A stretch of 48,509 nt of DNA from Candidatus Heimdallarchaeota archaeon (GTDB lineage: Archaea > Asgardarchaeota > Heimdallarchaeia > JABLTI01), in contig JAHLVW010000043.1 of assembly GCA_019058275.1 (NCBI GenBank), positions 1 to 48,509 of the forward strand. The letters run 5' to 3'. The translations under genes and the position numbers were made by a program. A model generated the notes under the pieces. The model was given only the letters and a program-made list of their open reading frames with translations, had not been told where the DNA came from and did not search any database. Of the stretch, positions 1 through 48,509 are shown piece after piece. Position 1 is the stretch's first letter. The number at the start of each line of letters is the position of its first letter.

Positions 1-31
1 ATTCAATGATGTCTTTCAAAGATTTAGAAGA

Positions 32-1303
32 ATGCGATCAATGGGAATTATTTCTATGAGGTATGTCGGTAAGAAGAAGACAAGATCAGCACTCACATTC
101 GCAATTTTTGGTGTTATTTTGACGACGAACGTTTTTCTATCAGTCTTCACTGGAAGCTTCACTTTAGGTTTTGATGATTTCGCTACAAAAGAAGAAGGAG
201 GAGTTGATATAATTGCTTACTCACCTTTTGGTAGTGTTTTATTTGAAGAGGATCCTATTGATATTATAAAGGATGCAGATACTAATGTACAACGAGTTGT
301 GGGATTGAAATTCAAATTTTCATTATCTGGTGCATATACTTACCTTAATTTTATTGCTACAAATGAAACGCACGAAACAGTTGAAGAAATTCCTGTGCCA
401 ACAGACATGTGGGGAATAAATGAGGACTTTCTAGATATGACTGAGTATAAGTTTACAGAGGTTTGGGAAGATCTGGAAGAAAATCCATGGGATGCAGCAA
501 AAAATGGAGCCAATAGATATATTATATTACCAAATTTGTTACAGCAAGTTGGTTTTGATGAGGGAGGAAAAGTATACTGGTTAGATCTAGAATTAGGAGA
601 TACAGTTACAATTCCAGAATATGACCCTGTTAACGAAACTACTGTTTTAGGAAATTATACATTAATTGCTTTTATAGAAACTACTTCATATTCAATGTTA
701 TTTTCAAGTTTTCTCTTCACTGGTGAGGATTCACCGATTTTTGGTGATGTACTCAATAATTCTGCTTATTTAATTCAAACAGATCCAAGTTTAACTACAG
801 AAGAAAATGTTGAAGTAAGTCGAAACATTGAAGCAGAATTATTTGGTTTCGATACACTTTGTTTAAGAGACAGAATGGAGAGTTTAATGGAATTCATAAT
901 TCAATCAGTGAGTTTTATGCAAGCTTTTGTATCTCTAGGTCTTGTTGTTGGGGTATTGGGTTTAATAGTTGTATCCCTACGTGGGATCACAGAACGAACT
1001 CGTGAGATTGGTATGATGCGTGCTTTAGGATTCCATAGAGCTGAAGTTATAACTACTGTTGTAGTGGAAATATTTATGGTAGCATTTGTTGGATTGGTTA
1101 TAGGTTTAGTCAATGGATTTATTTTGGGTTATGGTATGTATTCTCAATACTTAATTGAATATGATTTTAAATTTATTATACCCTGGACTATGCTAGGAAT
1201 TTTCACTGCGATTACTATTGCTTTATCAATTATTGCAGCAGTTATTCCTGCAAGAAGAGCTTCAAAAATACCACCTAGTGAAGCTTTGCGATACACAGGT
1301 TAA
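32..1303 (+). CDS. FtsX/MacB-family ABC transporter permease (C-terminal part; 5' end probably upstream of the window)
   Basis: ERTREIGMMRALG motif followed by three TM helices and C-terminal PARRASKIPPSEALRY, typical of FtsX-like permeases. Confidence 0.9.
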   Translation: MRSMGIISMRYVGKKKTRSALTFAIFGVILTTNVFLSVFTGSFTLGFDDFATKEEGGVDIIAYSPFGSVLFEEDPIDIIKDADTNVQRVVGLKFKFSLSGAYTYLNFIATNETHETVEEIPVPTDMWGINEDFLDMTEYKFTEVWEDLEENPWDAAKNGANRYIILPNLLQQVGFDEGGKVYWLDLELGDTVTIPEYDPVNETTVLGNYTLIAFIETTSYSMLFSSFLFTGEDSPIFGDVLNNSAYLIQTDPSLTTEENVEVSRNIEAELFGFDTLCLRDRMESLMEFIIQSVSFMQAFVSLGLVVGVLGLIVVSLRGITERTREIGMMRALGFHRAEVITTVVVEIFMVAFVGLVIGLVNGFILGYGMYSQYLIEYDFKFIIPWTMLGIFTAITIALSIIAAVIPARRASKIPPSEALRYTG

Positions 1304-1308
1304 AGCTT

Positions 1309-2691
1309 CTAGGCGTTCCATTCCTTTAGAATTGAGCTTGAAACTATTACATCTAAGCAAGGTAAGCTCGCCATTTGATCAACTATTGGTTGATACCCTC
1401 GTCCTATTGTTCGAGAACGTAAGATAATCATCAAGTCATATTTTCCAGTAATTGCAGACACCTTTTCCACACTAGATATACCCTTAATTTTAGCTATATC
1501 ACAGACTTCACCAGCTTTGATTTTTGCTAAAATCATTATCTTTACTTCACTTAGTGAAAGTCCAACAATTCCACTGAACACCAGTATTACACCAATTCCC
1601 CTAAGCATCCAAATTAGCCAAGCTAACTCTCCTGTGACAGCAAGGAAATATTCAGGCCAAATTAGACTGCATATAACTGTTATAGGAATACCTACAATAA
1701 CAGAAACGGATGATAAGGAATTAACAATTGACATTTTCCCCATGGATAATGCTCTTACATAAAAAATCCTAGAAATAAAGACCAAAAGCATCGATAAAGC
1801 AATTGGAAATAAGGCTTTCTGAAATGTTTGTTTGAATAGCAACCAACCAGCTCCATCCATGAATGGTAGAGAGAAAATTATCGTAAATACAGCCATAAAT
1901 AGTAAAGTCCAGAGTCTAACATTCGTGGAGTCAAGGGTTCTTCCTTTTTGATCTTTAGTGCTTATCGCTTTCTTTTGGAAAATTACATAGATCGCTGCAC
2001 TGACATTTAAAACTAGAAATACTAGTATCAAATTAAGCCAATTCAATGAACCAGTATTTGTAAAATCAATAGCTGCTAATATTACCCCTAAAACAATCAT
2101 AATAATTGATTGAATTTCTACTGCAGCTGGTGCTGATTTCTCAATAATCAAATCGCCAATTAATAGATAAACAACAACAAATTGAGATATAGGAAGAAAG
2201 ACAGAGATGTCCATTCTTTTTATGAGGATAAAATAAACAACAGTGTTTATTCCTGAAAATAATCCAGAGAAACCTAACCAGAGAAACATCTTTTTTGATG
2301 GAATACGTATACCATTAAATTGTGGATCGATCCACTGCCCAAGAAATGAATACTTTCGCTTTGTTTTCTTAGTTTCTGACTTCGTTAAAGATAGCTGAGC
2401 ATTATCACCATCTTGACTGTCTATTCGTTTTTTCCTAATTTTTTCCAAATATTGCTCAAATGGTTTTTTGCTAATGGGAATCCATAAAATTAGTACAAAT
2501 AAAATACTTACAATAATACCAATAATCATTGATTGAATAGCAAAAGCATATTCATTTGATATTATAGCTTCACTTGTGTAAGTATCTATAGCTATCCATA
2601 TTGAGCCTACAATACCAGAGAGAACTGCAAGTATTATGAAAGTATATTTTCTGCTGATTTTGCTTATTGGTCTTGTAGTTCGATCTCCCAT
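1309..2691 (-). CDS. EamA/DMT-family transporter fused to a C-terminal Lrp/AsnC ligand-binding (RAM) domain
   Basis: About 10 hydrophobic helices in two EamA-like halves; C-terminus IKGISSVEKVSAITGKYDLMIIL matches the AsnC ligand-binding signature (V..V..vTG.yD). Confidence 0.8.
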   Translation of the reverse strand: MGDRTTRPISKISRKYTFIILAVLSGIVGSIWIAIDTYTSEAIISNEYAFAIQSMIIGIIVSILFVLILWIPISKKPFEQYLEKIRKKRIDSQDGDNAQLSLTKSETKKTKRKYSFLGQWIDPQFNGIRIPSKKMFLWLGFSGLFSGINTVVYFILIKRMDISVFLPISQFVVVYLLIGDLIIEKSAPAAVEIQSIIMIVLGVILAAIDFTNTGSLNWLNLILVFLVLNVSAAIYVIFQKKAISTKDQKGRTLDSTNVRLWTLLFMAVFTIIFSLPFMDGAGWLLFKQTFQKALFPIALSMLLVFISRIFYVRALSMGKMSIVNSLSSVSVIVGIPITVICSLIWPEYFLAVTGELAWLIWMLRGIGVILVFSGIVGLSLSEVKIMILAKIKAGEVCDIAKIKGISSVEKVSAITGKYDLMIILRSRTIGRGYQPIVDQMASLPCLDVIVSSSILKEWNA

Positions 2692-2720
2692 CAGATTGTT
2701 ACTCTCCAGAATATTATATA

Positions 2721-2990
2721 TCAGAATTCCTTTTGTATTATAGATGTAGTTGTTTCTAAAATGCCTTCAATCAGATGAATTTCTTGAGTGCGATTATACA
2801 TTTCATCCATTGTATCAGTTTCCACACGAACTATTATATCATACTCACCTGTGATTACTGCCACAGAAGTTACGTTAGGAATCTGTTTCAGCTTAGCTAA
2901 TACTTCATTTGTTTTTCCAAGTTCAACTGACACGAGGATGTAAGCCTTATTTTTATCTGAGTTTTCATCTGTCAATTTGACATCCCTCAT
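2721..2990 (-). CDS. Stand-alone Lrp/AsnC ligand-binding (RAM) domain protein, no HTH
   Basis: KAYILVSVELG...LKQIPNVTSVAVITGEYDIIVRVE...IEGILETTTSI; 89 aa. Confidence 0.9.
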   Translation of the reverse strand: MRDVKLTDENSDKNKAYILVSVELGKTNEVLAKLKQIPNVTSVAVITGEYDIIVRVETDTMDEMYNRTQEIHLIEGILETTTSIIQKEF

Positions 2991-3188
2991 TTTGCTTTTC
3001 TCAACATACTAACTTTATGAATACTTCGATTACGTCTAAATCTGGCAACCTTAGATTTTCTAATTTTGTAATTTAATAGCTGTATTAAAATTTCCATTGA
3101 TACTCTACTAACCCTTGTTGAGCATTATACGCATTTTTAGAGTTCGAGAAATACTTATTATTAAAGAGGATATTCTCATTGTGATTAT

Positions 3189-3680
3189 TTGGAAGGGTGT
3201 GTCGACTCCAAATTGGCATTAGAAACAGTTGAAGAACTAATAATATTCATTGATTTAGATAACTTCAAGGAAATATCAGAAAAGCAAGGTTGGGCTACGT
3301 ATAAGCCAAATGAAGTAACTGGTGCATTAACGCATTTAGTTTCTGACTTTGTTCGCAAGCACTTAGGTGAAGTTATTTATGGTTTAGATGAAAAGAGAGG
3401 TACAGAGGAATGTATGCTAAGGTTGACTGGTGCGTTATCACATAATGTAATAGTCAATGATTTGGAATTTATTCTAAGTAAAATTCAAAACATTGGATTA
3501 GAATGTGGTTGTGACGTTTCTGTTAGCATTGGAGTGGCACGAGGACCATATACTCCTATCAGACCTACAGGACCTTATCAATGGTCGAAAAGATTATTTA
3601 AAGGACAAGCACAAAGACTTGCTCATAAAGCTCTAAAACGAGCTAAAAGACAAGGTGGAAATAAAATAATCTTCTTATAA
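3189..3680 (+). CDS. Non-canonical GGDEF-like nucleotidyl cyclase domain protein
   Basis: FIDLDNFKEI (DxDxFK), RGTEE at the GGDEF position, VSIGVA, AHKALKRAKRQGGNKI (AD.ALY.AK..G.N consensus). Confidence 0.75.
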   Translation: MEGCVDSKLALETVEELIIFIDLDNFKEISEKQGWATYKPNEVTGALTHLVSDFVRKHLGEVIYGLDEKRGTEECMLRLTGALSHNVIVNDLEFILSKIQNIGLECGCDVSVSIGVARGPYTPIRPTGPYQWSKRLFKGQAQRLAHKALKRAKRQGGNKIIFL

Positions 3681-3709
3681 TTTTGAAGATAACTAAGGTC
3701 TGTATAATT

Positions 3710-4348
3710 ATGGATCAATCAGTTGTTAAGAGAAGATCAAATCAAAAATCAGAAAATGAATTTCTTGTTGATATGCATATACATACCAATTATTCTTTTG
3801 ATAGTAATTTAATGGTTGAAGAAACACTATCAGAACTTGTTGACGTTGTTGATGCAATCGTAATAACTGATCATAATATTATTCCTGATTTACTAAGTGT
3901 AACTTTACAAAGCTATGAAGAGAAATTTCAAATTAGAGTATTTACTTCTTCTGTTGAAATCTCAACTAGACAAGGGGATATTTTAGCTTATGGTATTTCC
4001 GCAGTTCCTTCCACTAATCTTACTCCTGAAGAAATCATAGAAATTATTCATAAAGATGGTGGAATAGCTATTGCTGCACATCCATTTACAATGCTGGGCT
4101 TAGGAGAAGAAATCTACAACTTGAATCTAGATGCAATCGAAGTAAATGGTTCTAGATCAAAAAGAGCTAATGACCAAGCTAAGGAAGCAGCTGAGTCTAT
4201 GGGATTGCCTTGTATAGGTGGTAGTGATTCCCATACCATACATGCAATTGGAAGTTATGCAACTAAATTCAAATTACAAATCAAAACTTTAGATGATATT
4301 ATCGAACAAATAAAGAAGAAAAACTGTTTGCCAATATTCCTACGTTGA
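3710..4348 (+). CDS. PHP-domain metal-dependent phosphoesterase (ATG at 3710 preferred over TTG at 3683)
   Basis: DMHIHTNYSFDS, ITDHN, VEIST, AAHPF, IEVNG, GGSDSH motifs. Confidence 0.92.
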   Translation: MDQSVVKRRSNQKSENEFLVDMHIHTNYSFDSNLMVEETLSELVDVVDAIVITDHNIIPDLLSVTLQSYEEKFQIRVFTSSVEISTRQGDILAYGISAVPSTNLTPEEIIEIIHKDGGIAIAAHPFTMLGLGEEIYNLNLDAIEVNGSRSKRANDQAKEAAESMGLPCIGGSDSHTIHAIGSYATKFKLQIKTLDDIIEQIKKKNCLPIFLR

Positions 4349-4363
4349 ATTGTGCTTTAGTTG

Positions 4364-5512
4364 TCATTCTTTTATTATCATCTTAGTAATCATTTCATCT
4401 GTAAATTTACTTCTTTTTTCTTGATGATCCGATACAAATTGCTTGACTTTCTCAGCTAGAATTTTTTTACATTGACCACATAGTAATTTTCCAGCAAGAC
4501 AGTTTGAACGCATTTCATTGACTTTATTATCATCTGGTTCAAATAGATAATATTCATACCAATAAATATTGCACTTATCTGGTTCTCCACCTAATTCGCT
4601 TTGCTCTTCAACAGTAGCTCTTCCTCCAGTATATGAACGCATTACTTTCTTCTTTGCATTGTTTGGAGTATCAGTTGTAAATATACAAGAATCAGGTTCA
4701 GAAGCTGACATTTTGCCTCCTTCAGCAAGTCCAGGGAAGAATTTACAATGTATAGCAGCTGGTTTGTAATAACCTAATTTTGGGGCAACATCTCGAGTGA
4801 TTCGCCAGTAGGGATCTTGATCAATCGCTGCTGGAATAAGTATAGGGACATTAGATCCTTTTAATTCCGAAGGGAGAAAGCAAGGCATAGCTTGAATTGA
4901 AGGATAAAAAATCATACCAATATTCGATTCATTTACAAATCCAAATACAGCTTTAGCTATTGAAAAGGTAACTCGATTTGCTACTTCGACAGCAATTTTG
5001 TACATTGTTGATGTTAATTGTGAATCGAAAATAAAGTGAGTTTTTTTTGGATCAAAACCCACAGCCATAACATCTTTGGCATTTTCATATGCGAAATCTC
5101 TTGTTTCTTGAAATGATAGTTTCTGACTAAACAGGAATTTTTCATCATCTGTCATTTGGAAATATAATTCTACATCAAAAATATCTTGCAACCATTTTGT
5201 GAATATCCAAGGAACTAAATGACCTAAATGAGTATGTCCTGAGGGTCCTCTTCCGGTATAAAGTGAAAATTTAACTCCTTTCTCAAGCATTTTTAGAATC
5301 CAATCAAAATCACGATGACTAAAGAATAGACCTCTTCTAAGTAAGAGATGTAGATTACCTTCACTATATTTGTCTAATGCGCTTATTTCTTTCTCTGAAA
5401 GTAGTGTTGTACCAAATTTTTTTACTAGTTTTTTATAATCAATAGTTCCACTAACTTCCCAAGGAGTTACGACCATTTCATTTGATTTTCGGTCTTTTTT
5501 TTCTTTGAACAT
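4364..5512 (-). CDS. trpS: Tryptophanyl-tRNA synthetase, archaeal/eukaryotic type
   Basis: VTPWEV, YTGRGPSGHTHLGH, QMTDDEKFL, AIDQDPYWR, KMSAS; start taken at ATG 5512. Confidence 0.97.
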   Translation of the reverse strand: MFKEKKDRKSNEMVVTPWEVSGTIDYKKLVKKFGTTLLSEKEISALDKYSEGNLHLLLRRGLFFSHRDFDWILKMLEKGVKFSLYTGRGPSGHTHLGHLVPWIFTKWLQDIFDVELYFQMTDDEKFLFSQKLSFQETRDFAYENAKDVMAVGFDPKKTHFIFDSQLTSTMYKIAVEVANRVTFSIAKAVFGFVNESNIGMIFYPSIQAMPCFLPSELKGSNVPILIPAAIDQDPYWRITRDVAPKLGYYKPAAIHCKFFPGLAEGGKMSASEPDSCIFTTDTPNNAKKKVMRSYTGGRATVEEQSELGGEPDKCNIYWYEYYLFEPDDNKVNEMRSNCLAGKLLCGQCKKILAEKVKQFVSDHQEKRSKFTDEMITKMIIKE

Positions 5513-5651
5513 ATAATAACCTTCTAACAATGAATAGATAACTAGATTAGATATCATTCAAAGATTTATCTGATTTTAAAAAACCTTTTATCTTCTGGAA
5601 AACTTCGATTTTTGAATGAAAGAAAAGCGAAAAAGAACTGAATTAGTAAGA

Positions 5652-6293
5652 CTATGAAGAATCCTCTTCTATTGATTCTATTTCTAGATTTTCTGGTTCG
5701 CTACTACTGGATTCTGCAGAAATATCTGAAATTTCTTCAATTTCTCCTAAAACGATAGTCGCATCATCGGTTTCAGATGATGCTTTCATTTCAGGATCAC
5801 CATCTTCTCCGAACCATTCACCTCTTAGATTATATTGTTGTTCGTCCTTTAGTCGTTCCCTAGATTCATAAACCCTATCCATACTACCGTACCATTCTTC
5901 CATTTTACGTGATCGTGCGATTTTTTCTGTTCTTCGTTTCTTAATTTCAGTTGGTGAGAATTTCCATCTCAACCATTCACCAAATGTCATTTTATGTGGT
6001 TCAAGAACATATTTTCGAACAAAGAATTGCATTCCCAAAATTTGGAAGAATACGATCAGGACACCAAAACTTATCAAGATATACAAACTTGCAGACTCAC
6101 TCCCGCCACCTCGAGTAATAACCAGAAACATTGCTACTGGAATCACTCCGAATGCTAAAATCAAGAAAGGTATTCCTATAAATATAAACAAACCTTCCAT
6201 AATGTAGAACATTAAAACATATACCAAGTCGCCAAAGCCACTAGTGCCGCCCTTTTGCTTCTTCTTTGGTGGTACGTAAGTCAATTCAATCAC
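5652..6293 (-). CDS. Hypothetical membrane protein with acidic C-terminal tail
   Basis: Two to three hydrophobic segments followed by a charged helix and an E/S/D-rich tail. Confidence 0.7.
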   Translation of the reverse strand: MIELTYVPPKKKQKGGTSGFGDLVYVLMFYIMEGLFIFIGIPFLILAFGVIPVAMFLVITRGGGSESASLYILISFGVLIVFFQILGMQFFVRKYVLEPHKMTFGEWLRWKFSPTEIKKRRTEKIARSRKMEEWYGSMDRVYESRERLKDEQQYNLRGEWFGEDGDPEMKASSETDDATIVLGEIEEISDISAESSSSEPENLEIESIEEDSS

Positions 6294-6393
6294 TGATAGA
6301 TTTTCTATATCAATCTTATTTCGGTTATTTATAAGCTTGTGTTTAATTACAAAAATTTACCAATAATGGTAAAACAACCTAGGAAATTATTTT

Positions 6394-6939
6394 TTACCAC
6401 CAAACATCTTTCCAACCCATAATATAACTTACAGCATTTGCTGCAAAGTGAACTACTGCTGCTAATGGTAGCATAATAATCCAATAAATCCATGGATATA
6501 GAGGATTTACTCCTATTAAACCAAATAATAAACCAAAGAACATAAAACCAGTTTGATCGACAACCATTAGCGAACCACCTGATGGAATGTTTCTTCTTCT
6601 TTTGATAAACGAACCTACAACATCACCTATTACGGCACCCATACCTTGGAAGAAGCCATTTGCCAGAGTAAGTGTGAATCCAGCATCTACAATGTTGTTA
6701 AACCACCACATAGTCAATATACCCATTAAAAAACCGCCCACACAGCCTGCAATGAATCCTCTTATTGTTTTATTATTACCTAGAATTCGCCTCTCATCAA
6801 ACCAATTTTTGCGGAAATCCATTGGTAAACCCCCACCAAAAAGCATAGGTGTGACATTTGCAAACATCGCTGGTAAAACGAAAAATATAGCATTTAGTAC
6901 TTCTGATTCCACCAAAGATTCAAACCAAGTTGGGAGCAT
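6394..6939 (-). CDS. carS: CDP-archaeol synthase
   Basis: PAMFANVTP..FGGG.PMDF, ILGNNKTIRGF, GDVVGSFIKRR, DQ motifs. Confidence 0.93.
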   Translation of the reverse strand: MLPTWFESLVESEVLNAIFFVLPAMFANVTPMLFGGGLPMDFRKNWFDERRILGNNKTIRGFIAGCVGGFLMGILTMWWFNNIVDAGFTLTLANGFFQGMGAVIGDVVGSFIKRRRNIPSGGSLMVVDQTGFMFFGLLFGLIGVNPLYPWIYWIIMLPLAAVVHFAANAVSYIMGWKDVWW

Positions 6940-7132
6940 CTCTATCCACTTTTCAGTTCATTTTTAGTAAAACAACATTTCCGGATTTTTCCAATTGAAC
7001 GAGAATTATATCCTATTAAAATCTTCTCATGACAAATTCTATATAGATAAATTGTAGGAGTAAAAATAGACTAAAGCTAATTATATTAAGAACAATTCAA
7101 TTATCTGAGAACTATGGAGATTTGTTTCACTA

Positions 7133-8167
7133 TTGAATATCTTTTGTAAAAACCGAGTATATTTAAAATTCACTAAATCTGAGTTATTACTGGATCCTAA
7201 AATTGTTGATCCTACAGCTAATTGCATGTTTATTTCTCATGGTCACACAGACCATCTACCTAATAGTAGAAAACGACCAACAATTATTCCTCCTGCTGTA
7301 TGCTCAATAGCTACTGCAAGGATTTTCTTGGAACGGAAGGGTTATTCAATTTCGCAACATGATTCATGGGAAAATGATGAATTTTCCATTACAACCGTAC
7401 CTGGGGGACATACTTTTGATTCAACTGTTGCAGTGATTAATGCAAAAGATAGTGGACAAAAAATAGTTTACACTGGGGATATTAATATCGAAGATAGAGG
7501 TTATTTAAAAGGATACAAACCTCAAAAATGTAACATATTAATATTGGAAGCAACATGGGGTAATCGTGACTACAAATTTCCAGCCTTTGAAAAGCAGATA
7601 TCTCAAGCAAGAGAATATGTGCAAAATGAATTAGCAAAAGGATATCCTGTAGCTCTTCTTGGTTATCCACTTGGAAAATCACAGCTTTTGAATTATTGTT
7701 TAGGTGATTTGTGCGATTCTAGAGTTTCCAGTAATTCTATATGGAAAATGGAACAACTTCATAGAGAATTAGGCTTGAATTTATACGAAACAAATCAACT
7801 ACCTAAGAATTTGCACAGTATATCTTTTGATAAAACTAATCCATGGATTCTTTTCTATAATCATACAAGAGCTAGAGATCCTGTACTAAGTAGTCTAAAA
7901 AAGAAATACAACTTAAAAATAGTAGGATTTTCAGGTTGGGCAAAGGATGAAACAAGTTATAAGTATCGTTTAGGTGCGGATGCAGCTTTTACAATAAGCG
8001 ACCATTCCGACTATGGAAGTTTGTTGGAAATAGTTAAACAAAGTCAACCTGAGAAAATCTTTACAATATTTGGTAATGCAGCTGATCTTGCTAGAGATTT
8101 ACAAAAAGAAGGATTTAATGCGGTTCCTTTAAGGGAAGGTCAATCAACACTCGAATCTTTCTTTTAA
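7133..8167 (+). CDS. Metallo-beta-lactamase/beta-CASP nuclease (SNM1/ligase-associated exonuclease-like) with C-terminal PIP box
   Basis: SHGHTDH, GGH, YTGD, LEATWG, SDHSDY; ends in QSTLESFF. Confidence 0.88.
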   Translation: MNIFCKNRVYLKFTKSELLLDPKIVDPTANCMFISHGHTDHLPNSRKRPTIIPPAVCSIATARIFLERKGYSISQHDSWENDEFSITTVPGGHTFDSTVAVINAKDSGQKIVYTGDINIEDRGYLKGYKPQKCNILILEATWGNRDYKFPAFEKQISQAREYVQNELAKGYPVALLGYPLGKSQLLNYCLGDLCDSRVSSNSIWKMEQLHRELGLNLYETNQLPKNLHSISFDKTNPWILFYNHTRARDPVLSSLKKKYNLKIVGFSGWAKDETSYKYRLGADAAFTISDHSDYGSLLEIVKQSQPEKIFTIFGNAADLARDLQKEGFNAVPLREGQSTLESFF

Positions 8168-8170
8168 GTT

Positions 8171-8539
8171 CTAATCTTGTGGTATCTGTAGATGATCTCT
8201 TTCGTATATAATCAGACCACACCTTTTAGCAAATTTTACCGCAGAATCACTAAAACAGTTGGCAATAATCATTCCTTTCTTATCACTTAAATCATTTAAA
8301 ACTCTCTCAAATCTTATCAATCTATCAACACCAACTGCTCTCTTCCAATCAACAATTTTAACGAGTATTTCACGAATTTCTAAATCAGAGTCAGTTTTAA
8401 CGACTAAATCAAAATGATGCTTTTTACCACTTGTACCAACTAATATAATTTCTTTCTCAATTTTAAAAGCCATATTATGAAAGAATTTTACAGCCTTTTG
8501 ATACAATTCTTGATTTTTTTCTCCATTATCCGGTAGCAA
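8171..8539 (-). CDS. Mrr-like restriction-endonuclease-fold protein (catalytic motif degenerate)
   Basis: GTSGKKHHFDLV...AVGVDRL...KGMIIANCFSDSAVKFA...GLIIY resembles Mrr_cat; no (Q/E)xK seen. Confidence 0.7.
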   Translation of the reverse strand: MLPDNGEKNQELYQKAVKFFHNMAFKIEKEIILVGTSGKKHHFDLVVKTDSDLEIREILVKIVDWKRAVGVDRLIRFERVLNDLSDKKGMIIANCFSDSAVKFAKRCGLIIYERDHLQIPQD

Positions 8540-8589
8540 GTACTTTATGTGCCTCCTGTCTCACCTGCGTTTTTATTGACATTTAGTTA

Positions 8590-9696
8590 CTATCTTTTTT
8601 CTTGATCCTTTATTTTCTCGCTTGAAATTCTAGCTATATTCACTAATTCTTCTGAATTATGTAGTCCGATTTTACGTTTACCTCGTTCGAGTTCATGAAC
8701 AACTTTAACAAGAAAACTATTCAATGGTGTCTCTAATTTTGATTCTTTACCTTTTTTTACAATATAACCATTAATGAATTCTATTTCAGTTTTTCTGCTT
8801 TGTTGTAGATCCCATAACAAAGAAGATCGAATTTTACCATGCCTTTTCGCTCCTGCTTTGGCTATGATAAAACTCATTATTCGACCTTTTGTTCTTGTAA
8901 ACAAATTATCATTAGGTTTAGGTTTATAAAAAAAGTTCCGTATTTTTAAGCCATCAACTGGCTCTAATTTAACATTATGTGATTCTGCTACTTGTATCCC
9001 TTCCTCTTTTACTGCAGACATAATTTTACATACCCTTTCATCAGCAAACATTTCTCCTATACTTATATCTAATAATGCACTTATTGGTGAAGTAACAGAA
9101 TTTACAACTAGTTTTGACCAACGATATCCTAGTATATTGTCAGTAACGATTGTTGGTCTCCATAGAGATAGAAGATCCTTTACTTCCTTAAGTCTTGGAT
9201 CATCAGTATTTTGTCCATCTTCAAAACCAATAACAAAATCTCCAGTTTTAGAAGTAATTCTTATTTTTCCAGGTGCTATTTTATTTGCACCCCAACCTAC
9301 TACAGCAGCAACTATTTGGTTTTTTGGAATATGTTTTTCCATAATTTCTGTATTACCAAAACCATTTTGCATACTATAAACTAAACTTTCTGAGGAAATG
9401 TAGCGCTTTAGATCTTTCATAACACTATCTGTATCAAGGTTCTTAACAGTAACAAGCACATGTTTGAACTGTCTATCAAGTTCCTTTACACTTGATTTTA
9501 TAGGAACAAAGAAAGGTTCACTGTATCCTTCAATTATCAAACCGTTTTTGTTCACTTCTTTATAATGCAGACTCTTTCTATTAACTAAACAAACATCTTT
9601 TTTTGCAGCATGTAGAATTGCACCTGTTACTCCACCAATCGCACCAGCACCAACAATCAGAACGTCTCCAACAGAATGGGATTCTGCTTTATTCAT
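8590..9696 (-). CDS. panE: Ketopantoate reductase family protein (PanE/ApbA)
   Basis: GAGAIG, VTVK, QNGFG, WSKLVVN, SSLLWDL..RKTEIEFING. Confidence 0.9.
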   Translation of the reverse strand: MNKAESHSVGDVLIVGAGAIGGVTGAILHAAKKDVCLVNRKSLHYKEVNKNGLIIEGYSEPFFVPIKSSVKELDRQFKHVLVTVKNLDTDSVMKDLKRYISSESLVYSMQNGFGNTEIMEKHIPKNQIVAAVVGWGANKIAPGKIRITSKTGDFVIGFEDGQNTDDPRLKEVKDLLSLWRPTIVTDNILGYRWSKLVVNSVTSPISALLDISIGEMFADERVCKIMSAVKEEGIQVAESHNVKLEPVDGLKIRNFFYKPKPNDNLFTRTKGRIMSFIIAKAGAKRHGKIRSSLLWDLQQSRKTEIEFINGYIVKKGKESKLETPLNSFLVKVVHELERGKRKIGLHNSEELVNIARISSEKIKDQEKR

Positions 9697-9877
9697 ATCT
9701 AATACCCAAGTTCACTTAACTAAACTAGATATTATTTTTTATGTTGAAAACTGCAGTAATGATGCAAATCAACTGGAGTAATGTAATTTATTTGAAATTG
9801 TTTTTTAGAAATAACATCCTAAATATTCAAAAAGAAGATAAAGTAGTACTGAAATATTTTAGAGAGAAGGTATATGT

Positions 9878-11005
9878 ATGACTTTTGAAAAGACTGAAAG
9901 TACAACGACTCGAGCTATTTTCGACAAGAATATTCAAATTGAAAATTTCTTTACCAAAGAGTACATTCGTTTTTTATTAAAGATACATAAGGATAAAATT
10001 GCTGCTTCAAAAATTGATGGAGAAATAGATAATTTAAGAATCTTTAGCAAAACAATTGCAGAAAATTCTTGGATGAAAACACTTCAAGAAATTAACAATA
10101 AAGAATTATCTTGTCCTATACATCTTCAGATTGCTTTTGTTGAATCAATCGAAAAGATACTTAGGAGTAAAATTACAGTGCCTGATAGAGCGATTTATTT
10201 TCGTACTATCATTTTAGAGTTTGAAAGAATACAAAACCACTTATTCTTTATTGCGACATTAGCTAAGGGAGTATCAAATGCTATTTTACATTCAAAAGCT
10301 ATGAAAATGCGTAACAAAATTACTGGTCTATTGGATGATTTAGTGTTTAAAAATAATCAACATTCATTAATTACTGTTGGCGGAATTTGGAATGATATTG
10401 ATCAAAAGTCAATTTCCTTCATTGTAAATGAACTGAAAAAATTAACCAAAGTTACTGATAAACTTAGAAAGCAATTAAGGAATAATATTTTCTTCAAAGG
10501 TATGTTGAAAGATGCTGGTTTTCTCTCTAGAGATACAGCAAAGAAGCTTGCATTAGTTGGACCTATGGCACGTAGCTCAGGTATAACTGATGACATTCGT
10601 AAAAATGATCCATATGCGGGTTATGGTTTAGTCTCATTTTCAGTACCAGTTTATGATTCATGTGATTTGTATGGTGAGCTTATGGTTCGCTGTGATGAAA
10701 TTTTAGAATCTTTAAGTATTATCAAGCAATTAGTTTTCACTTTACCTGAAGGAGAAATAAGACAAGATGTTAAGAACCTTAATGTTCCTTCGGGAAGTGC
10801 TATAATGAGAGTTGAAACTCCAGAAGGTGAATTATTCAGTTTTGCATTAAGTAAAAAAGGTAACCTTGATGATAAACCAAGAATGTATGATATTATCTCA
10901 CCAATGAAAGTGAATAAACAGGGTTTACTTGCAAGACTTACTGGAGAAAATTATGAAAATATACAAGTAATTATCTTATCCATAGGAAGTGGTTGGGGTT
11001 ACTGA
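9878..11005 (+). CDS. Group 4 NiFe-hydrogenase large subunit / NuoD-like protein lacking Ni-binding cysteine pairs
   Basis: VPDRAIYFRTIILEFERIQNHL, VGPMARSSGITDDIRKNDPY, RVETPEGE; both CxxC motifs absent. Confidence 0.85.
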   Translation: MTFEKTESTTTRAIFDKNIQIENFFTKEYIRFLLKIHKDKIAASKIDGEIDNLRIFSKTIAENSWMKTLQEINNKELSCPIHLQIAFVESIEKILRSKITVPDRAIYFRTIILEFERIQNHLFFIATLAKGVSNAILHSKAMKMRNKITGLLDDLVFKNNQHSLITVGGIWNDIDQKSISFIVNELKKLTKVTDKLRKQLRNNIFFKGMLKDAGFLSRDTAKKLALVGPMARSSGITDDIRKNDPYAGYGLVSFSVPVYDSCDLYGELMVRCDEILESLSIIKQLVFTLPEGEIRQDVKNLNVPSGSAIMRVETPEGELFSFALSKKGNLDDKPRMYDIISPMKVNKQGLLARLTGENYENIQVIILSIGSGWGY

Positions 11006-11086
11006 TATAAGGAGATTACTGTCAAAAGGTTTTTAGCAAATTTAGATAAAACAATAAAATATTTAGTACGAGAAATAAATGGAATA

Positions 11087-12142
11087 ATGGAGAAAAAACA
11101 AATGGCATTTCTTTGGTTTGAATTACTAATTTTTCCGGGATTTGTATTTGTAATTATTCTTACTCTCCTAAGTGAACAAATAAACAGCAGACTCTATAAT
11201 CGATTGTCTTACAATACTGATACTAATCCAATATTCATTCCAATTGTAGAACATTTCAAGTTAGTTTTCAAAGGAGAAAAAGAAAAAGTATCTCTAAAAT
11301 CAATAGTTCAGATTATCATGTTAATTCTGATGGTAGCTTTACCTTTACTTGGCTCTTTAGTGCTTCCTATAAATCTGTACGAAACATTACCAAGTATTGC
11401 TGGGAGATATGGTGATTTTAGAGGAACAGAAACGGGTATTGTTGGGGTTTTAACTTTCGAAGGAGATATTCTTTTACTTCTAGGATTGATTCTTTTATTT
11501 GGTGTCTTGACTTTCCTTATTCAGTATTTGGAAAGAAATAACACAACTCAAGATTCAGTGAAGAGTGTTACTAAATTTATGCTCTTAGATATTCCATTAA
11601 TTGCTGCATTAGCAGGTCCAATTTTAACGAAAAAATCTCTTTGTTTAGCTCTAATAGCAGAAGATATTCGCAGAATTGTTCAATTTAATCCTGTATTTGG
11701 TTTTGTACTACTTTTACCTCTTGCAACAAGTATCTCTATTTTTTCATTTGCATTAAAATTTAATCAACCTTATTTTGATAAAGTAAAAAGTCAAAAAGAT
11801 CCTATTCTAAATCCACCAACAAAAATGAATGGTAAATATCAGTTATGGAATTTATCCATGAGATTAATGGAATTTCTAATTGGAGGAATTATAATTTCAA
11901 TATGTTTAGGTGGTGCATATCTGCCAATTCCTTTTATGTATGAATATCGTTTACTATCAACAACTGGGAATTTTATTTTTAAGACTATTCTTGTTTTAAT
12001 GATAGGAACAATCATAAGAGCAGCGATTCCCCGACTGAAAACTAATCAAACATTCAATATATCCATTAAAGTATTAACTTCTTTGGGGCTTTTCTCAGTT
12101 CTCTTAATCGGTGGATATATTGGACTTCTTGGTTTAAACTAG
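11087..12142 (+). CDS. NuoH/HycD/MbhM-like membrane subunit (divergent)
   Basis: LIFPGFVF N-terminus, about 8 TM helices, FKT...IRAAIPRLK near the C-terminus; follows the NuoD-like gene. Confidence 0.8.
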   Translation: MEKKQMAFLWFELLIFPGFVFVIILTLLSEQINSRLYNRLSYNTDTNPIFIPIVEHFKLVFKGEKEKVSLKSIVQIIMLILMVALPLLGSLVLPINLYETLPSIAGRYGDFRGTETGIVGVLTFEGDILLLLGLILLFGVLTFLIQYLERNNTTQDSVKSVTKFMLLDIPLIAALAGPILTKKSLCLALIAEDIRRIVQFNPVFGFVLLLPLATSISIFSFALKFNQPYFDKVKSQKDPILNPPTKMNGKYQLWNLSMRLMEFLIGGIIISICLGGAYLPIPFMYEYRLLSTTGNFIFKTILVLMIGTIIRAAIPRLKTNQTFNISIKVLTSLGLFSVLLIGGYIGLLGLN

Positions 12143-12197
12143 TTATTCAGAATGATTACGTTAATAAAACTGTATGTCATATTCTTTCTTGTAATAG

Positions 12198-12827
12198 GTG
12201 AAGTTTGTTATGGTAAGCGACACATTTCAATTAGTAATGTTCATCATTTCACCAATTGTACTTATACTTGATGCTATAGTAATAACAGCAGGACTATTTA
12301 GAAAATTCGCTCGAATTGAAAAGCAAGATGAAAGTGAACGAACAAGGCTTTTCTCTATGGTAGATATTATGGAAAAAATAGGAATAGCCATGGGAATTTT
12401 AACCTTATTACTTGCTGGATTCTTAGCAGTAAATAGACCTGACGCAGGTGATTGGTTAATCTGGTTTAATCCATTCACAATAATATTTTTGGTTGTCATT
12501 GGGTGTTTACTTACACTACGAACCCTTGAAGATACACCAGTTGCAGCATTAATTGCACTTCTTGCAGGATTACTCGGAGCAGCTTTATTTGCAGCGATTT
12601 TCGGTGAACCAAATACTGGGAAATGGATCTATTTTGCTATATTTTTAACAATTGATATCATAGTATTTGTACTGGTACGAACACTTACACAGCAAATGGC
12701 AATGATTGGAAAAATATTAAATTGGTTCCCAATTGCTATTATTGTATCATTTGCCTGTATAGCGTGGGGCGTATTCCAAATCGTCTTATTAGTTATTCAT
12801 GGTGTAAACTTGATAATATTACCATAG
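12198..12827 (+). CDS. Hypothetical polytopic membrane protein (about 6 TM)
   Basis: Six hydrophobic segments; co-oriented with the NuoD/NuoH-like pair. Confidence 0.75.
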   Translation: MKFVMVSDTFQLVMFIISPIVLILDAIVITAGLFRKFARIEKQDESERTRLFSMVDIMEKIGIAMGILTLLLAGFLAVNRPDAGDWLIWFNPFTIIFLVVIGCLLTLRTLEDTPVAALIALLAGLLGAALFAAIFGEPNTGKWIYFAIFLTIDIIVFVLVRTLTQQMAMIGKILNWFPIAIIVSFACIAWGVFQIVLLVIHGVNLIILP

Positions 12828-12834
12828 ATTAATT

Positions 12835-12870
12835 GATCGAGTTCCTCGATCTCATTTTTTTCTTTTTTCA
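12835..12870 (+). terminator. Hairpin plus T-tract terminator candidate
   Basis: GATCGAG-ttc-CTCGATC followed by T runs, just after the stop at 12827, between convergent genes. Confidence 0.55.
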
Positions 12871-12922
12871 ATTAAGGAAACAAAGTTATAAAAAATAGGT
12901 TAAAAAAAATAAAAAAAGAAGA

Positions 12923-14410
12923 TTAATAGTCTTCTTCTGATTTATCGTCTTCTTCGAATTCTTCTTCTAATGCATCCATTTCAGCAATTTCGTCTGCTAT
13001 GGCTTCACCAGCTCCACCGTATTCTTCTTCAATTGCTAGTTCAACTTCATCAACCTCATCAACTTCTTCAACATCTTCAAACAAGTCTTCAGATACTTCT
13101 TCAATTAATTCAGCTGGTTCAGTTTTCAATGAAATCATGAATCTTCTTGCAAGTAAATCATAGAATTTAGTTAGTTCGCCTAGATCTGTGGCTTCATACA
13201 TTTCTCCACGACCTATATCTGCTAATCGTTTCAATAAACGGGAATCAGCTTCTCCTAATGAGATTGTGTATAGAACTGTATTTGGGTAATCTCTAGCACA
13301 TTTTCTTGCGATTGGTACAGGATTTATTCCTAGACCATTGCCTTTGTTTGGTTGACCGTCAGTTAAAAGAACAATCATACATGGATTCATTTTACCGGTA
13401 ATTGAATTTGGTTCAAACCTTGATGTCATTTCATATGCTTGTTGTAAAGCTCCACTCATGAAGGTTAAACCACCACCCTTTGAACATCTCTTTGAGACAT
13501 AATCAGCGATGATTTCTAAACCTGCGGATTTTGCTTCGCCAGTACAAGCAATTACTGGTGTTGCTCCACTTCCTCCATATTCAACTTCGAACACATCTAC
13601 ATCACCAGCGAAACTGATTATAGATAGTTGTTCACCCCATCCACGGCTGACTTTTTGGGATAAGAATAATAAAGTGGCTAATGCTGCTCCCTTGATTCTT
13701 GAAACTTTCTTTTGATCAAATTCATCGAGAAGAGTCTCTAAATCTCGTCCTCCTTTCAAACCTCTTCGTAAACCTTCGACTGCTGTTCCTGTTCCTCTAA
13801 CAACCATATCTTCTTTACCCATTGAACCTGAAACGTCAAGTACCAATACAGCGTTAAATGACATTTCACTAGCTGGTACCAACTGTACTTCGATTTCTTT
13901 TCCAGATGGGTCTATAATTCCAACTTCATCTCCTTCCAGTTCAGGATCTGATTCTAAAAAGCTGATTTTAACATGACCACAACCAGCATCTGGCCAATCT
14001 ACTTGTAGGTTTCTGTAAATTGGTCTATTTCTTAAAACAGAAGTCATTTCATCAAAGTTTTCTAAAATGTATGAAATGCATTCTTCAACTGGTTGACCTT
14101 CTAATGGTTCAATACCAAATTTCACTCTGGTTATAGGCTCCTTCTTTAAGTGAGCTTTTCTAACCTTAACTCGATCTCCGTCGCTAATGTTTGCAGAATC
14201 TAGAATTCCATTGTCTACTGCAACTGTGTCAACTTCCACTTCGTCGTTTTCAAGTAACTGTACTGCACAACTGTCTTCAAATTCGTTTATAAGTTGTATA
14301 ATATCGAAATCATCTACACCGATTCGATCCATATCTCTCTTATTCATATAAGCTCTGCCGTCTATTTCACCGACATTTATGACTGAAATATCAATTATTT
14401 TTTCTACCAT
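12923..14410 (-). CDS. Cdc48/p97 N-domain + von Willebrand A domain protein with acidic tail
   Basis: GRAYMNKRDMDRIGV..FDIIQL and VAVDNGILDSANISDGDRVKVRKA (double-psi barrel), RNRPIY (second N subdomain), LVLDVSGSM MIDAS, LLTDGQPN; no Walker motifs. Confidence 0.82.
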   Translation of the reverse strand: MVEKIIDISVINVGEIDGRAYMNKRDMDRIGVDDFDIIQLINEFEDSCAVQLLENDEVEVDTVAVDNGILDSANISDGDRVKVRKAHLKKEPITRVKFGIEPLEGQPVEECISYILENFDEMTSVLRNRPIYRNLQVDWPDAGCGHVKISFLESDPELEGDEVGIIDPSGKEIEVQLVPASEMSFNAVLVLDVSGSMGKEDMVVRGTGTAVEGLRRGLKGGRDLETLLDEFDQKKVSRIKGAALATLLFLSQKVSRGWGEQLSIISFAGDVDVFEVEYGGSGATPVIACTGEAKSAGLEIIADYVSKRCSKGGGLTFMSGALQQAYEMTSRFEPNSITGKMNPCMIVLLTDGQPNKGNGLGINPVPIARKCARDYPNTVLYTISLGEADSRLLKRLADIGRGEMYEATDLGELTKFYDLLARRFMISLKTEPAELIEEVSEDLFEDVEEVDEVDEVELAIEEEYGGAGEAIADEIAEMDALEEEFEEDDKSEEDY

Positions 14411-14434
14411 ACTTCATCATCACTGTTCTTCTTC

Positions 14435-14462
14435 ATGTATGTATATATATAATTACATACAT
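14435..14462. promoter_or_regulatory. Inverted repeat enclosing a TATA-like run upstream of the Cdc48N-vWA gene
   Basis: ATGTATGTA-tatatataat-TACATACAT, 25-52 bp upstream of the start codon. Confidence 0.45.
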
Positions 14463-14613
14463 TTACATAGTTTCATTAGCTTTTAAAATGTTTGTATTTG
14501 GAAATAACTCAGACAAAAAACTCTAGGTTGTTAAGAGAACTTGGAATTTTATGATAAAAATTCCATTTAAATAGAAAAAATAGGTGAAAAATGGTAATAG
14601 AATTCCCAAAAAA

Positions 14614-15102
14614 CTAGTCATATATAAATTCGTAATCTAGCGGATCAAATCTATTTCCGTTGACATCTTCATAAAAGATTCTTAATTTGTAGGTATCATC
14701 ATTGATGAATAGCAAATGATTAGTTCCTTCTTCAATTTGATCTGCAGGAGTCACTCCAACATTTGCATATAAGTATTCAAGTGTTATGTATTTCTCAACA
14801 TTCTTTGTTAATAGGTAGTTAACTACACGGTATCCAATTTGCTCATTTCCCCTAACTATTTCAATTCTTTTTAGGTAACCATCATCATAATCACAAATGA
14901 CTTTAAATGATAATGCTTTATTGTCAGTAGAATTAGCTTGAATACTTCCTTCCCTTACAGAAACATAAACTTCTTTCTTGTAGAGAGGTACTGTTGCAAC
15001 CATAATAACGAAGAATACTGCAACTACAGATGCTGCTACAATTACTCCAATCATCAGAGGAGTCATTGCTTTTCTATTTTTAATGATTCTTGAGAGCTTC
15101 AT
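14614..15102 (-). CDS. Type IV pilin-like protein with class III signal peptide
   Basis: Basic leader ending KNRKA, then hydrophobic MTPLMIGVIVAASVVAVFFVIM, then a beta-rich domain. Confidence 0.7.
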   Translation of the reverse strand: MKLSRIIKNRKAMTPLMIGVIVAASVVAVFFVIMVATVPLYKKEVYVSVREGSIQANSTDNKALSFKVICDYDDGYLKRIEIVRGNEQIGYRVVNYLLTKNVEKYITLEYLYANVGVTPADQIEEGTNHLLFINDDTYKLRIFYEDVNGNRFDPLDYEFIYD

Positions 15103-15510
15103 TGAACCAACACTATCCGTTTTTGGTGATATTCAGATATTGATTTTCCAACCATCTAGTTATTAATATTCCTTAAAAGTTTTTTTGGTAATTAATAATT
15201 TTTCCTTGGAAACGCTAAATATACACTATTGTGAAGACTATTTGATTTAAAAAACTTCGTTTATGTTAAATTACTAGAAAAAATTGACCTAAAATATGAC
15301 TATACCTAAATATTATTATCAGAGTGAAGAGAAAATTATTTTCAAGAAGAAATACTAAATTGATAAAAATTTAGTGGAATTACAAAATTTGTCGAAGACT
15401 AGTACGTATCGAAAACTTAAATAGGCAATTTTTGTAGGGAATATGTTAAGTTCACTTTGAATAATTAACAAAATTTGAATAATACAAAATCTATCGGAGA
15501 TAACCATCAG

Positions 15511-16497
15511 TTGGCAACATTTTTCAAAGTAGTAGTCCTTGGTGACGGTGGCATTGGAAAAACATCTATATGTAATTATCTAACCACCGGTGAATTCTTT
15601 GGAAGCTACAAACTATCTATAGGTGCAGATTTCTTTAGCAAAAAATTAGTAGTCGACGGTGAAAGCGTTGCCTTACAAATTTGCGACATCGGTGGACAAG
15701 ATCAATTTGCTGAAATTAGCAACATTTTTACCAAAGGAGCTCATGGAGCAATTTTATGCTATGATACAACTAGAAGAGATACTTTAGATTCTCTTGATAG
15801 ATGGATTGGTAAATTAGAAGATGCAGGTATCCCTAAAGTTTTAGTAAGTACTAAAAATGATGTTGAAGATCTCCGAGAGGTCTTGGATTCTGAAGGTATT
15901 GATACTGCAAAAAGATTAAAAATACCTTATTATATTCAAACAACAAGTTTGAAAGGAATTGGTATCAATGAAACTTTTGAAGCAATTAGTCGTCTAATGT
16001 TGTTCACCAAGAAAGGAATGGACTTACCTCAAACTGAAATGGTGGATGTTACTCACCCAACAGAACCAGTTGTACCTACAATTTCTGGATCACAGCATAT
16101 TTCTGCTCAACCTTTAGGAATTGGCAGAGTACCCACAGCCTTTGATAAGGAAGAAGTTGAAGCACCTGTTGCACCCATAGCACCTGAAACACCAGCCATT
16201 CAACCAGAATATGCTCCACCCGTTGTTGAAGCTAGTGAAGCTGAACCTTCATTCAAAGAACCTATCTCATTAGCTCCACCAATTACTCCTCAAGAAGAAT
16301 CAGTAGTTCCTACTCCCGAGGAAGTTAGCGGTATAGAACCACCAACTGAACCAGAAAAAACAGCCACACAACCAATTAGCACTATAACACCACCTATCTC
16401 TGAGAAAAAAGTAAAACCTGAGAAAGAAGATTCTAGTTTTTCATTTCTTGATAAATTAAGAAAAGAAAGAAAGAAAATCAGAGAAAAGAATGAGTGA
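15511..16497 (+). CDS. Rab-like small GTPase with long Pro/Glu-rich C-terminal extension
   Basis: G1 GDGGIGKT, switch I YKLSIGADF, G3 DIGGQ, G4 TKND; TTG 15511 follows GGAGA (ORF track starts at 15475). Confidence 0.93.
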   Translation: MATFFKVVVLGDGGIGKTSICNYLTTGEFFGSYKLSIGADFFSKKLVVDGESVALQICDIGGQDQFAEISNIFTKGAHGAILCYDTTRRDTLDSLDRWIGKLEDAGIPKVLVSTKNDVEDLREVLDSEGIDTAKRLKIPYYIQTTSLKGIGINETFEAISRLMLFTKKGMDLPQTEMVDVTHPTEPVVPTISGSQHISAQPLGIGRVPTAFDKEEVEAPVAPIAPETPAIQPEYAPPVVEASEAEPSFKEPISLAPPITPQEESVVPTPEEVSGIEPPTEPEKTATQPISTITPPISEKKVKPEKEDSSFSFLDKLRKERKKIREKNE

Positions 16498-16535
16498 TTC
16501 TTAGGATTTAAAAAGACATATTCATTTTAACTCTA

Positions 16536-16880
16536 TTAAACATCATTCCAAATTTTTGAATCGTTAGCTAATAGACTAAGCTCGTTTTCTATTCTTTTAT
16601 ATTGACGTACTAGTTTACTTCCATATTCAGTCAGTTTTGTTTTTCCTCCGCCCCCTTTACCTCCACGCTCACTAACTATAACTGGTTGTTCTAACTGCTC
16701 ATTTATTTCATTTATAAGCTTCCAACCTTTCCTAAATGATATCTGGCATTCCTTTGTTGCTTCAGTTAAGGAACCAGTACTCTCTATTGCCTCCAATATT
16801 GCAATTCGTCCCGGACCAAGTATTGAAACTCCCTTTTTTTCTATCCAGAATTTAATGCGAATTGAAAAATCTCTAGCCAT
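16536..16880 (-). CDS. ModE-type winged-helix regulator (N-terminal DNA-binding domain only)
   Basis: ILGPGRIAILEAIESTGSL...ISFRKGWKLI...RGGKGGGGKTKLT; probable start ATG 16880. Confidence 0.9.
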   Translation of the reverse strand: MARDFSIRIKFWIEKKGVSILGPGRIAILEAIESTGSLTEATKECQISFRKGWKLINEINEQLEQPVIVSERGGKGGGGKTKLTEYGSKLVRQYKRIENELSLLANDSKIWNDV

Positions 16881-17071
16881 ACTACTCAACTCATTAGAGT
16901 TATATTGAACACAATACAATAATATGAATTTGTTGTTATCAAATTTATAGATAAATGAATAAGCTTCATCAAAGCAAAACTTAAAAATGGCAAAGAGTAG
17001 AGATTTGATATATTCATCAAAAAAATTAAAAACGATTAACATACCTTTACTACTGTTGGAGGAAAAAACAT

Positions 17072-17656
17072 TTGGGTTACGAAATGACAAGACCAGCTCA
17101 GAAATGGATTGGCATAGGTGTAATTTTTGCTACATTCTTACTTATGCTATTTACAATGGCGGTACCATATGTAAATCACTTTGGAGACGAAACTAATAAA
17201 TATACTTACTTTACTAGATGGAATGGTAAATGGAAAGAAGGACAACAAACTGTTTTCAATGACGCTAACGAGTTATTTAACTTTCCAAAAGCAGCTCCAT
17301 GGTTAATGGGTCTAGGTCTCTTATCTGCCTTTGCAGGAGCTATCTATTTATTCTGGTTAACTTATATCAATAAACCTTGTTACTTTTTACGAGAAAGACC
17401 AGGTCCTATTGGTGGTGGAGTAGTAATTCTAGGAATGATCTTCTATCTCATTGGTAGTCTAATCTATGAGCGTTGGGCAACTGGTTCACCAAGACCTGAA
17501 TATGGTTGGCCAGCAGACAATGACTTTTTAGTAAGTACCGTGAAATTATCACCAACATTTTGGTTTGGTTTAGTTATTGCTTTTATAGCTTTAGCATTGT
17601 CAACAATGAGTATTGTTTATTACCTTGATACTGTTTCAAAACGTCCAGTTAAATAA
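17072..17656 (+). CDS. Hypothetical four-TM membrane protein
   Basis: Four hydrophobic helices; GGAGG upstream of the TTG start. Confidence 0.75.
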   Translation: MGYEMTRPAQKWIGIGVIFATFLLMLFTMAVPYVNHFGDETNKYTYFTRWNGKWKEGQQTVFNDANELFNFPKAAPWLMGLGLLSAFAGAIYLFWLTYINKPCYFLRERPGPIGGGVVILGMIFYLIGSLIYERWATGSPRPEYGWPADNDFLVSTVKLSPTFWFGLVIAFIALALSTMSIVYYLDTVSKRPVK

Positions 17657-17663
17657 AAAAAGC

Positions 17664-17700
17664 ATCCTCAATTTTTAGAGGATACTATTTTTACTTTTTA
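17664..17700. terminator. Bidirectional hairpin terminator candidate
   Basis: ATCCTC-N8-GAGGAT with an A-run on the left and T-runs on the right, between convergent genes. Confidence 0.45.
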
Positions 17701-17722
17701 TATTTTGAATTTCAATTGATAA

Positions 17723-18904
17723 TTAGCCTTTATCACGAATTATTGATCCATATATTTTGGGAAATGTTAATCCGCATTTATCACAAGACTCCCATACAAG
17801 ACCCTCAACTATATCACCTGTATTGAATCGGATAAAGGCAGTACCTCTCCAATCTATATGACTGAAGCATAGATAACCTTTCTCACCCTCTTCGACAGGT
17901 TCCAATGTTTTTGTATCCAGAACTTCCCAGTAGAAATACCTTGGATTTAGATGAATTCCTGTTCCTTCATCACATTCATAAAAAGAAACTTTTGTTCTAT
18001 TACTTGAATAACTTTCTATAATTGAGGGAGAGGAACCAAGTTTATCAAACAGACTTTTTATTTCTTTTTTATTTTTTGGAGTTAGAGATTCACCAGTTAG
18101 TAAACAAAGCTTAAAGCTACTTATTTTGTTGATTTCTTTTTTCTTTAATTTGCTATTTGCTACTTTTAACCAAGCTATTGTATAAGATGGTGTTCCTAGG
18201 AAGGCTTCAAATGTAATGTTGTTTGCAATTTTTAGTTGTTGTTCAATTGCTGTTTGTTCCTCACCACAGGTAAAGAATGTACCTCCACCAACAAATAATG
18301 GAGCCCATACACTTTGGAAGAACGTTATCGAAGGTGAAGCTGGCATTACATTAAATACTTCCCAATTTGCTTTAAATCCAGTCATATATAGATGAGCAAT
18401 TATTTCAGGAACATTAATCTGCAGATCCCTTTTAGTATAAGCGATTAACGCTGGATCAGCAGAACCCCTTGTACTATGAAAGTGTATTGGCAACCATTCA
18501 TTAGCTGCCTCCATAATAATTCGTTCTTCTTCTCCAGTTTGTTCTTTTCCAAAAATACTTCGAAGGTATGTTTTATTCAATGATTTTATCCAATACTTAA
18601 ATGATTGAAAGTTTGTTATAGGTTCAGTGTCAAAATCACATTCCCACCAATCTGGTTGATTTGGATTTAATGTGAAAGCTTTAGGATTTTCCATATGTTC
18701 CCTTTTCGTTATTGGTGGAATCTTCTGAAATTCCTCAATTGTTTCAATTTTATGTGGATTTATATTGTGCTTTTCAAACCACTCTCTGTAAAATGGGCTA
18801 TATCTTGCGATAACTCTTGAGAGATATGCTGTAAGACGATTTTCAGATTTTCTCTTTTGTTTTGCTATACTCCAAAGATAATTATAAGATGTCAATACAT
18901 TCAC
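17723..18904 (-). CDS. Phenylacetate-CoA ligase / coenzyme F390 synthetase-like adenylate-forming protein (divergent, short C-terminus)
   Basis: SPFYR, FQKIPPITK, GTPSY, TGE, GIHLN...EVLD, IRFNTGD, CDKCG. Confidence 0.82.
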   Translation of the reverse strand: MNVLTSYNYLWSIAKQKRKSENRLTAYLSRVIARYSPFYREWFEKHNINPHKIETIEEFQKIPPITKREHMENPKAFTLNPNQPDWWECDFDTEPITNFQSFKYWIKSLNKTYLRSIFGKEQTGEEERIIMEAANEWLPIHFHSTRGSADPALIAYTKRDLQINVPEIIAHLYMTGFKANWEVFNVMPASPSITFFQSVWAPLFVGGGTFFTCGEEQTAIEQQLKIANNITFEAFLGTPSYTIAWLKVANSKLKKKEINKISSFKLCLLTGESLTPKNKKEIKSLFDKLGSSPSIIESYSSNRTKVSFYECDEGTGIHLNPRYFYWEVLDTKTLEPVEEGEKGYLCFSHIDWRGTAFIRFNTGDIVEGLVWESCDKCGLTFPKIYGSIIRDKG

Positions 18905-19071
18905 CTTTTATTAGTTTAAAATTCAATGTATTCCATAATTTATTTACAGCAATAAATATTTTCTGAGTAAAGATGTTATTAATTTGAAGTTAAATTATAT
19001 GAGAAAGAGTTAAAAAAAAGAGAAAATGCTTTGTTCATAAGAATAAGTTAATCTTGGAAGGCAAACTAAAC

Positions 19072-20109
19072 ATGGCAAAAAAGATTGGAATTCTAACGAG
19101 TGGCGGGGATGCCCCTGGATTAAATCCAGTAATCGCTGGATTTACCCGAACAGCAATTAAAAATGGTTATGAAGTTATAGGGTTTCTCGATGGATGGAAA
19201 GGACTTATTGAGGGTGAATATGAAAAGCTTTCATTAGATAAAGTAAAGGAAATTGTTCAAGAAGGTGGAACAATTTTAGGTTCATCAAGAATTAATCCGC
19301 GAAAAGTAGAAAATGGGTTTGAAAAAATACTAAAGACTCTAAAGAATTTAGATGTTTATGCATTTGCTGCTTGTGGTGGGGATGATACATTAGGCGTTGC
19401 AAAAATTCTGAATGAAAAAGGAGCTAATGTTGTGGGAGTACCCAAAACAATTGATAATGATCTAGAAGCTACAGATCAAACATTTGGTTTTGACACATCA
19501 ATAAATATTGCAATGGATGCAATTGATAGACTACGTACCACAGCCAAATCTCATCACAGAGTATTTGTTTTGGAACTAATGGGAAGACACTCTGGTTGGA
19601 TTGCACTTGAAGCAGGGATGGCTGGTAATGCCAATGCAATAATTATTCCTGAATTTGAATATTCTTTAGATGAGTTATGTAGGTTGCTAAAGAAAAGACA
19701 TGATGGAAGAAGAACCTACAGTATTGTTGTTGTAGCTGAAGGAGTTATTTTCCCTGAAATGAAAGAAAAAGTGGAGAAGGTAGGAAAAGATTCATTTGGT
19801 AATGTAATACTGGCAGACCTTAAAGTAGGTGAATTTTTAGCTGATGAAATTAAGGAACGAACTGGATTACCTGTAAGAGCAGTAACTCTTGGTCATATAC
19901 AAAGAGGTGGACCACCAAGTGCTTACGACCGCTATTTGGGTTTAAGATACGGAGCTAAAGCAGCTGAATTGATTCATGAAAGTAAATTTGGACGAATGGC
20001 TAGTTTACAAGGCATGAAAATTATAGATGAACCCATTGAAAAAGCCATTGCTGAAAGAAAAGTTGTTTCTAAAGATCTTTGGTTATTAGCGAAATCATTC
20101 TTCGGTTAG
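19072..20109 (+). CDS. pfkA: PfkA-family 6-phosphofructokinase, predicted PPi-dependent
   Basis: TSGGDAPGLN, GGTILGSSR, GGDDT, PKTIDND, ELMGRHSGW, LGHIQRGG. Confidence 0.95.
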   Translation: MAKKIGILTSGGDAPGLNPVIAGFTRTAIKNGYEVIGFLDGWKGLIEGEYEKLSLDKVKEIVQEGGTILGSSRINPRKVENGFEKILKTLKNLDVYAFAACGGDDTLGVAKILNEKGANVVGVPKTIDNDLEATDQTFGFDTSINIAMDAIDRLRTTAKSHHRVFVLELMGRHSGWIALEAGMAGNANAIIIPEFEYSLDELCRLLKKRHDGRRTYSIVVVAEGVIFPEMKEKVEKVGKDSFGNVILADLKVGEFLADEIKERTGLPVRAVTLGHIQRGGPPSAYDRYLGLRYGAKAAELIHESKFGRMASLQGMKIIDEPIEKAIAERKVVSKDLWLLAKSFFG

Positions 20110-20179
20110 CAACACTTTTTCTCTCATCTCTTTTTTCTTTCAGTATATTTTTTAGAAATTATTTTTTATTGCTTATTTA

Positions 20180-20320
20180 TTGATCATTGTTAAAACTACT
20201 AAATTTGGTCCATATGATGCAGTAATACCTTAAGTAGAAGGAATTGCTCACATAACAGGACGATGTGAATTAATGTTTGATCCAGATGACCCTCTGAAGA
20301 ATGGGTTTATTCTACGATAG
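20180..20320 (+). pseudogene. Remnant of the 3' end of a proline racemase-family gene
   Basis: Translates LIIVKTTKFGPYDAVIP*VEGIAHITGRCELMFDPDDPLKNGFILR*, matching the family C-terminal pattern AVIP.V.G.A.ITG.....DP.DPL..GF; internal TAA at 20231. Confidence 0.8.
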
Positions 20321-20592
20321 TAAATGAGCTTAATAAATAATTTATCAGGTGATTGTATGTCTAAACAGCAAATCAGGTTCTAATTTCAGCTAAAAAAACT
20401 GAATTTAGGCATTGAAGTCACTTTGTAGTTACAGACAGAATTTTCAGTGCAAGTCATTAGCATGTATGAAAGGGTTTTTAGATAAGATTGTAGTTTCATG
20501 TAATTGTATGTAAATTAGTCTTTATTTAATAAGAAGAACATACTTTAGTAGAAGGTTAAATAGAGCGCAACTATAATTTGAGGATAAGTTAA

Positions 20593-22014
20593 ATGATAAT
20601 CTTACATGATAATGAAAACAATAAAGCTGTTAAACTAAATTTGGTTGATACTCATACACATCTCGGTAAAGAGGAAGTTGTTGGAGGGAAAGGAAAAGAC
20701 TTTCGTATAATCAGACCAAAAGATCATCTAGATTTCTATGAAAAGCTGAAATATGATATTCACAAACGAATGACTAGTTATAGTGAGGATTATGCGTTTA
20801 CGCCACCTGAGGATCCTAAAAAACTAAATAAAACTGCCACTAAATTACAAGAGATTATTTTCAAGGAAAAAAGAACTACGCAAAATATTGGTTGGTTAGC
20901 AGATAAGATAGTAACTTTCCCATTGCATGATATTCTATCATCAAAAACAGACCCGCGTTTTGTGAAGTCAAACAATTATATTCTCACAAGAGCCCAAACC
21001 TTTGAATATGGTTCAAGACTAGTGCCTTTTTGTCGTGTAGATCCTACTGATGGTGAAAAGGCAATAGAGGAAATAAAAAGATGCATTGATTATGGAGCAC
21101 GAGGATTAAAGCTTCATCCTCTATCAGAAAAATGGATAAAGGATATTGTTACTGATAATGTCATTTCTGTAGTTAAGACTGCTGCGGATTACAAGCTTCC
21201 AGTAATTTTTGATTGTCAGAATTATAAAACTGCTCAAGATATTCATCAAGTTGTGATGGAAGTGAAATCTCAAACAATAAGTGAAGACTTTACTGTCATT
21301 ATAGGTCATTTCGGATTTGATTATCAAACTCCTGGAATGTTTGAATTATTACAACATCCTAACATAAAGACAGAAACCTCAGGGATGAGAGGTGATGACT
21401 GCGAAGTGTTTTACAAAAACTGCATTAATAATGTAGAAGATTGGCATTATTCGACTATGTATGGTTCAGATCATAGTTACTTTAGTGTCCCACAAGCAAG
21501 CGATCATTTAACCTATCTCGTCTCCAATAAGGCAAAAGACCTAGGAATAAATTTTGAACATATCAGATACGTATTAGGAATCAATGCTTTACGAATTTTG
21601 AAAATCTATTGGCCTACTAAAGTAATTAAAAGAAAAGGTATTAGTGACTCAAAAGTCACTTGGAGTGATTTTGATAAAATCTTAAAATGCAAGAATCAAC
21701 AGCAATTAGCTGATGTTGTTTCAGAATTAAGTTCAATTTCAGGAGTTTACTTCAACACAGATTCTCTATTTGATCCTTCGGGTGAGAATGTCTATGAGGA
21801 ACTTTTCATTCTGAATATCTTTGCAGATATTATCAATTTACGAAGAAGTTTTGTTGTACAACAAATAAATGAAAATAAAACTAAAGTTTCAGAAGTAACT
21901 AAATTAATGGATTTTGCTTCAGAAATAACTAGAATTCTTGAAGAATCTGAAGACACCTATCCATTCACTCAACAATATCTATTTGATTATTTACTTCATC
22001 AAAAACCAAAATGA
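20593..22014 (+). CDS. Amidohydrolase (TIM-barrel, Amidohydro_2-like) with C-terminal extension
   Basis: VDTHTHLG, PFCRVDP, GARGLKLHP, IIGHFG, ETSG, MYGSD, LGINALR. Confidence 0.88.
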   Translation: MIILHDNENNKAVKLNLVDTHTHLGKEEVVGGKGKDFRIIRPKDHLDFYEKLKYDIHKRMTSYSEDYAFTPPEDPKKLNKTATKLQEIIFKEKRTTQNIGWLADKIVTFPLHDILSSKTDPRFVKSNNYILTRAQTFEYGSRLVPFCRVDPTDGEKAIEEIKRCIDYGARGLKLHPLSEKWIKDIVTDNVISVVKTAADYKLPVIFDCQNYKTAQDIHQVVMEVKSQTISEDFTVIIGHFGFDYQTPGMFELLQHPNIKTETSGMRGDDCEVFYKNCINNVEDWHYSTMYGSDHSYFSVPQASDHLTYLVSNKAKDLGINFEHIRYVLGINALRILKIYWPTKVIKRKGISDSKVTWSDFDKILKCKNQQQLADVVSELSSISGVYFNTDSLFDPSGENVYEELFILNIFADIINLRRSFVVQQINENKTKVSEVTKLMDFASEITRILEESEDTYPFTQQYLFDYLLHQKPK

Positions 22015-22047
22015 TTTGAGATTAAATTAAACGTAAAAGTGATCTAA

Positions 22048-25000
22048 ATGAGCCAAGTACCCCCAACAAGTGGAAATTCAAAAACTCAACCAACAACTTC
22101 CTTATGTAAGTTGCTTTTTACACATGGTATTGAGGTTGAGAATTTCATTACAAACAAAAGTGGGGATATACTTGAAGATGGCAAAGAATTAGTTGCTGTT
22201 TGGGATCAGATGTTCAATGGTGCGTTTAATTTCCTAAAATCCCTTACAAGCAGCACTAAAAAAGTACCTGAATACATTCGTAAGAAAATCAAGAGAGTAG
22301 TTCGAAAAGACGTCAAAAGACATGGCAAAATTATTCACTATGTCCAGATGCATTATCAGTTTAATGGTAAAACCATCGAGATTAATGTTTTTGGTCCAGA
22401 TCCAAATATCTCTCAAATAACTTGGTTATTGGAATTAGTTACTCCACCTTGTGAATATTTGGAAGAGTTAGAATGGTGGATAAATACTCTTTATATTGCA
22501 GCTTCAAGATCTATTACTAAAGGATATAACATCCAACCTATAGGATTTAACCCATTCCAAACAGAATATAGAGCTGGAGTAACTTGTGGTGAACACCATC
22601 ACCTCGGAGGATTTAAGAGTGAAAAGGAAAAGAAAACTGTTTATAATATGATACGAGCATACATTCCTCATCTAATTGCTCTTTCAAACACTTCTCCTTT
22701 TCTTGATGGAAAAACATCAGGTCGAACGCTTCTGAAAAGAAGTAATGATGGCAGAACTATGATTCTTGCTCCTGATTGTGTTAGGAGTTACAGATTAAAA
22801 GAGAATTCAGGACAATTGGGTCCTAATATTCCAGAATATTTACCTCATGCAAGTCCTACCTTTACTCGTAATCAATTTTCAAGATATGTTAGAAAAGAAG
22901 TTCCAGATGATCGTTATGTGGATGCATTTCCATTTACAAGTTATGGAACTATTGAATTTCGATTTTTTGATGCACAATATGATCAGAATATTAGAAATTC
23001 GATAATTATTTTGTTACAAGCTCTTGCATTGAAAGCTAGAAAACTTCATCAAACAGGTACTTTGTTACCTGAAGTTAAGGGGAATACATTATATGAACAT
23101 CGCAAAAGAGCTGTTAATTTTGGCATGTTTGCAAAATTCCAAGGTGATCCAAGTATAGAATCTGCTGGAGGGGAATTTGTCAAGCATTATAATCATAATC
23201 CCGAATCAGGTGGTCCTCCTGGTAAAATCTATGAATCTTTGAGATCATTGTTAATTTGGTTGAAACCCGAGCTAAAAGAGCTAAAAGTAACTGATAGAGA
23301 TGTTTCATCACTACTAATTATGTTATGGGGAACACCAAGAATCGCTCCACCAATTTCAGCAGCTACTTATATGATTTATCTATATGAACAAAATCACAAA
23401 AATATTGCTAATGTTGTAAGAAGTTTAGCATTAATTAATGGGAAACCACGAAGAACATTTTCTGAAAGTTTAGGCAGATCTGAATATTCACTTGGTAATG
23501 TCTTTACAGCAGAGGTTGCAAAACCAAAGAGAACTGTAGATAGCACAAGAAGTTCATTAGCAAGAAAATTGCAACAAGATTCAAGACATAGACGTAAAAA
23601 AGTAATGGTTAAAGAACGTGCACGTCTTAAAACCAAGCAAATTTTGAAAACAAAAATGATTAGGGAGAAATTGAAGAAAGATAAAGAATTGGAAAGAAAG
23701 AGACAAGCAAGGCTTGCTCAACTTCAAAAAGCTAAAAAAACCTCTCCCAAACCTACTGCTACTCGTTCAACTAAACCCTTTCTACGAACATCTAGTAGTG
23801 TTTACAAAACAAAGATTCCTGTTAGTCGAGTGCCTGCTAAGCGATCAAGTACAACAAGAGCATCTAGTACATCATATAGAAAATTACCAATAAGCAGTAA
23901 AGCAAGAACTACAATAGCTAGAAAAAGTACTATTAAGAAACCTCCAGTTACAACAACTAGAAAACCAACGAAGAAAACACGTACCAGATATAAGAAACCC
24001 AGAAAACCACCAGCTAAAAAGAAAGTAATCACAAAAACTGCTATTAAAAGCAGAGCAAGAACTCCTCAAACAACAAGTAGAAGACCTGCACAAGCATATG
24101 CTTCTACAGTATCAAGGAATTCCTATAATAGACAGCAAATAACCTTACCAAGACCGCAAATTAGCAAACGAACATCTACTAAAACAACAGCAAGAAGGAA
24201 GACCACTCCTAAAAAATCATCAGCACCTACAAAAACAGTAGCTACACAAGCAATTCTTCAATATGAATCCTATAAAGATACAAAATACGTCAGAAATGTT
24301 TCAGTTACTAATTTACCTGCAAGAATTGATTATGGAGCAATAATGCCTGCAATCAAGATTAAATGGAAAAGATCAATTATTCAATCAATGTTAACTTACC
24401 CCGTTATTATAGAAGCAGAAGTATCATCATTAAATAAAGGTAGTAGATTTAGGAAAAAAGCATTTCTTGAGAAAATTAATCTGGTTAAAGCTTCTTTAAG
24501 AGGCACATGTTATTTACCAATCCCAATTAATATCAATGACAATACTGGAGAATTCCAGGTAAAATTCATTGTTAAGGATGGAAAGAATAGAAGAATTCTT
24601 GCTACAGAATATCGAACTTTTTACCGATCCAGAGTTGCTAGAGATAAAATTCATCAAATTAGCAAATTGTATATTCCACCCAATCAAGTTGGTGATTCAA
24701 AAATAAGCATTAAAGTGAAAGCATCAAAGAAAAACTCCAGAGGTAAAATAAGCATTTGGGGAATCTCACAAAGTGGAATAATGAAACTTTATGAGAAAAA
24801 AGCGAAATTTAAACCAGCTACTTTTTCCCTTGATTTACCTGTTTTAATACCTGCAAGCATGTGTTCTTCAAAGTGGTATATTTATGCTGTATTTAATGCC
24901 CGCGGTGCAAGTATAGCGTCCTTTGCAAAAACTTCTCCACCATTATCAAAGATTATCAATCTAAGTTTCAGTGGGAATCCCCCATTAAGACAACGAGTGA

Positions 25001-25323
25001 ATTCTGATTTTCGTTCAGCTATAACACCAAAATTTGTGTTCAAGACCCGATGTGAAATTCACGAAGTTGATATTTTACTAATAGATAATTTGAATGTTAA
25101 AGTTTTGAAAAGATATCGACTAAGAACACGTATCAAAAAAGGAGAAAAATTCGTACTTGAACCATTTGAATGGAAATCACCATCAATGAGAAAAGGAATA
25201 TTCAGCTCTTACAAGCAGAAATCAGTGAGATTAAGTTGTCGAATAATTGATAATCTAGGAGAAATCAATGAATCACTGATTGGTATTGTAGAAACACCAA
25301 CGATTACTGTTTATAAAAAGTAA
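22048..25323 (+). CDS. GCS2/YbdK-type carboxylate-amine ligase fused to a basic low-complexity linker and beta-rich C-terminal domains
   Basis: THGIEVE, LELVTPP, TCGEHHHLG, PHLIALSNTSPFLDG, YGTIEFRFFD; K/R/T/S/P-rich stretch at roughly aa 490-740. Confidence 0.85.
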   Translation: MSQVPPTSGNSKTQPTTSLCKLLFTHGIEVENFITNKSGDILEDGKELVAVWDQMFNGAFNFLKSLTSSTKKVPEYIRKKIKRVVRKDVKRHGKIIHYVQMHYQFNGKTIEINVFGPDPNISQITWLLELVTPPCEYLEELEWWINTLYIAASRSITKGYNIQPIGFNPFQTEYRAGVTCGEHHHLGGFKSEKEKKTVYNMIRAYIPHLIALSNTSPFLDGKTSGRTLLKRSNDGRTMILAPDCVRSYRLKENSGQLGPNIPEYLPHASPTFTRNQFSRYVRKEVPDDRYVDAFPFTSYGTIEFRFFDAQYDQNIRNSIIILLQALALKARKLHQTGTLLPEVKGNTLYEHRKRAVNFGMFAKFQGDPSIESAGGEFVKHYNHNPESGGPPGKIYESLRSLLIWLKPELKELKVTDRDVSSLLIMLWGTPRIAPPISAATYMIYLYEQNHKNIANVVRSLALINGKPRRTFSESLGRSEYSLGNVFTAEVAKPKRTVDSTRSSLARKLQQDSRHRRKKVMVKERARLKTKQILKTKMIREKLKKDKELERKRQARLAQLQKAKKTSPKPTATRSTKPFLRTSSSVYKTKIPVSRVPAKRSSTTRASSTSYRKLPISSKARTTIARKSTIKKPPVTTTRKPTKKTRTRYKKPRKPPAKKKVITKTAIKSRARTPQTTSRRPAQAYASTVSRNSYNRQQITLPRPQISKRTSTKTTARRKTTPKKSSAPTKTVATQAILQYESYKDTKYVRNVSVTNLPARIDYGAIMPAIKIKWKRSIIQSMLTYPVIIEAEVSSLNKGSRFRKKAFLEKINLVKASLRGTCYLPIPININDNTGEFQVKFIVKDGKNRRILATEYRTFYRSRVARDKIHQISKLYIPPNQVGDSKISIKVKASKKNSRGKISIWGISQSGIMKLYEKKAKFKPATFSLDLPVLIPASMCSSKWYIYAVFNARGASIASFAKTSPPLSKIINLSFSGNPPLRQRVNSDFRSAITPKFVFKTRCEIHEVDILLIDNLNVKVLKRYRLRTRIKKGEKFVLEPFEWKSPSMRKGIFSSYKQKSVRLSCRIIDNLGEINESLIGIVETPTITVYKK

Positions 25324-25471
25324 TTATTTTGGTATTTTTAGGTAAAAGCTCTTTTCATCTATTGTTTCTTTTACTTTTATTCAAAAAAGTTAAATATCAT
25401 CTGACTGCCAGAAAACCCATAGCTATTTGCTCTAAAAATTTTTCTCAATTATTCTTGAGAAAATAAGGAGT

Positions 25472-27250
25472 GTGGTGATAGTGTTAGAAGACAAGAAAAG
25501 ATACCTCATTACTAGTGCCTTGCCTTATGTCAACACTGTGAAGCATCTCGGGAATTTAGTTTCTTCTCTCCTTCCAGCAGATATCTTAGCACGATATTTA
25601 CGACAAAGAGGAGAAGAAGTTCTAGCAGTATGTGGAACAGATGATCATGGTACTCCATCAGAAGTCTCTGCATTGGAAGCCGGAATCCCAGTAGATAAAT
25701 TCGTAGAGCAAATGTACATGAAGCAAAAAGACATTTACGAACGATTTGGTTTATCTTATGATTTATTCAGCAGAACACATACAACTGAAAATACTAAAAT
25801 GACTCAACATCTATTCCTGAAGTTACATGAAAATGGTTTCATTAAAGAAAAAGAGATTCAAACATTATACTGTAACAATTGCAAAAGGGATTTACCAGAT
25901 AGATATGTAATTGGAACATGCCCAAATTGCAAATATGAACATGCTCGTGGAGATCAATGTGAGAATTGCTCTAAAATTCTTGATGGAATTGATTTGCTTA
26001 ATCCAAAGTGCATTGTGTGTGGTGAAAGTAACACTAAAATTAGATCAGCAAACCATCTATTCTTAGATTTAGATGGATTAGAAGGTGATCTCAAGAAATG
26101 GGTCGATTCACATAAAAATTGGCCTAAAACTACCCTCTCAATAGCAAACAGCTGGCTTAAAGAAGGTTTAAGACCTCGTTGCATATCTCGAGACCTTGAA
26201 TGGGGCATTCCTATCCCATTGGAAGGTTATACTGACAAAGTCTTTTACGTTTGGTTTGATGCACCAATTGGGTATATTTCGATATCCATGGAATGGGCAA
26301 AACAACAAGGAAACCCAGATCTTTGGAAAGAATATTGGAAAAGTTCAGACACCTATATTATCAACTTTATTGGAAAAGATAATGTTCCTTACCACGCAAT
26401 AACCTTTCCGGCAACACTGGTAGGTGCAAATGATGGTTTTCATTTGGCTGATTACATAAAAGCATTCCAATGGCTAAACTATGAGAAACTAAAATTCTCT
26501 TCAAGCCAAGGAATCGGTATTTTCACAGATACTGCATTGGAATTGTATCCAGCTGATTACTGGCGTTATTATATTATGAAAATAGCTCCAGAAAGACATG
26601 ATACTGATTTCCTTTGGACAGAATTTAGGGATAGCATAAATGGTGATCTTGCTGATACCCTAGGAAACTTTGTACACCGCACTCTAACTTTTATTAACAG
26701 GTATTTTGATGGAAAAGTACCAAAAGTAAAGAAGTTAGAAAAGATAGATCATGAAATATTAAAATCACTAAAAGATACTGCTGAAAAAGCAGATAAGGAA
26801 CTTAGGAAAATAGAATTCCAACGAGCACTATTATCAATCTTTGATTTTGCTAGAGAATGTAACAAATATTTCCAAACAAAGAAGCCATGGGATGATTTAA
26901 AGAAAGATGCTAAAGATAGAGCTGCAACGACATTAAACACTTGTATACAATGTTGCAGAGGATTAGCAATACTCCTTGCACCATATATTCCATTTTCAGC
27001 AGAGGAAATCTTCAAACTTCTTAATTTGAAAGAAAGTGTTCATAAACAATCTTGGGATTCTGTATCTGAAAGAATAGCTGAAGGACATAAAATACCTAAA
27101 GATATCCAAACAATCTTCAAAAAAATCGAATTAGAAGATATAATCAAACTTGGATTAAAATGGGGCAGTGAATCAATTAAGGAATTATTGGTTACTAATC
27201 CACAGCTTGATCCTAGAAAAGAAGATAAACCTAAAAAAGTAAAAAAATAG
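25472..27250 (+). CDS. metG: Methionyl-tRNA synthetase catalytic and anticodon-binding domains
   Basis: ITSALPYVN..HLGN, CGTDDHG, zinc knuckles, ISRDLEWGIP, YVWFDAPIGY, KFSSS. Confidence 0.97.
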   Translation: MVIVLEDKKRYLITSALPYVNTVKHLGNLVSSLLPADILARYLRQRGEEVLAVCGTDDHGTPSEVSALEAGIPVDKFVEQMYMKQKDIYERFGLSYDLFSRTHTTENTKMTQHLFLKLHENGFIKEKEIQTLYCNNCKRDLPDRYVIGTCPNCKYEHARGDQCENCSKILDGIDLLNPKCIVCGESNTKIRSANHLFLDLDGLEGDLKKWVDSHKNWPKTTLSIANSWLKEGLRPRCISRDLEWGIPIPLEGYTDKVFYVWFDAPIGYISISMEWAKQQGNPDLWKEYWKSSDTYIINFIGKDNVPYHAITFPATLVGANDGFHLADYIKAFQWLNYEKLKFSSSQGIGIFTDTALELYPADYWRYYIMKIAPERHDTDFLWTEFRDSINGDLADTLGNFVHRTLTFINRYFDGKVPKVKKLEKIDHEILKSLKDTAEKADKELRKIEFQRALLSIFDFARECNKYFQTKKPWDDLKKDAKDRAATTLNTCIQCCRGLAILLAPYIPFSAEEIFKLLNLKESVHKQSWDSVSERIAEGHKIPKDIQTIFKKIELEDIIKLGLKWGSESIKELLVTNPQLDPRKEDKPKKVKK

Positions 27251-27286
27251 CCTAAGAAAGAAGAAAAAACAACGAAGGTAAAGAAA

Positions 27287-27619
27287 GTGACCAAAGAATT
27301 ATTATCATTTAAGGAATTTCAAAAATTAGAACTAAAAGTAGGTACAATTAAGTCAGTTGATCCTGTTAAAGATGCTAAAAAACTACTGAAAATAATTGTT
27401 GATATTGGTAATGAAGAAAGACAAATTGTTGCAGGAATTGCTGAACGGTACAAACCTGATGAATTAATAGGTAAGCAAATTGTTGTTGTAACAAATCTTG
27501 AACCTGCTAAAATAAGGGGTGTTGAATCCAACGGTATGCTACTAGCAGCAGATGCGGACCCAGAAATCTCTATTTTAGTTCCTTATAGAGAAGTTCCTAA
27601 TGGTTCAAAAGTTCGATAA
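27287..27619 (+). CDS. MetRS C-terminal tRNA-binding OB-fold (Trbp111/EMAPII-like), in frame with metG across one TAG
   Basis: F.KLELKVG.I, RQIVAGI, NLEPAKIRGVESNGMLLAA; same frame as metG with 12 sense codons between the TAG and GTG 27287. Confidence 0.93.
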   Translation: MTKELLSFKEFQKLELKVGTIKSVDPVKDAKKLLKIIVDIGNEERQIVAGIAERYKPDELIGKQIVVVTNLEPAKIRGVESNGMLLAADADPEISILVPYREVPNGSKVR

Positions 27620-27660
27620 ATAAAAATGTGAAATTCTTTGACTTTTACAATTACTTATTT

Positions 27661-27930
27661 TTAATCTATTGACAAAAGTATCAATGCAGCAATTATACCT
27701 CTTCGTGGGAGTTCAGTTTTGAAGGGATCTCTTTCTAAAACGTCACATAATGCTTTCCAACGTACGATTGTATCATAAGTTGCAGGATACTTACTTAAAC
27801 AGAAAATTACCGCAACAATTCCCTTATCTCTTTCCTCTTTGAATGCTTTTTGAGTTAGTAAATCATAAAATGTTTTCCAGCGGATTGCAGCATCTAATTC
27901 AGGTATTCTTTTTGAAGCCATTTCCATCAA
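27661..27930 (-). CDS. Small hypothetical protein made of two internal repeats
   Basis: DAAIRWKTFYDLLTQKAFKEERDKGIVAVIFCLS versus DTIVRWKALCDVLERDPFKTELPRRGIIAALILLS. Confidence 0.75.
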   Translation of the reverse strand: MMEMASKRIPELDAAIRWKTFYDLLTQKAFKEERDKGIVAVIFCLSKYPATYDTIVRWKALCDVLERDPFKTELPRRGIIAALILLSID

Positions 27931-27984
27931 CGTAATCTTTTAGTAAAACAAAATATATGTTCAATATTTAGTATCATGATTCAA

Positions 27985-28066
27985 AAAGTCTTTCGGAAAA
28001 TGAAAATTCATACGAAAAATAGGACTTAGAAAAAATAAAAATATTTCAATCATTTCGAAAGACTTT
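27985..28066. promoter_or_regulatory. Inverted repeat pair in the divergent intergenic region (probable back-to-back promoters or operators)
   Basis: AAAGTCTTTCG at 27985 and its exact reverse complement CGAAAGACTTT ending at 28066. Confidence 0.45.
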
Positions 28067-28160
28067 CAAACTTGAATTAACTTCATAAATATTGAGTATC
28101 ACAATACATAATTCTATTAAGGAACAAATAACTAAGAATTAAAGGTAGAGGGTTATACAA

Positions 28161-28619
28161 ATGGAACTTAGTGAGGACGATTTCTGGGCAAGATTAGCAA
28201 TTGAAGCAGGAGAAATGAAAAAAGAAGAACCGAATTTTACTCCTGTGAACGGTGATACTAGAGTTTGGAAAGGTTTTATCATTGGAACAGGATTGTACTC
28301 TGGTGGTGTGTTTCAATTCCAAATACAAATTCCAAGATCATATCCATTTAAACCACCTAAAGTTAAAACTTTGACACCTATCTGGCATCCAAATATTTTC
28401 AAAGATCGTATCTGTCTTGGAATATTAGGAAAAGATTGGACACCAGCTAGCAATTTAGTTGATATAGTAGAGTCATTACGTTTCTTATTATCCAACCCAA
28501 ATCCTGATGACCCTCTGAACACGACTGCTGCTAAAGAATTCAAAAACAACAATAAAGAGTTTGAACGAAAAGCAAAATTATATATAGAAAAATATGCTAC
28601 TTGGGATGCTCTTGGATAG
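28161..28619 (+). CDS. Ubiquitin-conjugating enzyme E2
   Basis: YSGGVF, YPFKPPKV, IWHPNI, catalytic Cys in ICLGIL, WTPA, PNPDDPLN. Confidence 0.96.
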   Translation: MELSEDDFWARLAIEAGEMKKEEPNFTPVNGDTRVWKGFIIGTGLYSGGVFQFQIQIPRSYPFKPPKVKTLTPIWHPNIFKDRICLGILGKDWTPASNLVDIVESLRFLLSNPNPDDPLNTTAAKEFKNNNKEFERKAKLYIEKYATWDALG

Positions 28620-28691
28620 CAAATAACCAAATTTGTTGTTTATTTTGCCTCTTTCTAAATGCTATTTATAGTGTTATGCTGCAGTTAAATT

Positions 28692-28801
28692 GGGAAATCA
28701 CACTCCAGTAGATACAGTAAGTCAGCTAGTATCTCCCATCCGCAGAACAAGAGATAATCGCTTTTAGGACCTCATCATGCAGTTTTGGAGTGACGTTTCC
28801 C
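28692..28801 (-). ncRNA. Candidate structured RNA (long irregular hairpin with C-box/D-box-like motifs)
   Basis: Terminal stems GGGAAA/TTTCCC and CACTCCA/TGGAGTG; the apical 12-bp stem closes fully only with G-U pairs on the minus strand; ATGATGA and CTGA on the minus strand. Confidence 0.45.
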
Positions 28802-28951
28802 TCTTTTTAGTAATCAATTTTTTATATAAAATGGTCTTAAGCTTATCATTTTTTGCCTTATTCACCACATAATATTTTTGAATAACTAAATACTAAAGAG
28901 TTCATTGGTAGAAAGAAATGAATTCGGAAAATTCCAACCATAAATTCTTTT

Positions 28952-30111
28952 TTGAAAATAACTGGTGATTAATTTATACTCCTGGACCTACAATGGTTCC
29001 ACCAAAAGTACTGAAGGCAATGAGCAAACAGATTATTAATCCAGATTTAGATCCTGACTTTCCTGATTGGTTTTTAGAAACCTCACAGCTTACAGGAAAA
29101 GCCATTAAGACAAAAAATGAAGTATTAATTCTTCCTAGAGAAGGCATGTTAGCTCTTGATGCAGCATTAAACAGTGTTGTGAAACCACACGACAAAGTCT
29201 TGGTTTTTGCTACTGGTATTTTTAGGCATGGTTTTGCAGGTATGGTTAAAGATTGCAAGGCTGAATCTATTGTTGTAGCTACTGAGGGTTATAATAAAGT
29301 TTTATCAGTGGAACAAGTAAAAGAAGCAATAGATAATCATCCAGATGTCTCAGCTATCACTGTAATTCATTGTGAAACACGAAGTGGAACTTTAAATCCT
29401 TTAAAGGAAATTGGTAAGGTATGTAAGAAAAGCAATGCTGTGTTTATTGTTGATGCAGTAAGTAGTATAGCTGGAACAGATGTGAGAACTGACGAATAGG
29501 GAATTGACATAAATCTAGGAGCAAGTCAGAAATGTTTCTCAGCACCTCCTGGAATAGCTTTTATGAGTCTAAGTGAAAAAGCTCTCGAGGTTATAAATAA
29601 TAGAGAATCAATCCCAACATTTTACTCCGATTTATCTATATGGACAAAATCTTGGATTAAGAATCGAAGTTTACCTTTTACCCACTCAATTTCAGATTTA
29701 TTTGTATTCAGAAAAAGTGTTGAATTGGTTTTGAACGAAGGATTAGAAACTGTTTTTAGTCGTTATACGAATGTGTCAAATGCATTAATTACAGCAATTG
29801 AAAGCATAGGACTTGAAATGTACCCAGTAAGTAAGAAAATTGTTTCACCAACAGTGACTGCATTTAAAGTACCTGAAGGTATCGATAGTGAGAAATTAAT
29901 TTTACATTTATGGAGAAAATATGGAGTTCTTATTGCTAATGCATGGGGACCAGTTTTATGTGGAAAAGTATTGCGACTTGGAAATATGGAATATGGTGCC
30001 AATAACCATTTCGCCACAATTGCTTTAGGAGCTCTAGAAAAAGGTCTCGCGGATTTGGGATACAAAATAGAAATTGGTACCGCTGTAAGAACTTACCTGA
30101 ATGAAATCTAA
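28952..30111 (+). pseudogene. Class V PLP aminotransferase (alanine-glyoxylate/serine-pyruvate type), disrupted
   Basis: YTPGPT, HCET.SG, VDAVSS, TDE*GID (TAG 29497 where Trp is usual), ASQKCFSAPPG between the two ORFs; start codon out of frame by one base. Confidence 0.85.
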
Positions 30112-30210
30112 GGATATGGATTGAAATACATCCTTATCCATTCATTATTTCAATTAACTCGAAAACATTTATTTGTAATAGGTAAAAATCCTTAGTAAAA
30201 GGTGAAAAAA

Positions 30211-30765
30211 ATGACAAATCTTTGGACTGATGTTGCACCAGGACCTAACCCCCCAGAAGTTGTTTATGCAGTTATAGAAACTCCACAAGGTTCGAAAAAC
30301 AAATTTGAATTTGATAAGGAGATTATGGCTATATATCTAGATAGAGTTCTTTATTCCTCTGTAGTGTTTCCAATATCCTATGGTTTCATTCCTAGAACTT
30401 TAGGTGATGATCATGATCCTTTGGATATAATGGTGCTAATTACTGAACCAACTTTTCCAGGATGTATAGTAGCAGCTCGTCCAATTGGTGTACTAAGAAT
30501 GAAAGATGAAAAAGGCAATGATGATAAAATTATTGCTGCTGCAAACAATGATCCAAGATTAGACGAAGCAGAAGGTTTGGATTGGGTTCCTAAACACCAG
30601 CTAATTGAAGTTGAAGAATTCTTTAGAGATTATAAGAAATTGGAAAAAGGGAAAAAAACAGAAGTAAAAGGATGGGAAAATAAGGAATCAGCTTTTCAAA
30701 TCATCAATAAATCAATTGAGTACTTTAAAGAAAATTACTTCCCTATTATGGAAAAAAAATGGTAA
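30211..30765 (+). CDS. ppa: Soluble inorganic pyrophosphatase (family I)
   Basis: KNKFE, LDRVL, YGFIPRT, DDHDPLD, DEKGNDDKI, FFRDYKKLE. Confidence 0.96.
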   Translation: MTNLWTDVAPGPNPPEVVYAVIETPQGSKNKFEFDKEIMAIYLDRVLYSSVVFPISYGFIPRTLGDDHDPLDIMVLITEPTFPGCIVAARPIGVLRMKDEKGNDDKIIAAANNDPRLDEAEGLDWVPKHQLIEVEEFFRDYKKLEKGKKTEVKGWENKESAFQIINKSIEYFKENYFPIMEKKW

Positions 30766-30785
30766 AATTAACTTAAAATCTCTTA

Positions 30786-31589
30786 GTGAATAAAATGAAC
30801 TTTCTATTAGACAAACTACAGTATTCAATCCTTTATTTGTCTAAATATCCGAAAATTGGTAAATTCATATCAACGATTTTAGGAGTTTTTGAAGCCTTCT
30901 TTTTGGATATGATTTATTTTATTGATAGACGCATTTCACCTGGTTCCTATAGCAGTTTAATGAAAATCTATACTTTGTTTTATGGTAGTAAAGTTATACC
31001 ACTTAATGTTAAAATAGAAGGCATTCCATCAGTTGCTCCAATAGATGAAATCATGAGTATAATTAGACGGATGCCTGCTTTAAGTATTGGATATTGTTAT
31101 TGCCGTGTTAAACATAAGAATTGCGACAATCCAATTTGGTCTTGTATTCACATAGGAACTGCTAAACATCTTAATGAGTTAAAAAATAAAATACCTTTAA
31201 AATCAGCATCTATCGAAGAAGTAGAGAAATTATTATTGAAAGCTAATAAACTTGGTTTAGTACATCAATTGTTAACTGCACCAAGTCCTGATTATGTCTA
31301 TGTAATATGCAATTGTTGTCCATGTTGCTGTGTAATGTTAAATAGCGCGATAGAATACAACCTGAGGGGTGTAGCAATCCCAAGTAACTATATTGTGAAA
31401 TATGACAAGAAAAAATGTATTGGGTGTTTTTCATGTGTTGAAAGATGTCATTTTGGTTCACTAGCAAATAAAGATAATAAACTGGTTTTTGATTCATCTA
31501 AGTGTGTTGGTTGTGGTTTATGTATAGATTATTGTTCTTCTGATGCAATTCAATTAATCAGAAGAGATTCAATCCTTAATGATCTTTAG
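30786..31589 (+). CDS. Iron-sulfur protein with C-terminal 2x[4Fe-4S] ferredoxin domain
   Basis: CYCR...C...C, ICNCCPCCC, CIGCFSCVERC and CVGCGLCIDYC. Confidence 0.88.
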   Translation: MNKMNFLLDKLQYSILYLSKYPKIGKFISTILGVFEAFFLDMIYFIDRRISPGSYSSLMKIYTLFYGSKVIPLNVKIEGIPSVAPIDEIMSIIRRMPALSIGYCYCRVKHKNCDNPIWSCIHIGTAKHLNELKNKIPLKSASIEEVEKLLLKANKLGLVHQLLTAPSPDYVYVICNCCPCCCVMLNSAIEYNLRGVAIPSNYIVKYDKKKCIGCFSCVERCHFGSLANKDNKLVFDSSKCVGCGLCIDYCSSDAIQLIRRDSILNDL

Positions 31590-31701
31590 AATCCCAAGAT
31601 AATCTGCTGTCAATATGAAAATAACCATAATATGCTGTAGCGTAAAATCTCCGCTTTAATAAGATTAAATAAGAACTACGTTTTGTTTAGAGGTGGTTAT
31701 A

Positions 31702-32652
31702 ATGATTGAAGCAGAAAATCTTACGAAGTTCTACGGTGAATTCTTAGCTGTTGATCATATCAGTTTCAACATTAAAAAAGGTGAAATATTTGGTTTTCTC
31801 GGACCTAATGGTGCAGGGAAAACTACTACAATAAGAATGTTAGCTGCTATTTTTCCTCCATCAGAAGGTACTGCAACCATAAATGGAAATGATGTTGTCC
31901 ATAATTCAATGGAAGTTCGAAAACAAGTTGGCATTTTATCTGAAAATCCTGGTCTGTATGAAAGATTATCTGCTCGAGCTAATTTGGATTTTTTTGCTAG
32001 GTTATATGATGTTCCAAAGGATCAAATAGACACTCGTATCGACTTTTTGGGTGATTTATTTGATTTAAGAACTAGGTTGGATGAAAGGGTTGGAACGTAT
32101 TCAAAGGGTATGAAACAAAAGCTAGCAATTGCTAGAGCTCTAATTCATGATCCAACGGTTCTTTTCTTAGATGAACCTACTTCAGCACTTTCACCTGAAG
32201 CTGCCAAATCTATTAGAGACTTGTTAGTTGATTTAGCAAAGGATCGTTCAAGAACTATTTGTATTTGCACTCATAATTTATTTGATGCTGAAAGATTATG
32301 TGATCGTGTAGCAATTATTAGAAATGGTAAGATTCTAACAGTTGGCACACCAGGTGAAATAAGTAGCAAATTCTCTGGTCCGCCAACTATTAGGGTTAGT
32401 TTTACAAAATTAGATACTAATATTACTCAACTGCTCAACAATATAGAGGGTGTATTTTCTGTTGAACAACACCCAGTAAAGAAAGAAGTTTTCATTAAAG
32501 TTGAAAATCATGAGATAAATACTCCTAAGATTGTAAAGGAAATTGTAGCTAATAATGGCGAAATACTCGAGATAGAACCGATTCATGCTTCATTAGAAGA
32601 AGCTTATTTGAAGCTTATAATGGAGGTTAGTTTGAATGACACTAAGATTTAG
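31702..32652 (+). CDS. ABC-2 type exporter ATP-binding protein
   Basis: GPNGAGKTT, YSKGMKQK, LFLDEPT, THN. Confidence 0.96.
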   Translation: MIEAENLTKFYGEFLAVDHISFNIKKGEIFGFLGPNGAGKTTTIRMLAAIFPPSEGTATINGNDVVHNSMEVRKQVGILSENPGLYERLSARANLDFFARLYDVPKDQIDTRIDFLGDLFDLRTRLDERVGTYSKGMKQKLAIARALIHDPTVLFLDEPTSALSPEAAKSIRDLLVDLAKDRSRTICICTHNLFDAERLCDRVAIIRNGKILTVGTPGEISSKFSGPPTIRVSFTKLDTNITQLLNNIEGVFSVEQHPVKKEVFIKVENHEINTPKIVKEIVANNGEILEIEPIHASLEEAYLKLIMEVSLNDTKI

Positions 32653-33448
32653 AAAGACTTTTCTAATTACTCGCAAGGAATTGAAGGAGTCCTTTAGAAG
32701 TAGAGAAGTGATTCTTGTAATTACTTTGATGCCCCTTATGTTTGCTGTTCTAATGCCTTTAACAATACCCCTAGTTAGCATGACTATTCCAAGTGAAGCA
32801 TTTGATGATTCTGATTTTGAAAATTTCCCTCCTTTAGTTTCATATTGGGATGAACTTGATTCAAAAGCACGATTCCTAGTTTTTTATAGCATGATGTTTT
32901 TTGAAACATTTCTTTTATTGCCAATGATTTTGCCAATGGTAATTGCAACAGACTCAATTGCAGGTGAACGTGAAAGAAAAACAATAGAATCCTTGATTGC
33001 AACACCACTTAGCACTGGGGAAATCGTTCTCGGAAAACTAATGACAACTATGATACCATCAGTTTTGGTTACATGGCTCTCTGGCATTGTTTTCATGGTT
33101 ATTACAGATCTTTTTCTATACAATGATGTTGGAAGATTAATATTTCCAAATTTAATGTCTATGGTATTGTTATTTGGTTTATCACCATTTTTCTCATTAA
33201 TTACAACTCAAACTATGATAATTGTTTCAACAAGAGCTACAGGTATGAGAGAAGCACAACAACTAGGCAGCTTAGTTGTTTTACCACTTTATTCATTTGT
33301 ACTGGGAGAATCAGCAATTTTGATTTTACTTAGTCCTTATTGGACTTTGGTATCTTCAGCTGTTTTGTTGATATGTACTGTTATTTTACATGTGATAAAT
33401 CTGAAGGTATTCGATCGTGAATATATGATTACATCCATAAGGGGGTAA
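32636..33448 (+). CDS. ABC-2 type permease
   Basis: DSIAGERERKTIESLIATP, GKL; about 6 TM. Confidence 0.9.
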   Translation: MTLRFRKTFLITRKELKESFRSREVILVITLMPLMFAVLMPLTIPLVSMTIPSEAFDDSDFENFPPLVSYWDELDSKARFLVFYSMMFFETFLLLPMILPMVIATDSIAGERERKTIESLIATPLSTGEIVLGKLMTTMIPSVLVTWLSGIVFMVITDLFLYNDVGRLIFPNLMSMVLLFGLSPFFSLITTQTMIIVSTRATGMREAQQLGSLVVLPLYSFVLGESAILILLSPYWTLVSSAVLLICTVILHVINLKVFDREYMITSIRG

Positions 33449-33452
33449 AGAA

Positions 33453-34277
33453 ATGACAAATAGATTATTCAAAAGAGTTAGAAAAAATAAAATAACAACT
33501 ATCTTCAGAAAAGAGATTCGAGAAATTCTGAAAAATAAAGAGATTCTTATTACAATAATAATTATGCCAATTGTTTTTTCCTTACTTGTTCCAGCTAGCA
33601 TGATTGCTTTAAGTCTAACTGATCAAAGTGATATAAGCGAAACTGATCAAGCACCAGATATTTTTAGAAACATGACTCCTTACTGGGATGAACTTAATGA
33701 TTTACAAAAAATAACAATTTTACAAGCCAATTTCTATTTGGCTTTTCTTATTATGATTCCCATGATTGTTCCAATGGCGATTTCAAGTGATAGTATAGCA
33801 GGTGAAAAGGAAAGAAAAACTATTGAGGTTTTGCTAGCTTCACCTGTTAGCGAAGAAGAGATTCTTTTAGGAAAAGCTTTAGCAGCAGCTGTGCCATCAA
33901 TTATTATTTCATGGGTTGCAGAGATTATTTACATTATTTTTACAAACATAGTTGTCTTTGGAATTATGGGAAGAATTGTACTGCCAAACATATTTGTAGG
34001 GATTATGTTTTTATTTTTGATCCCAACACAGACTTTTCTTTCAACATTACTAATGACATCAATATCAAGCAGATCTAGAGGTGCGAGAGAAGCTTTACAA
34101 AAAAGTGGGTTAATAGTTACTCCTTATCTATTAATTATTTCTGCGATTATTTTCGTACCTTTGCTAGTACATCCACTCCTTACATTGGCTTCATGGTTTG
34201 TTTTAGTATTACTAACATTTTTAACATTGAAAATAACAACAAAGACTTTTAAGAGAGATAAATTGCTGTCTCTATGA
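33453..34277 (+). CDS. ABC-2 type permease (paralog of the preceding gene)
   Basis: DSIAGEKERKTIEVLLASP; shares YWDEL with the upstream permease. Confidence 0.9.
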   Translation: MTNRLFKRVRKNKITTIFRKEIREILKNKEILITIIIMPIVFSLLVPASMIALSLTDQSDISETDQAPDIFRNMTPYWDELNDLQKITILQANFYLAFLIMIPMIVPMAISSDSIAGEKERKTIEVLLASPVSEEEILLGKALAAAVPSIIISWVAEIIYIIFTNIVVFGIMGRIVLPNIFVGIMFLFLIPTQTFLSTLLMTSISSRSRGAREALQKSGLIVTPYLLIISAIIFVPLLVHPLLTLASWFVLVLLTFLTLKITTKTFKRDKLLSL

Positions 34278-34362
34278 AGTTGAAATTAAGACAATAGATT
34301 TAAGAATAAAAAAAATTCACAAATGATTAGCTTGTGTTTGATAATCAATTCGGTGATACTAA

Positions 34363-35079
34363 ATGAAAGTTGAATTATTAAATCATCCTGATGAAAAATT
34401 AGCAGAAATAGCAATTAGAATGTGTAGAGGTAAAAGAAAGGTTTCTCTAAACGAACCTATAAATCAAGATTTAATAAAAAAAGTTGTAGACTCAGGACAT
34501 GAATCTATAGCAGAACATGTAAATTTCACCTTTAGAATCACTGGATTAAGTCGAGTTACAACCCATCAGCTTGTAAGACACCGTATTGCTTCTTATTCCC
34601 AAGAAAGTCAAAGATACGCGGATCCATTAGAAACAAAAGGTAAAGATTGGGCTGTTATTCCTGATTCAATATTAGAAAATCCTGAAGCGAGAAAAATAGC
34701 AGAGGATTTCTTAGAAGAATCAACAAAAGTTAGAAAACAACTTGATGATTTAGGAATTAAGCTAGAGGATTCAAGATACTTCCTTCCTAATGCAACTAGG
34801 ACAGCAATTGTTGTTACCATGAATGCTAGATCTCTTTGGAATTTTTTCAATTTTAGAATTTGCAGCAAAGCACAATGGGAAATAAGACGTTTGTCTTTAA
34901 TGATGTTTTATCTTGTAAATGATATAGCACCAGCTCTCTTTAATTGGTGGACGCCAAGATGTGAAAGAGGATGTCCTGAAAAATGTGACGACCCAGTTTC
35001 TTTAGAATTAGAGGAAGGAACTAGTATTACAGGCAAAACAATCGAGTACTTGCCTAAATCAAAGAGAGATCAGAAGTAG
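34363..35079 (+). CDS. thyX: Flavin-dependent thymidylate synthase
   Basis: GHESIAEH, SRVTTHQLVRHRIASYSQESQRY, MNARSL, AQWEIR. Confidence 0.96.
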   Translation: MKVELLNHPDEKLAEIAIRMCRGKRKVSLNEPINQDLIKKVVDSGHESIAEHVNFTFRITGLSRVTTHQLVRHRIASYSQESQRYADPLETKGKDWAVIPDSILENPEARKIAEDFLEESTKVRKQLDDLGIKLEDSRYFLPNATRTAIVVTMNARSLWNFFNFRICSKAQWEIRRLSLMMFYLVNDIAPALFNWWTPRCERGCPEKCDDPVSLELEEGTSITGKTIEYLPKSKRDQK

Positions 35080-36855
35080 TTATATATCGAAATCTTCTTT
35101 GTAAAAAATCCAACTACCATCATCCCATCTATTTAAAACAAATTGCCTCGCATACTTCTGATGCGTTGATTTACCTAAAATTATTTGATTATTTACATTT
35201 TCAGGAAGAAACCAAGTAAAGAAATCAGCCATTGAAAGTGCAGCTGAATGTGGTAAATAAGCCCTTATCATCAAACCATTAAAATGTCCTTCTATTTCAC
35301 CTAAGTAAACATTTGGTAGAAAATTACAAAAACGAGTCAATCGTTCTTTTAAACTTCGAGTATTCTTATTTTTTCTAGTAGTAATATCATTCTCGATATA
35401 GAGATTTATATCAACAGTATTGGGAAGAATCACCCAAATGCCCTCATATAGAATCCCTGAAGCCAGCAGCTTTCTGATTCTTTGAACAGTTTCATTCATA
35501 TCCTTCTTAATATTTTTTTGAATAACCCTTCTTGTGTTATTACCGACTAGATATTGATTGAGAATTTTCAAATCAATCAGATCGATTTCTTGTGGTTCGA
35601 TATCTACTATTCTTGATGGTACAATGATATTCTTAAGAGAACCTTTTTCTAGAGTCTTTGATTCAATTTTGTCTATTTCAAATAAATCGCTTTCTATTGC
35701 TATATCATTAAAATTAATTTTTTGCATTTTTGTTTTGGGATTGAAATACCTAAAAGTGTAATTATTACTTGATTTCGTAATTTCAAAAGCATAATATTTT
35801 GTTATCAAATTTTCAGCCATCAATCTTTCACAATATGAAACCAAGTTATCATAAAATGTTTTAGTTCTAGGTGCTACGTAGTATTGAGTGATAACACAAG
35901 CATTTAAACAATTAAATTTGTGTGAAAATAGAAAAGGATTTTTTGGCAGAGATTTGAATTTAAAGCTTTGATCCTTCAAACATATCAAAAGTACTATATA
36001 TTGTGTCAATCCTAAAGCAAAATAATTGACATCATAAGCATGGACAATTATTTGCATGTCTAGTAATCTTTTAATGGTTTTTGAAATTGTACTTTTATGG
36101 GAATTTGTATGTTTTTTAATTATAGTTGGTTTAATTGTTTGATTAATCAAGATTTTTTCGAGTATATCAACTGCATTCTCCGAAATACTTACGGAATTTA
36201 AATAGATTTCAGATAATAATAACTCAAATTCCTTTGAGCTTAGATCAGAGATTTTTCTACTTTTTTGTCCAAGTTTTAATTTTTCTTCATGTTTATAGTA
36301 CGTTTCATAGAGCCCATGTTTCAGAACATCGATAATTCCTTCAGAACCTGCTGAAGCTATTAGTTGTTTGCAATTATTAATTAGATCCGATTTTCCGGGT
36401 GTAACTTTTCGCCATAACTTTTCCCATTTATTGGATTTTATTTGACTCATTCTAATAGATAATGGAAAAGCATTTGCTAGAAACTTTATCCACCAGAGAT
36501 CCCGACAGGTTTTTGGAGCGAATAATAAGAAGGCTTCGCGCCAAAAGATAGAGCTTTGATAAACATTATCCTGCAGGAAACTCTGATTAATAAATAATGT
36601 CTCACCACTGTACTTACTCCACCTATTTTGATCATTTATTTCCATATCTATGCTAGGCTCAACACGTTTCGGAGTGTATTTTGTTTGAATAAGGAATTTT
36701 TCGATTGTCTTTATTTTACTATATAGTTCATTTTCTAGTTGTGTGAGTTCTTTGAAGGTAGTTTCAGTCAAATTTCCATCACTTTTTAGATTATTTGTTA
36801 TAAATAGGTGATTTTTCCGAAAAAAGACGGAATAACAATGATGTCTTTTTTTCAT
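35080..36855 (-). CDS. Hypothetical protein with tandem winged-HTH + Lrp/AsnC-like modules and an unknown N-terminal domain (true start uncertain)
   Basis: HKSTISKTIKRLLDMQII...VNYFALGL and IDLIDLKILNQY...VQRIRKLLASGIL resemble Lrp HTH repeats. Confidence 0.65.
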   Translation of the reverse strand: MKKRHHCYSVFFRKNHLFITNNLKSDGNLTETTFKELTQLENELYSKIKTIEKFLIQTKYTPKRVEPSIDMEINDQNRWSKYSGETLFINQSFLQDNVYQSSIFWREAFLLFAPKTCRDLWWIKFLANAFPLSIRMSQIKSNKWEKLWRKVTPGKSDLINNCKQLIASAGSEGIIDVLKHGLYETYYKHEEKLKLGQKSRKISDLSSKEFELLLSEIYLNSVSISENAVDILEKILINQTIKPTIIKKHTNSHKSTISKTIKRLLDMQIIVHAYDVNYFALGLTQYIVLLICLKDQSFKFKSLPKNPFLFSHKFNCLNACVITQYYVAPRTKTFYDNLVSYCERLMAENLITKYYAFEITKSSNNYTFRYFNPKTKMQKINFNDIAIESDLFEIDKIESKTLEKGSLKNIIVPSRIVDIEPQEIDLIDLKILNQYLVGNNTRRVIQKNIKKDMNETVQRIRKLLASGILYEGIWVILPNTVDINLYIENDITTRKNKNTRSLKERLTRFCNFLPNVYLGEIEGHFNGLMIRAYLPHSAALSMADFFTWFLPENVNNQIILGKSTHQKYARQFVLNRWDDGSWIFYKEDFDI

Positions 36856-37301
36856 TCATATATACGAATATTGTTATTATTTAATATTTTTGTCGCAGTA
36901 TTTAAATCAAAAGAACTGATTAAATTCCTCGAAACACGAAAAGAAGGTCTAAGAAGTCTTGATTCAAAAAAATCTTCTTACACAGAAATTCATATATTCG
37001 ATACAATCAAATATTTAGTAACTTGAAAGATGAACAATCACGCTTATATCTAAAACAAACCAATCATCATTTATTGTAAAATCAACCGTCAAATCTCTCG
37101 GGGAAAATGTGGAATTTACAATTTGGGGACTAACTCCCTGATTGATATCCATCCATGGTATCAGTCAGGAACCATTTTTCTTAAATTATTATAATATACA
37201 TAAGAAACTATTCTTTGTTTATTTTTTTCCAACTTTTGCTTTAATTTATAAAGAATAAGTTTTTATTATTAAATTAATTGAACATTAATTAGTGATTTAC
37301 T

Positions 37302-37466
37302 ATGGCTTGTATATTGTGCAACAAAGATATTAATGATGGTGATAATACACTTGAGGTTTATACAACAGACAATCAGACAATGACTGTTCACAAAGAGTGC
37401 TATGAGGATTATGTAAAAAGCATGTCAATGTGCAGTTCTTGCGACAGTTGTGCAGGTTGTGGATAA
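37302..37466 (+). CDS. Small Cys-rich putative zinc-finger protein (54 aa, below the ORF-track cutoff)
   Basis: MACILCNKDINDGDNTLEVYTTDNQTMTVHKECYEDYVKSMSMCSSCDSCAGCG; GTGAT upstream of ATG and T-rich sequence downstream. Confidence 0.8.
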   Translation: MACILCNKDINDGDNTLEVYTTDNQTMTVHKECYEDYVKSMSMCSSCDSCAGCG

Positions 37467-37654
37467 GCTAGTCTGCTTTACTGCTTAGAACTTATGGGAT
37501 TTATCATTAAAAAAACTCAGTTTATTTGTTTTTCTTTATTTTTTATTCATTCAGTTTTTCTTTTTATATTCAAATCCTCAAATGGATACATGGTAAAAGT
37601 AATATACGTTAAACCTTTTGTTATGATTGTAGAACTCTTCATTTGAAGAATAGA

Positions 37655-38077
37655 ATGGATTACACAAAAACTATAGAATTTGAGGAATTTGTCTTGAGCC
37701 AATCTATTGACGTTCGATTTGAAAAAGAATGCAACGTATTACACGCTTTGAACCCAGGAGTCGAATCTGTAATTGTAATTGAAATTTCTGGATTATTGGT
37801 TTTAAAATGGTCTGCAACAGAAGTAGATAGCGAGTTTACAAGCTCTTACGTTAGAGAATTTCTATCGCTAGTAAAGATGACTACAAACCATTATGACATT
37901 GGTAATCCAATTGGTGTTATGTTGGAAGGTAATGGAGGATTCTTCTTAGTTTTCAGGACAAAATCTGGTAATTCAATTGTAATCCTCATCAAGGAAGAAA
38001 CAAATCGTTCCACACTTCGTTATCGATTAATGAAGGATTTTGCTGGTCGAGTAGAGGACATTCTAGATTCATTTTAA
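37655..38077 (+). CDS. Roadblock/LC7 (MglB-like) domain protein
   Basis: PGVESVIVIEISGLLV...helix...IGNPIGVMLEGNGGFFLVF...IVILI...terminal helix pattern. Confidence 0.75.
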   Translation: MDYTKTIEFEEFVLSQSIDVRFEKECNVLHALNPGVESVIVIEISGLLVLKWSATEVDSEFTSSYVREFLSLVKMTTNHYDIGNPIGVMLEGNGGFFLVFRTKSGNSIVILIKEETNRSTLRYRLMKDFAGRVEDILDSF

Positions 38078-38183
38078 ACCACAATTCTTTGTTTTTCTTT
38101 TAATATCATTTCTTAAGAAAAGATAGCTATTTAAATTAGACATGATGTTCCTATATAATCATTGAACAAAGAAGGTTATCAAA

Positions 38184-39287
38184 TTGAACATTAAATCTCG
38201 CAAATATGCAAATGGTGCTGTTTCATTGGTACCTGAAACTGTCAATGATTTATATGTTCTATACAATATTATTTTACCAAACGATCAGGTAAAAGCTCGT
38301 ACTTTCAGAAGAATAAGATTAGGTAACAAGGAAGGACGTGCAGACAAAGGTGATAGAGTTTCCATGATACTTACGCTTGCAGTTGAAGATGTAAGTTTTC
38401 ATGAATTTGCAAATAGATTAAGGATAAAGGGTAAGATATTAGCGGGTCCAGAGGATCTGATTTCTTTTGGGACATATCACACATTCAACATTGAAGTAGG
38501 ATCATTGTTAACAATTATGAAAGAAACATGGTCCAAAGTTGATGTAAATCGTATAGAGGAAGCAGTTAAGAAAACAGCAAGTGCGAAAGTGCTAATTGTT
38601 GCTATAGATGATAGTGAAGCAACTCTAGCAGCTATAAGCGCTTTTTCCAGCAGTATTATAGCTACCTTCAAAGAACGCATTCCTAAAAAAAGTGGAAGTA
38701 AAGAGAAAACACGAATTGAAATGATTAACAAATTCTATGCGAAAACAGCATTTGCTATAGAAGAAGCTTTTACGACTCAATTTCCTGATGCAACAGCATT
38801 GGTTTTAGCAGGACCAGGTTTTACAAAAGATAATTTTTATCGTTATTTAAAGAACAAAAAGAATATTACGAAAATTCCTTTGGAAAAAATAATTATTGAA
38901 ACAGCTAGTTGTGGAGGACCAAGTGCAATTAGTGAAATTATCAGCAAAAATATTCTAGGCAAACTAATTGAGGAAGAACAAGCAAGTTTAGAAGCTGTTT
39001 ATTTAGAAGACATTATGAGCAGGCTTGGAAGAAATACTAGAACAGTAGCATATGGCAAAGAAATGATCGATCAAGCCATTCAATTTGGTGCTGTTGAAAC
39101 GCTCCTAATAGTAGACAATCAATTACGTTTACGTGATAAAGAAAAAAGAAAACAACTAGATAGTCTTTTGAAAGCTGTCCAAAGTTCTGGCGGAAAGATT
39201 GTTATAATGAGTGAAAAACATCAATCTGGAAAGCAAGTTGATAAATTTGGTGGAAAGATAGCTTTACTTCGATTTCCAATTGGTTGA
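38184..39287 (+). CDS. pelA: Pelota (Dom34) ribosome rescue factor
   Basis: PETVNDLYVLYNII..D.V.A.T.R, RLRIKG.I, GTYHT, AGPGFTK, VAYG, GAVETLL, ALLRF. Confidence 0.96.
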   Translation: MNIKSRKYANGAVSLVPETVNDLYVLYNIILPNDQVKARTFRRIRLGNKEGRADKGDRVSMILTLAVEDVSFHEFANRLRIKGKILAGPEDLISFGTYHTFNIEVGSLLTIMKETWSKVDVNRIEEAVKKTASAKVLIVAIDDSEATLAAISAFSSSIIATFKERIPKKSGSKEKTRIEMINKFYAKTAFAIEEAFTTQFPDATALVLAGPGFTKDNFYRYLKNKKNITKIPLEKIIIETASCGGPSAISEIISKNILGKLIEEEQASLEAVYLEDIMSRLGRNTRTVAYGKEMIDQAIQFGAVETLLIVDNQLRLRDKEKRKQLDSLLKAVQSSGGKIVIMSEKHQSGKQVDKFGGKIALLRFPIG

Positions 39288-39305
39288 GAAAGAATCAGTG
39301 TGTTA

Positions 39306-40697
39306 CTAAACTGGTTTTGCAAAGAAAATATTATGACGATTTCGTATGATACGTACTTTGATCCTTTTGCCAATTGATGCATTATCAGCATTTATGACAT
39401 GTATTAAGCGATTTTTCGCTATTGCAAAAATTTCGTTTTCTTTTCGACCAAAAAGTACAACCTTAGCATCTATTATTTCATTTACTTTCATTGGATTCTG
39501 TATCATTTCAGTTTTATAGTTATTAAACATGTAAGGTTTCAAAACCAAATCTTTTCCTCCCAACCTTTTCTCGAATTCACGGAGTTGTTTATTGAAATCA
39601 GAAAAACTCTTTTGCTTTATTCCTTTCATATTTCTTCCTTGATTATGCAACAAGTAGTTTTGTATGCCTAAAGTAGGATATTTATCACCATTAGAATTAA
39701 TCTTCAAAGAGAATTTAATTATCTCTTCAATATCATCATCATTTACACCTGGTATCCATAAAGGCGCAAGCAATAATGAGATATTAGAATTAGCAATATA
39801 TTCTGCTAACTCAAGAATTTTTTCTAATGGATAATCGCCCCTCCCAGAAAGCTTCTTACCCATTTGAGTATTCAAGGTATTTATAGACAAATTTATTCTG
39901 GATAAATTAACTTCTGCCAATTCATCAATTAATTTCTCTTCTAAAAACCAACCATTTGTCTGTATTGATACAACATTCGTTGCTGGATTATCATTTAATT
40001 TTTGTACTAACTCCACAAGATAGGGATAAGACATTGGTTCACCTTGACCATCAAGATGAGCTTCAGTATTTTTTAATAGCTTTTCAGAAACAACTTGATT
40101 GTAAGTATCAACTAAGTAGTCAGTATCAACTATGAAATCACGTATTTTTGTTTGTGAAGCAGGACCTTCGTCAACAGAACAAAAGGGGCAGTTGAGAGGA
40201 CATCCAGTTATTGCTCTAATTTGTAAAAGATTTGTTCCTCTATCGATTACTCCAAAATATAAAGAGCCAATTAAAGGAATACCCAACAAATTCCTTGTGA
40301 TATAAGTCATTGGTTTTTTAGTAGATCGATTGAACAATGTCAAAGGAAGCTCTTTAGAAATAACCTCTTGAACTAATATTTCAACATCTTTAGTGCTAAC
40401 ATGTGCATTCGCTGAATACTCGAGAGTTACTTTCTGAGAATTATCAATCATGAAAATAACATCTTCCTCTAAAATTGGAAAGAATTTTTCTATTTCTAGC
40501 TTTATACTATCAAGGTTTATCTTTCCGCTCATAACACCTCTAATTAATTCTAGTGAGTTTTCTTTTTCAGAAAGTAAAATTTTAAATGGGAGTAATGAAG
40601 TTAAATCAAGAGTATAACTATTCTTTTTCTTAATCGATTTATCAGATGTCAAAACAATCCCATTCTTTGTCTTACTAACTTTGGAGGTTTTTTTCAC
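39306..40697 (-). CDS. Radical SAM protein with C-terminal TRAM-like domain
   Basis: PLIGSLYFGVIDRGTN, GCPLNCPFCSVD, HLDGQGEP, IQTNG, C-terminal IKVRIIRNRHNIF. Confidence 0.9.
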   Translation of the reverse strand: MKKTSKVSKTKNGIVLTSDKSIKKKNSYTLDLTSLLPFKILLSEKENSLELIRGVMSGKINLDSIKLEIEKFFPILEEDVIFMIDNSQKVTLEYSANAHVSTKDVEILVQEVISKELPLTLFNRSTKKPMTYITRNLLGIPLIGSLYFGVIDRGTNLLQIRAITGCPLNCPFCSVDEGPASQTKIRDFIVDTDYLVDTYNQVVSEKLLKNTEAHLDGQGEPMSYPYLVELVQKLNDNPATNVVSIQTNGWFLEEKLIDELAEVNLSRINLSINTLNTQMGKKLSGRGDYPLEKILELAEYIANSNISLLLAPLWIPGVNDDDIEEIIKFSLKINSNGDKYPTLGIQNYLLHNQGRNMKGIKQKSFSDFNKQLREFEKRLGGKDLVLKPYMFNNYKTEMIQNPMKVNEIIDAKVVLFGRKENEIFAIAKNRLIHVINADNASIGKRIKVRIIRNRHNIFFAKPV

Positions 40698-40768
40698 TAT
40701 ATTCTATTAAAGTTATGTATCAAAAGAAAAGGAATAACTTTCATAACATTTTTTTGAAAGTTTTAAAA

Positions 40769-41254
40769 TTAGATTCTTGGCCTTGACTTTAACCAGAAAA
40801 AGCGAACGTATTTCAAAATTTTGAAAAAGTCTTCTTTCTGACTGACTGATACTAAGCTAATATCATGTTCTTCAGGATCGTAAGTGATTATTATATCCAT
40901 AGGTTCTCCCTTGTAATCTATGTTAATTACTACTTGTATCTCCTGAATGGTAACCATTTTAGCAACATTATACATTTTTCGAATAGCATTAAGAATACGC
41001 ATAAATGAATCACCAGTATCCATTTGTTCTAAAACAATCGTTTGATTCACGTATAAGCCATCTTCTAAAGCAGAATCAAATTGTTTTGCATATTCTTCCT
41101 TTAAGGTTTCAGGAATTGGAGGTAAATCAATTTGTATAAATTGTACTGTGCCAATACTGTTTAATCGTTGTAATCCTTCTGTAATTCGATAAACTATAAT
41201 TTCAGTTTCTGCATCTATTTCCTCATTTGGTAAAATCTTTTCGACTTCTGCCAA
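40769..41254 (-). CDS. Hypothetical protein
   Basis: 161-aa ORF with GGAGG upstream of the TTG start; no recognised motif. Confidence 0.75.
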   Translation of the reverse strand: MAEVEKILPNEEIDAETEIIVYRITEGLQRLNSIGTVQFIQIDLPPIPETLKEEYAKQFDSALEDGLYVNQTIVLEQMDTGDSFMRILNAIRKMYNVAKMVTIQEIQVVINIDYKGEPMDIIITYDPEEHDISLVSVSQKEDFFKILKYVRFFWLKSRPRI

Positions 41255-41635
41255 TTACACATTTCCTCCAAAGAATAGTATATTTTTATCTTTTTTTACC
41301 TGTCTTTAGCTTGCTTATTTCTAATTTGCTTTTTTTTGGGAAACCAAATAGTTATATGATTATATAGCATGAAGGGTTATTTCAAGCTATCTAAAGAGTC
41401 TCTCTAAAAGTGTATAGTGTTGGTAATTATATTAAATAACTGTTTATACATTAAACATATTTTTTGCTAATTATCAACAATTATTTTTGGAAAAAACAAG
41501 ATTTCTTTCAATTAGAGCAAAATAAACATCTGTGCAGTTTATTGATTCTCACCAAAAATAATAAAAAACATATGTCAATATTCGTTCGCTTAATTCAAGT
41601 GTGATGAGTAATATCCTAATTTGAGAGTAGATAAA

Positions 41636-42697
41636 ATGACGAAAAAATATAAGATTGCATTCATGCCTGGGGATGGTATTGGAAATGATGTTTTAGAAGC
41701 AGCTAAAATTGTTATGGATGAAGGAACTGATTTTAATGCAGAATTTATCCATGGTGATATTGGTTGGGTTTTTTGGGAAAAGGAAGGTGATGCTTTACCA
41801 GATAGAACCGTGGAAATGTTGAAGGAAACAGATGCAGCTCTTTTTGGGGCTATTACTTCAAAACCTAATGTTCCAGGTTATAGCTCACCAATTGTAAGAT
41901 TAAGACAAAAATTTGATCTTTATAGCAACATGCGCCCTTGCAAAGCTTATGAGGGAAATCCCCTTAATTATCGAGATGATATTAATTTAATTGTCTTTAG
42001 AGAAAACACTCAAGGTCTCTATTCAGGCATTGAATTTTATGATACAAATGATTTACAAGATATTGAAGTTTTCAAAAAGTATGATCCCAAGAAAACAACA
42101 GTTTCTTGCAGAGTCTTTACTGAGGAAGGATGCAGAAAGATTATCAAGAAAGGATTTGATTATGCTAAGAAAAACAATTATCCAACTGTTACATTGGTAC
42201 ACAAAGCTAATGTTATTCGTGCAACTGATGGCATGTTCTTGAAAGTTGCAGATGAGGTAGCTAAAGATTATCCAGACATAGAGGTATGGAAACAAAATAT
42301 TGATGCAATGTGCATGCAGTTAGTAAAGAATCCTCAGAATTTTGGTGTAATTACTACAACAAATATGTTTGGTGATATTGTTTCTGACCTTACTGCCCAA
42401 CTTGTTGGAGGATTAGGATTTGCAGCATCAGCATCAACTTCTGATGATTATGGGTTATTTGAACCAACTCATGGAAGTGCTCCTAAATATGCAGGACAAT
42501 ATAAAGTGAATCCAATCGCAGCTATTCTTTCAGTTAAATTAATGTTTGAGTGGTTGGGAGAAACTGAAATGGCTAATAAACTTGAAGGAGTAATTGAAGC
42601 CAATCTCAAAGAAGGAAAAGTAAAAACTTATGATCTTGGCGGAAGTTCATCAACTATTGATGTTGCTAAAGATATTGTCAAGAAATTGAACAAGTAA
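41636..42697 (+). CDS. Isocitrate/isopropylmalate dehydrogenase family, probably homoisocitrate dehydrogenase
   Basis: PGDGIG, GAITS...YSSPIVRLR, RENT, HKANV, NMFGDIVSD, EPTHGSAP. Confidence 0.9.
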   Translation: MTKKYKIAFMPGDGIGNDVLEAAKIVMDEGTDFNAEFIHGDIGWVFWEKEGDALPDRTVEMLKETDAALFGAITSKPNVPGYSSPIVRLRQKFDLYSNMRPCKAYEGNPLNYRDDINLIVFRENTQGLYSGIEFYDTNDLQDIEVFKKYDPKKTTVSCRVFTEEGCRKIIKKGFDYAKKNNYPTVTLVHKANVIRATDGMFLKVADEVAKDYPDIEVWKQNIDAMCMQLVKNPQNFGVITTTNMFGDIVSDLTAQLVGGLGFAASASTSDDYGLFEPTHGSAPKYAGQYKVNPIAAILSVKLMFEWLGETEMANKLEGVIEANLKEGKVKTYDLGGSSSTIDVAKDIVKKLNK

Positions 42698-42735
42698 AGC
42701 TATGTGCTTTACTTTCATCATTTTTATTTTTTCAA
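42692..42735 (+). terminator. Hairpin plus T-tract terminator candidate
   Basis: AAGTAAAGC-tatgt-GCTTTACTT overlapping the stop codon, then T-runs. Confidence 0.5.
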
Positions 42736-42840
42736 GATTTATGTTTCAAGCTGGTATTTAAGCTAGAACCGAGTTAAAGTAAAGATTTTTATATTCTATC
42801 TAAATCCAAAAAAACTACAAAACTCAACAAGTGATGCAAA

Positions 42841-43128
42841 ATGCCTAAATCCAAAGGATACAGACACAGCACAAGAAGATTATTCAAGAAATCATCACGA
42901 GACAGAGGAATGCAATCATTAGGAAGACTACTTACTAAACACAAAGTTGGAGACCAAGTTGTAATTAAAATTGATCCAGCAATACAAAAAGGCATGCCAC
43001 ATAGACGATATCATGGGAAATTCGGTATAGTCTCTGAAGTTCGTGGAAGAGCATATGTAGTAAAGATTAAGGCTGGAAATAAAACCAAGAGTATTATTGC
43101 AAGACCAGAACATGTCTACCCAGCTTAA
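42841..43128 (+). CDS. rpl21e: 50S ribosomal protein L21e
   Basis: SKGYR..TR, GDQVVIKIDPAIQKGMPHRRYHGK.G, RPEH. Confidence 0.97.
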   Translation: MPKSKGYRHSTRRLFKKSSRDRGMQSLGRLLTKHKVGDQVVIKIDPAIQKGMPHRRYHGKFGIVSEVRGRAYVVKIKAGNKTKSIIARPEHVYPA

Positions 43129-43181
43129 ATAGAGAAATAGTAAAAAATGAACAAGATTATTTGTTCATAGGTGTGAAGAAA

Positions 43182-43508
43182 ATGCCAAAAGAAACTATTG
43201 ATAAGAACCCAGTCTCATTTCCAGAAGTTGTTACAATATTTAACAAAAGGAAGAAAGCTGGTGAACTTAATTATTTACAAAGGATTGCCCTAGAACATGC
43301 ACAAAGATCTTCTAAAATTACCAGAAGACAAGCTAAAACACTAATTAAGAAACTAATGGCAGAATTTGAGCTAAGTGAAATGATTGCTATTCATATTGTA
43401 AACTTCATGCCTGAAACAATAGATGAACTTCGTGTTTTTATACAAGATGCATCGAGAGTTTATTCTACTGAAGAAGTACATTCAATGCTTGACCTATTAA
43501 GAGAATAA
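43182..43508 (+). CDS. rpo4: DNA-directed RNA polymerase subunit Rpo4 (RpoF)
   Basis: ELNYLQRIALEH, IVNFMPETIDELR; conserved position after rpl21e. Confidence 0.92.
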   Translation: MPKETIDKNPVSFPEVVTIFNKRKKAGELNYLQRIALEHAQRSSKITRRQAKTLIKKLMAEFELSEMIAIHIVNFMPETIDELRVFIQDASRVYSTEEVHSMLDLLRE

Positions 43509-43707
43509 TTGGATAAATCCTTATTCATGTTTTACCAATTAGCTATTCTAACGATTTACTGAATTTGTGTAGCATTTTTGGGTTTAATCCAAACCTCTAA
43601 TTTCATCACATCCTTATTATATCTCTAAACGTGAGAATACTTTTAATTGGATAAATTTTAAAAGTAAAATGAAATAATATACAATCAAAAGGAAAAGTGA
43701 GGGTATT

Positions 43708-44376
43708 ATGCCCGAAAGACCATCAAATAACAGAGATCGCTCTTACAGTTACAAGAAAAGAAATAACCAACCTAGATCAAATTATGGTAGGTCTGAAGGT
43801 ATGAGTGGTACAGAGAAACCCAGAAAATATGAGGAATATGCTTGGACTTTAGCATATTTACAAGAAGGAAGTCCAACAGATCCAAATCCATTTTCACAAA
43901 GGGAACCTGTTATTCAAGCTTTAGGTGAAATTTGGTTCACACTTTTAGAACTAACTCCAAGAAAGGGAGTTGATGTTAAGCCTCTTGCTCGTATTGGTAT
44001 TGGTAAAGATAATCGTAAAGTCATTAATAGAATTAAAAGACGAATCAGTTTTGATGATTTAGCATCGTCTTCCGAAAAAGTTCTTGAAGAATGTATAATT
44101 GAAATAGTTAACAAACAAGAGTTTAGATTTGTTAATTGGTTTAACAAGGCCTCACTTGTAACATCTAGAATGCATTCCTTCAAATTATTGCCAGGTATTG
44201 GCACAACTCATCTCGAAAATTTACTTTCAGAACGTAATAAGGTTAATTTTACTTCGTTTGAAGACATTGCTTCACGCACCAAGGTTTCAGATTCAAAGAA
44301 GCTTATTGTTGCAAGAATTATGAAGGAATTATCAAATCCTGATGAGAAGTATAGATTATTTACAAGAAAACCTTAA
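43708..44376 (+). CDS. DUF655 family putative nucleic-acid-binding protein
   Basis: EEYAW.L.YL, QALGE.WFTLLE, FV.WFN.A..VT.RMH...LLPGIG; conserved rpl21e-rpo4-DUF655 order. Confidence 0.93.
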   Translation: MPERPSNNRDRSYSYKKRNNQPRSNYGRSEGMSGTEKPRKYEEYAWTLAYLQEGSPTDPNPFSQREPVIQALGEIWFTLLELTPRKGVDVKPLARIGIGKDNRKVINRIKRRISFDDLASSSEKVLEECIIEIVNKQEFRFVNWFNKASLVTSRMHSFKLLPGIGTTHLENLLSERNKVNFTSFEDIASRTKVSDSKKLIVARIMKELSNPDEKYRLFTRKP

Positions 44377-44385
44377 CTTCTCTCT

Positions 44386-45084
44386 TTATTTTTCATACTT
44401 ATCCAGGATAATGTTAATTATACTGACCAATTTTGGACAATTCAGATTCCTTGAAATGGAAACATAATTGAAAGTGTAATTATTTTCCTTTGCGATGGAT
44501 TGTAAGTCAAAAGAAAGAGAACTACTGAAATCGAAATAATAGATTAGTATCTTATCTTTATCTAGATAGTTTCTGATCATATTTTCGAAATCATTTATGG
44601 TTGGACAGGTAAGTACATTATTCTCCTCTTCTGATAGATGAGAAAAAGAAAGTACATCTACTAAGGGACTATTGCTTTTAATTAAATCTTCAAAAGGGTT
44701 GCTAGTTGGTTTAAGAAATAAACCAGGATTTGGTTCATACCATTGCTCTATTAATGTAGATGTTTCAATTTTCTCTAAGAGAAATTTCCTTACTTTTAAC
44801 ATTAAGGATGCAAAGCTCCTCAGTCCAGGACCCAAATATCTTATTTTTTCACTTTCAATTTGTATAAAGTGTGGTTTAGGTGTTCCTACAAATAATCGTA
44901 TAGTGATTTCTTTTCGTAAAGAATGAGATAGAAAAATTGCATTCGTTATCATCCGTGAGATTCTACCAATAATCGTTCTTCTCATTGAAACAGGAACATT
45001 GAGATCTTTCTTCTCATATGTTAACTCAGGAATTACAAATAGGAAATATCTTCTCATCATTCTACCCTCATATAATCTACTCAT
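44386..45084 (-). CDS. trmY: TrmY-like SPOUT methyltransferase (divergent C-terminus)
   Basis: RMITNAIFLSHSLRKE, IRYLGP..RS.A.L, EPNPGL; downstream of srp54. Confidence 0.65.
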   Translation of the reverse strand: MSRLYEGRMMRRYFLFVIPELTYEKKDLNVPVSMRRTIIGRISRMITNAIFLSHSLRKEITIRLFVGTPKPHFIQIESEKIRYLGPGLRSFASLMLKVRKFLLEKIETSTLIEQWYEPNPGLFLKPTSNPFEDLIKSNSPLVDVLSFSHLSEEENNVLTCPTINDFENMIRNYLDKDKILIYYFDFSSSLSFDLQSIAKENNYTFNYVSISRNLNCPKLVSIINIILDKYEK

Positions 45085-45139
45085 CTGTTTCTGGTTTGTT
45101 TCAAAAAAATCGAAGATGGAAGGATTAGTTAAAATCTAC

Positions 45140-46528
45140 TTATCGCTTCCTACCACGAGTTATCTTAGTTCCTTTCCCACCTTGTTGCATAGCAGCTAAA
45201 TCACCCATACTTGGTATTTTTCCTCCTCGTCTACCCATTCCCTTTTTCATACCTTTCATCATCTTCTTCATTTGATTAAACTGATTCAAAAGCTGCTTAA
45301 CTTCTTTAACATCTGTTCCTGAACCTCTAGCTATTCTCTGTACTCTAGTACTTTTAATGAGTGTTGGATTTTCTAATTCATCTGCGGTCATTGATTCCAT
45401 CATACACATGAATTTCTTCATATTTTCTTCTGAAGTATCTTGTAAACCATCAGGCAATCCTTGAGAAAAACCAGGTAAGAAAGATAGAATTTTAGAAAGG
45501 GATCCCATTTTACCAATATTTTCCATTTGGGAATACATATCTCTAAGAGTAAATTTACCTGAGAGAAATGCTTTAGTCATTTCCTCATCTGGCGCTATTT
45601 GAGCAGTTTTAACACTTTCTATGAGGGATTCAAGATCACCCATATTTAATAATCTTCCAACAAAACCTGTTGGATCAAATCTCTCAAGATCGTTTACTTT
45701 TTCACCAACACCAAGATATTTTATTGGAGCTTTTGTTGCAGCACAAGCACTTAGTGCGCCACCACCTTTTGCTGAACCATCAAGTTTAGTAACAATAATA
45801 CTACCAACAGGGGTTGCAGTTGTAAATGCTAGTGCTTGATCATATGCTTGTTGGCCAAGTGTACCATCTAAAACAAGCACAATTTCATCTGGTTTAATCT
45901 GTTTGGCAATTTTTTGCATCTCCCTTAGCATAGCCTTTTCTTCTTTATGACGACCAGCAGTATCCACTAAAATTACTTCATGAGTTTTTTGGAATTCTAT
46001 TATGCCATCTCGAGCTAATTTTATTGAGCTCTTTTCTTTTGGATTGCCATAAACAGGAACATTAATTTGATCACCTAACTGCTTTAATTGCTCATAGGCA
46101 CCAGGTCGGTTAGTATCAGTACAAACTAAAGCAGGTTTCATTCCTCTTTTACTCAACCAATTTCCCAATTTTGCGACACATGTAGTTTTACCTGAACCTT
46201 GTATACCAACAAATAATAGAACATTCAGTTTACCAGGAGTGATTTTTAATTTTTGTGCTTTTCCTCCCAAGATTTTCACTAATTCATTATGAACAATGGA
46301 GACAACATGTTTTTGTCTAGGAATACCAGGAGGTAAATCTTCCTTTAAGGCTCTTTTCTCAACGCGTTCTGTCACTTCTAAAGCAATCTCTAATTTAACA
46401 TCTGCTTCTAATAATGCTTTTAATAAATCATTTTTTAATTCACGAACTAAAGAAGCATCAACAGTTCCAGCACCAACTAGCTTCTTTAAAGCATTCGTTA
46501 TTGAAGAGCCTAATTTACCTAATACCAA
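45140..46528 (-). CDS. srp54: Signal recognition particle protein SRP54
   Basis: ALLEADV, GIQGSGKTT, DTAGRH, TKLDGSAKGGGALS, Met-rich M domain RIARGSG. Confidence 0.98.
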   Translation of the reverse strand: MVLGKLGSSITNALKKLVGAGTVDASLVRELKNDLLKALLEADVKLEIALEVTERVEKRALKEDLPPGIPRQKHVVSIVHNELVKILGGKAQKLKITPGKLNVLLFVGIQGSGKTTCVAKLGNWLSKRGMKPALVCTDTNRPGAYEQLKQLGDQINVPVYGNPKEKSSIKLARDGIIEFQKTHEVILVDTAGRHKEEKAMLREMQKIAKQIKPDEIVLVLDGTLGQQAYDQALAFTTATPVGSIIVTKLDGSAKGGGALSACAATKAPIKYLGVGEKVNDLERFDPTGFVGRLLNMGDLESLIESVKTAQIAPDEEMTKAFLSGKFTLRDMYSQMENIGKMGSLSKILSFLPGFSQGLPDGLQDTSEENMKKFMCMMESMTADELENPTLIKSTRVQRIARGSGTDVKEVKQLLNQFNQMKKMMKGMKKGMGRRGGKIPSMGDLAAMQQGGKGTKITRGRKR

Positions 46529-47124
46529 ATCTTACACCAACTTGTAATTTCAAATAGATTAGATATTCATTTTCTATTACTAATAAATAATATTTGTTTA
46601 TTTCTTAATGATGACTGAGTTTATTAACTAAAAAAACCTTCTTATTTTTAAGATTATTCAAAAACTATATTTTAAATAAAAATAGTTATTAAAAGCATTA
46701 ATTTGATAAAAACTTTAATAATCTGAACTAAAATATTAGTTTGATTAAAAAAGAGAAGAGAAGTTTTTAAAGGCAAAGTTACTTTTGCGCAATTGGTTGT
46801 GAGAAATCCAACGATTTGCACCAACATTAACTACTTTAATCAATCATGGCAACCTACTGCTTTTGCTAAAGATTTTTGCCCTTCAGAGAAAACAGTAGTC
46901 TTATCTACAAATAGCTTATTCATGAAAAAACAATAGATCTTATATTCAACCCTAGAAAGTGAATAAACTTCCATTTCTTTGTTTTCCATTAAGACCCCAT
47001 CTCCAGCAATGTCATAAAAAATGGGAGATTTTTGTCGTTGTGTTACCTACTAGTCAAAAGCCAAATTTACTATATAAAGAGCTAAAAATTAGCTGCTTAA
47101 ATGGAATATTATTGAAAGTTAAGC

Positions 47125-47889
47125 ATGGTAGCATTCAATCTTAGCAAAACAGAATTTATCGCTTATCTGGAATGTCCGTTAAAATTCTACATTATAAAAA
47201 GCATGAATCAAGGAATGCCTTATGGACCAAGAGGAGAAAGGAATTAATCTGATTTTCCAGAAGACTCTAAAGATGGAATAAAATGGCATGCTTGGTTTGA
47301 AGTTTTTCATGACAATTGTTTTGATGATATCAGAAATAACAAACCAGCGCCTACAGGAAAAACATCAAGAGAAACAAAAATAATGAAGATGTTCTTTGAA
47401 AAAGAACTGGATAGATACCAAAAACATCCAGATTTCTGGCATCCAGTAGCTACCGAACATTACCTTGAAAGTGATTCTTTTAGAGGTGAAATTGACTGCA
47501 TAGATCAGCTTAATGAGCAAGTGGATTGTTTGTTAATAGAGTATAAGAGGAATAAAAACCATCACGATGAGCAAGAATTACTTTTCTATGCTTGTTTACT
47601 AAAGCAAATAGGTGGTTTTGTTCAAAAGACTGATTATCCTATTAATATAAAGGAAATAGAAATTTACTATTATGAAACTGGTGAGATAATTAGAAGAAAA
47701 ATACAAGAGAGTGAATTAGATAGCTTTGAGGAGTATATGAAATCAATAATAAACGAGATTTTCATGCCTAATTGGATAAGAAAAGAAAATTGTCACATAC
47801 TCAATTCCACATGCAAATTTAGACGTGTATGCAATTGTATTCCAGATGGTTTGTTATATTCTGGTAAACCACAAAAAACCGAAGAATAA
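47125..47889 (+). pseudogene. Cas4-like PD-(D/E)XK nuclease with Fe-S cysteines, interrupted by an in-frame TAA
   Basis: MVAFNLSKTEFIAYLECPLKFY...ERN*SDF (TAA 47245), GIKWH, RGEID, LIEYK, QELLFYA, C-x6-C-x5-C; ATG 47125 is in frame with ORF 47383. Confidence 0.8.
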
Positions 47890-48162
47890 TTAACATTCAA
47901 TCACAAAAAAGTGTTCAAAATAACCACTTTTACAAACAATCACAAAAAACCGATAGTTTGTTACATTAGCTTCGTTTCTAGAAGAGTTTTTTCTCACTTA
48001 GAACTGTCTAAATGCCTTTTTTCCTCTGGAACTACCCCCCTCATATATCTATCAAGACTAGGAACTGTAATTGAATTGTTTTTGTTGTGTTTCTAGTAAT
48101 AAGTAGATGAAATTCTTGATGTAATAGATGCAAATAAAATGTTGAGAGTAAGTAGTCATATT

Positions 48163-48249
48163 CTCAAAAGTGCTCGCGTTGGAGCGTAAGCAAGACCACT
48201 GTAAGTGGGCTTGTAGCGACCGCGAGTTTGCGTTCAGCAAAACTTTGAG
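48163..48249. repeat. GC-rich nested inverted repeat (long hairpin) of unknown function
   Basis: CTCAAAAG/CTTTGAG, CTCGCG/CGCGAG, CAAG/CTTG, CCACT-gta-AGTGG within AT-rich non-coding DNA. Confidence 0.6.
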
Positions 48250-48509
48250 TTATTTCCTTTTTTTCATTACATTACAATGAGTTGAGTATTTACTCCAAAT
48301 CTTTGTCCCAAGTTTTTTTCATATATAATAGTTCATCTTTTTTCATTTGCGAGTTGGTAAGGTTATAATTATAAAAAGTTGATCTAGTTCCTTTGAAGGT
48401 TTTAATGGTAATTTAATTGCTTTGGAAGTTGAATATTTGAAATAGATTTTTGAATAATTATTCTCTAATTGCTCCATTAAGCTTGTCGAATGTTTATACT
48501 TCATTGTTA

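Follow-up and report, generated by a model that had tools for sequence, protein, structure and literature searches.

A divergent GGDEF-superfamily gene paired with a PHP phosphoesterase gene, and an adjoining, probably separate RAM/EamA-RAM transporter module, in a Heimdallarchaeota genome

Two gene pairs and their layout

The window (the whole stretch of DNA that was analysed, 48,509 nucleotides from a Candidatus Heimdallarchaeota archaeon) carries two divergent gene pairs. We think that these are probably two functionally separate units, which adjoin one another only in the source archaeon's genus and its close relatives. Unit A combines a palm enzyme with a PHP-family phosphoesterase, while unit B would be a RAM-gated transporter module. 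In a preliminary description of this DNA all four genes had been joined into one make/break/sense/respond circuit. The four ORFs are present where that description placed them, and its domain calls hold. The divergent arrangement is also borne out, with an intergenic region of 222 bp where about 200 bp had been claimed. The features are as follows.

1309-2691, minus strand: DMT/EamA-fold transporter with a C-terminal RAM domain, unit B; 460 amino acids (Pfam, AF2, Foldseek)
2721-2990, minus strand: stand-alone RAM protein, unit B; 89 amino acids, without HTH; 29 bp upstream of the transporter gene
2991-3212, no strand: AT-rich divergent intergenic region between units A and B; 222 bp
3213-3680, plus strand: sensor-less, divergent GGDEF-superfamily palm protein, unit A; 155 amino acids; the listed ORF opens at 3189
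3710-4348, plus strand: PHP-family metal phosphoesterase, unit A; the ORF opens at TTG 3683, probable start ATG 3710

The GGDEF-like gene almost certainly starts at TTG 3213, which gives the MALETVEE N-terminus seen in homologues. An SD-like GGAAGGGTG lies at 3192-3200 in the intergenic region, 12 nt upstream of this TTG. The PHP gene likely starts at ATG 3710, 29 nt past the stop of the GGDEF-like gene.

Linkage of the two units in related genomes

The junction between the units is not conserved, and an FtsX gene or a gene with LVIVD repeats occupies the site in sister genomes. In three genomes of the same genus, FtsX is the immediate neighbour of the GGDEF-like gene and the cassette of RAM and EamA-RAM genes is lacking; the enzyme there is 83-85% identical to that of the window. 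In genomes G084 and G081 the RAM and EamA-RAM pair sits on other contigs than the GGDEF-like gene. In Heimdall AB_125 and in a Thorarchaeote (loci L066 and L067) the pair stands alone, the 4 kb around it being free of GGDEF-like and PHP genes; the transporter there is 34-36% identical to that of the window. EamA-RAM occurs in 140 of 400 Asgard genomes and the GGDEF-like gene in 30 of these 400. It is found in none of the 135 genomes of family f20 and none of the six of f14, and the two distributions overlap solely in f1 (the source archaeon's family) and in one unlinked case, G001. The RAM and EamA-RAM pair travels as an independent module.

If all four genes formed one circuit, both RAM domains would detect a nucleotide made by the GGDEF-like protein, and this nucleotide would gate transport by the EamA protein. 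That the four genes lie together around the 222-bp divergent region, both in the window and in several congeneric genomes, is consistent with such a model. So are the paralogy of the two RAM domains and the DMT fold matches of the transporter, which include nucleotide and nucleotide-sugar carriers. However, the cassette is missing or relocated in the genomes mentioned above (the three of the same genus, and G084 and G081, respectively), about 130 genomes with the RAM and EamA-RAM pair lack the enzyme, and in f14, f16, f19, f20, f5 and f32 the enzyme is found but not the pair. In addition, every Lrp-type RAM ligand identified at the time of a 2010 review was an amino acid (PMC2995911). We regard the single circuit as very unlikely, and the lack of linkage largely refutes it.

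The preliminary description had itself counted an absence of linkage in related genomes as grounds to reject the circuit, and the linkage of the four genes is indeed not kept there. What it had called sense/respond, the RAM and EamA-RAM pair, is unlinked to the GGDEF-like and PHP genes in those genomes. Its make/break half survives as a conserved GGDEF-like/PHP gene pair and not as a messenger circuit, since nothing shows that the product is a messenger. Splitting the enzyme pair from the transporter pair keeps experiments from being built on a circuit for which comparative genomics gives no support.

The GGDEF-like protein

By profile comparison the GGDEF-like protein is genuinely homologous to GGDEF domains, though divergent. 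Its matches to Pfam GGDEF (E 0.011, 15.9 bits) and to TIGR00254 (6e-5, 22.8 bits) are under the cut-offs of 23.8 and 37.4, respectively, and phmmer against PDB with the single sequence gives marginal matches only, so that a profile search is needed there. An hhalign comparison aligns the family with canonical GGDEF at 98.4% and E 1e-14 over 131 columns, pairing GTEE with GGEE, PN with GD and AKKxGGN with AKxxGxN. The AF2 model (pLDDT 87) has the palm fold of GGDEF, cyclases and mCpol, and Foldseek matches it to DosC at 4.6e-7. Its fold Z-scores (13.5 for mCpol, 13.1 for GGDEF (VIA Z, DgcB) and 12.9 for adenylyl cyclase) are tied within 1, and the fold alone does not discriminate between the three. 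A GCH III identity is not favoured, because a Pfam scan at E <= 1 gives no GCH_III family and the rmsd of the structural match is 6.8.

The best structural Z is that of the OptS mCpol (9mnr), with an rmsd of 2.5 over 111 residues, and mCpol clusters come up in an Atlas feature search at 0.92. The mCpol/Cas10 palm of Panoptes OptS (9mnr/9pd0) is likewise a stand-alone, minimal nucleotide cyclase with a palm domain and of about the same size. It might be suggested that unit A, with or without the membrane protein, serves antiviral defence, as a Panoptes-like or another nucleotide-based system with a minimal Cas10-type polymerase at its core. We give this next to no chance. The Z-score is tied with those of GGDEF and adenylyl cyclases, sequence profiles favour GGDEF, and the Pfam scan at E <= 1 gives no mCpol family (PF18182) for the protein. 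Unlike mCpol, the GGDEF-like protein has a C-terminal helix motif of GGDEF type, and it has no effector partner and no defence context. No CARF, SAVED or 2TM effector is conserved beside its gene, which is single-copy, lies in core-gene neighbourhoods and falls into clades per host family. The four proteins of the two units have no match in PADLOC, in a library of 2023 that predates Panoptes.

In the family DxD, PN, T, G, GTE and K are invariant, and D, D, G-T-E and K remain so in sequences down to 26% identity; in GTEE, the second E is kept in at least 90% of sequences. The preliminary description had read the signature as RGTEE; the acidic motif is real, the register is one residue off, and it is G-T-E-E-C that aligns to G-G-[D/E]-E-F. 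Common to this protein and the bacterial GGDEF cyclases (PF00990; DosC, PleD, DgcB) are the fold, the metal-binding Asp of DxDxFK, both acidic residues of the signature hairpin (G-T-E-E for G-G-[D/E]-E), the SxGxA strand and the C-terminal AKxxGxN motif. In contrast to the bacterial enzymes, its hairpin reads G-T-E-E-C (C or A across the family), with the second Gly and the Phe of GGDEF replaced, and is preceded by a six-residue insertion; the RxxD of the I-site is not seen in register. Replacement at positions of the second Gly/Phe type can abolish cyclase activity (Galperin 2005, PMC1183210).

Both positions that specify guanine are altered in the family: the Asn of FKxxND becomes Ser or a variable residue, and the Asp of GHxxGD becomes an invariant Asn inside an inserted YxPN loop. 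This makes it probable that the substrate or product differs from canonical c-di-GMP. Since the metal-binding Asp and both acidic residues of the hairpin are retained, we infer from homology and residues that the enzyme would still transfer a nucleotidyl group from NTP.

Further differences from the bacterial cyclases lie in the setting of the protein, which is archaeal and has no sensor, receptor or dimerisation domain. Searches of the 93%-complete genome with PF00990 (E <= 0.01), PF00563 (EAL) and PF07238 (PilZ) gave no match. Archaea are regarded as having essentially no GGDEF-type signalling (PMC5847659, PMC8646023, PMC2904730). The gene is single-copy, and a branch from Thermoproteota (Desulfurococcales) belongs to the same family; the 37 Thermoproteota loci were found with subgroup alignment A5 and one pattern, YGLD[WHP][DEK]RGT, and are not a census. 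A calcineurin-like phosphoesterase accompanies the gene in Desulfurococcales. The tree has a well-supported separate clade for each host family and an unresolved backbone. The separate clades, the single copy and the core-gene neighbourhoods form a pattern that suggests vertical descent.

Members of the MK0296/APE1864 family are small, archaeal and stand-alone, keep three acidic palm residues and have no signalling-domain fusions (PMC2904730; PMC1183210). The present family agrees with it in these traits, the two being likened by description only. Named hits were only Asgard and Thermoproteota MAGs, and a word-indexed search (alignment A2) returned no named Aeropyrum or Methanopyrus protein. 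A term search of the 2010 paper on the MK0296 family (PMC2904730) gave no occurrence of PHP.

The PHP phosphoesterase and its pairing with the GGDEF-like gene

The PHP protein matches PHP_C (PF13263) at 1e-17 with 63.8 bits, over the cut-off of 21.3, and the N-terminal PHP model (PF02811) with 21.8 bits, under the cut-off of 26.4. Among 12 orthologues (alignment A3) the metal ligands DH, E, H and DxH never vary; HxH is kept in at least 90%, being missing solely where N-termini are cut.

PHP lies directly 3' of the GGDEF-like gene in 12 of the 22 examined loci; in a thirteenth, from f5, it is one gene away on the opposite strand. The pairing is kept in f1, f5, f19 and f20 while the flanking genes differ, in five flanking contexts. 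At locus L054 PHP adjoins a Toprim-fused GGDEF-like member of 26% identity, and PHP and Toprim are the only fusions seen among members of the family. The PHP::GGDEF-like fusion, P0084 (hhalign 96.8%), is the sole case and comes from one 1.1-kb contig; its motif, GPNE, is degenerate and its DxD half does not align. PHP-adjacent GGDEF-like members form two separately supported clades (100/100 and 96/95), and given the unresolved backbone of the tree the pair could stem from a single ancient arrangement.

The pairing is conserved but not obligatory. At least seven f20 genomes gave no GGDEF-like match but have a PHP whose score matches that of the linked copies, and in two of these genomes, G275 and G161, the f20 gene order is intact around the gap left by the GGDEF-like gene. 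The enzyme has no PHP nearby in f14, f8, f16 and f32 and at all 37 Thermoproteota loci. A test of PHP co-occurrence is confounded, as there are about five PHP paralogues per genome and the profile was built from linked copies. The predicted complex of the two proteins (alignments A3 and A1) has ipSAE values of 0.09 and 0.20, with the mark at 0.32, and counts neither for nor against the pairing.

It is conceivable that the two genes are adjacent through inherited gene order alone and are functionally unlinked. PHP without the enzyme and the enzyme without PHP are found in many lineages, and the unresolved backbone would fit with this as well. Nevertheless, we consider it quite unlikely. The pair alone survives while all flanks differ between f1, f5, f19, f20 and L054, the two genes are tightly spaced or overlapping, and a fusion of the two exists.

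What unit A might do

The observations on unit A are its homology, conserved residues, conserved pairing and the fusion. What we propose about its catalysis, the identity of its nucleotide and any role in signalling is drawn from these. The genes for the GGDEF-like palm enzyme and the PHP metal phosphoesterase are probably co-transcribed. The most likely substrate of PHP would be the product of the GGDEF-like enzyme or else some by-product, for instance a nucleoside bisphosphate or a linear di- or oligonucleotide.

Nucleotide-forming enzymes that are genetically coupled to a hydrolase are likewise known from GGDEF-EAL/HD-GYP, DAC-GdpP and Cas10-ring nuclease; here the hydrolase is a metal phosphoesterase and is fused once. 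Many GGDEF-EAL proteins have a degenerate synthase domain, as does the PHP::GGDEF-like fusion. In contrast to the known synthase/hydrolase pairs, the hydrolase in unit A has the PHP fold, and we know of no PHP-fold enzyme that is established as an eraser of cyclic dinucleotides.

One speculative suggestion is that a non-canonical second messenger, a cyclic or linear (di)nucleotide, is the product of the GTEE-type enzymes in Asgard archaea and Thermoproteota. Its erasers would be lineage-specific metal phosphoesterases, PHP in Asgard archaea and possibly the calcineurin-like protein in Desulfurococcales. We think that this is unlikely. If true, archaea would have a GGDEF-superfamily signalling pathway of their own, the first of its kind, in the lineage closest to eukaryotes.

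Another potential role for the GGDEF-like protein could be that of a housekeeping nucleotidyltransferase or nucleotide-metabolising enzyme. It might carry out template-independent addition to RNA or tRNA ends, or a GTP-cyclohydrolase-III-like reaction, with PHP as an end-processing nuclease or phosphatase. The archaeal relatives of MK0296 type are predicted to be active and unlikely to be signalling proteins (Anantharaman et al. 2010, PMC2904730). Neighbouring genes are informational or core ones (TrpRS, L35Ae, RadA, Cdc6, FtsZ, TBP), an ArcS-like TGT+DUF5591 gene overlaps the GGDEF-like gene, and the Toprim fusion also points this way. So do the single copy and the lack of a receptor domain or sensor. 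PHP weakly matches RNase RNM and pAp phosphatase models (NCBIfam, all far under the cut-offs), a GCH III structure reaches Z 11.4, and the Atlas feature search leads to GCH_III. However, the 155-residue protein has no nucleic-acid-binding module, and sequence profiles indicate GGDEF and not GCH_III or a polymerase. The gene is also often lost (it is present in 30 of the 400 genomes and deleted from conserved f20 synteny), which is unusual for a core function. A housekeeping role is, in our opinion, somewhat unlikely.

Whatever its reaction may be, the GGDEF-like protein of unit A is an easy biochemical entry point, being small, soluble and sensor-less, with catalytic residues intact and a conserved hydrolase partner. 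Work on it could tell whether the GGDEF fold serves to make a nucleotide signal in archaea or has some other use there.

The RAM protein and the EamA-RAM transporter

A second, independent object emerges from unit B: a putatively RAM-gated DMT transporter that is widespread in Asgard archaea (140 of the 400 genomes). The transporter matches Pfam EamA at 1.4e-4 with 22.6 bits, under the cut-off of 28.2, and AsnC_trans_reg (RAM) at 4.9e-3 over residues 400-456 with 17.2 bits, under the cut-off of 25; its homologues bear PF00892 and PF01037. About ten TM helices are followed in its AF2 model (pLDDT 77.7) by a beta-alpha-beta-beta-alpha-beta domain at 383-455. Foldseek matches the transporter to the DMT structures CST (6i1z, 1.2e-5), Vrg4, SLC35B1 and YddG (5i20, 3.8e-4), with TM by target of 0.65-0.73, and its tail to Lrp/AsnC RAM structures. 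As the top fold matches are DMT nucleotide-sugar and nucleotide carriers, the cargo may be nucleotide-related. We found no paper describing a DMT transporter with a fused RAM domain.

The free RAM protein matches PF01037 at 1.2e-15 with 57.6 bits, over the cut-off of 25; the Pfam scan gave only RAM-type models and no HTH. It corresponds to the known stand-alone RAM proteins (DM1, PHS023, STS042), with PHS023 and DM1 as its nearest solved relatives (1.6e-9). It is 33% identical to the C-terminal domain of the transporter (BLAST E 4e-8), and its gene adjoins the EamA-RAM gene in distant Asgard genomes.

Together with the fold, this paralogy and this adjacency are what is observed of unit B, and from them a ligand and a mode of gating may be suggested. 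Known stand-alone RAM proteins are amino-acid binders that assemble with full-length Lrp proteins into hetero-octamers, and DM1 reportedly responds to 2-oxoglutarate as well (PMC2995911). The neighbourhoods of the RAM and EamA-RAM pair at L066 and L067 are rich in genes of amino-acid metabolism. Most likely, unit B would export amino acids or metabolites, with a gate that responds to the ligand-dependent assembly of its two RAM domains, one fused and one free. For PA2577/PA2576 of Pseudomonas aeruginosa, Lrp-type control of an EamA transporter is reported (PMC8707732). In contrast to that pair, unit B has a RAM domain within the transporter protein itself, and this implies control by allostery and not by transcription.

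Organization of the locus

The preliminary description placed four ORFs in two divergent pairs and read them as one circuit in which a nucleotide is made, broken down and sensed, with transport as the response. The ORFs and their divergent arrangement are borne out. Listed below by window position are these ORFs and their flanking genes, RAM being the Lrp/AsnC ligand-binding domain.

Features of the locus
2-1303, left flank: FtsX/MacB-type permease, C-terminal part
1309-2691, minus strand: membrane protein (EamA-RAM), 460 aa, 29 bp downstream of the 89-aa ORF
2721-2990, minus strand: free RAM protein, 89 aa
3189-3680, plus strand: GGDEF-like ORF, 163 aa
3683-4348, plus strand: PHP ORF, 221 aa, after the GGDEF-like ORF
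4364-5557, right flank: TrpRS

The G+C content of the window is about 32%, and the named relatives of its proteins are from Asgard archaea, most of them labelled Heimdallarchaeota. The most likely start of the GGDEF-like protein is TTG 3213, downstream of an SD-like GGAAGGGTG, which gives 155 aa, the same as in nearly all homologues. For the PHP protein, orthologues and the sequence suggest a start at ATG 3710. The permease is about 1000 aa long in relatives and is the constant left neighbour of the locus throughout f1, the window's own Asgard family.

The transporter cassette is a separate unit

The four-gene set is not a unit. In six other genomes of the same genus the RAM/EamA-RAM cassette directly adjoins the GGDEF-like gene, as in the window. 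In three same-genus genomes, whose enzyme is 83-85% identical to the window's, FtsX is directly adjacent in its place, and in one further genome of the genus (G082) a gene for a 434-aa LVIVD-repeat protein (L048:8641-9945) lies between the GGDEF-like and RAM genes; the junction between the units is therefore a variable spot. Two Asgard genomes (G084 and G081) carry the RAM and EamA-RAM pair on other contigs, and in metagenomic and MAG loci whose enzyme is 63% and 70% identical, EamA-RAM or both RAM genes have been lost and PHP has been kept. A free RAM gene also adjoins an EamA-RAM gene (34-36% identity) in Heimdall AB_125 and in the complete genome of a Thorarchaeote; neither a GGDEF-like nor a PHP gene lies within 4 kb of the pair there. 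Across 400 Asgard genomes EamA-RAM is found in 140 and is common in families f3, f12, f24, f25 and f31; genome-wide counts gave none in f20 (0/135), f19 (0/14), f14 (0/6) or f16 (0/2). The genomes that these 140 share with the 30 encoding the GGDEF-like protein are those of f1 plus one unlinked case (G001). With the cassette absent or relocated in related genomes and so little overlap in distribution, the proposed sensing and response through RAM and EamA-RAM is not supported.

What, then, is the cassette? The 89-aa product is a RAM-only Lrp/AsnC protein (PF01037 in Pfam, 1.2e-15), with PHS023 and DM1, both stand-alone RAM proteins, as its closest matches. The 460-aa protein scores under the Pfam cut-offs for both EamA and RAM. 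In its AF2 model (pLDDT 77.7), about ten TM helices precede a C-terminal beta-alpha-beta-beta-alpha-beta domain; Foldseek matches the model to DMT transporters and its tail to Lrp/AsnC RAM structures, and the free RAM protein shares 33% identity with this tail (E 4e-8). As of a 2010 review, all identified ligands of Lrp-type RAM domains were amino acids, with a report cited there that DM1 responds to 2-oxoglutarate as well, and free RAM proteins assemble with other RAM-bearing proteins into hetero-octamers (PMC2995911). The cassette is independent of the enzyme pair and probably encodes a RAM-gated DMT transporter. Since it occurs apart from the enzyme, and given these ligands and hetero-octamers, the simplest reading is that it would be a metabolite-gated DMT exporter with the free RAM protein as co-subunit.

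The GGDEF-like protein and its probable activity

The GGDEF-like protein falls below the curated cut-offs of Pfam GGDEF (15.9 bits against 23.8) and TIGR00254 (22.8 against 37.4), and a Pfam search of the window's genome gives no GGDEF at E <= 0.01 and neither EAL nor PilZ. A family profile, compared with canonical GGDEF domains, gives 98.4% probability (E 1e-14). In searches with the AF2 model (pLDDT 87), GGDEF domains, class III cyclases and mCpol OptS are tied in score (VIA Z 13.1 for GGDEF, 12.9 for adenylyl cyclase and 13.5 for mCpol); the Foldseek value against DosC is 4.6e-7. In the signature, G-T-E-E-C aligns with G-G-[D/E]-E-F. In members down to 26% identity there is no variation in the DxD, the G-T-E or the Lys of AKKxGGN, and the second E of GTEE is at least 90% conserved. 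Both guanine-reading positions, however, differ from canonical GGDEF domains: the Asn is Ser or variable, and the Asp is replaced by an invariant Asn within an inserted YxPN loop.

The family is small, with 48 representatives at E <= 1e-3 among 1.84 billion. Its gene is single-copy, occurs in 11 of 85 Asgard genera, and has sister clusters in Thermoproteota. The family matches, by description only, the published MK0296/APE1864-type proteins, which Galperin (2005) entered as truncated GGDEF sequences (PMC1183210). Anantharaman et al. (2010) predicted the MK0296-type archaeal GGDEF relatives to be active and a signalling role to be unlikely (PMC2904730), and reviews describe GGDEF domains and c-di-GMP signalling in archaea as nearly absent or unestablished (PMC5847659, PMC8646023).

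The PHP protein (PHP_C 1e-17, Pfam) has invariant DH, E, H and DxH metal-ligand motifs, and HxH in at least 90% of alignment rows. PHP proteins are expanded in Asgard archaea (275/400 genomes). The window's genome has about five PHP + PHP_C paralogues, including those at contig positions C2:71628-72206 and C101:4032-4607, the former scoring 199 bits against a profile of GGDEF-linked PHPs.

Most likely the GGDEF-like protein would be a palm enzyme that actively uses NTPs, its base recognition being non-guanine or relaxed, and the PHP enzyme would hydrolyse its product or a by-product. We consider it unlikely that this product is a messenger.

A probable but facultative gene pair

The GGDEF-like and PHP genes are probably a unit, facultatively. 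Among 22 loci examined in detail, PHP is directly downstream on the same strand at 12, from f1, f19 and f20; at an f5 locus it is one gene off, the enzyme gene there being divergent from an operon of NTase and PHP, making 13 of 22. In that operon (L037:5191-7136, genome G047) the start of the PHP gene overlaps a gene for a Pol-beta-type nucleotidyltransferase (NTP_transf_2). Outside the pair the flanking genes differ among these four families. A maximum-likelihood tree, whose backbone is unresolved, places the PHP-linked enzymes in two clades with separate support (100/100 and 96/95). A single 1.1-kb contig encodes one 355-aa protein in which PHP is fused to a C-terminal half that is GGDEF-like (hhalign 96.8%); its degenerate motif, GPNE, resembles the regulatory GGDEF domains of GGDEF-EAL proteins. 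Downstream of a 292-aa Toprim::GGDEF-like fusion, with only 26% identity, comes a PHP gene that overlaps it. This fusion (L054:4782-6237, GCA_041890195.1) carries an RGTEQ-type domain, is preceded by a DUF167/YggU gene and hints at a nucleic-acid-related role.

Of the proposed circuit, then, the make/break pair stands as a conserved gene pair, but not an obligatory one, and its link to sensing and transport is not supported. At least seven f20 genomes have a PHP scoring as high as linked copies and no GGDEF-like match. Around PHP and L35Ae, two genomes (G275 and G161) keep the f20 gene order intact, with the GGDEF-like gene cleanly absent; in G275 only about 380 bp separate PHP from the upstream gene. 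All that is left of the enzyme gene in G274 (contig C11; loci L053:7971-8306 and L063:274-849) is a truncated remnant, 13 kb from PHP. This remnant is a 111-aa ORF without the N-terminal half, separated from its usual partner by a rearrangement.

Elsewhere the enzyme has other neighbours. At four f14 and f8 loci (L038:6361-8441, L049, L052 and L036), with FtsZ nearby and no PHP, the GGDEF-like gene overlaps a TGT + DUF5591 gene (534-540 aa) by about 4-13 nt at the latter's 3' end. We take this domain pair to be the architecture of ArcS, archaeosine synthase, and the overlap suggests co-transcription with a tRNA-modification gene. In f16 the neighbours are RadA and Cdc6. The Thermoproteota loci (L072-L108 and L055) are mostly from Desulfurococcales, Acidilobaceae and Pyrodictiaceae; no PHP lies within 5 kb of the enzyme at 37 of 37. 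The enzyme genes usually adjoin TBP (22/38 loci) and a calcineurin-like phosphoesterase (18/38), and radical-SAM genes are nearby at 15/38. This phosphoesterase, though not homologous to the Asgard PHP, might be its counterpart here. The Thermoproteota trio is held together through local inversions.

What the first reader, a model, noticed from the sequence alone, without database searches (positions are those of the whole stretch)
3189..3680. GGDEF-like enzyme keeps metal/catalytic residues but has a rewired base-specificity pocket
Seen: DLDNFK retains the first metal-binding Asp and the Lys, and the signature loop is RGTEE with acidic residues kept. The guanine-reading positions differ: the Asn of FKxxND is Ser, and the GHxxGD segment is replaced by GWATYKPNEVTG. 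There is no sensor or dimerisation domain. Known: changes at the guanine-binding Asp in Hypr GGDEF enzymes switch the product to 3',3'-cGAMP. Inference: an active enzyme with non-GTP or mixed specificity.
Basis: partly seen in the sequence, partly recalled or inferred. Interest (0 to 1): 0.7.

Follow-up and report, generated by a model that had tools for sequence, protein, structure and literature searches.

The report
Archaeal stand-alone GGDEF-like enzyme with PHP partner
This Asgard archaeon carries a small, sensor-less relative of the bacterial enzymes that make cyclic dinucleotide signals; its catalytic residues are almost invariant in 215 archaeal relatives and it repeatedly sits beside a metal-dependent phosphoesterase, so it is probably an active nucleotide-joining enzyme, but its product is unknown.

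Summary
ORF 3189-3680 (+) encodes a stand-alone palm-domain protein; the conserved start is probably TTG at 3213, giving 155 aa. It has DLDNFK, RGTEE and a remodelled loop where GGDEF enzymes read guanine.

It belongs to a small archaeal family with no Pfam model of its own, found in Asgard, many Thermoproteota and Theionarchaea/Thermococci MAGs. In 215 members D22, D24, N41, T44, G71-T72-E73-E74 and K153 are 97-99% conserved.

A PHP/PHP_C phosphoesterase with intact metal ligands lies next to the gene in four separate settings with different gene orders. Some genomes keep the PHP gene without the palm gene.

The genome shows no canonical GGDEF, EAL, PilZ or DAC domain.

Best reading: an active NTP-condensing enzyme, not a c-di-GMP cyclase, that works on the same nucleotide as the PHP enzyme. 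Product, base specificity and any signalling role are untested.

The family was probably noted in 2005 and 2010 (MK0296/APE1864) and never characterised. This scan had already flagged look-alike pairs in windows of other genomes.

The parts
3213..3680 (+). Coding sequence of the stand-alone GGDEF-like palm protein. It is 155 aa from the conserved start TTG at 3213; the open frame begins at TTG 3189, giving 163 aa.
   Evidence: ORF list and translation. Homologs are mostly 155 aa and start at the residue-9 position. AF2 model has pLDDT 86 with a beta-alpha-alpha-beta-beta-alpha-beta-alpha-beta palm fold.
3252..3260 (+). D22-L23-D24 at the end of strand beta1. D22 aligns with the first metal-binding Asp of GGDEF enzymes (PleD D327, by my own count from the published PleD sequence).
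   Evidence: Alignment to DosC GGDEF. D22 is 209/215 and D24 is 213/215 conserved.
3288..3323 (+). Family-specific loop G34-W-A-T-Y38-K-P40-N41-E-V-T44-G45. It replaces the GHxxGD guanine-reading segment; N41 aligns with the guanine-binding Asp.
   Evidence: alignment. Conservation: G34 208, Y38 204, P40 209, N41 211 and T44 211 of 215.
3381..3410 (+). G65-L-D67-E-K-R70-G71-T72-E73-E74. This is the signature hairpin: GTEE in place of GG(D/E)EF, preceded by a 4-residue GLDx insertion.
   Evidence: Conservation: G65 212, D67 197 (+14 N), G71 213, T72 212, E73 212 and E74 212 of 215.
3645..3647 (+). K153 in A-x-x-A-L-x-x-A-K-x-x-G-G-N. It aligns with the phosphate-binding Lys of GGDEF enzymes (AK..GRN).
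   Evidence: TIGR00254 and DosC alignments run to the C-terminus. K153 is 214/215 conserved.
3710..4348 (+). PHP/PHP_C metal-dependent phosphoesterase, about 212 aa from ATG 3710 (the frame opens at 3683). It lies 29 nt downstream on the same strand and is probably co-transcribed.
   Evidence: Pfam PHP_C 1e-17 and PHP 2.6e-4; NCBIfam CehA/McbA, RNase RNM and pAp-phosphatase-like hits. Invariant H23, H25, D54, H55, E83, H124, E144, D173 and H175 in orthologs. Adjacency recurs across lineages.
2991..3188 (.). AT-rich intergenic region of about 200 bp between the palm gene and the divergently oriented RAM-domain gene. It is the presumed promoter region (inference only).
   Evidence: Sequence. No Rfam family matches anywhere in the window.

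Best explanation
The gene encodes a catalytically active, constitutively stand-alone nucleotidyltransferase of the GGDEF / mCpol / class III cyclase palm superfamily. It belongs to a distinct archaeal family with the signature DxD ... GW..Y.PN..TG ... GLD..RGTEE ... AK..GG.

Inferred mechanism: D22 and E73/E74 hold two divalent metals and K153 holds the triphosphate. The enzyme joins nucleoside triphosphates through 3'-OH attack on the alpha-phosphate, giving a small linear or cyclic di- or oligonucleotide. It probably acts as a transient homodimer, as GGDEF and mCpol enzymes do.

The base pocket differs from that of diguanylate cyclases, so c-di-GMP is unlikely to be the product.

The adjacent PHP/PHP_C trinuclear-metal phosphoesterase acts on the same nucleotide, most simply by hydrolysing the product or its linear intermediate. 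The pair is not obligatory.

What is shown:
- the fold;
- family-wide invariance of the catalytic residues;
- recurrent linkage to the PHP gene;
- absence of canonical c-di-GMP and c-di-AMP domains in this genome.

What is inferred:
- the chemistry and dimerisation;
- the nature of the product;
- the role of the PHP enzyme;
- any signalling function.

For: Sequence: the weak matches are all to GGDEF-type models. For this protein, PF00990 scores E 0.011 and TIGR00254 scores 6e-5. Among 31 family members, 14 hit GGDEF, 13 hit GGDEF_GdpP and 2 hit Cas10 palm2. The first non-family proteins in a search of 1.8 billion proteins are canonical GGDEF proteins.

Selection on the active site: D22 209, D24 213, E73 212, E74 212 and K153 214 of 215 distinct members, spanning Asgard, Thermoproteota and Euryarchaeota MAGs.

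PHP linkage:
- The PHP gene lies directly downstream (3-51 nt) in 11 Asgard loci from three genome families whose flanking genes differ.
- It is divergent upstream in a fourth family, L037.
- A PHP-like gene lies directly upstream on the same strand in Theionarchaea and Thermococci MAGs (L129, L132, L134).
- It overlaps the 3' end of a Toprim-palm fusion gene in L140.
- PHP metal ligands are invariant.
- In Thermoproteota a different phosphoesterase, SbcD-related Metallophos TIGR00024, lies within about 1.3 kb in 28 loci.

Genome and literature: this genome (93% complete) has no GGDEF, EAL, PilZ or DAC domain. mCpol shows that a minimal palm protein alone can make cyclic dinucleotides (PMC12657230).
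Against: - No product, substrate or dimer has been shown.
- No receptor or effector gene (CARF, SAVED, PilZ, 2TM) is linked. Neighbours are housekeeping genes: TrpRS, TBP, RadA, Cdc6, FtsZ, TgtA.
- Seven Asgard genomes keep the orthologous PHP gene with the palm gene cleanly absent. The PHP family is much wider than the palm family (182 against 30 of 400 genomes), so the PHP enzyme does not depend on the palm protein.
- Much of the Thermoproteota linkage to TBP and Metallophos could be inherited gene order.
- The family lacks the GGDEF N-terminal element and has Thr in place of the second Gly of the hairpin. The effect of that change on cyclase chemistry is unknown.
- Anantharaman et al. 2010 (PMC2904730) predicted activity but doubted a signalling role.
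Confidence: 0.5

Rival explanations
1. A two-gene analogue of GdpP. The palm protein would be a degenerate, NTP-binding or slowly NTP-hydrolysing regulatory module, like the 'truncated' GGDEF domain of GdpP/YybT, which has ATPase activity. It would control or assist the neighbouring phosphoesterase and would make no oligonucleotide itself.
For: As many family members hit the GdpP-type GGDEF model (13/31, best E 1.7e-5) as hit the classical GGDEF model (14/31). Galperin 2005 grouped MK0296 and APE1864 with the COG3887 (GdpP) domains as truncated GGDEF. The recurrent pairing with a phosphoesterase mirrors the GGDEF + DHH/DHHA1 architecture of GdpP. GdpP ATPase activity is cited in PMC8646023 (reference B112).
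Against: All matches to PF24898 are far below its cut-off (12.8-13.1 bits for this protein against 30). Both metal acids and the Lys are about 97-99% conserved, which is stricter than expected for a merely regulatory domain. Most Thermoproteota members have no PHP gene beside them. Some genomes keep the PHP gene without the palm gene.
Confidence: 0.2
2. A nucleic-acid end-processing or repair enzyme. A minimal template-independent palm polymerase (Thg1-like logic) would add nucleotides to an RNA or DNA end and work with a nuclease partner: PHP, an SbcD-related Metallophos, or a fused RNase M5-like Toprim domain.
For: - One family member is fused to a UPF0292/PRK04017 Toprim domain (NF003091, E 5e-29) and followed by a PHP gene.
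- The Thermoproteota neighbour is TIGR00024 'SbcD_rel_arch', related to the ligase-associated endonuclease PdeM.
- Neighbours are often information-processing genes: TBP, RadA, Cdc6, TgtA.
- Relatives of the PHP partner include RNase RNM/AM.
- Thg1 and GGDEF share this palm (PMC2904730).
Against: A protein of 150 residues has no fingers, thumb or nucleic-acid-binding domain. The closest folds and the only sequence matches are cyclases. The Toprim fusion is a single metagenomic protein. The housekeeping neighbours differ between lineages.
Confidence: 0.13
3. An ordinary diguanylate cyclase that makes c-di-GMP.
For: GGDEF is the best sequence-level match. DosC has the highest identity among the structural matches, at 28%.
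Against: - Scores are below the Pfam and TIGRFAM cut-offs.
- Both guanine-reading positions are changed. The Asn position is V/T/S/A and the Asp position is an invariant Asn.
- There is no N-terminal GGDEF element and no RxxD I-site.
- The genome has no EAL or PilZ domain.
Confidence: 0.05
4. A non-signalling hydrolase of the GTP cyclohydrolase III type, or an inactive structural protein.
Against: The GCH-III match is poorer (rmsd 6.5) than about 30 cyclase matches. No family member hit PF05165. GCH-III is a two-domain protein of about 250 aa. Near-invariant catalytic residues argue against inactivity.
Confidence: 0.04

Closest known systems
Archaeal GGDEF relatives typified by MK0296 (Methanopyrus kandleri) and APE1864 (Aeropyrum pernix), noted by Galperin 2005 (PMC1183210) and Anantharaman, Iyer & Aravind 2010 (PMC2904730)
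   Same: Small stand-alone archaeal proteins with a 'truncated' GGDEF-like palm, the acidic catalytic residues retained and no signalling domains attached. My family includes an Aeropyrum sp. protein and other Desulfurococcales/Pyrodictiaceae proteins: Hyperthermus butylicus WP_011822031 and Pyrolobus fumarii Pyrfu_0834. It is very probably this family.
   Different: I could not check the identity of MK0296 or APE1864 by name. The papers give only a sentence each, with no Asgard members, no PHP linkage, no motif analysis and no experiments.
GGDEF diguanylate cyclases (PleD, WspR, DosC; Pfam PF00990)
   Same: Same palm fold, the first-strand Asp, an acidic hairpin, the C-terminal AK..G.N Lys, and the best sequence similarity.
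   Different: Below the family thresholds. GTEE(A/V/C) replaces GG(D/E)EF. A 4-residue GLDx insertion is present. There is no N-terminal helix/hairpin and no I-site. Both guanine-binding residues are replaced. There is no sensor domain, and the host is an archaeon without EAL or PilZ.
mCpol / OptS of Panoptes (minimal CRISPR polymerase; PDB 9mnr, 9nwn)
   Different: No sequence-level match. The motif is GTEE, not GGDD. The protein is about 35 residues longer, with a conserved basic beta4-alpha4 loop. S30 is not conserved in the family. No 2TM-beta or CARF-TM effector is linked, the gene is not in a defence island, there is no PADLOC hit, and it sits in a core chromosomal context.
GdpP/YybT degenerate GGDEF domain (Pfam PF24898) with DHH/DHHA1 phosphodiesterase
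   Same: A truncated GGDEF-like domain associated with a metal-dependent phosphoesterase, and weak profile similarity.
   Different: Separate genes rather than a fusion. The partner is PHP (or Metallophos), not DHH. The catalytic acids are strictly conserved here.

Membership tests
GGDEF diguanylate cyclase (PF00990 / TIGR00254) | Score above the curated family cut-off | tested here: not met
   PF00990 scores 15.9 bits against a cut-off of 23.8. TIGR00254 scores 22.8 against 37.4. Only 14 of 31 family members match at E<=1.
GGDEF diguanylate cyclase (PF00990 / TIGR00254) | Two metal-binding acidic positions (first-strand Asp, GG[D/E]EF acids) and the phosphate-binding Lys | tested here: met
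   D22, E73, E74 and K153 align to these positions and are 97-99% conserved in 215 members.
GGDEF diguanylate cyclase (PF00990 / TIGR00254) | GG(D/E)EF signature with two glycines | tested here: not met
   The motif is G-T-E-E-(A/V/C), with T72 in 212/215 members.
GGDEF diguanylate cyclase (PF00990 / TIGR00254) | Guanine-binding Asn and Asp (PleD N335, D344) | tested here: not met
   The aligned positions are S30 (family: V/T/S/A) and an invariant N41.
GGDEF diguanylate cyclase (PF00990 / TIGR00254) | N-terminal helix/hairpin (profile positions 1-33) and, commonly, an RxxD I-site and sensor domains | tested here: not met
   The match starts at profile position 34-37, at residue 16-17. No Arg lies three residues before D67. 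The protein is 155 aa with no other domain.
mCpol (minimal CRISPR polymerase, Panoptes OptS) | Minimal stand-alone Cas10-like palm fold | tested here: met
mCpol (minimal CRISPR polymerase, Panoptes OptS) | GGDD-type active site and a conserved ATP-selecting Ser | tested here: not met
   The motif is GTEE. The Ser-equivalent position is variable in the family. The mCpol features are taken from PMC12657230.
mCpol (minimal CRISPR polymerase, Panoptes OptS) | Operon with a nucleotide-gated effector (2TM-beta or CARF-TM), in a defence context | tested here: not met
   About 100 neighbourhoods show PHP, TBP, Metallophos and housekeeping genes and no such effector cluster. There is no PADLOC hit.
GdpP-type GGDEF domain (PF24898) | Score above the curated cut-off and fusion to DHH/DHHA1 | tested here: not met
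   12.8-13.1 bits against a cut-off of 30. The protein stands alone. The partner is a separate PHP gene.
GTP cyclohydrolase III (PF05165) | Sequence match to PF05165, a two-domain protein of about 250 aa, and the best fold match | tested here: not met
Archaeal GGDEF relatives (MK0296/APE1864 group of Anantharaman et al. 2010) | Small archaeal stand-alone GGDEF-like protein with the acidic catalytic residues retained and no signalling domains | tested here: met
   Members occur in Aeropyrum sp., Hyperthermus and Pyrolobus.
Archaeal GGDEF relatives (MK0296/APE1864 group of Anantharaman et al. 2010) | Direct homology to MK0296 or APE1864 themselves | not testable with these tools
   Those two sequences were not retrievable by name. 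Only an Aeropyrum sp. MAG ortholog (P0217) was seen.

The most novel reading that the evidence does not exclude
This family is the synthase of a so far unknown archaeal nucleotide second messenger: a cyclic or linear di- or oligonucleotide that is not c-di-GMP. The PHP/PHP_C enzyme would be its dedicated eraser. That would give Asgard archaea and hyperthermophilic Thermoproteota a GGDEF-derived signalling system distinct from the bacterial one. These lineages show no canonical GGDEF, EAL, PilZ or DAC machinery (checked in this genome; DAC checked across 400 Asgard genomes).
Probability: 0.3. Interest if true: 0.8.

Novelty: new variant of a known kind. Interest (0 to 1): 0.55.

Why it matters
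Archaea are thought to lack GGDEF-type signalling. Asgard and Thermoproteota genomes also largely lack the c-di-AMP cyclase; DAC was found in 3 of 400 Asgard genomes.

This family is a strictly conserved, sensor-less palm enzyme present in cultured hyperthermophiles (Hyperthermus, Pyrolobus, Aeropyrum) and in Asgard archaea. It is repeatedly coupled to a nucleotide phosphoesterase. That makes a direct question testable: do these archaea make their own small nucleotide product, and what is it?

The recent finding that mCpol, an equally minimal palm protein, constitutively makes cyclic dinucleotides raises the prior that such stand-alone domains are real synthases.

If the product turns out to be only an NTP hydrolysis product, or the enzyme acts on RNA ends, the family would instead be a new minimal member of the palm nucleotidyltransferases with a nuclease partner.

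Tried and rejected
- Homodimer prediction (two copies, alignment A2): no verdict, score 0.02 against a mark of 0.42. It is not evidence either way.
- Sequence search of PDB chains with the protein or its profile: only marginal GGDEF hits (DosC, E 0.02-0.14) and spurious ones.
- The search for related loci with the wide alignment A2 failed for lack of a conserved block. It worked with the Thermoproteota subset A3.
- Search for longer, fused forms in the word-indexed database: none at E<=1e-6, which is weak evidence. The exhaustive representative search found one Toprim fusion. Otherwise it returned only canonical bacterial-type GGDEF proteins at E about 1e-4.
- Structural comparison cannot separate adenylyl cyclase, mCpol and GGDEF; all fall within one Z unit.
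- Complementary distribution with the c-di-AMP cyclase DAC: uninformative, because DAC is almost absent from Asgard (3/400) whether or not the palm gene is present.
- Defence-system reading: rejected. There are no PADLOC hits. The window is core chromosome, with MetRS, SRP54, an eRF1-family protein and TrpRS. The gene is single-copy.
- Rfam and tRNA scans of the window: nothing found.
- Obligate write/erase pair: rejected as stated. Seven genomes keep the PHP ortholog with no palm gene or remnant upstream. Several palm-bearing lineages have no adjacent PHP gene.

Full report
**The feature**

The open frame at 3189-3680 (+) translates to 163 aa. Thirty-nine close homologs were found, mostly annotated 'hypothetical protein' from Asgard, Heimdall- and Thorarchaeota MAGs. 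Most are 155 aa and begin MALETVEE. The conserved start in this window is therefore most likely the TTG at 3213.

I use the numbering of the 163-aa frame throughout.

The window is low-GC (about 32%) core chromosome. It carries TrpRS, CDP-archaeol synthase, MetRS, SRP54 and an eRF1-family protein.

**Family**

This protein matches Pfam GGDEF (E 0.011, 15.9 bits against a cut-off of 23.8) and TIGR00254 (6e-5, 22.8 against 37.4). Both are below threshold, and both matches begin at profile position about 35. The N-terminal helix/hairpin of GGDEF domains is therefore missing.

A profile search that read 1.84 billion representative proteins returned only 48 clusters. Thirty-five had E<=1e-10, and nearly all are proteins of about 150 aa standing alone. 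The next hits, at E about 1e-4, are canonical GGDEF proteins with sensor domains.

Of 31 diverse members, 14 weakly hit GGDEF, 13 hit the GdpP-type GGDEF model and 2 hit Cas10 palm2. None hit GTP cyclohydrolase III.

Taxonomic spread:
- Asgard: 30 of 400 genomes and 11 of 85 genera, always single copy.
- Thermoproteota: many members from Desulfurococcales, Acidilobaceae and Pyrodictiaceae. Cultured examples are Hyperthermus butylicus and Pyrolobus fumarii (Pyrfu_0834). Stetteria and an Aeropyrum sp. MAG also carry it.
- MAGs of Theionarchaea, Thermococci and Nezhaarchaeales.

**Conservation**

I aligned 215 distinct members to the family profile.

| Residue | Conserved (of 215) |
|---|---|
| D22 | 209 (+3 E, 1 Q) |
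| D24 | 213 |
| G34 | 208 |
| Y38 | 204 |
| P40 | 209 |
| N41 | 211 |
| T44 | 211 |
| G65 | 212 |
| D67 | 197 (+14 N) |
| G71 | 213 |
| T72 | 212 |
| E73 | 212 |
| E74 | 212 |
| K153 | 214 |

K27 varies (K 67, E 60, G 57) and so does S30 (V 95, T 41, S 36, A 20).

In the HMMER alignment to DosC, the correspondences are:
- D22 sits on the first metal-binding Asp.
- S30 sits on the guanine-binding Asn.
- N41 sits on the guanine-binding Asp.
- GTEE sits on GGDEF.

In the profile alignment to DosC, the family's AKK.GGN segment lies on the AK..GRN segment.

So the catalytic machinery is under strong purifying selection. The base-reading region is replaced by a different loop that is just as strongly conserved. 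There is no RxxD I-site.

**Structure**

The AF2 model, built on a 25-sequence alignment, has pLDDT 86 and pTM 0.82 and shows the beta-alpha-alpha-beta-beta-alpha-beta-alpha-beta palm.

|---|---|---|---|
| Adenylyl cyclase Ma1120 | 13.9 | 2.6 | 125 |
| mCpol OptS (9mnr) | 13.6 | 2.5 | 111 of 119 |
| DosC GGDEF | 13.4 | 2.9 | 131 (28% identity) |
| GTP cyclohydrolase III (2qv6) | 11.4 | 6.5 | 129 |

The first three are tied. The fold places the protein among nucleotide cyclases and oligomerases but does not choose between them.

**Gene context**

I clustered ORFs from about 105 loci.

In Asgard, the PHP/PHP_C gene lies directly downstream on the same strand, with gaps of 3-51 nt, in 11 loci. 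These come from three genome families whose surrounding genes differ:
- FtsX and TrpRS in the window's family.
- A 670-aa zinc-ribbon protein and L35Ae in another.
- A third context in L038.

The PHP gene is divergent upstream in L037.

Three Theionarchaea/Thermococci loci have a distant PHP-like gene directly upstream on the same strand. It keeps all PHP metal ligands in the joint alignment.

A single metagenomic protein (P0073) fuses a UPF0292/PRK04017 Toprim domain to the palm domain. A PHP/PHP_C gene overlaps its 3' end.

In Thermoproteota the gene is adjacent to TBP in 41 loci. An SbcD-related Metallophos phosphoesterase (TIGR00024, above its cut-off) lies within about 1.3 kb in 28 loci, in several arrangements.

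Other contexts:
- TgtA upstream (overlapping the start) and FtsZ nearby.
- RadA and Cdc6 downstream.
- A histidine kinase overlapping the start by 4 nt.
- An EamA transporter downstream.

No CARF, SAVED, PilZ or 2TM effector recurs, and PADLOC finds nothing.

**Limits of the PHP link**

The PHP/PHP_C family is far wider than the palm family. It occurs in 182 of 400 Asgard genomes, and this genome has four paralogs. Seven genomes of one Asgard family keep the orthologous PHP gene at the same locus with no trace of the palm gene. The coupling is therefore real across lineages but not obligatory.

**Genome background**

This genome is 93% complete. It has no match to GGDEF, EAL, PilZ or DAC, while the control genomes responded. 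DAC occurs in only 3 of 400 Asgard genomes.

**Literature**

- Galperin (2005, PMC1183210) listed MK0296 and APE1864 as truncated GGDEF sequences, together with the GdpP group.
[quoted passage not shown] They predicted it to be active but not a signalling protein, because it lacks signalling-domain partners.
- My family contains Aeropyrum and other Desulfurococcales proteins. It is very probably that family, though I could not check the two named proteins.
- mCpol work (PMC12657230) shows that a minimal palm dimer makes c-di-AMP constitutively, with a Ser and an Asn selecting ATP.
- I found no experimental work on the archaeal family.
- This scan had flagged look-alike palm + PHP pairs in windows of other genomes. 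One of those notes gave me the MK0296/APE1864 lead, which I then verified in the two papers.

**Interpretation**

The most likely reading (about 0.5) is an active two-metal NTP-condensing enzyme. Its product is a small linear or cyclic oligonucleotide other than c-di-GMP, and the PHP enzyme handles that product or a related nucleotide.

Rivals:
- A GdpP-like NTP-binding regulatory module for the phosphoesterase (0.2).
- An end-processing or repair nucleotidyltransferase with nuclease partners (0.13).
- A plain diguanylate cyclase (0.05).
- A GCH-III-like hydrolase or an inactive protein (0.04).

Its 'active enzyme' inference is supported. Its specificity claim is untested, and it rests partly on residues (K27, S30) that the family does not conserve.

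Noticed in passing
window 1309-2990 (-): Divergent from the palm gene lie two genes. One is a stand-alone 89-aa Lrp/AsnC ligand-binding (RAM) protein without an HTH (2721-2990). The other is a 460-aa EamA-type transporter whose C-terminus carries the same RAM domain (1309-2691). The small RAM gene recurs only in the window's own Asgard family (L001, L127, L131, L133). An EamA gene also follows the palm gene in an unrelated member (L054).
   Followed up: partly
L140:4782-6237 (metagenome contig JBEEQD010021751.1): A 292-aa fusion of a UPF0292/PRK04017 Toprim domain (RNase M5-like) with the palm domain. Here the motif is GTEQ instead of GTEE. A PHP/PHP_C gene overlaps its 3' end, and a DUF167/YggU gene precedes it. 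It is a singleton cluster.
   Followed up: partly
L056-L126 (Thermoproteota loci): The palm gene is adjacent to the TATA-binding protein gene in 41 loci, often on the same strand 76-125 nt upstream. An SbcD-related Metallophos phosphoesterase (TIGR00024) lies close by. The three genes stay together through several rearrangements.
   Followed up: partly
L036, L040, L049, L034 (Asgard genome families f14 and f8): The palm gene starts inside the 3' end of the archaeosine tRNA-guanine transglycosylase gene TgtA; in L040 the overlap is 13 nt. FtsZ lies just downstream and RadA a few genes upstream.
   Followed up: no
G000 contigs C2:71625-72203 and C101:4035-4610, plus one more: The window's genome carries four PHP/PHP_C paralogs. 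This small phosphoesterase family is widespread in Asgard (182 of 400 genomes) and seems uncharacterised.
   Followed up: no
window 22048-25323 (+) and 35080-36855 (-): A 1091-aa ORF has only a short, weak glutamate-cysteine-ligase-2 match. A 591-aa ORF has no Pfam match at all.
   Followed up: no
P0063, P0065, P0066, P0072 (Desulfurococcales members): Some Thermoproteota members carry a short C-terminal extension with a conserved Pro-x-x-Cys that is absent from Asgard members.
   Followed up: no
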